A stretch of DNA of 35,116 bases from Thermoanaerobaculales bacterium (lineage in GTDB: Bacteria; Acidobacteriota; Thermoanaerobaculia; Thermoanaerobaculales; Sulfomarinibacteraceae), in the NCBI GenBank assembly GCA_029938595.1, contig JAOZUP010000002.1, forward strand, positions 1 to 35,116, read 5' to 3'. Under the pieces are notes generated by a model, which searched no databases, was not told where the DNA came from, and saw only the letters and a list, made by a program, of their open reading frames with translations. Positions 1 to 35,116 of this stretch are shown here, piece by piece. The position numbers were made by a program, and so were the translations under genes. How positions within the stretch are numbered: the first letter of the stretch is position 1; every line of letters starts with the position of its first letter.

Positions 1-1052
1 CCTGCCACGTGGGTCCCACGGAAGCCGGTGAAAGGTTTGGAAACTCGCCCGTCATGGGACAAGACCCTGGCGCCATAGAACGTACCGACCGACAGGGCGT
101 GTGGCTCCGGATCGGTCATGCCGATCACGGCCACCTTTGCCTGCTCGGAGCGGATCGCGTCAACCGCCATTTTCAGCGCAACGCTGAAGCCCGAGCACGC
201 GGCAAGCGGTGCAATCGCCGGCCCGGTGATGTGGGCGAGCATCGAGATCTGGGCCGCCGGGATATTGGGGATGTTCCACAACAGGTTGGGATGGACGGCA
301 CTCCATGGTTCGGTGGGGCAGCCGTACTCGGCATTGAGCTTTCGACGAGTCGTCATCTTGCGGCGGATGATGTGGCCCTTGCCGTTCTCGATGTCGCCGG
401 TGATGCCCTCCCCCTCAATCTCGCTGTGCTTGTCGAGGTACTGCCGCAGACCGTCTGAGCGAGCAACCCAGAAGGCGTCCCAACCCTCACTGATCTCATC
501 AAAACTCTCACTCCATGGATCGACACTCGCAGGGTCCTGCGGTGCGCCCAGCTGCTCGCGCAGCTGATCCTTCTGCTCATCCTTGGCGAGGCGGTATTCC
601 CTGAGCTCGCTGTGATGCTCGTCCTGGCACCAAAAACGGTTCCACCTTCTCTGGGCGCGGTGATAGCGCAGTGCGAGCTCGTAATGAAGCGGAAAATCGC
701 CCAAACCGGTGCCTACGTACACATGGGCCTGGCGACCCAGGTCTTTCAGCAACGGCTCGAGGCCGGGGTTCTGGCTGAGTGCCTGGATAAAGGCGCCGAT
801 CGCGTACTTGACCGTGTTGCCCATCTTGGACTGCAGCTGGGAAAACTTCCGCGGTTCGAATCGTGCGTCGACCCACGATTTGTAGACCGCAAAATCGAAC
901 TCCGGCCTTCCGACGAGGAAGTTACTTGGCCCAAACCCGTCAAAAGGCTCGAGCCAGCTTGTTGCGCTTTTGAGGTTGCTCTCGAAGGTCGCGATATCCG
1001 GCGATTTTGGGGCAACGATACCCCACCCAAAGATACCGATGCGTTTATTCAT
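1..1052 (-). CDS. beta-ketoacyl synthase (KS), N-terminal ~350 aa; the 3' end runs off the left edge
   Basis: Absent from the ORF track because it has no stop in the window. Reverse-strand ATG at 1052..1050, with GAGGGA 9 nt upstream. Hand translation reads MNKRIGIFGWGIVAPKSPDIATFESNL ... HITGPAIAPLAACSGFSVALKMAVDAIRSEQAKVAVIGMTDPEP ... KPFTGFRGTHVA. This gives a KS-type N-terminus and the acyl-cysteine motif AACSGF at about residue 286. About 110 extra residues (about aa 125-250) sit before the Cys compared with FabF/FabB-type KS. Confidence 0.8.
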   Translation of the reverse strand, partial: MNKRIGIFGWGIVAPKSPDIATFESNLKSATSWLEPFDGFGPSNFLVGRPEFDFAVYKSWVDARFEPRKFSQLQSKMGNTVKYAIGAFIQALSQNPGLEPLLKDLGRQAHVYVGTGLGDFPLHYELALRYHRAQRRWNRFWCQDEHHSELREYRLAKDEQKDQLREQLGAPQDPASVDPWSESFDEISEGWDAFWVARSDGLRQYLDKHSEIEGEGITGDIENGKGHIIRRKMTTRRKLNAEYGCPTEPWSAVHPNLLWNIPNIPAAQISMLAHITGPAIAPLAACSGFSVALKMAVDAIRSEQAKVAVIGMTDPEPHALSVGTFYGARVLSHDGRVSKPFTGFRGTHVA

Positions 1053-1081
1053 GATGCGGGTTCCCTCATCTTGGGATCAGG

Positions 1082-2512
1082 TCAGGTTTCGAGCTCCAGC
1101 AGCCTGGTGATCACGTCGCGGGCGGTGTAGGACGTCCGACCTTCGGGAATGAAGCGCGCGATCTCCAAAAGGTCGTCGCCGCTGGTGAGCAACGGTTTCT
1201 CGACCGAGCCGTCCTTTAGAACCTGTGGGAGACCGACATTTGATACCAGAGAGTTGCAGATGCACTTTCGTCCGATCGTGGCCGATTCTTCGCCGCCCTT
1301 GGCGATATAGATCTCTACCGGTTCGGAGGCGCACCGGTATCCCAGGCTCCCGTCGTCCTTCATATACGTCTCCCGCAAATACCCGAGATTACAGACCCGG
1401 GTTCGCGAAAGGTAGACGTCCTGCTCGGAAAGCGTGCCTTCCAGTTGCGCCACCTTGAACGGGAACCCGGTCGGCGAGGCAAGAGGATCCGTGAACACCC
1501 GAGCTGTTCCCGCCACCGCCTGTTGCAACAGGGCGCTCCGATACTCCTGTGACATCCCCGACTCATCGCAGAGCGCAAACGCGGTCCCCACCTGAATCCC
1601 GGCGCCGCCCACCGCTAGGACCTCGCGCAGCTTGTCGGCCGACGCACACCCACCGGCCACCCAGAACGGGAGCCCCAACTCGCGGATCTTCCCGAGATCT
1701 ACCGCGTCCCGCTCGCCGTAAATCGGTTCGCCAAGCTCGTTCATCTGCAGCTTGCCGCGAGGCGGCGCGTTGTGACCGCCCGCGGTCGGTCCCTCGATGA
1801 CAAAGCCGTCGACCTTGCCGTTGGACCTCCTCAACATCGTCATCGCCAGAACATTGGAGGCGATGATGGGCAGAAACCTGGGTCGTTCGAGCGGCGGGTG
1901 ATCGCCCTCCATGATGTCCCGTGGATCAAACCGTGTGAACCTCTTGTCGCCTGATTGTGCGCCCACGACGTTCAGAGGGTAGGACGCGGGCTCGTGACGG
2001 CAGAAGCTATCGAGGACGCCGGGGATCATGATTGGGATTCCCGCACCCATGACCACGTATCCGACGCCGGCCAACATGGCGCCGTAGATGGACGGAAGGT
2101 GGGGCATTTGGATCTTTTCCAAATAGTTGATGCCGACCGCCCCGTCGTGTCCTTCGCGAGCCAGAAAGACCTCCACAAAATTGCCCAGGACGCACAGCTC
2201 GTGGAGTTTTTTTGATCCCGCCTGTTTGTGGAAAGGAATGGCTGCGAAGGGTTTGTCGTCGGCCTTGCCGCCCGGAATGTAGTACTTCTCCACGGCCCGT
2301 CTGGCCATGTCGCGGAATGGAAAATTCTCCAACGCCCGGCGAATATGTCCACCAATGTCGCCTTCCTGGAGGCGTCTGACCATGAGCACCTCGAGAGCGA
2401 CGCCCGACACGACCCCGAGCTGTCCCAGCTTCGAGACCGTTCGCGCCAGGTGCCAGTTCGAGATCGCCACGCCCATCCCGCCCTGAATGATCTTTGGGTA
2501 TGCGCCCGCCAT
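1082..2512 (-). CDS. nitronate monooxygenase (NMO) family flavoprotein, FabK/PfaD-like putative enoyl reductase, 476 aa
   Basis: The N-terminus is YPKIIQGGMGVAISNWHLARTVSKLGQLGVVSG, followed by GAGIPIM and VIEGPTAGGHN blocks typical of FMN-binding NMO/2-nitropropane dioxygenase TIM barrels. The stop lies 29 nt upstream of the KS start on the same strand. Confidence 0.85.
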   Translation of the reverse strand: MAGAYPKIIQGGMGVAISNWHLARTVSKLGQLGVVSGVALEVLMVRRLQEGDIGGHIRRALENFPFRDMARRAVEKYYIPGGKADDKPFAAIPFHKQAGSKKLHELCVLGNFVEVFLAREGHDGAVGINYLEKIQMPHLPSIYGAMLAGVGYVVMGAGIPIMIPGVLDSFCRHEPASYPLNVVGAQSGDKRFTRFDPRDIMEGDHPPLERPRFLPIIASNVLAMTMLRRSNGKVDGFVIEGPTAGGHNAPPRGKLQMNELGEPIYGERDAVDLGKIRELGLPFWVAGGCASADKLREVLAVGGAGIQVGTAFALCDESGMSQEYRSALLQQAVAGTARVFTDPLASPTGFPFKVAQLEGTLSEQDVYLSRTRVCNLGYLRETYMKDDGSLGYRCASEPVEIYIAKGGEESATIGRKCICNSLVSNVGLPQVLKDGSVEKPLLTSGDDLLEIARFIPEGRTSYTARDVITRLLELET

Positions 2513-2597
2513 AGACCGTGCAGGGTACCAGCCGCTGGCGTCTCCCGATAGTCAGCCTGCGGCAACGATCCATCGCTGGTGCCGTGAGACGAATGGG

Positions 2598-3080
2598 TCA
2601 GCTGGTGATCAGCTCCATGCCGCAGGTGCAGTCGCCCGGCTCGGTGGAGATGAAGTTGCAGGTGCACGAGCCGCCGCAGTTACAGAAGTACAGCCCGCTG
2701 CCCTCGAGGCTGACCCGCTTGAGGTCGGCGCCGCACGCGCATTTGGTGTTGTCCTCGGCGTCGATCTCGCATGTGCAGTCGCCCGAGCAGGTGCACAGCA
2801 GCGCGTCGTGACCTTCCACCTTGACCACGTGGGTCGCCACCAGCTCGGTGCCACACGTGCAGGTGCCGGCCTCGGTGCTGACGGTGCCGCAGGCGCAATC
2901 GGGCCCGCAGTTGCAGGCATAGACCACATCGTGCCGGACCGCGACGTCGGCGTCCTCCACCGCGACCTCTGCCACCGCCGTCTCGGTCTCGACCTCGACC
3001 ACCGGCTCGGATTTGCCACAACCGATCACCGCAACCATCACGCAGCACGCGATCAACATCATGAGACCTGACTTTTTCAT
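2598..3080 (-). CDS. cysteine-rich (CxC repeat) lipoprotein, putative metal-binding, 160 aa
   Basis: The track ORF 2598..3188 is trimmed to the ATG at 3080, which is preceded by AAAGGAGGGG. The N-terminus MKKSGLMMLIACCVMVAVIGC carries a lipobox-like VIGC. The mature part contains three ~45-aa repeats, each CxCxxxCxC-(9-10)-CxCGxEL (YACNCGPDCACGTVSTEAGTCTCGTELV / LCTCSGDCTCEIDAEDNTKCACGADLK / YFCNCGGSCTCNFISTEPGDCTCGMELI). That gives 18 Cys plus the lipobox Cys. Confidence 0.75.
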   Translation of the reverse strand: MKKSGLMMLIACCVMVAVIGCGKSEPVVEVETETAVAEVAVEDADVAVRHDVVYACNCGPDCACGTVSTEAGTCTCGTELVATHVVKVEGHDALLCTCSGDCTCEIDAEDNTKCACGADLKRVSLEGSGLYFCNCGGSCTCNFISTEPGDCTCGMELITS

Positions 3081-3217
3081 TGCCCCTCCTTTTAGCTCCG
3101 CCGTTTCATCCGAGAACCACCCGGCACACAGCGGTAGCGGAACGCTGCCCATCCTACAACGATTCTCGGTCGTCGGAGCAAAGGCCACATCTCACGACTA
3201 CTCCCGGGCCTTGCTAC

Positions 3218-3245
3218 GAAACCCGGTGAGATAAGCGGGTTAAAC
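3218..3245 (+). repeat. copy a of the conserved intergenic block GAAACCCGGTGAGA-N4-GCGGGT
   Basis: The sequence is gaaacccggtgagataagcgggttaaac. It lies in the divergent region between the Cys-rich lipoprotein gene and the MBL gene, about 100 nt upstream of the MBL start. AACCCG/CGGGTT can form a 6-bp stem. Confidence 0.6.
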
Positions 3246-3339
3246 CTCGACCGCTCCCGTCCGTATTGCATCGATGACGGCCGGAAACACCAGAGTGAAC
3301 GCCTGGATACAATTTGGCGTCGCGAAAAGGAGTTCAATC

Positions 3340-4584
3340 GTGAAACATCGATCTCTTCCCGTCTTTCTCGTGTTGACTTCGGTTATTTCGGTATGGGCCA
3401 CCGCCCAGGACATCGACCAGCCGCCGCCGGTGGAGGTGAGCCACATCACCGGCAGCCTCCATCAGCTGCGATGCAACGGCAACGTTGGCGTCGTGGCATC
3501 AGTCGGCGAGGACGGCACCCTCCTGGTAGACACAGGCTACGCCGCAACCGCTTCGGCGGTGCAGGGGGAGTTGGCCAAGCTCGGAAGCGGTCCGGTCCGG
3601 ATCATCCTCAACACCCACGGCGATGGGGATCACGTTGGCGGCAACGCGGCCCTGGGAGACGGGGCGGTCATCATCGCCCACCCCGGAGTTCACCGCCAGA
3701 TGGGAAAGTACTTCGCTCTTCCCACCGTTAAATCCGCCGGACTGCCGATGGTGACGCTACAAGAAGATGCGACGATCTACTTCAACAATGACGTCATCCG
3801 CCTCCTCCAGGTGCCCGGTGGCCACACCGCTGGTGACGTCGTTGTGCACTTTACCAAGAGCAAGGTCGCCTGCATCGGTGATCTGGTTCTGGTCGGGACA
3901 TTTCCAAATGCTGATCCTGCACGCGGCGGCGACGCCCAGCGCTTGATCGAGGTTCTGACCAGACTCCAGAAAATTCTGCCCGCCGATACGACTCTGTTAG
4001 CTGCTCACGGGGGCGCCTTCACCATGGCCGAGCTCGAGGCATACATCGACATGATCAAGAGCACGGTGGCGGCAGTGGCCACCGAGGTGGCGGCTGGACG
4101 CTCGCTCGCAGAGATTGTCGAGCAGAACCCGCTGGCCCCGTGGAGCAAGTGGGAGAGCCCCGAGAACGGCCTCAGCTTCGAAAACTGGACCACGGAAATA
4201 TACGCCAGTTTGAACGGCGTCGGCCCGCAGTCGATCTGTGCACCGATGACCGAAGTGCTCATGCAGGACGGGGTCGAGGCCGCAGTAGCGCGCTACCGGC
4301 AACTTAAGAAAGAGGAGCCCGAGGGGTGGAGATTCGCCGAGAATGAGCTGAATCTATTCGGTTACCAGCTGCTGGCCCGAGACAGAACCGACGAGGCGAT
4401 CGTCATCCTCGAGCTCAACACGGAGGCCTTCCCGGAAGCGTTCAACACCTACGACAGCCTAGCGGAGGCCTACATGCTCGCGGGTCGAACCCAAGCGTCG
4501 ATCGCCAACTACCAACGCTCACTGGAACTCAACCCGGACAACACCAACGCCGTCGCCATGCTGGCTCGCATTCGGGAGGAGTGA
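3340..4584 (+). CDS. secreted MBL-fold metallo-hydrolase with C-terminal TPR repeats, 414 aa
   Basis: GTG at 3340 is preceded by AAAGGAG at 7 nt; the track ORF starts further upstream at 3274. Signal-like N-terminus VKHRSLPVFLVLTSVISVWATAQ. The MBL motif region is VRIILNTHGDGDHVGGN, later HTAGD. The C-terminus (AEAYMLAGRTQASIANYQRSLELNPDN) is TPR-like. Confidence 0.85.
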   Translation: MKHRSLPVFLVLTSVISVWATAQDIDQPPPVEVSHITGSLHQLRCNGNVGVVASVGEDGTLLVDTGYAATASAVQGELAKLGSGPVRIILNTHGDGDHVGGNAALGDGAVIIAHPGVHRQMGKYFALPTVKSAGLPMVTLQEDATIYFNNDVIRLLQVPGGHTAGDVVVHFTKSKVACIGDLVLVGTFPNADPARGGDAQRLIEVLTRLQKILPADTTLLAAHGGAFTMAELEAYIDMIKSTVAAVATEVAAGRSLAEIVEQNPLAPWSKWESPENGLSFENWTTEIYASLNGVGPQSICAPMTEVLMQDGVEAAVARYRQLKKEEPEGWRFAENELNLFGYQLLARDRTDEAIVILELNTEAFPEAFNTYDSLAEAYMLAGRTQASIANYQRSLELNPDNTNAVAMLARIREE

Positions 4585-4736
4585 ACAAACAGTCGTCTCC
4601 GTGCCGGACTCCGAACCTGGCAGCCCAAACGTGAAGGCGCCACCCATGAGCATCGGCAACGATGCGCATTCACAGCCGTTTGCCGAGTCGATAGCGGCTG
4701 GTGTAGCGTTGGGGGACCGCAGCACATCCATCGGCG

Positions 4737-6959
4737 ATGTGGAGGGACATGACGACCGACGCATCGGCGCAGCAAACGGCCCAACGATTCGGGACCTTGC
4801 TCGGGGTCTTCACCCCGAGCGTGCTGACGATCCTCGGTCTCATCATGTACCTCCGTTTCGGGTGGGTGGTCGGCAATCTCGGCCTCCCGGTGACGTTACT
4901 GGTGGTGTTGCTCGCAAGCTCAATCACTTTCATCACCGCGTTGTCGGCGTCGGCGGTGGCCACCAACATGACGGTCGGGGTCGGCGGCGAGTACTACATG
5001 ATCTCGCGCAGCCTCGGGCTCGAGCTCGGCGGCGCCATCGGCATACCTCTCTTTCTCTGCCGGACACTGAGCATCACTTTCTACAGCTTCGGTCTGGTGG
5101 AAGCGATCCTCGCCGTGTGGCCCGCCCGGTGGGGCGAGATCCCGACCGCGGTACCGCAGATCTTAGCCGCGGCGATTATCATCACCATCACCCTCGTCTC
5201 CGGCAGGAGCGCAGAGCTCGCCCTCAAGTTGCAGATCCCGATCATGGTGGCGGTCGGGGTCTCGTTGGTGGCGTTGGCGATCGGCGCCCTGGCGGACGGG
5301 ACCCGGACCCCGGAGTTCGGCATGACGCTGCGCACCGCACCGAAGGGCTTCTGGTATGTCTTTGCCGTCTTCTTCCCGGCGGTGACCGGCTTCACCGCCG
5401 GCATCGGCATGAGCGGCGATCTCAAGGATCCCCGCCACTCGATCCCGCGCGGCACCCTGGCGGCGGTGGCCGTCGGTACCGCGGTCTATCTGCTGGTACC
5501 GGTCTTGATGGCCGTCACTACCCGAGTCTCGCCCGAGGAGTTGGCGGTGCCGGGAGTAGTGTGGACAAGCATCGCGATCTTTGGATCGTGGCTGGTATTC
5601 CCGGGTCTGTGGGGCGCGATTTTGTCGTCGGCCTTTGGCAGCGTTCTCGGAGGCCCGCGGGTGCTGCAGGCGCTGGCTGCCGACGGGCTAGCACCGTCGT
5701 TCCTCGCCCGGCTGTCACCCAGCGGCCAACCGACCATCGCGACCTGGGTGTCGGGCGCCATCGCGCTGGCCGCGGTCGCCCTCGGCGGACTCAACGCGGT
5801 GGCGCAGTTTGTCACCATCCTCTTTCTCACGCTGTATGTGACGATCAACCTCGCGTCGGCTCTCGAGAGCCTGGTCGGCGATCCTTCCTACCGGCCAACC
5901 ATTCGGGTGCCCTGGTACGTGTCGCTGGTCGGTTCGATCGGGGCGATCGTGGTGATGTTTCTGATCAGCCCATGGGCGTGCCTGGCGGCCGTCGTGCTCG
6001 AAAGCGCGCTCTACGTCCAACTCCGGCGGCGGGCGATGCGCAAGCGATGGGGCGATGTCCGCGCCGGCATGTGGGTGGCGCTCGCGCGCTGGGCGCTCCT
6101 CAAGCTCCGCCACCACGAGCTCGACCCGCGGAACTGGCGGCCGCAGATACTGCTCTTCGCGGGCGACCCCGGGAAGAGAGCCGGATTGGTCCGGCTCGCA
6201 TCGTGGTTCAACCAGGATCGCGGGGTGGTGACGGTGTGCCGGCTGGTGGTGGGCGAGCTCGAAAAACTCAAAAAGATCGACGAGATGCGGAAGGAGATGG
6301 ATCACGAACTCGAGGAGGCCGGCGTCATCGCCTTCCCCGAGGTGGATGTGGTGCCGGATTTCGAAGACGGGGTGATCAGCGTGGCCCAGGCCAACGGAAT
6401 TGCGGGGCTCCATTCCAACACCGTGATGTTCGGGTGGTCGAGGCGCAAGGAGCGGCTCGAGTCCCAGCTCCGAATGATGCGCGCGATGTCCTATGCGCGA
6501 AAGAACACCATCATTGCCAGGCTCAACTGGGCCCACGAGCCGGGGAGTGAGAAACGCATCGACATCTGGTGGGGTGGTCTGCAGAACAACGGGGACCTCA
6601 TGTTGTTGTTGGCCTACCTGCTGCGGCTCAACCCCGGGTGGAGGGATTCGAAGATCTGGGTGCGCTCGGTAGCGCGCGACGAGGAAGAACGAAGGTTGCA
6701 GCTCGAAAGTCTTGCCAATCTGCTCCCGGAGACCCGCATCGGCGCTGAATCCGAGGTCATCGTCAAACCCGCAGACCTGAGCATCACCGAGGTCCTGCAC
6801 CAGACCAGCGCCGACGCCGATGTCGTCTTCTTGGGGCTTCAAGAGCCCGAACCAGGTGAGGAGGCGGCCTACGCCGACCGCATCATCGAGCTCGCCACTG
6901 GGCTCAACACCTGCATCTTCGTGCGTTCGGCCAGCGAGTTCGCGGGGCGCCTGGTCTAA
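4737..6959 (+). CDS. cation-chloride cotransporter-like (SLC12/CCC branch of the APC superfamily) membrane transporter with a cytoplasmic C-terminal domain, 740 aa
   Basis: RFGTLLGVFTPSVLTILGLIMYLRFGWVVGNLGL is the characteristic CCC TM1 region. About 12 hydrophobic segments follow, then a ~280-aa soluble C-terminal domain (NWRPQILLF...). An alternative start is the ATG at 4749 (GGAGG 3 nt upstream). Confidence 0.85.
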   Translation: MWRDMTTDASAQQTAQRFGTLLGVFTPSVLTILGLIMYLRFGWVVGNLGLPVTLLVVLLASSITFITALSASAVATNMTVGVGGEYYMISRSLGLELGGAIGIPLFLCRTLSITFYSFGLVEAILAVWPARWGEIPTAVPQILAAAIIITITLVSGRSAELALKLQIPIMVAVGVSLVALAIGALADGTRTPEFGMTLRTAPKGFWYVFAVFFPAVTGFTAGIGMSGDLKDPRHSIPRGTLAAVAVGTAVYLLVPVLMAVTTRVSPEELAVPGVVWTSIAIFGSWLVFPGLWGAILSSAFGSVLGGPRVLQALAADGLAPSFLARLSPSGQPTIATWVSGAIALAAVALGGLNAVAQFVTILFLTLYVTINLASALESLVGDPSYRPTIRVPWYVSLVGSIGAIVVMFLISPWACLAAVVLESALYVQLRRRAMRKRWGDVRAGMWVALARWALLKLRHHELDPRNWRPQILLFAGDPGKRAGLVRLASWFNQDRGVVTVCRLVVGELEKLKKIDEMRKEMDHELEEAGVIAFPEVDVVPDFEDGVISVAQANGIAGLHSNTVMFGWSRRKERLESQLRMMRAMSYARKNTIIARLNWAHEPGSEKRIDIWWGGLQNNGDLMLLLAYLLRLNPGWRDSKIWVRSVARDEEERRLQLESLANLLPETRIGAESEVIVKPADLSITEVLHQTSADADVVFLGLQEPEPGEEAAYADRIIELATGLNTCIFVRSASEFAGRLV

Positions 6960-7052
6960 GATCAGCGCGAGTCGTCCGGTGTGCAGTTCCAAAGTTGCTC
7001 GTATGACGTCAGACGTAAGATTCTATGGCAATCGATCTGAGGAGACGCATCA

Positions 7053-7607
7053 ATGGCTGACCATGTTTGTCCTCCCTGGGTGGGCTACCTCCTGCTCAAT
7101 CCGCTACGGAAGCTGACGGAGAGTCCGCGCAAGCTCTTCAGTCCGTTTGTGCGCGAGGACATGGTCGTGCTGGAGCCGGGATGCGCCATGGGGTTTTTCA
7201 CCTTGCCCCTGGCGCGGATGGTCGGCCCCACGGGCAAGGTCGTGGCTCTGGACACCCAGCCGAAAATGCTCTCGGTCCTCGAGCGCAGGGCCCGGAGGGC
7301 GGGCATTCGCGACCTGTTGGACATCCGTGAGGTTGGGACCAAGGGGTTGGGCATCGACGATCTCTCGGGGCGGGTAGACTTCTGCGCCGTTATCCACGTG
7401 GCTCATGAAGTGTCGGACCAGACAGCCTTCTTCGCCGACCTCGCGCGGGCGCAGAAACCGGGTGGCCGGCTCCTGATTATCGAGCCCAAGGGGCACGTGT
7501 CCACGAGCGACTTCGCTCGAACACTCGCCTGCGCGGAGGAAGCGGGGTTTCGACCGGAGACATCTCCGGTCATTAACGGTGACAGGAGGGCCCTGCTCGT
7601 GAGGTAG
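7053..7607 (+). CDS. class I SAM-dependent methyltransferase, 184 aa
   Basis: GAGGAG lies 8 nt upstream of the ATG. VLEPGCAMGFFTLPLA is the glycine-rich SAM motif I (E/DxGxGxG-like), and GGRLLIIEP is the post-II/III motif. There is no signal peptide. Confidence 0.8.
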   Translation: MADHVCPPWVGYLLLNPLRKLTESPRKLFSPFVREDMVVLEPGCAMGFFTLPLARMVGPTGKVVALDTQPKMLSVLERRARRAGIRDLLDIREVGTKGLGIDDLSGRVDFCAVIHVAHEVSDQTAFFADLARAQKPGGRLLIIEPKGHVSTSDFARTLACAEEAGFRPETSPVINGDRRALLVR

Positions 7608-7666
7608 GCGCCCAGGCCCGTCATACCTTTGCCGCCGTCAAAACATCAAGCCCGAGCACTATGGAT

Positions 7667-7686
7667 GCTGGGGCGCGAACCCCAGC
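7667..7686. terminator. GC-rich hairpin between convergent gene ends (possible bidirectional terminator)
   Basis: GCTGGGG-cgcgaa-CCCCAGC forms a 7-bp stem. It lies between the methyltransferase stop (7607) and the stop of the 1922-aa gene (7696). There is no clear U-tract. Confidence 0.3.
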
Positions 7687-7695
7687 GACAGGAAA

Positions 7696-10600
7696 TCACG
7701 GGAGCAACGGCGATACTCGTCCTCCGGGGCGACGGATTTGCGCGCCTTGCCGGCTTCTGACTTCGATATTTTGGACCGCCTTGCGGGCGGTGCCGCCGTC
7801 CGGGGTCACAGTGGCGACGACCTGGTAGCGCCCCAACGGCACGGTCCTCCCCTCCCACGAGTAGGTCACCATGCTCTGTCCTTTCGCTGAAACGGTGCGC
7901 GTGATCTCACCCAGATCGTCCTCGGGGCGTCCGGTGAGATCGAGCACGGCAATCTCGAAGCGGACGGATTGCTGTGCGGAGGTCGTGTTGGCGTAGGTCA
8001 CCGAAAACTCGACCGGTATTCCCGGTAGAACAGAATCCGGCACCACGAACTCCACGATGTGGCCTACGAGCACCTGGACCGTGCTGTCCGCCCGCGCCAC
8101 CACCGCCGCGTCGCGTTCCAGCTCGAGGTGGACCGCGAAACTCCCCTCCCCTGCCGGCGCTTGAAAGACCGGTGCGAGATCCGCTGTCGATCCGGCCTCC
8201 ACCGTGAATGGTCCATCCGTGGAGCGCCCGAGCTCCTGACCGAACACGTCGATCACGCGAAGGGTTGTGTTGACGACCACAGCATCGTCGGACACATTGA
8301 TGACATTGACGTTCGTCGGCACCGATTCTCCCGGAGCGGCGCTGAGGGCTTGCACGCTGAAATCGGTCACGGCGACGGTCTCAGATGCTGCATACACTAT
8401 GCGGACATCGAGCCGCCGGTACAACGTGGTTTGACCGGTCGACGCCTCGTAGACGACCGGAAACAGGTGGACGTGCAACACGAGGTGGTCCTCCACCTTG
8501 CGCACCTCCCAGGTGAAATGCTCTGCCGGCACAGTACCTGCCTCCGGTGGCGTGGCCGACCACACGTCGTCGGTTCCGCCAACAGCCAGGAACACCCCCG
8601 GCTCGTAGTGCGGAATCGCCATCACACCGAGTTGCACCTGATCCTCGGTCTGCACCTCGACATCCGTTATCTGGGCATCGGCTGGCAGCTGCAGCTCGAT
8701 CTCCGTTGCCGGCAGCACCGGCCCATCGAAATGCCGTTGCATGAATCCTTCGACCTCGACCAGGGCGAAGCCGGGGGCCGTTTCTTCGTCAACGGTATAG
8801 GTGCTGGCATCGACGGAGGTCGTTCTCTCAAACGTGTTTTGATCAAGGGCTTTGGGTGAGCCAAAAACGGGGTCAACGATCATTTGCGCATTGTCCTGCG
8901 TCAACAACTTCGACGACGAGCCTCTGGGGATCTTCATCCACGGTACGCCGTACAGGGTGATCTCCTGCACGGCAGTCTTGTCCCGGCAGTACCAGCCCGC
9001 GAGGGCGGAGTAGCTGCTCTTGGCCCGACGAAGCGCCGAGCCGACGGAACGGAGCGTGCCGGAACCCGGCATCGCCCGTCGGATGAACCTGTTGAAAACC
9101 TCCTCCGAGTACCACTCCGACCCGCCCGATGAGTGCCAGGAGATTCCGGCGTTGGCAACGGCCCCCGAAGCGCCCTCGGCAACCAACCGGTCGATCAAAG
9201 AGTTGGGACCGAGAGTCATGCCGACCCTGCAGTCCTCAAAGCCGCAGAACGGTCGGCTCGTGAGTCCGGTCGTGATCGTGGCGGCCAGGGTCGACCCGCC
9301 GATACAATCCATCTTCGACTTTCTGCTGCCAGTAGGCGCGCATATAGCATTCGGGCCGCCGTGGTCGGCGTGCAAAAAGATCGCAAACTGCTCCCGCAGC
9401 GCGTCGAGTAGATCGTTCTCTCGCCAGTCGTCGTTGTCGACCATGTCTGATGACGCGCTGTAGCCCCAATCCCGAACATGGTCGAGCACGCTCGAGTCGC
9501 TTGACCCGAGGTCGAGCTCCGGCCCGTCCCAGCTCGCCAGTACCGCACGCGGCGAGGCACCTGGGTTCGGGCCGTCCAACCCATGTTCAAACAGGAATCG
9601 CAAACTCTCCGCAGTGTCGCCGACGATTCGTCCGACGATGACCTCCAGCTCACCCTTGTCCCACTCCGAGTGATCCGTATCGCCGAAGTGGTTGTCAGTC
9701 AGAATGAAGTCGTTGTTGACCACCCGACCGATGACAGGGTCGCTGGAGGAATGATCCGACTCCGTGTCTTCGCAGGGACATTCTCGACGGTACATGGGAA
9801 TCACGTCGTCGTCGCCCAGGATGACCACGTAATCCACGTCGTCGGCGTCGTCGATCCAATCTTCGAGCAACTGGTCGATCTCGCGTGTCGCGGGATTGGC
9901 GGTGGTCTGATTCCAGGTGTTCCAGGTGAGGTTGTCCCAGTCGTGCGCCTCCGTCGAATAATCGTCCACAAAGTAGATCGCCGCCGGCATTCCCCCTGAT
10001 GGACCTGTCGGGGGGCCCTGCAAGGCCCAGGTCACGGTCGCGAGCAGATAGGTCGAGTCCCAGAGGTCATAGGTGGTTTCGTACAGGTGATGTCGGCTGG
10101 TCAGGACGATCACCGGAACCTGGCGAACGAGCCGGATGGGCGGACCATCGACATCCGCAACTACCTCTCCATCCGATCCCCCGTAGCGGACATCCGCTGA
10201 CGGAATGATGTCGCCGGCAGGATCGCTGCTGATCACGGCAAAACGGAACACGAACTGCTTCCGGAGAGGCGCCGAACCCGCGGCCAGCGGTATCGTCGCG
10301 CTGTAGCGGCCGGTGCCCGTGACGTAGAAGGTCACCGGATCGAGGGCGCAGCCGGTACAGTCGCGGACTCCCGAGTCGATGGGAAAGCCGAGCGCATCGC
10401 CCGGGATCTCCACCGTCACATAGGGTTCCGCCGGTCCACTGCTGTCGACCGTGACCTCCGCAACCACATCGACGTAGTTGACATCCGCGGGTCCATCGTT
10501 GTCCGGGATCAACTTGTAGACCGCGGGCCCAAGCAGCGAGCCCTGGTCCAAAAATACCCGGACATCTGTGTTCAAGGGATCGGTGGAAACTTCCAGTACG

Positions 10601-13464
10601 TAGGGATCGTCAGGTCCTGAAATGCGGTTGAACCCGTCCACCCTGAGGTAGTAATCGCCGGTTACCTCAGCTGTATGGATGATTCTGCGAAGAGCCGTGT
10701 CGGAGTCGTTTCCGGCCTCCGCAATCATGCTCCTATCCGGTCCGTACAGGGTCAGGCGGTACGGGCGAGTCACCTCGAGATCCGCAATCAGTACATCATC
10801 GGCGTCAACCGTGACGACGAAGAAGTCAACGTCGCGTCGATTGCAGATGCGTGAGCTATGGCGAAGGGTCGTATCGATGGCCGAGGCATGGTCGAAGTCG
10901 TCGTTGGGTTCCTTCGGATCGAAACACCTGGAAAACTCAGAGGTGTTGCCGCTGGAATCGGTCGCGGTGGCATGGATATACCGACGGCTCTTGTACCCTT
11001 CCCACCGCCACGCGCCGGTCGCCAACGCTGTGACCGTGCCCTCGTAGGTCCGTCCATCATCCATCACGTCCGAAAACACCTCGACCGTGCATCGCGAGCA
11101 CGCGACCCCCTCAGCCCATTCCGAGGTGTACCCGCTGACGATCGGCTCGATGATTCTCTCGTTGCCCACGTTGACACCGGATCCGAGGCTGATTCCGCGT
11201 CCGTCGTTGTCGAAGATGCTGTTCTCGGTGATGGTGTTGTAGTCGGTCGTGGCCCCGTACACCTGTACACCGACCCCGCCATTGAGCGAGATCGTGTTGT
11301 CCGGGCCGATCGTGTTGTGCTGGGCGCCCATCTCGAGACGAACCCCGTCACCGGCGTTGCCCAACGGTAGGTGGCTCGGCGTGCTGGTTCCGATACGGTT
11401 GCCGGCGACCACGTTCAGGTCCGCGTCCCAAAGACTCACACCGGCACTGCCGTTGTCGGCGATCAGGTTGCCGCGTCCGCTTTCCGCGCCTCCTATTTCG
11501 TTGAAGCTCCCATGTTGAATGGAGACCCCCTCGAACCGATTGCCGAGCCGCGCACCACCATCGATAGAGGCACCTATCCAGTTGCCGTAGACCTTGTTGC
11601 GCTGGGCATCCCCCCCGGCGATCTTGACGCCGCGGTCACCGTTTCCGGATATCACATTACCCTCGCCGACGCGGGATCCGCCGATCCGGTTGTACCTGGC
11701 GCCGTCGTTCAGCAGGACACCGCCACCGCTGTTTGCAAGCGCGGACGTGCCGGTCACATCGGTGCCGATTCGGTTGCCATACACCAGTGCGTATGCCGTC
11801 CCGGAAAGATGGAGCCCGACGTTGGTGTTTCCGGATATGACGTTTCCTTCCCCGGTGCCCGCGCCGCCTATGTGGTGGCCGAGGCCTCCTGATAACACGA
11901 TCCCCTTGACGTTGCCGGCGGCGGCGGCACCCGTGTGGTCGGTGCCCACGAAACAGCCGTGCACGTCAAGATGGCTACTCCGGGAGGCCTGCAGGCCGGC
12001 CTGGCTCCAGTTCGAGATCACGATGCCGACAACCGAGGATTCCCCGACGTCATCGAGGTCAACACCAACCGCCCCGCTGCCGGCGCTCGAGCCGTCGAGC
12101 ACGATCTCGGGCCCGTCCGGGTTGGTGTCGCCTTGATTCGCGGTTTGAGTCGTGCCTTCGAGATGCAGAGATTTTGTCAGCACGGGCAGCACGGCCGGGC
12201 GGATGGTCCATACCGTGCCGTCAAAGCCCGCGTCGGAACTCGGGATATCGAACTGAACCGGAGCGTTTGCGCCCGCGTCGACCTCGTTGAATGCCTCTCG
12301 GAGCGAGCAGTGTGCGTCGTTGCAGGTGCCGTCGTCGAGGTCATCGGTGGTGTTGACGACGACCGGCGCCGGCGGAGCGTACGGGATCACATCGATGGTG
12401 AGAAAGTACGGCTGACTCGGTTCGTAATCGCCTCCGGGGCTGAACACACGCGCCCTGAACTCGCCCTCGAAGTTGCTCACCTTGAACTCGATCCGCTCCT
12501 CTGCGGTGTCCGCCGCATGAGAGGACGCCACGAAATCACCATGTGGATCGTAGAGCTCGAGATCATAGTTTTTGGGCAGCTGCTCGAGTTTGATCCCGAT
12601 GGTGTCGTGCAACGCGGCAGAGAACGAGAAGTAGTCGTCGTCAGCGGCTGAGCAGATGTACGACTGGATGGTGGTGGGGTACGGCGGATCCAGAGACCAT
12701 GCCGCGCTATAGCTGTCGTTGGGCTCGAATGAATCCGGGCACGATGTTGGGGTTCCGGTTGGGGTCGGCATCAGCGTCGGGGTCCTGGTTGGAGTGGGGG
12801 TACGGGTTGCCGTGGGCGTCGCCGTGGGGGTTGTCGGTGTTGCCGTAGGTGTCACCGAGGGTGCCTCGTAGATCACCTTGAGCTCGGGCGGCCCCTTCTC
12901 ACGACTCGCAAACTTGCGAACGTACGGGTTGCCGCTGCTCGGACCCGCGATCGCGAGACCATAGTTGTCATAACCCGCTAGCCAGTCCATCACCAAGGCT
13001 GTCGCGTTCCACTCCACCCAACCGATCTGGCTGCCGACGCTTGACTGGCCTCGCCCATCGAAGAAAGGAACCGAATTGTGGGTGACGGTGTTCTCCTGCC
13101 AGGGGTCCCAGCACAGATTGACCGACAGCATCACCGGGCTCGCGCCGGTGGCCTGGATCATGTCGAGACTCAGGGTCGCGCTTTGGATGGTCGCGTTGGC
13201 CGGGATACTCGACAGATCGAAGCGAATGAGCGTCTGCGCCACCGCAGAGGGTTGATCGTTCATCGCGACGATCAACTCGGTGGCGGATCCGTAGTTGGTG
13301 TCCGGATTCAACGAGTCCACGTAGGCGTCGGCGACAGCGTACAACGTGATTTCGGTCGCCTCCAGTGAGTGGACCGCCGGACCGATAGACATGACGAGCA
13401 GGCACAACCCCAACACGACCGGGTGTGCCCATGAACAACGGGCGGACAATCCGTTCAGCTCCAT
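7696..13464 (-). CDS. 1922-aa secreted mosaic protein: DNRLRE-like domain, Pro/Thr linker, PPC domain, parallel beta-helix repeats, second PPC domain, C25 (gingipain-like) cysteine peptidase domain, C-terminal CARDB/Ig-like domains
   Basis: GGAGG lies 7 nt upstream of the ATG, and there is a signal-like N-terminus. Domain evidence, by residue:
- aa ~36-200: ADAYVDSLNPDTNYGS...TLIRFDLSSIP...ATLSL, DNRLRE-type.
- aa 203-240: TPTATPTTPTATPTATRTPTPTRTPT linker.
- aa 241-360 and 848-962: EPND...DDDYFSF and EPNDDFDHA...DVDFFVV, pre-peptidase C-terminal type.
- aa ~365-790: repeated GNVISGN / GNRIG / NTI units, PbH1/NosD-like.
- aa ~1115-1515: VVILGDDDVIPM, LTDNHFGDTD...VGRI, FLHADHGGPN (His), FCGFEDCRVG (Cys), which is the C25 hallmark order.
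- aa ~1697-1900: two CARDB-like modules. Confidence 0.9.
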   Translation of the reverse strand: MELNGLSARCSWAHPVVLGLCLLVMSIGPAVHSLEATEITLYAVADAYVDSLNPDTNYGSATELIVAMNDQPSAVAQTLIRFDLSSIPANATIQSATLSLDMIQATGASPVMLSVNLCWDPWQENTVTHNSVPFFDGRGQSSVGSQIGWVEWNATALVMDWLAGYDNYGLAIAGPSSGNPYVRKFASREKGPPELKVIYEAPSVTPTATPTTPTATPTATRTPTPTRTPTLMPTPTGTPTSCPDSFEPNDSYSAAWSLDPPYPTTIQSYICSAADDDYFSFSAALHDTIGIKLEQLPKNYDLELYDPHGDFVASSHAADTAEERIEFKVSNFEGEFRARVFSPGGDYEPSQPYFLTIDVIPYAPPAPVVVNTTDDLDDGTCNDAHCSLREAFNEVDAGANAPVQFDIPSSDAGFDGTVWTIRPAVLPVLTKSLHLEGTTQTANQGDTNPDGPEIVLDGSSAGSGAVGVDLDDVGESSVVGIVISNWSQAGLQASRSSHLDVHGCFVGTDHTGAAAAGNVKGIVLSGGLGHHIGGAGTGEGNVISGNTNVGLHLSGTAYALVYGNRIGTDVTGTSALANSGGGVLLNDGARYNRIGGSRVGEGNVISGNGDRGVKIAGGDAQRNKVYGNWIGASIDGGARLGNRFEGVSIQHGSFNEIGGAESGRGNLIADNGSAGVSLWDADLNVVAGNRIGTSTPSHLPLGNAGDGVRLEMGAQHNTIGPDNTISLNGGVGVQVYGATTDYNTITENSIFDNDGRGISLGSGVNVGNERIIEPIVSGYTSEWAEGVACSRCTVEVFSDVMDDGRTYEGTVTALATGAWRWEGYKSRRYIHATATDSSGNTSEFSRCFDPKEPNDDFDHASAIDTTLRHSSRICNRRDVDFFVVTVDADDVLIADLEVTRPYRLTLYGPDRSMIAEAGNDSDTALRRIIHTAEVTGDYYLRVDGFNRISGPDDPYVLEVSTDPLNTDVRVFLDQGSLLGPAVYKLIPDNDGPADVNYVDVVAEVTVDSSGPAEPYVTVEIPGDALGFPIDSGVRDCTGCALDPVTFYVTGTGRYSATIPLAAGSAPLRKQFVFRFAVISSDPAGDIIPSADVRYGGSDGEVVADVDGPPIRLVRQVPVIVLTSRHHLYETTYDLWDSTYLLATVTWALQGPPTGPSGGMPAAIYFVDDYSTEAHDWDNLTWNTWNQTTANPATREIDQLLEDWIDDADDVDYVVILGDDDVIPMYRRECPCEDTESDHSSSDPVIGRVVNNDFILTDNHFGDTDHSEWDKGELEVIVGRIVGDTAESLRFLFEHGLDGPNPGASPRAVLASWDGPELDLGSSDSSVLDHVRDWGYSASSDMVDNDDWRENDLLDALREQFAIFLHADHGGPNAICAPTGSRKSKMDCIGGSTLAATITTGLTSRPFCGFEDCRVGMTLGPNSLIDRLVAEGASGAVANAGISWHSSGGSEWYSEEVFNRFIRRAMPGSGTLRSVGSALRRAKSSYSALAGWYCRDKTAVQEITLYGVPWMKIPRGSSSKLLTQDNAQMIVDPVFGSPKALDQNTFERTTSVDASTYTVDEETAPGFALVEVEGFMQRHFDGPVLPATEIELQLPADAQITDVEVQTEDQVQLGVMAIPHYEPGVFLAVGGTDDVWSATPPEAGTVPAEHFTWEVRKVEDHLVLHVHLFPVVYEASTGQTTLYRRLDVRIVYAASETVAVTDFSVQALSAAPGESVPTNVNVINVSDDAVVVNTTLRVIDVFGQELGRSTDGPFTVEAGSTADLAPVFQAPAGEGSFAVHLELERDAAVVARADSTVQVLVGHIVEFVVPDSVLPGIPVEFSVTYANTTSAQQSVRFEIAVLDLTGRPEDDLGEITRTVSAKGQSMVTYSWEGRTVPLGRYQVVATVTPDGGTARKAVQNIEVRSRQGAQIRRPGGRVSPLLP

Positions 13465-13517
13465 GCCACGACCTCCGAAAGGTTGTCGCTGCCGATCTCC
13501 TGATTGAGTTCAGCCAG

Positions 13518-13547
13518 ATGGTAGTAGTCTCAGGGAACAGCTGTCAA
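13518..13547 (-). promoter_or_regulatory. candidate sigma70-type promoter for the 1922-aa gene
   Basis: The minus strand reads TTGACA-18 nt-TACCAT about 50 nt upstream of the ATG at 13464. The -35 is perfect, the -10 matches 4 of 6, and the spacer is 1 nt longer than optimal. Confidence 0.3.
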
Positions 13548-13630
13548 GAGACCAAGAGAGGAGCGGTTCGAGCAGCGCCACGGTTTCTGGCGCGAGTTCG
13601 TTAGGCATTGGGTAGACCCGTGCGGCCCGC

Positions 13631-13649
13631 CCGTTAGGGTGCCTAACGG
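13631..13649. promoter_or_regulatory. perfect 19-bp palindrome CCGTTAGG-GTG-CCTAACGG (candidate operator or hairpin)
   Basis: Read directly from the sequence. Additional CGTTAGG half-sites occur at about 13599 and about 13688. It lies between the DRR micro-ORF stop and the putative promoter of the 1922-aa gene. Confidence 0.4.
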
Positions 13650-13712
13650 TGCCGCCGTTCTGCAGATCGCGGCACATCGCGGGCAGCGTTAGGAGGCGGT
13701 AAGAAGCGCCGG

Positions 13713-13898
13713 TCAGTCGGCGCGTTTAGATTTGTGCCGGCGATCCACGCCGCTCCTCCGCTCCCGGACACGGCGATCTTTCCCGCCCCGCCGCTCCTCG
13801 CCGTCCCACCCCGTCTCACCGTCATTTTGGCGTTGGTCCGTACCGGAGCGCCGATCTCCCGGTTTCCGCCGATCAGTCTTGGAACGCCTCTCAATCAT
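13713..13898 (-). CDS. 61-aa arginine-rich DRR-repeat micro-protein (hypothetical)
   Basis: ATG at 13898 is preceded by GGGAGG at 5-nt spacing. The product is MIERRSKTDRRKPGDRRSGTDQRQNDGETGWDGEERRGGKDRRVRERRSGVDRRHKSKRAD, with repeated (S/G)x(D/E)RR units. There is no hydrophobic core, so it may be intrinsically disordered or nucleic-acid binding. Confidence 0.5.
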   Translation of the reverse strand: MIERRSKTDRRKPGDRRSGTDQRQNDGETGWDGEERRGGKDRRVRERRSGVDRRHKSKRAD

Positions 13899-14041
13899 GA
13901 TTGCCTCCCGGATGTCGACACGACCAGCTTATCGCGACGGCGCCCCTTCGACAACAGATCTCAGACCCCGTGGGCGCCAGATACACAGTCGTCTGATTCG
14001 TGACAAGCACGGCGGGACGCAGCGATTCGCCGTCCGTAGCA

Positions 14042-14067
14042 GACACCCGGTGAGAAGAGCGGGTCAG
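14042..14067 (+). repeat. copy b1 of the conserved intergenic block
   Basis: The sequence is gacacccggtgagaagagcgggtcag. It is the first of a tandem pair spaced about 39 bp apart. Confidence 0.6.
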
Positions 14068-14080
14068 CCGCCCTCGCACC

Positions 14081-14106
14081 AAAACCCGGTGAGAAGAGCG
14101 GGCCAT
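14081..14106 (+). repeat. copy b2 of the conserved intergenic block
   Basis: The sequence is aaaacccggtgagaagagcgggccat, about 95 nt upstream of the VWA gene start at 14200. The upstream flank gccgccctcgcaccaaaaccc resembles the flank of copy c (cgccaccctcgccaaaaccc). Confidence 0.6.
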
Positions 14107-14199
14107 CCTAACAAACGAGGACCAAATTCGTAGTACCCTCATGGGATGGCTGGCTGAGGCCGGCGATCGCCTCAGACGATCCTGGATGGAGGAAGGGGT

Positions 14200-15930
14200 A
14201 TGACAAGAACAGCCCGCCGAGTTATTGTCCTCGGTCTGGCAGTGGCAATGAGTCTTTCCGTGGTCGGAGCACAGGAGTCGGATCAACCCCAGGCCACCTT
14301 CTTCGCGCCTCTGAACGTGCCGCTGATCAGTATTGAGGTCTACGTATCCGACCGCGCCGGCCGGCCGATACCCGGCCTGACTCTCGAGGATTTTGAGATC
14401 TTCGAAGACGGCAAACCGGTATCGATCTCACACTTTTACGCCGCCCCTGGCGTCACCGAACCCGTCCAGGAAGAAATTGACTCGGGCGGCGACCTGGTGG
14501 AGAGCGCGCCCGCGCAGAACCTCTACCTTGTAGTCTATTTCGACGACATCAATCTCAGCCGGGGACGGCGCCAGTCGGCGATCGAACACCTGCGGGAGTT
14601 CCTTGCGTCCGAGCTGCCACCCAACCTCAAGGTGATGCTGGTCCGGTATTCCGGGCACCTCAACATTGAACAGGGGTTCACCGAAGAAACCGATGAGGTG
14701 ATTGCAGCGCTCGACGCCACGCGGGGATCAGGCTCGCTCTCGCGCCGGATCGATGAGACCATGTTGATGCGCGAAATCCAGAACGCAGCTTCGATGGCGT
14801 CTATGAGCGGTGATAGAGCGCTCGAGACCCTCGAACAATCAGGCAGCAGCACTTGGCAGTCAATCGGAACCTACGTGGATCAGACGGTCCATCGAACGCG
14901 AACCAGCATCGAAAACCAAAAGCGCCTGATACGGTCGCTGTCTGGTCTCAGCGGACGCAAGGCTATCCTCATGGTCAGCGACGGTGTGGAGGCCCGACCC
15001 GGCGAGTCGCTGTACCGCGCATGGTCTCAGGCTTTTGGTAGGGTACCTGCGTTAAGAATCGACGCACAACGAGCGTTCTTGCAAGCAGCCCGTGACGATC
15101 TCAGCGGCGAGTTCGGCGAACTCGCCCGTTTCGCCAACGGACACCGAGTGAGCTTCTACACGCTGTCGGCCGCCGGGACTGGGCGAGGGCGAGCGATCTC
15201 GGCCGAAACCCGACTCATGGACGAAGACCGCCTGGCCGTTGACCAGGGGATGAGCGAGCACGTTCTCATGGCGAACATGGCCGGTACCACCGGCGGCCGT
15301 TCGCTCGTCAACTCCCCCGCGCTTGCCGGCCAACTCAACGAGGTGTCAGAGGAGCTGGCGAGCTACTACTCGCTGGCCTTCAAACCGCAACACTTTGGTG
15401 ATGGAAAATATCACCGCCTCGACGTCAAGGTGAAGAAGGACGGTGTGCGTGTACGGCATCGTGGAGGGTACCTGGACGTTCCTCTGGCCGAACGAATTGT
15501 CGATCGCACGATGGCGGCAGCGGTCCACGGGGTTGCTGACAATCCGCTCGGGATCTCGGTGGCGACAGCCGGCGAGATCACGGCACGAGATGATGGGACG
15601 TTCCTTGTTCCGGTGATTATCACGGTTCCCATTGAACAGCTGGTGTTGATCCCCTCGGAGGAAGAGCACCAGGGTCAGATCTCGATTCACCTGACGGTAC
15701 GTGATGATAGCGGCGATATTTCGGCTCCGATTCGCCGCGACTACCCTGTAGCGATTCCGAACGCCTCTCTGACAACGGCGCTCGGCCAGAGCGCCGGCTT
15801 CACCTTGCGCCTCGGGGTGGGCCCGGGAAGGCAGAGGATCGCGGTCGGGCTGAGGGACGAAATCGCGGGCACGGAATCAATCACCTTTCTCGAGATCGGG
15901 GTGGGCGATGCTGGCGGCGTGGGCGGTTGA
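14200..15930 (+). CDS. exported VWA-domain protein, VWFA-related acidobacterial-type (TIGR03436-like), 576 aa
   Basis: GGAGGAAGGGG lies upstream of the ATG, and there is a signal peptide (LGLAVAMSLSVVGAQE). The family-typical N-terminus is FFAPLNVPLISIEVYVSDRAGRPIPGLTLEDFEIFEDGKPVSISHF. In the VWA core the MIDAS position reads YFDDINLS, which is degenerate. The C-terminal beta-sandwich motif is GKYHRLDVKVKKDGVRVRHRGGY. Confidence 0.85.
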   Translation: MTRTARRVIVLGLAVAMSLSVVGAQESDQPQATFFAPLNVPLISIEVYVSDRAGRPIPGLTLEDFEIFEDGKPVSISHFYAAPGVTEPVQEEIDSGGDLVESAPAQNLYLVVYFDDINLSRGRRQSAIEHLREFLASELPPNLKVMLVRYSGHLNIEQGFTEETDEVIAALDATRGSGSLSRRIDETMLMREIQNAASMASMSGDRALETLEQSGSSTWQSIGTYVDQTVHRTRTSIENQKRLIRSLSGLSGRKAILMVSDGVEARPGESLYRAWSQAFGRVPALRIDAQRAFLQAARDDLSGEFGELARFANGHRVSFYTLSAAGTGRGRAISAETRLMDEDRLAVDQGMSEHVLMANMAGTTGGRSLVNSPALAGQLNEVSEELASYYSLAFKPQHFGDGKYHRLDVKVKKDGVRVRHRGGYLDVPLAERIVDRTMAAAVHGVADNPLGISVATAGEITARDDGTFLVPVIITVPIEQLVLIPSEEEHQGQISIHLTVRDDSGDISAPIRRDYPVAIPNASLTTALGQSAGFTLRLGVGPGRQRIAVGLRDEIAGTESITFLEIGVGDAGGVGG

Positions 15931-18005
15931 TGAGGGTTAGCCCGGCTAGGGAGCCATCGCTGAGCTTCGGACCGGTGTGTCGGTGCCTTCTCCGCTCACT
16001 TGCATTCGGCCTCGCAACCGGCTACTGCGCTCAAGTGGGTGTTCTCGCGGCTGACGCGGTGGAGAACACCCCTGGAATTCTCGAGGCCATGAAAATCGGC
16101 GCGGTGAGGGCCCATACCGGCGGCCTTCTACTCTCCGGCCAGGCGGGTGGCACTGTCAAAGGCGCGTTGATCTGGTCGCTCACGGGACGCGAAGAAAACG
16201 GCAGAACCGAGGTTCCTTTTGTCATCGAGGTCGACGGTGAGGCGCTGCTCGCCGGCGGAGGCGGGCGCAGGATCGCTATCGGCATCTTCGTCTATGTGAT
16301 CGATGGCGAAGGCAGGATCGTCGACCACATTGCTCAGGGGTTAGTGCTCGATCCCGCGGTGTATCGTGACGGGATCGCCCGATCGGGATTAAAATTCATC
16401 GGTCGCTTCACCCTGGAACCGGGCGACTACACCCTCAGGGTGATGGTCCAGAACAACGAAACCGGTGATTACTTCATGTCGTGGAGCATCCTGACCCTAC
16501 CGGCCGCCGACGACCCGGCGCCGCTCCTGTTGCCGCCGTTGTTTCCCGATTTGGACGCACCATGGGTGATTGTTCGGCAGAATGGTCAAGACGCCACCAT
16601 CGTTGTGGGTGGCGAAACCGAGATTTTACCCGCCGCCCGGCCGGTGCTGGTAGAGAATCAACCGGCGGAGCTGTATCTGGGCGGCGGCGGTTGGGATCCG
16701 GCCGCGCTGGTCGAAATCCGCATAATCAACGAGCTCGGGCGGACCGTTTCAGAACCCTTGGTGGAATTCTCCGGTACCCCCATCGGCGATTTTCAATTCA
16801 GACGGGCCGTCCTCACCCCAATTGATCTGCCGCCGGGAGAGTACAGCATGATCGTGACGCTGGCGGACGAAAACGCCGGCGAGGTTCTGCGGCGAGCCAC
16901 CCGATTGACGATGGTGGGCGACGGCGAGTCCAGGGGATGGGCTGGAGTGGGTGACGGGGATCTCGCCGTCGAAGAAAACAGGGCAGCTGACGATCGAGAA
17001 AAGACGCAGAAAGTCAGCAAGAGGGAGATTCGGGCCGCCTATCGCGAGGCGCTGCGTCCGCTCGGTAATGGCGATGGCGTGACGGCTCGCCGGATGGTGG
17101 CTGAGCTCGAACGCCGCGCGACGGCAAACGGGTTGCGATCCGCGGTTACGGCCTTGGGCGAGGCGGAGTACGCCGAGTCGAAGGCGTTGGCGGAGGCGGA
17201 TCCGATCTGCCTGATGCCCCTGGCCCTGCTGCACCGCGACCTCTATCGAGGCTATGCGGCGAGGCGGGAGTTGGTCCTGGCATCACACGCCCGAAACATG
17301 GCGGTCGCCTATGCCGAACAGCTCGGACGAATGAAACCCGACAACGGGTTTTCGGAATCTCTGTTGGTCAATCTCGCCTCCGATCTCGCTCAGGCCGGCT
17401 CAACCAGGACCACGCGAAACCTCCTCGAAGGTGCGATTCGCATGAACCCCGGATACGGTCCTGCCATGCTATCACTCGGGTTCAGCTTCGAGCGCACCTC
17501 CGATTACGTCGAGGCGTCAGCCGAATTTCAGAGACTGGTGAACCTCCTCCCAAGCTTTGACGAGGGTCGGCTGCGTCTTGCCATCAACCTGATTCGTACA
17601 GGTCAGAGCGGGGCGGGCACGAAGCTTCTGAGGGGCCTGCTCCAGGATGGCGCGAGACCCTGGATCCAGGACATTGCGGCGCAAGAGTTGGTCCGGCTGC
17701 TGATCAGAAAGGGCCAGGGATCGGAAGCGGAACGGGAGGCTCGCGCCGCCCTCGAACGATCCCCCAACGACCAACGTTTATGGATCCTGCTCGCCGCCAT
17801 CCTCGAGCAATCGGACCGCCACAGTGAGGCGGTCGAGCTTTTAGCGGATCTGCCTCCCGCGAGCCGCGGAGTTTCCCCCCGCGTCCGCTATGCAGAGTGG
17901 CCGGCGTTGGGCGTCGAAGCTTCTCAGACCCGCCTCACATCGCAGGCCGCAGAGGCCGCGCCTGCCCTCAAGGCAGCTTTAGAGGCCCAAGGAGGTTCAG
18001 GTTGA
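15930..18005 (+). CDS. exported protein with an N-terminal beta-rich region and C-terminal TPR repeats, ~691 aa
   Basis: ATG at 15930 overlaps the upstream stop (TGATG). The N-terminal half contains PGDYTLRVMVQNNETGDY, which resembles the C-terminal sandwich of the VWA paralogues. The C-terminal half has multiple TPR-like units (NPGYGPAMLSLGFSFERTSDYVEASAEFQRLVNLLP, SPNDQRLWILLAAILEQSDRHSEAVELL). Confidence 0.8.
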   Translation: MRVSPAREPSLSFGPVCRCLLRSLAFGLATGYCAQVGVLAADAVENTPGILEAMKIGAVRAHTGGLLLSGQAGGTVKGALIWSLTGREENGRTEVPFVIEVDGEALLAGGGGRRIAIGIFVYVIDGEGRIVDHIAQGLVLDPAVYRDGIARSGLKFIGRFTLEPGDYTLRVMVQNNETGDYFMSWSILTLPAADDPAPLLLPPLFPDLDAPWVIVRQNGQDATIVVGGETEILPAARPVLVENQPAELYLGGGGWDPAALVEIRIINELGRTVSEPLVEFSGTPIGDFQFRRAVLTPIDLPPGEYSMIVTLADENAGEVLRRATRLTMVGDGESRGWAGVGDGDLAVEENRAADDREKTQKVSKREIRAAYREALRPLGNGDGVTARRMVAELERRATANGLRSAVTALGEAEYAESKALAEADPICLMPLALLHRDLYRGYAARRELVLASHARNMAVAYAEQLGRMKPDNGFSESLLVNLASDLAQAGSTRTTRNLLEGAIRMNPGYGPAMLSLGFSFERTSDYVEASAEFQRLVNLLPSFDEGRLRLAINLIRTGQSGAGTKLLRGLLQDGARPWIQDIAAQELVRLLIRKGQGSEAEREARAALERSPNDQRLWILLAAILEQSDRHSEAVELLADLPPASRGVSPRVRYAEWPALGVEASQTRLTSQAAEAAPALKAALEAQGGSG

Positions 18006-19186
18006 GGTGGATTCTCCCGATTCTGGGATTGTTATTAATGACGGCGATGCCGACGGGCGCCCAGGATATCTGGGTCTCCATCGTCGAGCCGAAAGACGGG
18101 GATCTAGTGATCGGAGAGCTCGAAGTCGTCGTCGAGGTGGTTGCCCGGGCCGAGATTTCAGAAGTTGAGTTCCAGCTCGATGGCCGCGCCATCGGCACTC
18201 TCACCGTGGAACCCTTCCGTATGCACGTCAATCTCGGCGAAGAAAATCTCCCACACCGATTCTCGGTGGTGGCGATGGACGTGGAGGGCAATTCCGCAAC
18301 GCATGCGGTCACCACGCAGCCCATTCCGATCGCGGGCCAATACGAGGTCGAGCTGCAACAGCTCTATATTTCAGTGACCCGTGACGATCAGCGGGTGCTC
18401 GATCTGGAGAACGAAGTCTTCGCCGTGACGGACAAAGGCGAACCGCAGGAGCTGGTCACTTTCGCACGCGGCGACATACCGTTCACCGCAGTCCTCCTGA
18501 TCGATGCCAGCGCGTCTATGTACGGCGAAAAGATCGAATCGGCGATCGCGGGCGCCGCGTTCTTTGTCCACGGCATGCAGGGGCTCGATCAGGCGCAGGT
18601 CATGGTCTTCTCCGACCAACTCCTCAGCACCACCCCGATCACGGATTCCAGAGCGGTCCTGACCGCCGGCCTCAGCGGAACCGAGGCACGTGGCGGCACC
18701 GCCCTCCAGGACCATCTCTTCGTCGCCCTCAAGCTCCTCGAGCAACGGCAGGGGCGGCGAGTGTTGATCCTCTTGTCCGATGGCATCGACACTCACAGCG
18801 TGCTTCCTATGGACCACATCTCCGAGATCGCGCGTAAGAGTAATGCGCTGATCTACTGGATCCGTTTTGCCCAGAACAGCAGCGATCCAGAAGCCGACGA
18901 CCATGTGGACTTGAGCTCTGCGTGGAAGAACTCGGATCAGTACAGAAAGCAGCGGGACACCTTGACCCAGATCGTCAACCACAGCGGCGGCCGGATATTC
19001 GGCGTGGCCGATCCAAGTAAGATCCAGCCCGTTTTCAATCGCATCCTGGAAGAGCTACGTGATCAGTATGTGCTCGGATACTACCCGAGCAACAAACGCA
19101 ACGACGGGCGCTGGCACCGGGTCAAGGTACGGGTGGAAGCGGCCGGTGTCGAGGTCAGGGCGCCGCGGGGGTATGTGGATCATTAG
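18002..19186 (+). CDS. exported VWA-domain protein (TIGR03436-like) with an intact MIDAS motif, ~394 aa
   Basis: The track ORF starts at 17897. I place the start at the TTG at 18002, which has AAGGAGG 6 nt upstream and overlaps the upstream stop (TTGA). Signal peptide LRWILPILGLLLMTAMPTGAQD. MIDAS reads AVLLIDASASMYG (DxSxS). The C-terminus is GRWHRVKVRVEAAGVEVRAPRGY. Confidence 0.85.
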   Translation: MRWILPILGLLLMTAMPTGAQDIWVSIVEPKDGDLVIGELEVVVEVVARAEISEVEFQLDGRAIGTLTVEPFRMHVNLGEENLPHRFSVVAMDVEGNSATHAVTTQPIPIAGQYEVELQQLYISVTRDDQRVLDLENEVFAVTDKGEPQELVTFARGDIPFTAVLLIDASASMYGEKIESAIAGAAFFVHGMQGLDQAQVMVFSDQLLSTTPITDSRAVLTAGLSGTEARGGTALQDHLFVALKLLEQRQGRRVLILLSDGIDTHSVLPMDHISEIARKSNALIYWIRFAQNSSDPEADDHVDLSSAWKNSDQYRKQRDTLTQIVNHSGGRIFGVADPSKIQPVFNRILEELRDQYVLGYYPSNKRNDGRWHRVKVRVEAAGVEVRAPRGYVDH

Positions 19187-19196
19187 CAACTCGGCT

Positions 19197-19217
19197 GGGA
19201 GGGGAAAACCCCCTCCC
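19197..19217 (+). other. perfect 8-bp GC hairpin GGGAGGGG-aaaac-CCCCTCCC
   Basis: It lies 11 nt after the VWA stop and has no U-tract. It precedes the canonical terminator. Confidence 0.5.
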
Positions 19218-19230
19218 CTACAACAAAACC

Positions 19231-19264
19231 GTAGGGGCGGGGTTTATCCCCGCCTACGATTTTT
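19231..19264 (+). terminator. intrinsic terminator of the VWA-TPR-VWA operon
   Basis: GTAGGGGCGGGG-ttta-tCCCCGCCTAC forms a stem with one bulge and is followed by gaTTTTT. Confidence 0.65.
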
Positions 19265-19358
19265 CGGTGGTCGTAAACAGAATTGGGTGCCGGGCTGCAA
19301 CTCATTGACGATTGCGTCGTAGAGTCTGTAGCCTCCAAGGAAGGAGAATTTACGCCAT

Positions 19359-20318
19359 ATGAGACTCTCACTACTCACAGCGATCCTCCTCATTTTCTGG
19401 CCGACGATGGCCGCGTGGGCGGTCGACCTCCCCTCGCCGAAACCTGAGCAGCCGGCCAACACGAGGACGGAAAGCCCGGCTCCGAAATTCGAGGGCTATC
19501 TCTATCTGGATGTCGAGGGGAAACCACTTCCGATCCAATCGGACGCCGAGATCGAGGCGTTCTTGACAGAGGCAGAGATCGTTGAGATCTCGATGCTCGG
19601 CACTGGCGTCACCCTTCCCCGAAAGGTTACTCTTCTCGGCGACGGTTTCCGTGCCCACGCGATCTTCAAGGACAAGGACGAGAAGCGGCGGAAGTTCACC
19701 GACAGAATCAACGGCCGCAACTATTTTACCCTCGACTGGCGCGATTGGCACGGCTACGACGCAGCAGCTTACGAGCTCGACCGGCTGCTCGGGATGAACC
19801 GGGTGCCGCCCGCCGTCCCACGATCCATCGAACATGACTCGGGAACGATTACTATCTGGCTCGAAGAAACCGTCTCTGAGGTCGAGCGCTCGCGCGAGCT
19901 GCACATCCCTCCCCCCGACCAGAGACGCTGGGACCAGCAGCGCTCGATGTTGCAGGTCTTCGACAACCTGGTGGCAAACCGGGACAGCAACCTGGGAAAC
20001 CGGCTGATCGACGCCAACTGGCGTCTGTGGTTCATTGACTGCACCCGCTGCTTTGGGAACACCAAAACCATGTACTACCCGCTCGAGAGCATCAGGCAAT
20101 GCGAACGAGGGTTCTGGCACGGACTTGAGACCTTGAACGCGACCAGCGCCAAAGAATATCTCTCGGGACACCTCAACAAGGCGGAGATCAGCGCGCTGCT
20201 GACCCGTCGAGACATCATCGTGCAGCACTTTCAGAAGCTGATCGACGAGAGGGGCGAGGCACTGGTGCTCTTCGAGGTCGATCCACCGACCGAGACAGCT
20301 CCCTGGGGCGAGGAATAG
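19359..20318 (+). CDS. secreted protein with atypical kinase-like (PI3/PI4-kinase / PI4KII-like) motifs, 319 aa
   Basis: Signal peptide MRLSLLTAILLIFWPTMAAWA. The candidate Lys is in RAHAIFKDKDE and the candidate Glu is in AAAYELDRLLGMNRVP. The catalytic-loop-like segment is FDNLVANRDSNLGNRLID (DxxxxN), and LWFIDCTRCF is an equivalent of the DFG Asp. The CDS call is solid; the family call is only moderate. Confidence 0.7.
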   Translation: MRLSLLTAILLIFWPTMAAWAVDLPSPKPEQPANTRTESPAPKFEGYLYLDVEGKPLPIQSDAEIEAFLTEAEIVEISMLGTGVTLPRKVTLLGDGFRAHAIFKDKDEKRRKFTDRINGRNYFTLDWRDWHGYDAAAYELDRLLGMNRVPPAVPRSIEHDSGTITIWLEETVSEVERSRELHIPPPDQRRWDQQRSMLQVFDNLVANRDSNLGNRLIDANWRLWFIDCTRCFGNTKTMYYPLESIRQCERGFWHGLETLNATSAKEYLSGHLNKAEISALLTRRDIIVQHFQKLIDERGEALVLFEVDPPTETAPWGEE

Positions 20319-20367
20319 TTTTGAGTTCTTAGTTTTGAGTTATGAATTGAGAGTTGAGAGTGAGGGG
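20316..20367 (+). repeat. G/T/A-rich, almost C-free direct repeats (2 x TAGTTTTGAGTT, then TTGAGAG TTGAGAG TGAGGGG)
   Basis: Read directly from the sequence. It starts at the stop codon of the kinase-like gene, and the only C in the stretch is at 20328. Confidence 0.8.
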
Positions 20368-20374
20368 TGGTCCG

Positions 20375-20422
20375 CCTAACCTCCTAACTTCCTAACTTCC
20401 TAACTTCCTAACCTCCTAACCC
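20375..20422 (+). repeat. 6 x 8-bp tandem repeat CCTAAC(C/T)(T/C), G-free
   Basis: The sequence is cctaacct cctaactt cctaactt cctaactt cctaacct cctaaccc. It lies in the convergent intergenic region between 20318 and 20469. Confidence 0.9.
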
Positions 20423-20468
20423 TTATCTCTGCCTCGGATTCGGTAATAGGTTGGCTCGTCGGCCTTGG

Positions 20469-21422
20469 TCAGCTTCCGCCCCTTTCGACCGGTTCGAGGA
20501 TCAGCCTGCCGCCCCGGTAGTCGAAAAACACCCGGAACCGGTTCATGAACCGGTTGCCTAGGATGCCGTTGACGCTTGGGATGTTGCGCACCGACGGCAC
20601 GCTAAAGGCCTCCATCCACGCCGTCTCCACACCCTCGGTAACGATCGAACCGAGCTGCAATCGCCACGTCGACGCCACGACTACCCTGGTTTCGCCCACC
20701 ACCCCGACGCTCGCGCCGACGGTCTGTTCGGAAGGCGGTTTGAGGTGACGCCGCGATTTGGTGATCAGGGACAGGGAACGGCTCGAACCGGTGTCCACCA
20801 CCAACCGGACCGCCACCTCCTTCCCACTCTCCTTGACGATCACTGCGCCGTTCACCACCGGCCGCCTGTCCATCACCTCGAGCGGCACGTCGTACCCAGG
20901 GCCCCGGTAGTCGAAGATCCCGGGATCGTGGAGCAGCAGACGGTGACCGACCGGATTGATCTCGACCACGTAGCGTTCGAAGAGATCGGCACCGAGAAAG
21001 CCGTGAATCTCGCGGCCTGCCGCCGCCGCCAGCCTGGGGCCGATGTCATGAATCACGAGTGGCGCGTGCAGCACTTCGGTACCGTCCATTCGGATACGGA
21101 TCTCCTCTGCTACCTGCACCCGCGTCGCACCCGAACCCACTCCGCGCGCGAGACCCGATTCCTTGACGGCAAGACCGAGAGCCCAGGCAAGCAAGGGGTC
21201 GGTAATGGAGCTTTGGGTGGCTCCGGAGTCGAGCACGAAATCGAGTGGCGGTGAGTCGGCAATTCTCACCTGCACCAGGATGAGACCCGCAAAGGGCTCA
21301 TACACCAGTTCGTGCACGCATGAGGGCGGGTTCGGTGAGCTGTCCTCCTCGAGCGCGAACGCGCCCGTCGTCATCAGCATGGCAACCGAAAAATGCAGCA
21401 GCAGTCGAGTATACCGGGTCAT
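20469..21422 (-). CDS. secreted two-lobed retropepsin-like aspartic protease, 317 aa
   Basis: There is a signal peptide (LLLHFSVAMLMTTGAFA). Two aspartic-protease signatures occur in one chain: FVLDSGATQSSI and LVVDTGSSRSLSL. Each is followed by an ILG/FLG-type segment (GFLGADLFERY; GILGNRFMNRF). Confidence 0.8.
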   Translation of the reverse strand: MTRYTRLLLHFSVAMLMTTGAFALEEDSSPNPPSCVHELVYEPFAGLILVQVRIADSPPLDFVLDSGATQSSITDPLLAWALGLAVKESGLARGVGSGATRVQVAEEIRIRMDGTEVLHAPLVIHDIGPRLAAAAGREIHGFLGADLFERYVVEINPVGHRLLLHDPGIFDYRGPGYDVPLEVMDRRPVVNGAVIVKESGKEVAVRLVVDTGSSRSLSLITKSRRHLKPPSEQTVGASVGVVGETRVVVASTWRLQLGSIVTEGVETAWMEAFSVPSVRNIPSVNGILGNRFMNRFRVFFDYRGGRLILEPVERGGS

Positions 21423-21438
21423 AGGCCACTCAGTCTAA

Positions 21439-21479
21439 CCCGGCGGAGCCGGAACCAATGAGATCCCGGTTCCGCCGGG
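21439..21479 (-). other. 12-bp bulged GC-rich hairpin between the transglutaminase-like and aspartic protease genes
   Basis: The plus strand reads CCCGGCGG-agccgg-AACC ... GGTT-CCGCCGGG. There is no U-tract, so it may be an intra-operon processing or attenuation structure. Confidence 0.35.
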
Positions 21480-21496
21480 AGGTATAAGATGAGCGA

Positions 21497-22603
21497 TTAT
21501 CCGCTATCGTTCATCTCGGATCTCTGCCGACGCAGTTCTGCCGCCCGCCGGGAATGTTTCTCGGCCCTGGCTCGGTCTTGTTCGTACAGCGCCAGCCGCG
21601 CCAGGGCGTCATAGACCTCGGGCTCTTTCCCATACCACCACCGTGCCCGGCGAAGGTACCGTCGTGCGGATTCGAAATTTCCCTGCACCATGTCGACCTC
21701 CGCCATGGCGATCAGGGTGAACGGACTTCTGGTGCCTTCCGCCGCTGTCCGAAGCGCCGTCTGTGCCTCCTTCTCACGGCCAAGGGAACGATAAACAGAA
21801 GACATATTGGTGAGAGCCGACGGGTTGAGAGGATCGGCGACAAGAGCCGAACGGTACGCCTCCAAAGCACCGTCGGTATCTCCCAGACGAAATCGAGTGA
21901 CGCCGAGGTTTGTCCAGGCGGGAGCCCATTCCGGTGCCAGAGTGGTCGCGATCTCGAGATGGCGGCGAGCCTCGTCGAGATCGCCGTTACGGATGCTCTC
22001 ACCACCGAGGTTGGTGTGGAAGATTGCAGATGCTGCGAGGTCGTCGATCACCCTCTTGTGGGAATAGGGTTCTTCGGAAGTGGCGGAGAAGTCGAAGATA
22101 TAGACCTTGCGGGGACCCCGAAAGGCTGCGACAACGTGGTGGTTCACAACGACGACACCGTCCGCCTTCTCAACACCTGGTGGGCGACGTACCGAGACAA
22201 GAAATGTCGGGTATCCGAGGCTGCGTGAGATAGCCACGAAGAGCGAGGTGAACGACATGCAGTTTCCCTCACGTTCCGCAAACGCATCGGCGGCCGTTAG
22301 GGTCCTCATGTTGTCGTAAGCGAAAGAGTAACTCGTGTGGAACAGAGCCTGTTGCAGCACGGTCAGCGGCAGGATCTCAGAATTCCGGGCGCAGGGTTGT
22401 ATTTTTTCCTCGGCCCACGCGATCATTTCCGGCGTCGTCTCGAAGGGGTACACGACGTCGCGTGGGTCGAGCTGCCGCTCGATCACCGCTCGCTCCCACT
22501 CCTCATATCCGAAGAACTGGGGCTTGGGGCCGGCCCAGGCGTTCCATGCAACCGCGAGCACCACCAGCATCGAAGCGGCGCGAACAACGAAGCTCTTGCT
22601 CAT
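21497..22603 (-). CDS. exported transglutaminase-like cysteine protease-fold protein with C-terminal TPR repeats, 368 aa
   Basis: Signal peptide AASMLVVLAVAWNAWAG. The Cys motif is EREGNCMSFTSLFVAISRSLGYPTFLV, and the downstream His/Asp are in NHHVVAAF...IFDFS. The TPR units include NLGVTRFRLGDTDGALEAYRSALVADPLNP. Confidence 0.8.
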   Translation of the reverse strand: MSKSFVVRAASMLVVLAVAWNAWAGPKPQFFGYEEWERAVIERQLDPRDVVYPFETTPEMIAWAEEKIQPCARNSEILPLTVLQQALFHTSYSFAYDNMRTLTAADAFAEREGNCMSFTSLFVAISRSLGYPTFLVSVRRPPGVEKADGVVVVNHHVVAAFRGPRKVYIFDFSATSEEPYSHKRVIDDLAASAIFHTNLGGESIRNGDLDEARRHLEIATTLAPEWAPAWTNLGVTRFRLGDTDGALEAYRSALVADPLNPSALTNMSSVYRSLGREKEAQTALRTAAEGTRSPFTLIAMAEVDMVQGNFESARRYLRRARWWYGKEPEVYDALARLALYEQDRARAEKHSRRAAELRRQRSEMNDSG

Positions 22604-22684
22604 ACTTGCAGTTTACGCACACGGAAGTCAAAGGTTACGGGCGCCCCCTACTTGAAGGTGGCGTGTTGACGTCGAGCAGGCTAC

Positions 22685-23299
22685 TTACTGGGGACGCTCG
22701 ATCTCGAACGGCACCCGCGCATCGAACTCTTCGAATTCGATGATGAACTCCCATCTACCTGGCTGGATTCCGCCTTGAACCGGAAAAAAGAGTAGGCCCT
22801 GGCAGATCTTTCGTACATTCACATACACCGATTCGAGCGCAGTAACCGTGCCGGGCAGCGGCTGGAATCCGAGGTCGCATGTCCTGCGGCCGGCATGGGT
22901 GAAGTCGAGAGGATCCGAGGCCAGCGCGGCGCGCCGTGCCGAACTCTGGATTTCGGGGTAGGCATCGATGAAATCCGGATAGGTCGGCAGCGGGATCTTC
23001 CGGCCGTCCGGTGTCCTCACCGACACGCTGTCGCTGCGGACCTCGATGGCCTGCGAATCCGAGCTGGTGATGGCCACGTTGAGGATGATCCAGTCATCGC
23101 CCACACTCACATTGGCAAACTTGTAGTCCACCAGCACCTCCACCAGCGGGCTGCGATACCGGGTCATCGTCCTTCCCATCTGGTCGATCGTCTTGTCGGT
23201 GGCCGAACCACCGTTACTGGACGAGGCGGAGCTGCAGGCGGCGAGCAGGACCGCCAAAGTGAGCATCACCAGTGGTCCGAGAGCGTGCATTCTCTTCAT
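22685..23299 (-). CDS. lipoprotein of unknown function, ~204 aa
   Basis: AGGAGG lies 8 nt upstream of the ATG at 23299; the track start at 23305 is only 2 nt from the SD. MKRMHALGPLVMLTLAVLLAAC carries the lipobox LAAC. The mature part looks beta-rich. Confidence 0.75.
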   Translation of the reverse strand: MKRMHALGPLVMLTLAVLLAACSSASSSNGGSATDKTIDQMGRTMTRYRSPLVEVLVDYKFANVSVGDDWIILNVAITSSDSQAIEVRSDSVSVRTPDGRKIPLPTYPDFIDAYPEIQSSARRAALASDPLDFTHAGRRTCDLGFQPLPGTVTALESVYVNVRKICQGLLFFPVQGGIQPGRWEFIIEFEEFDARVPFEIERPQ

Positions 23300-23456
23300 G
23301 TTCATTTCCTCCTACCTGTTTCGTTGTGCAAACACCGTACCGGAGTTACCCCCGCAGATCCAACCTCTCGGGGTGTCGGCCCCGTCCCACTCGGGTGACG
23401 CTTGTCCCACAAAGTGGGCGGCCCGCTCATATCTCACACGTCATCCGCGCTGGGCT

Positions 23457-24725
23457 CTACTGTGCGTACGCCAGGAGATCTTTGGCAACGACCGCGTCGG
23501 GGTCATCCGGCGCGAGCTCGATGAATCGTCGCAGGTGGTCTGATGCCGGACCCTCCTGACCGGTGTTGAAAAGGGCCACCCCGAGCAGGTAGTGGGCACG
23601 GGCGTGGTCGGGTTCGACCTCCAGCACTCTCTCCAGCGCCTGCACCGCCTCGTTCGTCTGATCGTTGTTGTACAGCTCCACGGCGATCTGGTACAGCCCG
23701 GTGGCGGCCCACTGCGGGTCTGATGCGGCCAGACCGTCGAGGGCCTTGGCAGCCGTTTCCTGGTCACCCAGACGCAGCGCCGAGTCGTACGTGATGCGCA
23801 GCGCGTCGGCATGGTCCGGCTGCAACTCCAGCACCTCTTCGGCCCTTGCCAGCGCCTCGGAAAGGCTCCCCTCGGCGAAGAAGATCTTCGCCAGTGCCAG
23901 CCGGGCCTGGACCAGGTTGGGGTCGAGATCGGCGGCCTGCTGGAACTTGGAGATGGCGGTGGAAACGTCTCCCGAGTTGTACGCCTCCACACCCTCGTTG
24001 AAGATCAGCGAGGCCATCTCGCTGACGTCACCGAGCTCCCGCAGCGCCTGCGCCGCCTCCTCGGCCTTCACGTCATTTCCGGCCAGGCGGTAAGCGTCGA
24101 ACCGGAGCTGCATCGCGCGGACATCCGTCGGGTCGATGGCCAGCGCCTTCTCCGCCTCGGCAGCAGCAGTCTCATAGTCACCCTGCCTGTGGGCCACTCC
24201 GGCCAGCGAGGTGTGTGCCGCCGCCAGCTCAGGGTTGATCGTCGCTGCATCGCTGTACTTCTTCGCGGCCAGCCCGAGGTCGCCCGCACGTTCCGCTTCA
24301 ACCCCCTCGTTGTAAACGAGGATCGCGCGGCCGGAGCCGCTCAGCGCGGCCTTCTCGGCCGCCGCCTGCTCGTCCGACGTCGCCGGCAGGAGGACATACT
24401 CGACCACCTCGGTGCGGCCCGAAACCGGGTCAACCCGTGCGAGCAGGGTCTTGTAGCCCTCCTTCTTGAGCTCGACCACATAGGCCATGGCGGCGTTTGT
24501 GAATGACAACACGAACTTGCCCTTCGAGTTGGTCGTCTTCTCCAGCTTGAAACCGTCTACTGCCGGGCTGGTCGCGGTGACCTTCACTCCCTCGATCGGG
24601 TTGCCGGCCTGGTCTTCGACCTTGCCGGCTATCCGACCGCCGGCTTGTGCCGCGGCGTCGTTGGTGACCGTGACCAACGTGGCCACGCACAACATAAACA
24701 CGATGCTCCAACTGGCTATCCTCAT
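23457..24725 (-). CDS. secreted CarboxypepD_reg-like domain plus TPR-repeat protein, 422 aa
   Basis: The track ORF 23457..24878 is trimmed to the ATG at 24725 (AAGGGGGG upstream). Signal peptide MRIASWSIVFMLCVATLVTVTNDAAAQA. GRIAGKVEDQAGNPIEGVKVTATSP is a carboxypeptidase-regulatory-like beta-sandwich. About 8 TPR-like units follow. Confidence 0.8.
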   Translation of the reverse strand: MRIASWSIVFMLCVATLVTVTNDAAAQAGGRIAGKVEDQAGNPIEGVKVTATSPAVDGFKLEKTTNSKGKFVLSFTNAAMAYVVELKKEGYKTLLARVDPVSGRTEVVEYVLLPATSDEQAAAEKAALSGSGRAILVYNEGVEAERAGDLGLAAKKYSDAATINPELAAAHTSLAGVAHRQGDYETAAAEAEKALAIDPTDVRAMQLRFDAYRLAGNDVKAEEAAQALRELGDVSEMASLIFNEGVEAYNSGDVSTAISKFQQAADLDPNLVQARLALAKIFFAEGSLSEALARAEEVLELQPDHADALRITYDSALRLGDQETAAKALDGLAASDPQWAATGLYQIAVELYNNDQTNEAVQALERVLEVEPDHARAHYLLGVALFNTGQEGPASDHLRRFIELAPDDPDAVVAKDLLAYAQ

Positions 24726-24855
24726 CGGACCCCCCTTGTATGTCGCGACGGCTCGCTCGGCCTCCCCCGGGGAGCAGCTGCGGCCTCTAATCCACCGCGC
24801 CGGCCCGGGGCCCGCCGCGGTGCGGCGTTCATGGTAGCAAAGAAGAGGACCGATG

Positions 24856-24883
24856 AAAAAACCCCGGCGCCGAGGCACCGGGG
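24856..24883 (-). terminator. intrinsic terminator after the TonB-dependent receptor gene
   Basis: The minus strand reads CCCCGGTG-cctcgg-CGCCGGGG (8-bp stem including one G-U) followed by TTTTTT. It lies 28 nt after the stop. Confidence 0.65.
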
Positions 24884-24910
24884 TCGATGATCGTCAGCGA
24901 TCGAAGTTGA

Positions 24911-27871
24911 TCAGAAGCGGAAGCCCACGGAAACCCGGAAGACGCGAGGAAGCTGGAAGTCACCCTCCCTCTCCGGTTCGCCGAATCTATCGTCCTTGTA
25001 CCAGTTGACACCCTCGACGGGAGTCGTGGTGTAGGGATCGAAGTTCTCGACGCTACGGTCTTCCCGCCAACTGACGGTCCTGGTATTCACGCCAGTAACG
25101 CCATCCTCGTTGAAGACGTTGAGGACCTCTGGCTGGAGATAGATCTCGAAGTTCTTGCCGACGAAGAACGAGATATTGAGAGCGAGATCCGTTCGGTGAA
25201 TGTTGTCGGTACGGTAGGTGTCGCGGGGCTCCCACTGGTAGCTCCCCCAGAGCGGCGGGGTAAGATAGCCTGGGTCCTCGAACCACCAATCGTAACCGCC
25301 ACCCACGAGGACTTGGCTGTTGGCGCCATAGGGCGAGCCGGTCCAGTAGTTTTCGAGCCAGCTGGCGCCGATGTTCCACCTCGCGGTGGAGATGAAGTCC
25401 CACACCAACCAGGCACGCAGCTTGTGGCGCTGGTCGATCGAGAGGTCGCCATCAGCATATAAGCCCGGCGTGTTGTACTCGGGATAATTCAAAATACCCG
25501 AGGTGACCGGACCCGAGCCGCCGGTCTCGCCGTCGAAGTTGCCTTCGGAGCGCGACAAGGAATAGGTGGCGCCGACTTGCAGCCTGTCGCTGAAGCGGTA
25601 CTGGATCGCGGTGTGGAGGCCGTTGTACTCGCGTTTGAGCAAGCTGTTCTCATTCACCACCAAGCTAAGGTCGAAATCCTCATCGATAATCACGCCGGGC
25701 GCCACCTCTTCATGAAAGTTGACGGTGCCGGTGCTGAGGTCGGTTTGGGTGGCGTAGAAGTCGTGGAACTCGCGGTGCACGAGGTCGGCACGGATCAGAC
25801 CCTTGTTGCCGAGGCGCTTAGTGAAACCGACGGTGATCTCATCCGAGTAGGGCGACGCGAGGTTGTCGACTATGGTGTTGACGCCACTGATCCCGGGTGC
25901 GGCGTACCACAGATCGGTGTTGGAAAGACCGCCCACTGAGTCGAACCATTCGAAGACGATCTCCATCGCCTCGGGCGAGGTGTACATGCACAGCTCGGGA
26001 TGATCGGGACCACAGACGTTGACGCCATCGGTGTTGATCAGCGGACCACCGTATGTGTAGCCGAAGTACGAGGGGTTACCGCCGCCACCGCTGTCGGCCA
26101 CGCTGTTGGCGATCGCCGCCACGTAGCGGGCGGCGCTGGCGTTGAGAACCCAATTGCCGTCACCACCGATGTCCCACGACGCACCAAAGCGGGGGCTGAT
26201 CCGGGAGTCTTCGGCGACAACGTTGCCGGCGCCGTCCTTGCCGTCGTTATCGTCGTACCGCAGACCCATGTTGAGGGTCCACTTGGGGCTGACGCGCCAG
26301 GTGTCGTTGACGTACACGGAGTTGGTCTTGAAGTCGGTCCCGTTGCTGGCGATGAAGATGGGCCAATAGTCCAGATCCGCACCGCCGGTGAACACCGGGT
26401 AGAAAATTCCGTCCGGTCCGTAGGTGGGATTGTTGTAGTTCCAGATGAAGAAGTTGGACGGCGACTGGTAGTTGTTGGACAAGCGGACGTCGGTGTAGGA
26501 GTCGATACCGAAGATAATGTCGTGCGTGCCGCTGGACCCACCGAGGAACCAGGAGGCCTTGGCCACCCAGTTCTCCATGCTGCGCTCCTCGTCGCCGCAT
26601 GTGCCGCAGAACACGTCGCTGTTGGCCTGGGCGCCGGACCCCGGGAAGTAGATGACCGTACCGTTGATGCGGTCGCCCGCCTCGGCGGTGCCGCCCGAGT
26701 TGGCAAACGTGAATATACGCTCGGAGTACTGACCCTCGATGAACCAGCTCTCGCTCAGCACGCCGGTGTAGTTGATGGCCATCAGTTCTTGCGGCAACTG
26801 CCGTTCCGGCGACATGGCCCTGGGCTCGAGCGCTGTGAAGAAGTCGTATGGACCCTGGGCACGCTCAAGCTGCATGTATGATCCGATGATGCGGTGGCTG
26901 GTGTGGGGAGACCATGTCAGCTTGCCCTCATACCGCTGCTCCTCATCAGTGTAGGTGTATGGGGAGAGGTCGAACAGCTGGCGCGATGCTTCGGTGGCCG
27001 TGTCACGACCGGCGAGGAAGAACCACAGTTTATCTTTGAGGATGTAGCCGCCGAAGGTGGCCTCCCAGATCTGGTTGGTTTCGTCGACCTGCTCGGTGGT
27101 GAGAGGGGTCTCGCCGTTCCAGCTGTCGTTGGTCAGGCTCAGACGGAGGGATCCGGAGAACTGGTTGCCGCCCGACTTTGTGATCATGTTGACCACGCCG
27201 CCCGAGAAGCGGCCGTACTGGGCCGAGACGCCCGACGCCGAGGTGGTGGTCTCCTCAACCGAGTCCTCGATATAGAGGCTGTACGGCGTGTTGCGGACGT
27301 TGTCGTTGATAACCACGCCGTTGACCAGGAACAGGTTCTCGAACGACTGAGCGCCTGAGATGGAGATGTTGCCGCTGGGACCGGTGCTGTAGGCTCCCGG
27401 TGTCAGCAGAACCGCTTGCCCCATGGTCCGGGCGATCGGGAGCGCATTCATGAGCTCCCCCTGGATGGTGACGTTCGACTGGGTACCGACGCTGACAGTC
27501 TCGTAGTTCCCGGTCACCACGATCTCTTCGCGGACCGCTTCGACATTCATCACGACGTCGATGCTCTTGGTCTGGGCGACCGACACCACGACCGGGATCT
27601 CGAGGGTCGTGAACCCTTCGAGTGTATAGGTGAAGGTGTAATCACCAGGGGGCAGGAAACGGAAGATGTACTCACCGGCTTCACCGGTGACCGCAACCTT
27701 CTGGCCCTGCATCGCCGGCGAGTCGGCGGCGATCGTGACCCCGGGCATGGCCCCATCCTGATGGGTCACCCGGCCCGTGACGGTACCGGTCGGATTCTGC
27801 GCCAGGAGCGGTGCCGCAATGAGCACGCAACCCAGCAACACGATAAAGACAAAAACACGATTTCGCATCAT
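24911..27871 (-). CDS. TonB-dependent outer-membrane receptor with an N-terminal carboxypeptidase-regulatory-like domain (Oar-like), ~985 aa
   Basis: AGGAGG lies upstream, and the second ATG at 27868 has the better spacing. There is a signal peptide, and GTVTGRVTHQDGAMPGVTIAA...GEYIFRFLPPGDYTFTY is the CarboxypepD_reg domain. The plug region is NALPIARTMGQAVLLTPG...ISISGAQSFENLFLVNGVVIND. A long beta-barrel follows, ending in the terminal aromatic ...VSVGFRF. Confidence 0.9.
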   Translation of the reverse strand: MMRNRVFVFIVLLGCVLIAAPLLAQNPTGTVTGRVTHQDGAMPGVTIAADSPAMQGQKVAVTGEAGEYIFRFLPPGDYTFTYTLEGFTTLEIPVVVSVAQTKSIDVVMNVEAVREEIVVTGNYETVSVGTQSNVTIQGELMNALPIARTMGQAVLLTPGAYSTGPSGNISISGAQSFENLFLVNGVVINDNVRNTPYSLYIEDSVEETTTSASGVSAQYGRFSGGVVNMITKSGGNQFSGSLRLSLTNDSWNGETPLTTEQVDETNQIWEATFGGYILKDKLWFFLAGRDTATEASRQLFDLSPYTYTDEEQRYEGKLTWSPHTSHRIIGSYMQLERAQGPYDFFTALEPRAMSPERQLPQELMAINYTGVLSESWFIEGQYSERIFTFANSGGTAEAGDRINGTVIYFPGSGAQANSDVFCGTCGDEERSMENWVAKASWFLGGSSGTHDIIFGIDSYTDVRLSNNYQSPSNFFIWNYNNPTYGPDGIFYPVFTGGADLDYWPIFIASNGTDFKTNSVYVNDTWRVSPKWTLNMGLRYDDNDGKDGAGNVVAEDSRISPRFGASWDIGGDGNWVLNASAARYVAAIANSVADSGGGGNPSYFGYTYGGPLINTDGVNVCGPDHPELCMYTSPEAMEIVFEWFDSVGGLSNTDLWYAAPGISGVNTIVDNLASPYSDEITVGFTKRLGNKGLIRADLVHREFHDFYATQTDLSTGTVNFHEEVAPGVIIDEDFDLSLVVNENSLLKREYNGLHTAIQYRFSDRLQVGATYSLSRSEGNFDGETGGSGPVTSGILNYPEYNTPGLYADGDLSIDQRHKLRAWLVWDFISTARWNIGASWLENYWTGSPYGANSQVLVGGGYDWWFEDPGYLTPPLWGSYQWEPRDTYRTDNIHRTDLALNISFFVGKNFEIYLQPEVLNVFNEDGVTGVNTRTVSWREDRSVENFDPYTTTPVEGVNWYKDDRFGEPEREGDFQLPRVFRVSVGFRF

Positions 27872-28119
27872 TACCTCCTACGTAAACTCCTCGAATTAAT
27901 GGTCGAAACCCCATTGGACACACATCAGAAGCTCTTTTCGGTCCTCCTTCCTCGAGCGGCGGAAACCGCCCCGAGCTCTGAGTTCAGAAAGGTTGACGAT
28001 TCATACATACGTTACCCGAAAGAGAAAAGCACAGATCATGCCAATAACTAAGTCTTTTGATGCCCTCATTAAGCTTCATCCAATCCACCTCGGGTATCCG
28101 GATTTCCGACAACACATCC

Positions 28120-28144
28120 AAAAAACCGGATGCCGCCTCGGCGG
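28120..28144 (-). terminator. possible terminator of the third VWA gene
   Basis: The minus strand reads CCGCCGAGGCGG hairpin, then catccgg, then TTTTTT, about 33 nt after the stop. The stem is short and the spacer before the U-tract is not canonical. Confidence 0.35.
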
Positions 28145-28176
28145 ACGTCAGTTGGTTGAGACGCACATCCATGGAA

Positions 28177-29925
28177 TTATCCATCACGCGACACCGCCCG
28201 ATGGATCGTGTTGTACGACGTCTGTCGAGTCAGCCGGTCCATCACACCGACCACGATCCGGTAGCTCCCGGACCTCATGAGCAACGGCAACTCGATCACA
28301 TAACGTTCGCCGCGGCGCCGTTCGAGATCGTCACGCGCGACCCGTATCTCGTGCTCGCGACGCTGTAGGTCGGACTGCCGGCCCTTTTCGTCGCGAACCG
28401 CCACGAAGACCACCACGCGCCCCACGTACTCCTCACCCTCGGGTACGAGGGCGATCGACTCGAGCGGAAATCCGATTTCGATCGGCAGGATCCAACGTTC
28501 GTCCGCGGCTGGCGCGGCAGGGGTGGTCTCCACCGAAACCGCCATAGGATTGTCGTCTATGTCAAAGGTGAGCCCCGAAAACACCCGGTCCTGGACCTTG
28601 CTTTCAAGCGACTTCTCGACGAAGCTCCGACGATAATTCACCTCGTAGTCGGGGTGACCGGGCAGCCGGACTTCCAGTCGGTGAACCCTGTCCGTCCCAC
28701 TGCCGCTGATCGTGTAGCCCAGAGAGTAGTAGCTGAAAAGGTCCTGCCTGAAAAGATTCAAACCGGCAGTGACATCGTTGACACCGAGGATCGCTCGCCC
28801 GCCGGTCTTTTCAGCGATGTACTGCAGAGGCTCTTGCTGGTTGATCACATAGAGGCCCACCGTGATCGGATCGATGGCCCCGGCATACTCGGCCGAAACG
28901 CCACTGCCGGTTCCCCCCAGACCGCTGGCATCAATGGTGTAAAAAGTGACGCCCTGGGAGTTGGCGGCCGAGGCCAGATTCTGGAAATGCCGCCGACGGT
29001 TGAGGCGCGCCTCCATCGCCAGCGTTGACCGATTCTGGAAGACGGAGCCGAACTGGTACAGCAGGTCTTTCGCCGGCACCATCGGCAAGCCGCTCGAGAC
29101 GTGGATGAGGTACTTTCGCCCGGGCAGGCCCGAGAGCGTCACGGCCACCTCGCGGACCGCATTGATCGCGAAATCGAGCTCGTTGGCGATCACATCCGCA
29201 TAGGAACGGATGCGGCCCTCGAGCTCGATCCGGTCTTGCTCATTCCCCCTCGTGCCCTGCTGCTGCAGCGACGCAAACTCGTTAAGAATCTTCTTTCGTT
29301 CGGTGTCCTGCACGGGGCGGGAAGCGGTCATCGTGCGGACCTCACGCAGGGCGTCTCCGATCTTCCTGGGATCGCCGGTGAACGGTTGCAGCACCTTCGT
29401 TGACCGCTGGTAGCTGACGACCATCACGTTGACGTGGGGATACATGACCTCCCTGAGGAAACTTCGCATTTGGCCCAGGACTCGGTTGCGGTCCATGGGA
29501 CGCAAGTTTTCGTTGTCGATGAAGAGCACGATGTAAACCGGCTTGATCTCCGCTCTCACACTCCCTCCCTGCTCAGTAGCGGGAACTTCATCCCCTGAGG
29601 GCGGGTTTGGACTCGACTCATCCGCCGGCGCTTGGACAATCCTGGAGATCACCTCTTCGGTGTAGAGTGCGAAGTGGCTGAGGTTCCGTTCCGCGCCATC
29701 CTGGGACACCAGGAAATCGCCCACATCGAGATCGGTCACCGCACGCCCGCCCTTGTCGGTGACAAAGACATCGATGTTGACAACCGTCAACTCGACCTCG
29801 TCAACGAAGGCAAGACCACCCACTACCTCGGGCCGGTCGTCCGATGTCGGTGGTGCCGAAGCCCAGGTGCCGGTCGGCGCAAACACCGTCATCAACAACA
29901 TCAGTCCAAGAACTGGTCGCTTCAA
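28177..29925 (-). CDS. exported VWA-domain protein (TIGR03436-like), third paralogue, ~582 aa
   Basis: The track start is the GTG at 29973, which has no SD. I favour the TTG at 29925 (GGAGAG just upstream; LKRPVLGLMLLMTVFAPTGTWA is signal-like). The ATG at 29901 is also possible. The family N-terminus is FVDEVELTVVNIDVFVTDKGGRAVTDLDVGDFLVSQDGAERNLSHF. The MIDAS position reads FIDNENL, which is degenerate. The C-terminus is HRLEVRLPGHPDYEVNYRRSF. Confidence 0.85.
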   Translation of the reverse strand: MKRPVLGLMLLMTVFAPTGTWASAPPTSDDRPEVVGGLAFVDEVELTVVNIDVFVTDKGGRAVTDLDVGDFLVSQDGAERNLSHFALYTEEVISRIVQAPADESSPNPPSGDEVPATEQGGSVRAEIKPVYIVLFIDNENLRPMDRNRVLGQMRSFLREVMYPHVNVMVVSYQRSTKVLQPFTGDPRKIGDALREVRTMTASRPVQDTERKKILNEFASLQQQGTRGNEQDRIELEGRIRSYADVIANELDFAINAVREVAVTLSGLPGRKYLIHVSSGLPMVPAKDLLYQFGSVFQNRSTLAMEARLNRRRHFQNLASAANSQGVTFYTIDASGLGGTGSGVSAEYAGAIDPITVGLYVINQQEPLQYIAEKTGGRAILGVNDVTAGLNLFRQDLFSYYSLGYTISGSGTDRVHRLEVRLPGHPDYEVNYRRSFVEKSLESKVQDRVFSGLTFDIDDNPMAVSVETTPAAPAADERWILPIEIGFPLESIALVPEGEEYVGRVVVFVAVRDEKGRQSDLQRREHEIRVARDDLERRRGERYVIELPLLMRSGSYRIVVGVMDRLTRQTSYNTIHRAVSRDG

Positions 29926-30296
29926 AAACTCTCCACACGGGAAACCGCGGTTGCACCAGCAAACACGACGCACGGACCGTGCAAAGGGATCAGTCTAATG
30001 CGATGTCGTCTCAATAACTCCATCCTCATATTATGATAAGCAATATTCATGCCTTGTACAGCTCTGCATTGCGACAGAAACAGAAAAAATGCGACGGAGA
30101 TTCGACAAGCACCCGATCTTCTCTTAGTTACTGCTAGGAATGAAGTTGTCGGTATTGGTCTGAGAAATAGCTCATTGGCGATCTCAGAATCCGACCTCTG
30201 GTGCGATCACACATCAAACCTCCATCCGAAATACCGAATATCTCGCCGGTGAGTTATCCGGTGAATCGTACGCCATCGCTGTTCGCCACCCTCGCC

Positions 30297-30322
30297 AAAA
30301 CCCGGTGAGAGGTGCGGGCTAG
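30297..30322 (+). repeat. copy c of the conserved intergenic block
   Basis: The sequence is aaaacccggtgagaggtgcgggctag, about 70 nt upstream of the amidohydrolase-like gene start. A degenerate relative, gccggtgagttatccgg, lies at about 30245-30261. Confidence 0.6.
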
Positions 30323-30388
30323 AGGCCCGATCACACGTCCCGCCCCCGTGTTAGGCTGACTTCGATCGAAAGGAATCTCCAACACTCC

Positions 30389-31780
30389 ATGTGCACATCC
30401 AGACTCCTGATCGTCTGCCTCGTCTCGACAATTCTGGTTCTCTTCTCTGCGGCCGCAGCGCCGACGGAAACGCTGGCTATCGTTGGCCCCACGGTCATCG
30501 ATGTGAGCAACTTCGGATATGGCGCCGCCGACATCGAAGACGCCGTGGTGGTGATCGAAGGGGACCTCATCGTTGCCGTCGGCCCGCGCTCAGACGTCGA
30601 GATCCCCCCCGGTTCCGTGGTCCTCGACGGTCGCGGAAAATTCATCGTCCCCGGGCTCACGGACGGCTTTGCCGCCCTGAACAACCAGGCCTACGCCGAT
30701 GCCTATCTCGAGTGCGGTGTGACATCAATCATTGCGGTCTCGGGTGGCAGGCGCGGCCCGCTGGCCGATGATTTGCGCCCGAGCCCCGTCGTCCACCGAC
30801 TGGAATCCGTGGGCGATGAACCGGGCAGTGTTGAAGAGCATCTTGCCGCTCTCGAAAGCCTGGCGGCCGACGGCGTGGACATTGCGCTGTTGATGTATCA
30901 GCTGACGCCGGAACAGCTCGAGATTCTCATCCGCAGAGCCCACGAGTTGGGCATGGGGACGATCGGCGAGTTGGGCCGCACCTCGTACGCAGAGGGTGTG
31001 GTCACCGATCTCGACGCCGTGGTTCACACGACCCGATACTCCCTCGATCTTGCGCCCAAGGCCATGGGCCGAGCCGTCGCCGAGAAACCGTTCAGCAACG
31101 ATCTCGACAGCCCAAAATGGCGCTATTATCAATGGCTGAGCGACCTGTCGCCCCACGATGAACGGCTCGCGGCCTACGCCAATACCCTCGCCGCCGGCAA
31201 AGCGTTCCTGATGCCAACCTTCAGCCTGCTCCACCTCGATCGGCCATGGGCTGGCAACCCGTGGAAGGACTCCGTGGCCCGTCTCCTTGATCCCGCGGAC
31301 ATCGACGCGCCCGCAAACGCCGCCACCGGCCGCCACAGCTATGATGCGGCCCACCAGGTAGCCTATTCTGCCGTGGCGAGGGCACAATTCCTTGTCGAGG
31401 AGGCCTACCATCGTGCCGGCGCCGGCTATCTGGCGGGCAGCGGCACCGACGTCTGGGGCACGATGCCCGGGATTTCGCTTCACTCGGAGCTCGAGAGTCT
31501 CGTTCGTTTGGGTTTGACGCCTCGCGGCGCCCTGGCCGCCGCCACCTCCAATTTCGTGGCCGCTTTCCCCAACTGGGGCCGGCGGGGTGAAGTCAGGGCC
31601 GGATGGGCGGCGGATGTGCTGGTGCTCACCGAGGATCCCCGCGAAGATATCCGCAACCTGCGTGCGATCGAGGCCGTCGTGTTGGCCGGCCACGTGGTTG
31701 AGCGCGCGGGCTCGAGGGAGAACGGCCGTGATCCGTGCGGGAGTCTCCGATCTCATCTCCTGGCGGGAGGATCGTCCTGA
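30389..31780 (+). CDS. exported amidohydrolase-superfamily protein lacking the N-terminal HxH metal motif, 463 aa
   Basis: There is a signal peptide (LLIVCLVSTILVLFSAAAAP). VVLDGRGKFIVPGLTDGFAAL occupies the position where the family normally reads PGLIDxHxH. Later family-typical blocks are GSGTDVWG...GISLHSELESLVRLGLTPRGALAAATSN and DVLVLTEDPREDIRNLRAIEAVVLAGHVV. Confidence 0.8.
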   Translation: MCTSRLLIVCLVSTILVLFSAAAAPTETLAIVGPTVIDVSNFGYGAADIEDAVVVIEGDLIVAVGPRSDVEIPPGSVVLDGRGKFIVPGLTDGFAALNNQAYADAYLECGVTSIIAVSGGRRGPLADDLRPSPVVHRLESVGDEPGSVEEHLAALESLAADGVDIALLMYQLTPEQLEILIRRAHELGMGTIGELGRTSYAEGVVTDLDAVVHTTRYSLDLAPKAMGRAVAEKPFSNDLDSPKWRYYQWLSDLSPHDERLAAYANTLAAGKAFLMPTFSLLHLDRPWAGNPWKDSVARLLDPADIDAPANAATGRHSYDAAHQVAYSAVARAQFLVEEAYHRAGAGYLAGSGTDVWGTMPGISLHSELESLVRLGLTPRGALAAATSNFVAAFPNWGRRGEVRAGWAADVLVLTEDPREDIRNLRAIEAVVLAGHVVERAGSRENGRDPCGSLRSHLLAGGSS

Positions 31781-31879
31781 AATGGACGAGGTCTTTGCCG
31801 AAGTTATCCCAGGAGTGGTTGGACCGCTTCGTGCGCGACGGTGAAGAACCGCCGGTCCTCGAACCCCACGGAGACTGAC

Positions 31880-33046
31880 ATGTGTGACATCGACCGAAGA
31901 GACTTCGTCAAGCTGGGCACCGCCGGCGCCGCCGGTTTGGGCCTTGCCGGAGCCGTGAGGCCCTCCACGGCCGCTTCGCTCAAGAACGACCGGATGGTTT
32001 TCTTCCAGGGTGACGGCCTCAACCTGAGTCCCCAGGAGTACGCCGGCATCCTGACCGAGATCACCGCCGGCGGGAAGGTCGAGCCGGATTACTACTCCAA
32101 TGGCGGTGTCGTCGAGGAACTCGAGGGGCGAATGGCCGAGATTCTCGGCAAAGAGAAGGCCGTGTTTCTGCCCACCGGAACGCTTGCGAACCACCTCGCC
32201 GTGCGGCTCCTGTGTGAAGACCGCGGCGATCGGAGGGTCGTGACCCAAGCCGAGAGCCACCTTGCCAATGATGCCGGTGACGACTGTGAGACGCTCGCGG
32301 GTCTGCGCATGGTGGCGGTGGCCCCCGGTGAAACCGGCTTTACCCTCGAACAGGTGAAGGCAGAGCATGCCCGGGCAGAAGCCAGCCGGGTGAAGGTCGG
32401 CATCGGGGCGATCTCCGTCGAATCTCCGGTGCGCCGGAAGCTCGGCGGCGTTTTCGATTTTGGGGAGCTGAGCCGCATCTCGGCCTGGGCTCGATCCGAG
32501 GGCATCGGCCTCCATCTGGATGGGGCCCGGCTTTTCATGGCTGCAGCCTATACGGGCATCCCAGTCGACCGTTGGGCGGAGCATTTCGACACCGTCTATG
32601 TCTCGCTCTGGAAATACCTCAACGCCGGATCGGGGGCCATTCTTGCCGGATCCTCGGATCTGCTCGACGGACTGTTTCACAGCCGCCGCATGTACGGAGG
32701 CAGCCTGGTTCGTGGTTGGGTCTACGCTGCGGTTGCCCTGTACTACCTCGATGGTTTCGAGCATCGTTTCCAGCGGGGAGTTACGGTCAGCGAAGAGCTC
32801 TTTTCCAATCTCGAGGACGACCCAAACCTCGGAATTCGTCGCATCCCGCAGGGCTCCAATGTGTTCATCCTCGAGGTGAAGGGGACCGATCCCGCCACCT
32901 TCCGCGATCGCATGATGTCCAACGGCATCTCGTTGCGTGAACCGAGAGATGACGGCTCGCTGGTCATTCAGGTCAATGAGACCTGGGCCTCCGCTACCGC
33001 CGAAGAGCTCGGCCGGCGGATGGAAGCGGCGCTGACCGCTCGCTGA
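31880..33046 (+). CDS. PLP-dependent threonine aldolase / beta-eliminating lyase-family protein with a twin-arginine (Tat) signal, 388 aa
   Basis: ATG at 31880 has GGAG 6 nt upstream; the track ORF starts at 31841. MCDIDRRDFVKLGTAGAAGLGLAGAVRPSTAA matches the Tat consensus (RRxFxK plus an h-region). The aldolase-family blocks are PTGTLANHLAVRLL, GLHLDGARLFMAA, and YVSLWKYLNAGSGAILAGS (candidate PLP lysine). Confidence 0.8.
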   Translation: MCDIDRRDFVKLGTAGAAGLGLAGAVRPSTAASLKNDRMVFFQGDGLNLSPQEYAGILTEITAGGKVEPDYYSNGGVVEELEGRMAEILGKEKAVFLPTGTLANHLAVRLLCEDRGDRRVVTQAESHLANDAGDDCETLAGLRMVAVAPGETGFTLEQVKAEHARAEASRVKVGIGAISVESPVRRKLGGVFDFGELSRISAWARSEGIGLHLDGARLFMAAAYTGIPVDRWAEHFDTVYVSLWKYLNAGSGAILAGSSDLLDGLFHSRRMYGGSLVRGWVYAAVALYYLDGFEHRFQRGVTVSEELFSNLEDDPNLGIRRIPQGSNVFILEVKGTDPATFRDRMMSNGISLREPRDDGSLVIQVNETWASATAEELGRRMEAALTAR

Positions 33047-33055
33047 CATCGCGAC

Positions 33056-33082
33056 GAAACCCGGTGAGATATTGCGGGCTAG
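33056..33082 (+). repeat. copy d of the conserved intergenic block, abutting the IS
   Basis: The sequence is gaaacccggtgagatattgcgggctag, 10 nt after the aldolase stop. Its last 8 bp (CGGGCTAG) are repeated at the other end of the IS. Confidence 0.6.
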
Positions 33083-34777
33083 TTCCCATCCAGGAACGCG
33101 TAACTAATTGAAAACAAACAAGAAAAAGCGCATTCTGGGGTTCACTTTTTCGAGCCCCTGTTGTAGAATCTGTGGTGCTAACACACTGACCTGTAACAGG
33201 TTAGAGAATGCGAGGGCCACAGAATGCGCCAAAAACATCGAATTCAGCGGGCACTGACCGAGGCCTGGCTCGACCTGCCCTATGCCAAAGAGCTTGAGGT
33301 GATCGACGATCTCCTCACCTCACAGCCTACGATTGGTGAGCTCGCAGCACAAGACCTGATTGGCGGAGATCCCGAGACGGGTCGTCCCGGGATGACCGGC
33401 GAAGAGGCTATTCGCGCCCTCGTGCTGAAGCAGGCCAACCAGTGGTCATACTCTGAGCTGTGGTTTCAGCTTCACGACTCGCAGACGAGCAGAGCGTTCA
33501 TGGGCTATGGAATCAGTGACCGAGTCCCCTCGCGATCGGCGTTGGCAGAGAACATCAAAAAGCTCAGAGCCGAGACGCTGGAGTCGATTTCGCGGGTGGT
33601 CCTCGACATGGCGGAAAAGGCTGGGGTGGAGAAGGGGCGCAAGGTCCGGATCGATACGACGGCCGTGGAGAGCAACATCCATCATCCATTCGAGTCCGAC
33701 CAGCTGTGGGACGTCGTTCGAGTGCTGACTCGATCGATGAAGCAGGCAAAGGAGTTGACCGCCGACGAGTTGACGATCACGTTCGCCGATCGCACCCGCC
33801 GAGCCAAGCGGCGTTATCGGGGCGCTTGGAATGCGAAGACCAAGGCCAAGCGAAGGGAGCAGTATCGGGATCTGCTCAAGGTCGCCAGAGAGGTGATGGG
33901 GGCTGCTCGGCGTGTCGCGATACTGCTTGAAGACTTCAGTCCCAAGACCGCCGGCGCCTCGGCCAAGGCCGCCCGCATTCGGGGTGAGATCCTCCGGGTC
34001 TTGGCTCTCGCCGACACCTTGTGCGATACAACACAGCGTAGGGTGATCAATGATGAGCTCGTTGCTTCCACGGAGAAGGTGATCTCCATTTTTGAAGACC
34101 ACACCGACGTCATCAGGAAGGACCGCAGAGAAACCATCTACGGCCACAAGATCTGCCTGACCGGCGGAGCCTCGTCTCTGATCCTCGACTGCAGGGTCCT
34201 CGAGGGAAACCCCGCCGACTCCTCTCTTGCCGTGGATGCCGTCAGGCGGCAAGAAGAGGTCTACGGTCGGCTTCCTCGACAGGTCGCATTAGACGGCGGT
34301 TTTGCTTCGAAGATCAACCTCGCTGAAATCAAGGGTCTCGGCGTACAGGATGTGGCGTTCTCCAAAAGGCGTGGCCTCGAAATCTCAGACATGACGAAGA
34401 GCACCTGGGTATATCGCCGCCTCCGTGACTTCCGCGCCGGCATCGAAGGCTGCATCTCGTTCCTCAAACGCTGCTTTGGATTGGACCGGTGTTCCTGGCG
34501 TTCGTTTGCCTCATTCAAAGCCTACGTGCAGGCTTCGGTGCTCAGCTTCAACTTGCTCGTCCTCGCCCGACATCTCCTCACGTAACACGAGCCTCCACCC
34601 CGGAATTTTCCGCCAAGCCTTCGGGGAGGGTCTGCTTTGCCGTGCCGCAACGAGGTCTCGCCCGGCCAATCGGCCGGTCTGGAGGAAGATCTCGCTCGCC
34701 ATCTGGGTACCTCACCTCACATCTACGCCAGGGACCTGGATTTGAAGGGCTACGTCTCGGGGGTTTCCGGATGGGAA
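33083..34777 (+). mobile_element. insertion sequence, ~1.7 kb, IS4/IS5-superfamily DDE type, with terminal inverted repeats and an 8-bp target-site duplication
   Basis: IRL is TTCCCATCCAGGAAC (33083..33097). The reverse complement of IRR is TTCCCATCCGGAAAC (34763..34777), matching 13 of 15. The direct repeat CGGGCTAG occurs at 33075..33082 and 34778..34785. The element carries a single transposase ORF and has a lower-GC left end. Confidence 0.85.
33224..34585 (+). CDS. DDE transposase (DDE_Tnp_1 type with a DUF772-like N-terminal domain; from memory similar proteins are labelled ISNCY/IS5-like), 453 aa
   Basis: The N-terminal block is GRPGMTGEEAIRALVLKQANQWSYSELWFQLHDSQTSRAF. The candidate first catalytic Asp is in VRIDTTAVESNIHHP and the second in VALDGGFAS. 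The tail is basic. Confidence 0.85.
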   Translation: MRQKHRIQRALTEAWLDLPYAKELEVIDDLLTSQPTIGELAAQDLIGGDPETGRPGMTGEEAIRALVLKQANQWSYSELWFQLHDSQTSRAFMGYGISDRVPSRSALAENIKKLRAETLESISRVVLDMAEKAGVEKGRKVRIDTTAVESNIHHPFESDQLWDVVRVLTRSMKQAKELTADELTITFADRTRRAKRRYRGAWNAKTKAKRREQYRDLLKVAREVMGAARRVAILLEDFSPKTAGASAKAARIRGEILRVLALADTLCDTTQRRVINDELVASTEKVISIFEDHTDVIRKDRRETIYGHKICLTGGASSLILDCRVLEGNPADSSLAVDAVRRQEEVYGRLPRQVALDGGFASKINLAEIKGLGVQDVAFSKRRGLEISDMTKSTWVYRRLRDFRAGIEGCISFLKRCFGLDRCSWRSFASFKAYVQASVLSFNLLVLARHLLT

Positions 34778-34823
34778 CGGGCTAGTAAAAAAAATCCAGC
34801 CACCGATGTGACGAGCCTATCGG

Positions 34824-35116
34824 TCAGTCGTAGCTCATGCGGATCTTCTCGTCAGTGAGGGTTTCCTGGAGCCTGCTCTGCCACTCGGACCCACTCCACG
34901 TCCCGAGAGCCTGATGGGTCTCGTAGTAGTTCTGCGGGATCGGGTGGGTTCCGAGCACCACCTCCATCCCGTACCTGGTTTCGATGAACCTGCGAAAGTC
35001 CTCGATGTAGGGACAGGGCGGGTAACCCACCAGGAGGCCCGTAGCGAGGTGCACCACCACAGCCCCGTTTTTCTTCATCTCCGCCGGCGCGTACTCCACG
35101 TTGCCGCCCGGGCAGC
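34824..35116 (-). CDS. CGGC-domain-like protein, C-terminal part; the 5' end runs off the right edge
   Basis: The reading frame stays open to the window edge. Hand extension gives ...(x)CPGGNVEYAPAEMKKNGAVVVHLATGLLVGYPPCPYIEDFRRFIETRYGMEVVLGTHP..., which resembles the CGGCPG ... HL ... CPY ... GTH layout of CGGC-domain proteins. That layout is recalled from memory. Confidence 0.55.
   Translation of the reverse strand, partial: CPGGNVEYAPAEMKKNGAVVVHLATGLLVGYPPCPYIEDFRRFIETRYGMEVVLGTHPIPQNYYETHQALGTWSGSEWQSRLQETLTDEKIRMSYD

What the first reader, a model, noticed from the sequence alone, without database searches (positions are those of the whole stretch)
2598..3080. Lipid-anchored, triplicated CxC module resembling the mycobacterial Cu(I) metallothionein MymT
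Seen in the sequence:
- A strong SD and a lipoprotein-type signal (..VAVIGC).
- An acidic linker (EPVVEVETETAVAEVAVEDAD).
- Three tandem ~45-aa repeats, each with the fixed spacing CxCxxxCxC-(9-10)-CxCGx(E/D)L, giving 18 repeat cysteines.

From memory, the 53-aa MymT ends in ...[20 protein letters not shown], which has the same CxC ... CxCGxEL flavour. Known bacterial metallothioneins (SmtA/BmtA, MymT) are small cytosolic single-module proteins. An exported, membrane-tethered, three-module version would be a periplasmic metal (Cu/Zn/Cd) buffer or chaperone of a kind I do not recognise as described.

The gene sits at the head of the NMO-KS transcription unit and is divergent from a metallo-hydrolase gene.
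Basis: partly seen in the sequence, partly recalled or inferred. Interest (0 to 1): 0.7.

Follow-up and report, generated by a model that had tools for sequence, protein, structure and literature searches.

The report
Exported cysteine-rich metal-binding lipoprotein family
This is a real, conserved gene for a membrane-tethered, exported protein made of three six-cysteine modules. The modules are elaborated versions of a small copper-binding domain, so the protein is probably a periplasmic trap or relay for copper-like metals in anaerobic sediment bacteria, a kind of protein not yet described or tested.

Summary
Window 2598-3080 (minus strand) encodes a 160-aa protein with a strong ribosome-binding site, a lipoprotein signal peptide, a disordered acidic tether, and three modules with identical spacing CxCx3CxC-x9-CxCG (18 Cys).

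It belongs to an unannotated family:
- About 280 clusters at 50% identity, with no Pfam, NCBIfam or PDB match.
- All members come from uncultured anaerobes (Acidobacteriota, Desulfobacterota, Nitrospirota).
- Nearly all complete members carry a signal peptide.
- The gene is under purifying selection.

The MymT resemblance is weak and not evidence of homology. The informative relative is the HMBD domain (PF19335):
- A sub-clade with the same three-module, exported architecture has a bona fide four-Cys HMBD in place of module 1.
- The best PDB match is the Legionella CopA N-terminal domain, which binds Cu(I)/Ag(I) through three sulfurs. Those three positions align, by motif, with C135, C153 and M155.
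- In five Desulfobacterota loci the gene sits in an operon with the copper chaperones SCO1 and NosL.

Most likely it is a periplasmic soft-metal (probably Cu(I)) thiolate binder. The metal, the stoichiometry and the thiol redox state are untested. The window's own neighbours (NMO-KS, metallo-hydrolase) are not conserved and carry no functional information.

The parts
2598..3080 (-). Complete ORF (160 aa plus stop) for the cysteine-rich lipoprotein
   Evidence: ORF list and sequence. There are 199 close homologues. dN/dS is 0.21-0.33 and GC3 is 0.89.
3085..3090 (-). Shine-Dalgarno AGGAGG, 4 nt before the ATG
   Evidence: Read directly from the sequence. AAGGAGG/AAGGGGG is conserved in homologous loci.
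3021..3080 (-). Sec/SPII signal peptide, residues 1-20 (MKKSGLMMLIACCVMVAVIG)
   Evidence: Satisfies the lipobox rule. Among family members with a recognisable module, 127 of 258 have a lipobox and 104 have another hydrophobic N-terminus.
3018..3020 (-). Cys21, the predicted lipidated N-terminal residue of the mature protein
   Evidence: Lipobox A-V-I-G-C. G-C is conserved in close homologues.
2937..3017 (-). Acidic, low-complexity tether (residues 22-48; rich in E, V, A and T)
   Evidence: pLDDT is below 50 for residues 1-38. The region is variable in length and sequence in the family. Some members have a His/Met-rich linker here instead.
2829..2936 (-). Module 1 (residues 49-84): RHD-VVY-C56xC58-x3-C62xC64-x9-C74xC76-G-x-E-L...H84
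   Evidence: Conserved columns. Positionally equivalent to a four-Cys Pfam HMBD in a sub-clade. pLDDT is about 90.
2712..2828 (-). Module 2 (residues 85-123): beta hairpin VVKVEGHDALL, then C96xC98-x3-C102xC104-x9-C114xC116-G
   Evidence: Conserved in every clade of the family, including the HMBD-type clade. The commonest replacements at C98 are His and Met.
2601..2711 (-). Module 3 (residues 124-160): G-LYF-C133xC135-GGS-C139xC141-x9-C151xC153-G-M155-E-L
   Evidence: The most conserved module. Its second knuckle aligns with PGHCPLCGMAL of the LpCopA metal-binding domain. It shares 52% identity with module 1.
3094..3138 (-). Conserved GC-rich hairpin in the 5' leader, between a -10-like TAGGAT (3151-3156) and the SD
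   Evidence: Alignments and RNAalifold. The covariance model finds it only upstream of this gene in 7 closely related loci. No Rfam match. Covariation is not significant and the folding z-score is -1.3.

Best explanation
The gene encodes a Sec-exported protein. After signal peptidase II cleavage it hangs from a membrane by lipidated Cys21 and a flexible acidic tether of about 27 residues. It displays a compact all-beta domain of three tandem modules in the periplasm.

Each module is an elaborated HMBD-type knuckle domain of the kind found at the N-terminus of the Cu(I) pump CopA. The four core sulfur positions are kept. A five-residue insert adds two more cysteines, giving six thiolates per module and 18 in the protein, plus Met155.

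In the anoxic, sulfidic habitats of its hosts these thiols are expected to stay reduced. They would bind thiophilic metal ions picked up in the periplasm, most probably Cu(I), as small polynuclear thiolate clusters. By analogy with CxCx3CxC sites, these could be Cu2S4 to Cu4S6 per module. The protein would then act as a high-affinity periplasmic buffer or scavenger. In lineages where it is co-operonic with SCO1 and NosL, it could act as a store or relay that hands copper to those chaperones.

- **Shown:** gene reality, export signal, module anatomy and conservation, homology to HMBD-bearing proteins, and the SCO1/NosL synteny in one clade.
- **Inferred:** metal binding itself, Cu(I) as the metal, cluster nuclearity, reduced thiols, and the buffer or relay role.
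For: 1. **A real, selected, conserved gene.**
   - 199 close hits, and about 280 clusters at 50% identity in 1.84 billion proteins.
   - Cys columns are at least 93% conserved.
   - dN/dS is 0.21-0.33.
2. **Export.** The lipobox rule is met. 231 of 258 members have a hydrophobic N-terminus, and those lacking one are mostly fragments. There is no twin-arginine motif, so any cofactor must be acquired outside the cytoplasm (sequence).
3. **Link to HMBD.**
   - 8 of 149 representative members hit Pfam HMBD PF19335, best E 7e-9.
   - These members are full-length homologues (E 1e-11 to 1e-22) with a signal peptide and three modules.
   - In them, YxCPxCH...GKCPKCG replaces module 1, and YVCPMGCP...PGKCACGM sometimes replaces module 3.
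4. **Best PDB hit.** The family profile's best hit is 8ovl, the LpCopA N-terminal metal-binding domain (E 0.0026), followed by rubredoxin-like and zinc-ribbon proteins. That domain is a small beta bundle that binds Ag(I)/Cu(I) through M44, C59 and M61 (PMC11970713). By motif these positions equal C135, C153 and M155, all near-invariant.
5. **Motif precedent.** The CxCxxxCxC motif in CopY binds two Cu(I) or one Zn (PMC7558416).
6. **Conserved operon.** SCO1/SenC, cytochrome c, this gene, NosL, a small protein, FtsX/MacB-like permease, ABC ATPase and a membrane protein occur together in divergent Desulfobacterota loci (L007, L031, L049, L055). L051 keeps SCO1 and the cytochrome c. Gene order is shuffled and neighbour identities are 35-61%. 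NosL and Sco are periplasmic Cu(I) chaperones (PMC7558416).
7. **Ligand-like substitutions.** The commonest non-Cys residues at C98 and C135 are His and Met, which are metal ligands rather than disulfide partners. Some members carry His/Met-rich linkers or tails typical of periplasmic Cu(I) binders.
8. **Structure.** AF2 gives a confident (pLDDT about 90) all-beta domain for residues 50-160 and a disordered tether.
Against: - No metal-binding data exist for any member. All carriers are uncultured MAGs.
- The window protein itself does not hit the Pfam HMBD model. Its clade profile scores only 5.7 bits against the LpCopA domain, a score reached by 11 of 5000 shuffles. The HMBD link is therefore transitive.
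- The copper-chaperone synteny covers only about 5 of about 48 non-redundant loci, all in Desulfobacterota.
  - In the window and its own clade the neighbours are unrelated to metals.
  - The HMBD-type clade sits in housekeeping contexts.
- Exported proteins with many paired cysteines are usually disulfide-bonded, and 18 is an even number.
- AF2 folds the domain confidently without metal, which is unlike classical metallothioneins.
- I could not inspect S-S distances in the model, because no coordinates were available.
- Foldseek found no significant structural neighbour.
Confidence: 0.6

Rival explanations
1. Disulfide-knotted structural domain. The 18 cysteines form nine disulfides that rigidify a small exported beta domain. 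Its real function would be something else (adhesion, binding a partner, envelope structure), with no physiological metal binding.
For: - The protein is Sec-exported.
- The Cys count is even and the Cys are strictly conserved.
- AF2 predicts a confident fold without any metal.
- Most loci contain no metal genes.
Against: - Full-length homologues replace module 1 with a four-Cys HMBD, a cytosolic-type metal-binding knuckle that is not disulfide-bonded.
- Single Cys are replaced by His or Met rather than lost in pairs.
- CxC pairs are poor disulfide partners and are classical metal-thiolate motifs (established knowledge; CopY in PMC7558416).
- The hosts are anaerobes of reducing sediments.
- Synteny with SCO1 and NosL in five loci.
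Confidence: 0.13
2. Structural or redox metal sites without a metal-handling role. Each module would be a zinc-ribbon or rubredoxin-like knuckle holding one Zn(II) or Fe ion that only stabilises the fold, or carries electrons as in rubredoxin and desulforedoxin. The protein would then be an adaptor or a periplasmic electron carrier, not a buffer or chaperone.
For: - After LpCopA, the profile hits to PDB are rubrerythrin's rubredoxin-like domain and the zinc ribbons L32 and RPB12 (E 0.1-0.5).
- The fold is confident and compact.
- The family is restricted to anaerobes with rich periplasmic redox chemistry.
- The gene is adjacent to a cytochrome c in the L007-type operon.
Against: - Six conserved Cys per module exceed the four needed for a structural site. 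The two extra Cys come as a conserved insert.
- The Sec/SPII signal means export in the unfolded state, so cytoplasmic cofactor loading is excluded (sequence; established knowledge of Sec versus Tat).
- The nearest solved relative binds Cu(I)/Ag(I) as a sensor or cargo site, not a structural Zn.
- The operon partners are copper chaperones, not redox enzymes.
Confidence: 0.15
3. A true homologue of the mycobacterial metallothionein MymT, triplicated and fitted with a signal peptide.
For: - MymT aligns to module 2 with a similar pattern: V+V..eA.LL(C)xC...CxC...CxCGxEL.
- It scores above most shuffles: 9.4 bits, reached by 7 of 5000 full shuffles.
- Both are CxC-rich.
Against: - 9.4 bits is far below significance in any database search.
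- With the Cys positions held fixed, 41 of 5000 shuffles reach that score, so most of the score comes from the Cys pattern.
- MymT has seven Cys with different spacing and an extra CHC.
- It has no signal peptide and occurs as a single module in Actinobacteria.
- NCBIfam did not name the window protein as anything.
- A much better supported relative, HMBD, exists.
Confidence: 0.04
4. A binder of another thiophilic species: Zn/Cd/Hg/As(III)/Ni, or sulfane sulfur/polysulfide. This would reflect the sulfur-cycling lifestyle of the hosts rather than copper handling.
For: - The hosts are sulfate or sulfur cyclers: Ca. Sulfomarinibacter, Desulfobulbia, Desulfurivibrionaceae, Thermodesulfovibrionales and Ca. 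Sulfobium.
- Cys6 sites also bind Zn2 or Cd2, and CopY's motif binds Zn as well as Cu.
- Most loci lack copper genes.
- Nine members weakly resemble the plant Zn-metallothionein Ec, below threshold.
Against: - The only informative synteny is with copper chaperones.
- The nearest solved relative is a Cu(I)/Ag(I) site.
- No mer, ars, czc or sulfur-transferase genes recur nearby.
Confidence: 0.08

Closest known systems
HMBD, heavy-metal-binding domain (Pfam PF19335), e.g. the N-terminal metal-binding domain of Legionella pneumophila CopA (PDB 8OVL)
   Same: - The motif skeleton is the same: Y-x-C ... P-G-x-C-x(1-2)-C-G-M-x-L.
- The fold is a small all-beta knuckle.
- The ligands are sulfur only. 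Positions M44, C59 and M61 of LpCopA correspond to C135, C153 and M155.
- Full-length family members carry a bona fide HMBD in place of module 1.
   Different: - HMBD is a single cytosolic domain with four Cys/Met/His ligand positions, attached to pumps or efflux adaptors, and binds one ion.
- Here three modules stand alone on an exported lipoprotein.
- A five-residue insert adds two Cys (CxCGxxCxC) and the second knuckle is CxC rather than CxxC.
- Module 2 has no HMBD counterpart.
- The window protein does not reach the Pfam model.
MymT, the mycobacterial Cu(I) metallothionein
   Same: - Small and CxC-rich, ending in CxCGxEL.
- Proposed to hold several Cu(I) ions in a thiolate core (PMC7558416).
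   Different: - Cytosolic, 53 aa, a single module with seven Cys and different spacing, found in Actinobacteria.
- Its similarity to the family profile is not significant.
CopY-type C-terminal CxCxxxCxC metal site (and related fungal Ace1/Mac1 Cu-thiolate motifs)
   Same: The identical CxCx3CxC spacing. It is experimentally a site for two Cu(I) or one Zn(II) (PMC7558416).
   Different: It is a short tail on a cytosolic DNA-binding repressor. It is not an exported repeat domain, and no homology is implied.
Csp1/Csp2 copper storage proteins of methanotrophs
   Same: Exported, Cys-rich proteins that store many Cu(I) ions outside the cytoplasm (PMC11672702; PMC7558416).
   Different: Csp proteins are Tat-exported four-helix-bundle tetramers. 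This protein is Sec/SPII-exported and all-beta, made of small knuckle modules.
NosL and Sco1/SenC periplasmic Cu(I) chaperones (and, from my own knowledge, the Cu-binding lipoprotein CopL of Staphylococcus and Bacillus)
   Same: - Lipid- or membrane-anchored, extracytoplasmic and Cu(I)-binding.
- NosL and Sco genes are operon partners of this family in five loci.
   Different: They bind one Cu per protein with mixed ligands, have unrelated folds, and are not Cys-cluster proteins.

Membership tests
Bacterial lipoprotein (signal peptidase II substrate) | Positively charged n-region, a hydrophobic h-region, and a lipobox [LVI][ASTVI][GAS]-C with the Cys at position 15-35 | tested here: met
   K2 and K3; hydrophobic residues 6-19; A-V-I-G-C21. 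A PROSITE PS51257-type regular expression (recalled from memory) matches. LipoP and SignalP were not available.
Bacterial lipoprotein (signal peptidase II substrate) | Actual lipidation and cleavage | not testable with these tools
   Needs globomycin sensitivity, palmitate labelling or mass spectrometry.
HMBD (Pfam PF19335) | Match to the Pfam model above its gathering score | tested here: not met
   The window protein has no Pfam hit up to E = 1. 8 of 149 representative family members do match, best E 7e-9; P0251 scores 28.8 bits against a cut-off of 23.6.
HMBD (Pfam PF19335) | Motif Y-x-C ... P-G-x-C-x-x-C-G-M-x-L, with S/N ligands at the two knuckles | tested here: inconclusive
   Module 3 reads Y-F-C-N-C ... 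P-G-D-C-T-C-G-M-E-L. The second knuckle is one residue shorter and the first has a five-residue insert. Direct profile score to LpCopA is 5.7 bits, reached by 11 of 5000 shuffles. The mixed-clade profile scores E 0.0026 against 8ovl.
HMBD (Pfam PF19335) | Binds Cu(I)/Ag(I) | not testable with these tools
   Shown for LpCopA only (PMC11970713).
MymT metallothionein | Significant sequence similarity to MymT | tested here: not met
   9.4 bits against the family profile, reached by 7 of 5000 full shuffles and 41 of 5000 Cys-fixed shuffles. No NCBIfam assignment.
MymT metallothionein | Small cytosolic single-module protein without a signal peptide | tested here: not met
   160 aa with a signal peptide and three modules. 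MymT is 53 aa.
Metallothionein in the broad sense | High Cys content in CxC/CxxC motifs and few aromatic residues | tested here: met
   18 Cys in the 112-residue domain (16%), all in CxC pairs, with four aromatic residues.
Metallothionein in the broad sense | Multiple metal ions in thiolate clusters; fold dictated by the metal | not testable with these tools
   No metal data. AF2 predicts a confident metal-free beta fold, which is atypical for metallothioneins.
SmtA/BmtA bacterial metallothionein (Pfam PF02069) | Match to the family model | tested here: not met
   No Pfam hit. SmtA (sequence recalled from memory) scores -4.5 bits against the family profile.
Csp copper storage proteins | Cys-lined four-helix bundle with a Tat signal (Csp1) | tested here: not met
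   The model is all-beta with no helices. The signal peptide has no twin arginine (sequence).

The most novel reading that the evidence does not exclude
This would be the founding member, in this scan, of an undescribed family of Sec-exported, usually lipid-anchored 'periplasmic metallothioneins'. They are built from a new six-cysteine module that evolved from the HMBD copper-binding knuckle. Each module would hold a polynuclear Cu(I)-thiolate cluster. The protein would let anaerobes living in sulfidic sediments capture and hold scarce or toxic copper outside the cytoplasm, and in some lineages pass it to NosL and Sco chaperones.
Probability: 0.4. Interest if true: 0.75.

Novelty: new variant of a known kind. 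Interest (0 to 1): 0.6.

Why it matters
**Gap in known biology.** Known bacterial thiolate-cluster metal stores are either cytosolic (SmtA/BmtA, MymT, Csp3) or Tat-exported helical bundles found in methanotrophs (Csp1). A Sec-exported, lipid-tethered, all-beta thiolate-cluster protein would be a third solution. It would be the first assigned to the periplasm of strict anaerobes.

**Ecological relevance.** In sulfidic sediments copper and zinc are locked up as sulfides, so metal acquisition for enzymes such as N2O reductase is an open problem. A high-affinity periplasmic thiolate store linked to NosL and Sco would make that problem testable.

**Domain evolution.** The family also shows how a one-metal knuckle (HMBD) can be expanded into a six-Cys cluster site. 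That is of interest for metalloprotein evolution and for designing metal-capture proteins for bioremediation.

**If it is not a metal binder.** If the cysteines turn out to be disulfide-bonded, the finding reduces to a conserved hypothetical lipoprotein of modest interest.

Tried and rejected
1. **Pfam, NCBIfam and PDB sequence searches with the window protein.** Nothing was found.
2. **Foldseek of the AF2 model against PDB.** No hit below E = 1, only weak SH3/Tudor-like strands.
3. **MymT homology.** Tested with the verified MymT sequence and rejected as unsupported.
4. **Functional link to the window's neighbours.**
   - The window's NMO and MBL proteins have no close counterparts near the gene in the earlier-fetched loci L001-L063.
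   - The 82%-identical homologue sits between a GGDEF gene and a serine beta-lactamase-family gene.
   - The MBL next to the L003 homologue is not similar to the window's MBL.
   - No metal genes occur elsewhere in the 35-kb window.
5. **Neighbour enrichment over about 48 genome loci.** No dominant family. SCO1 appeared in 3 of 77 upstream genes.
6. **Contexts of the HMBD-type clade from metagenomes.** These were housekeeping (PIN-TRAM, CarD, IspD) or unrelated ABC systems. Look-ups of P0169 and P0176 gave contigs too short to use.
7. **P0209.** This 1554-aa protein with 18 'stretches' is a false positive with a different repeat.
8. **5' leader hairpin as a riboswitch-like element.**
   - No Rfam match.
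   - Found only in 7 close relatives.
   - Covariation not above controls.
   - Folding z-score of -1.3.
   - Not pursued further.
9. **Literature searches.** Searches for exported or periplasmic bacterial metallothioneins and for the motif found no description of this family.
10. **Original MymT paper.** It could not be retrieved.
Full report
**1. The observation**

The feature is on the minus strand. Window 2598-3080 is an ORF of 160 codons, preceded by AGGAGG four bases upstream of the ATG. The product is:

MKKSGLMMLIACCVMVAVIG-C-GKSEPVVEVETETAVAEVAVEDADVAV-RHDVVYACNCGPDCACGTVSTEAGTCTCGTELVATH-VVKVEGHDALLCTCSGDCTCEIDAEDNTKCACGADLKRV-SLEGSGLYFCNCGGSCTCNFISTEPGDCTCGMELITS

- The N-terminus fits a PROSITE-type lipoprotein rule: two lysines, a hydrophobic core, and A-V-I-G-C with the Cys at position 21.
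- The three modules have exactly the same spacing, CxCx3CxC-x9-CxC-G-x-(E/D)-L.
- The modules start at residues 56, 96 and 133, so the period is 40 and 37 residues rather than about 45.
- None of 200,000 shuffles of the mature sequence contained the motif three times, and only 55 contained it once.
- Modules 1 and 3 are 52% identical. Module 2 is more divergent.
- The gene is real. GC3 is 0.89, and dN/dS against six homologues is 0.21-0.33.

**2. A conserved, unannotated, exported family**

The protein has no Pfam, NCBIfam or PDB sequence match.

Family size and composition:
- The word-indexed search found 199 relatives. All were hypothetical and none had Pfam domains.
- An exhaustive profile search of 1.84 billion representatives found 286 clusters at E <= 1e-3.
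- At least one of these, P0209, is a false positive.
- Variants with two and four modules exist.

Conservation and export:
- All 18 Cys columns are at least 93% Cys across 269 aligned members.
- Among 258 sequences with a recognisable module, 127 have a lipobox and 104 have another hydrophobic N-terminus. The 27 without one are mostly truncated metagenomic fragments.
- The family is therefore, as far as can be seen, exported.

Host range:
- A scan of one genome per GTDB species found 54 loci, all in MAGs.
- The lineages are Acidobacteriota (Thermoanaerobaculia, Ca. Sulfomarinibacteraceae, Holophagae), Desulfobacterota (Desulfuromonadales, Desulfobulbia, Desulfurivibrionaceae), Thermodesulfovibrionales, Methylomirabilota and one Verrucomicrobia genome.
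- No cultured organism carries the gene, so no experiment can have touched it.
- The window itself is most likely from a Ca. Sulfomarinibacter-like Thermoanaerobaculia genome. The best locus is 82% identical, and the neighbouring NMO gene's cluster carries that name.

**3. Structure**

AlphaFold2 with a 121-sequence alignment gives a disordered N-terminus and tether (pLDDT below 50 for residues 1-38). Residues 50-160 form a confident all-beta domain with pLDDT of about 87-95.

Foldseek found no significant PDB neighbour.

**4. The MymT lead**

My recalled MymT sequence was verified as the exact MYMT_MYCTU entry.
- Against the family profile it scores 9.4 bits and aligns to module 2.
- 7 of 5000 full shuffles reach that score, as do 41 of 5000 shuffles that keep the Cys positions fixed.
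- The resemblance is therefore real as a pattern but is not evidence of homology.
- MymT also fails the other features: it is 53 aa, cytosolic and single-module.

**5. The informative relative: HMBD**

Scanning 149 representative members against Pfam gave 8 hits to HMBD (PF19335, best E 7e-9). It also gave 9 sub-threshold hits to the plant Ec metallothionein model.

The HMBD-positive proteins (P0169, P0170, P0175, P0205, P0223, P0237, P0242, P0244, P0251 and others):
- are full-length homologues, with E of 1e-11 to 1e-22 in the exhaustive search;
- have the same signal peptide and three-module plan;
- have module 1 reading Y-x-C-P-x-C-H ... G-K-C-P-K-C-G;
- sometimes have module 3 reading Y-V-C-P-M-G-C-P ... 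P-G-K-C-A-C-G-M.

In the alignment, window C56, C64, C74 and C76 take the places of the four HMBD cysteines. A five-residue insert (N-C-G-P-D) contributes C58 and C62.

A profile that includes this clade finds the 83-residue N-terminal domain of Legionella CopA (8ovl) as its best PDB hit, at E 0.0026. Rubredoxin-like and zinc-ribbon proteins follow. The window-clade profile alone finds nothing in PDB. It scores only 5.7 bits against the CopA domain, a score reached by 11 of 5000 shuffles, aligning PG-x-C-x-CGM-x-L. The link is therefore transitive but coherent.

The CopA domain is a small beta bundle that binds Ag(I), and by inference Cu(I), through M44, C59 and M61 (PMC11970713). By motif these correspond to C135, C153 and M155 of module 3, all near-invariant in the family. 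This residue correspondence is my inference.

The CxCx3CxC spacing is also the Cu(I)2 or Zn site of CopY repressors (PMC7558416).

**6. Genomic context**

In the window:
- The gene is followed after 85 nt by an NMO/FabK-like gene, with no predicted terminator between them.
- That gene is followed after 29 nt by a ketosynthase gene.
- The gene is divergent from an MBL-fold plus TPR gene.

None of this is conserved:
- The closest homologue lies between a GGDEF gene and a serine beta-lactamase-family gene.
- The window's NMO and MBL have no close counterparts beside the gene in loci L001-L063.
- Nothing else in the 35-kb window is metal-related.
- Across about 48 non-redundant genome loci, no neighbouring Pfam family dominates.

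The exception is one clade of Desulfobacterota loci:
- L007 (and its near-duplicate L008), L031, L049 and L055 share a cluster. It contains SCO1/SenC, a mono-haem cytochrome c fusion, this gene, NosL, a 109-aa protein, a MacB/FtsX-type permease, an ABC ATPase and a 334-aa membrane protein.
- L051 keeps SCO1 and the cytochrome c.
- The order varies and neighbour identities are only 35-61%, so the linkage is maintained by selection.
- NosL and Sco are periplasmic Cu(I) chaperones (PMC7558416).

Metagenomic loci of the HMBD-type clade gave housekeeping or unrelated contexts.

**7. Other hints**
- Where a conserved Cys is replaced, the commonest substitutes at C98 are His (5) and Met (4), and at C135 Met (4). 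These are ligand-like swaps and occur singly, not as paired losses.
- A minority of members have His/Met-rich linkers or tails, such as CHGHHHRGMWAH, GCGMHHHEQRRM and DKDHEMKSHDMM. These are typical of periplasmic Cu(I) proteins.
- The window protein's linker is acidic instead.

**8. Interpretation**

The best-supported reading is a Sec-exported, lipid-tethered protein whose three HMBD-derived six-thiolate modules bind thiophilic metal acquired in the periplasm. Cu(I) is the most likely metal. The protein would act as a buffer or scavenger and, in the NosL/Sco operons, as a store or relay.

- **Shown:** the gene, its export signal, its module anatomy and conservation, the HMBD relationship through intermediates, and the copper-chaperone synteny in one clade.
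- **Inferred:** metal binding, metal identity, cluster nuclearity, reduced thiols and physiological role.

The rivals are listed with their tests in the rival-explanations section:
- a disulfide-knotted structural domain;
- structural or redox Zn/Fe knuckles;
- a true MymT homologue;
- a binder of another soft metal or of sulfane sulfur.

**9. Novelty**

No search of the held literature found an exported bacterial metallothionein or this family. Absence from that library is not proof.

The domain kind (HMBD-like sulfur knuckle) and the concept (thiolate metal store) are known. The six-Cys module, the tandem stand-alone architecture and the extracytoplasmic, lipid-anchored location are new. I therefore rate it a new variant of a known kind, of moderate to high interest, pending a simple metal-binding experiment.

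Noticed in passing
window 3094-3138 (-), with a TAGGAT -10-like box at 3151-3156 (-): The 5' leader carries a GC-rich hairpin of about 45 nt, conserved in sequence between a -10-like box and the SD. A covariance model finds it only upstream of this gene in 7 closely related Acidobacteriota loci. In the window, the minimum-free-energy fold also pairs UUCC with the GGAG of the SD. There is no Rfam match, covariation is not above controls, and the folding z-score is -1.3.
   Followed up: partly
L007 5734-12121; also L008, L031, L049, L055 and L051: A conserved Desulfobacterota operon: SCO1/SenC, a 536-aa mono-haem cytochrome c fusion, the Cys-rich protein, NosL, a 109-aa protein, a MacB/FtsX-type permease, an ABC ATPase and a 334-aa polytopic membrane protein with no Pfam match. 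It looks like an undescribed periplasmic copper-handling system distinct from nosDFYL.
   Followed up: partly
proteins P0194, P0206 and P0240 (family members): Three-module relatives with no signal peptide and a CxxC-type first module (YTCEECNTLSLTPGPCEICGEE). They may be cytosolic ancestors or variants of the exported family, or they may be truncated gene calls.
   Followed up: no
proteins P0126, P0089, P0099, P0157 and P0208: Some family members replace the acidic tether with His/Met-rich segments (for example CHGHHHRGMWAH), or add a Met/His-rich C-terminal tail. This resembles periplasmic Cu(I)/Ag(I)-binding proteins.
   Followed up: partly
window about 1-1052 (-) and 1082-2512 (-): A ketosynthase gene (active-site ACSG, running off the window start) lies directly downstream of an NMO/FabK-like flavoenzyme gene, with a 29-nt gap. 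This is a small lipid or polyketide-type pair of unknown product, apparently co-oriented with the lipoprotein gene only in this lineage.
   Followed up: partly
window 7696-13464 (-): An ORF of 1922 aa with a signal-like N-terminus, a Thr/Pro-rich linker (TPTATPTTPTATPTATRTPTPTRTPT) and beta-helix-like repeats. It is presumably a giant secreted or surface protein.
   Followed up: no
window 33224-34585 (+): An ORF with a DUF772 transposase domain near the window end, which may mark an insertion sequence.
   Followed up: no
cluster look-up of the window protein: The 90%-identity cluster holding the 160-aa protein also holds 476-aa NMO proteins, and its representative is an NMO. This is presumably a clustering artefact from fused or overlapping gene calls. 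Cluster-level names for this protein should not be trusted.
   Followed up: no
L087, L102, L111, L118, L120 and L124 (metagenome loci): Distant (30-36% identical) relatives of the HMBD-type clade sit in a conserved housekeeping neighbourhood (a 262-aa protein, the gene, PIN-TRAM, CarD, IspD-like genes). This suggests a stable chromosomal position in one lineage rather than a functional operon.
   Followed up: partly
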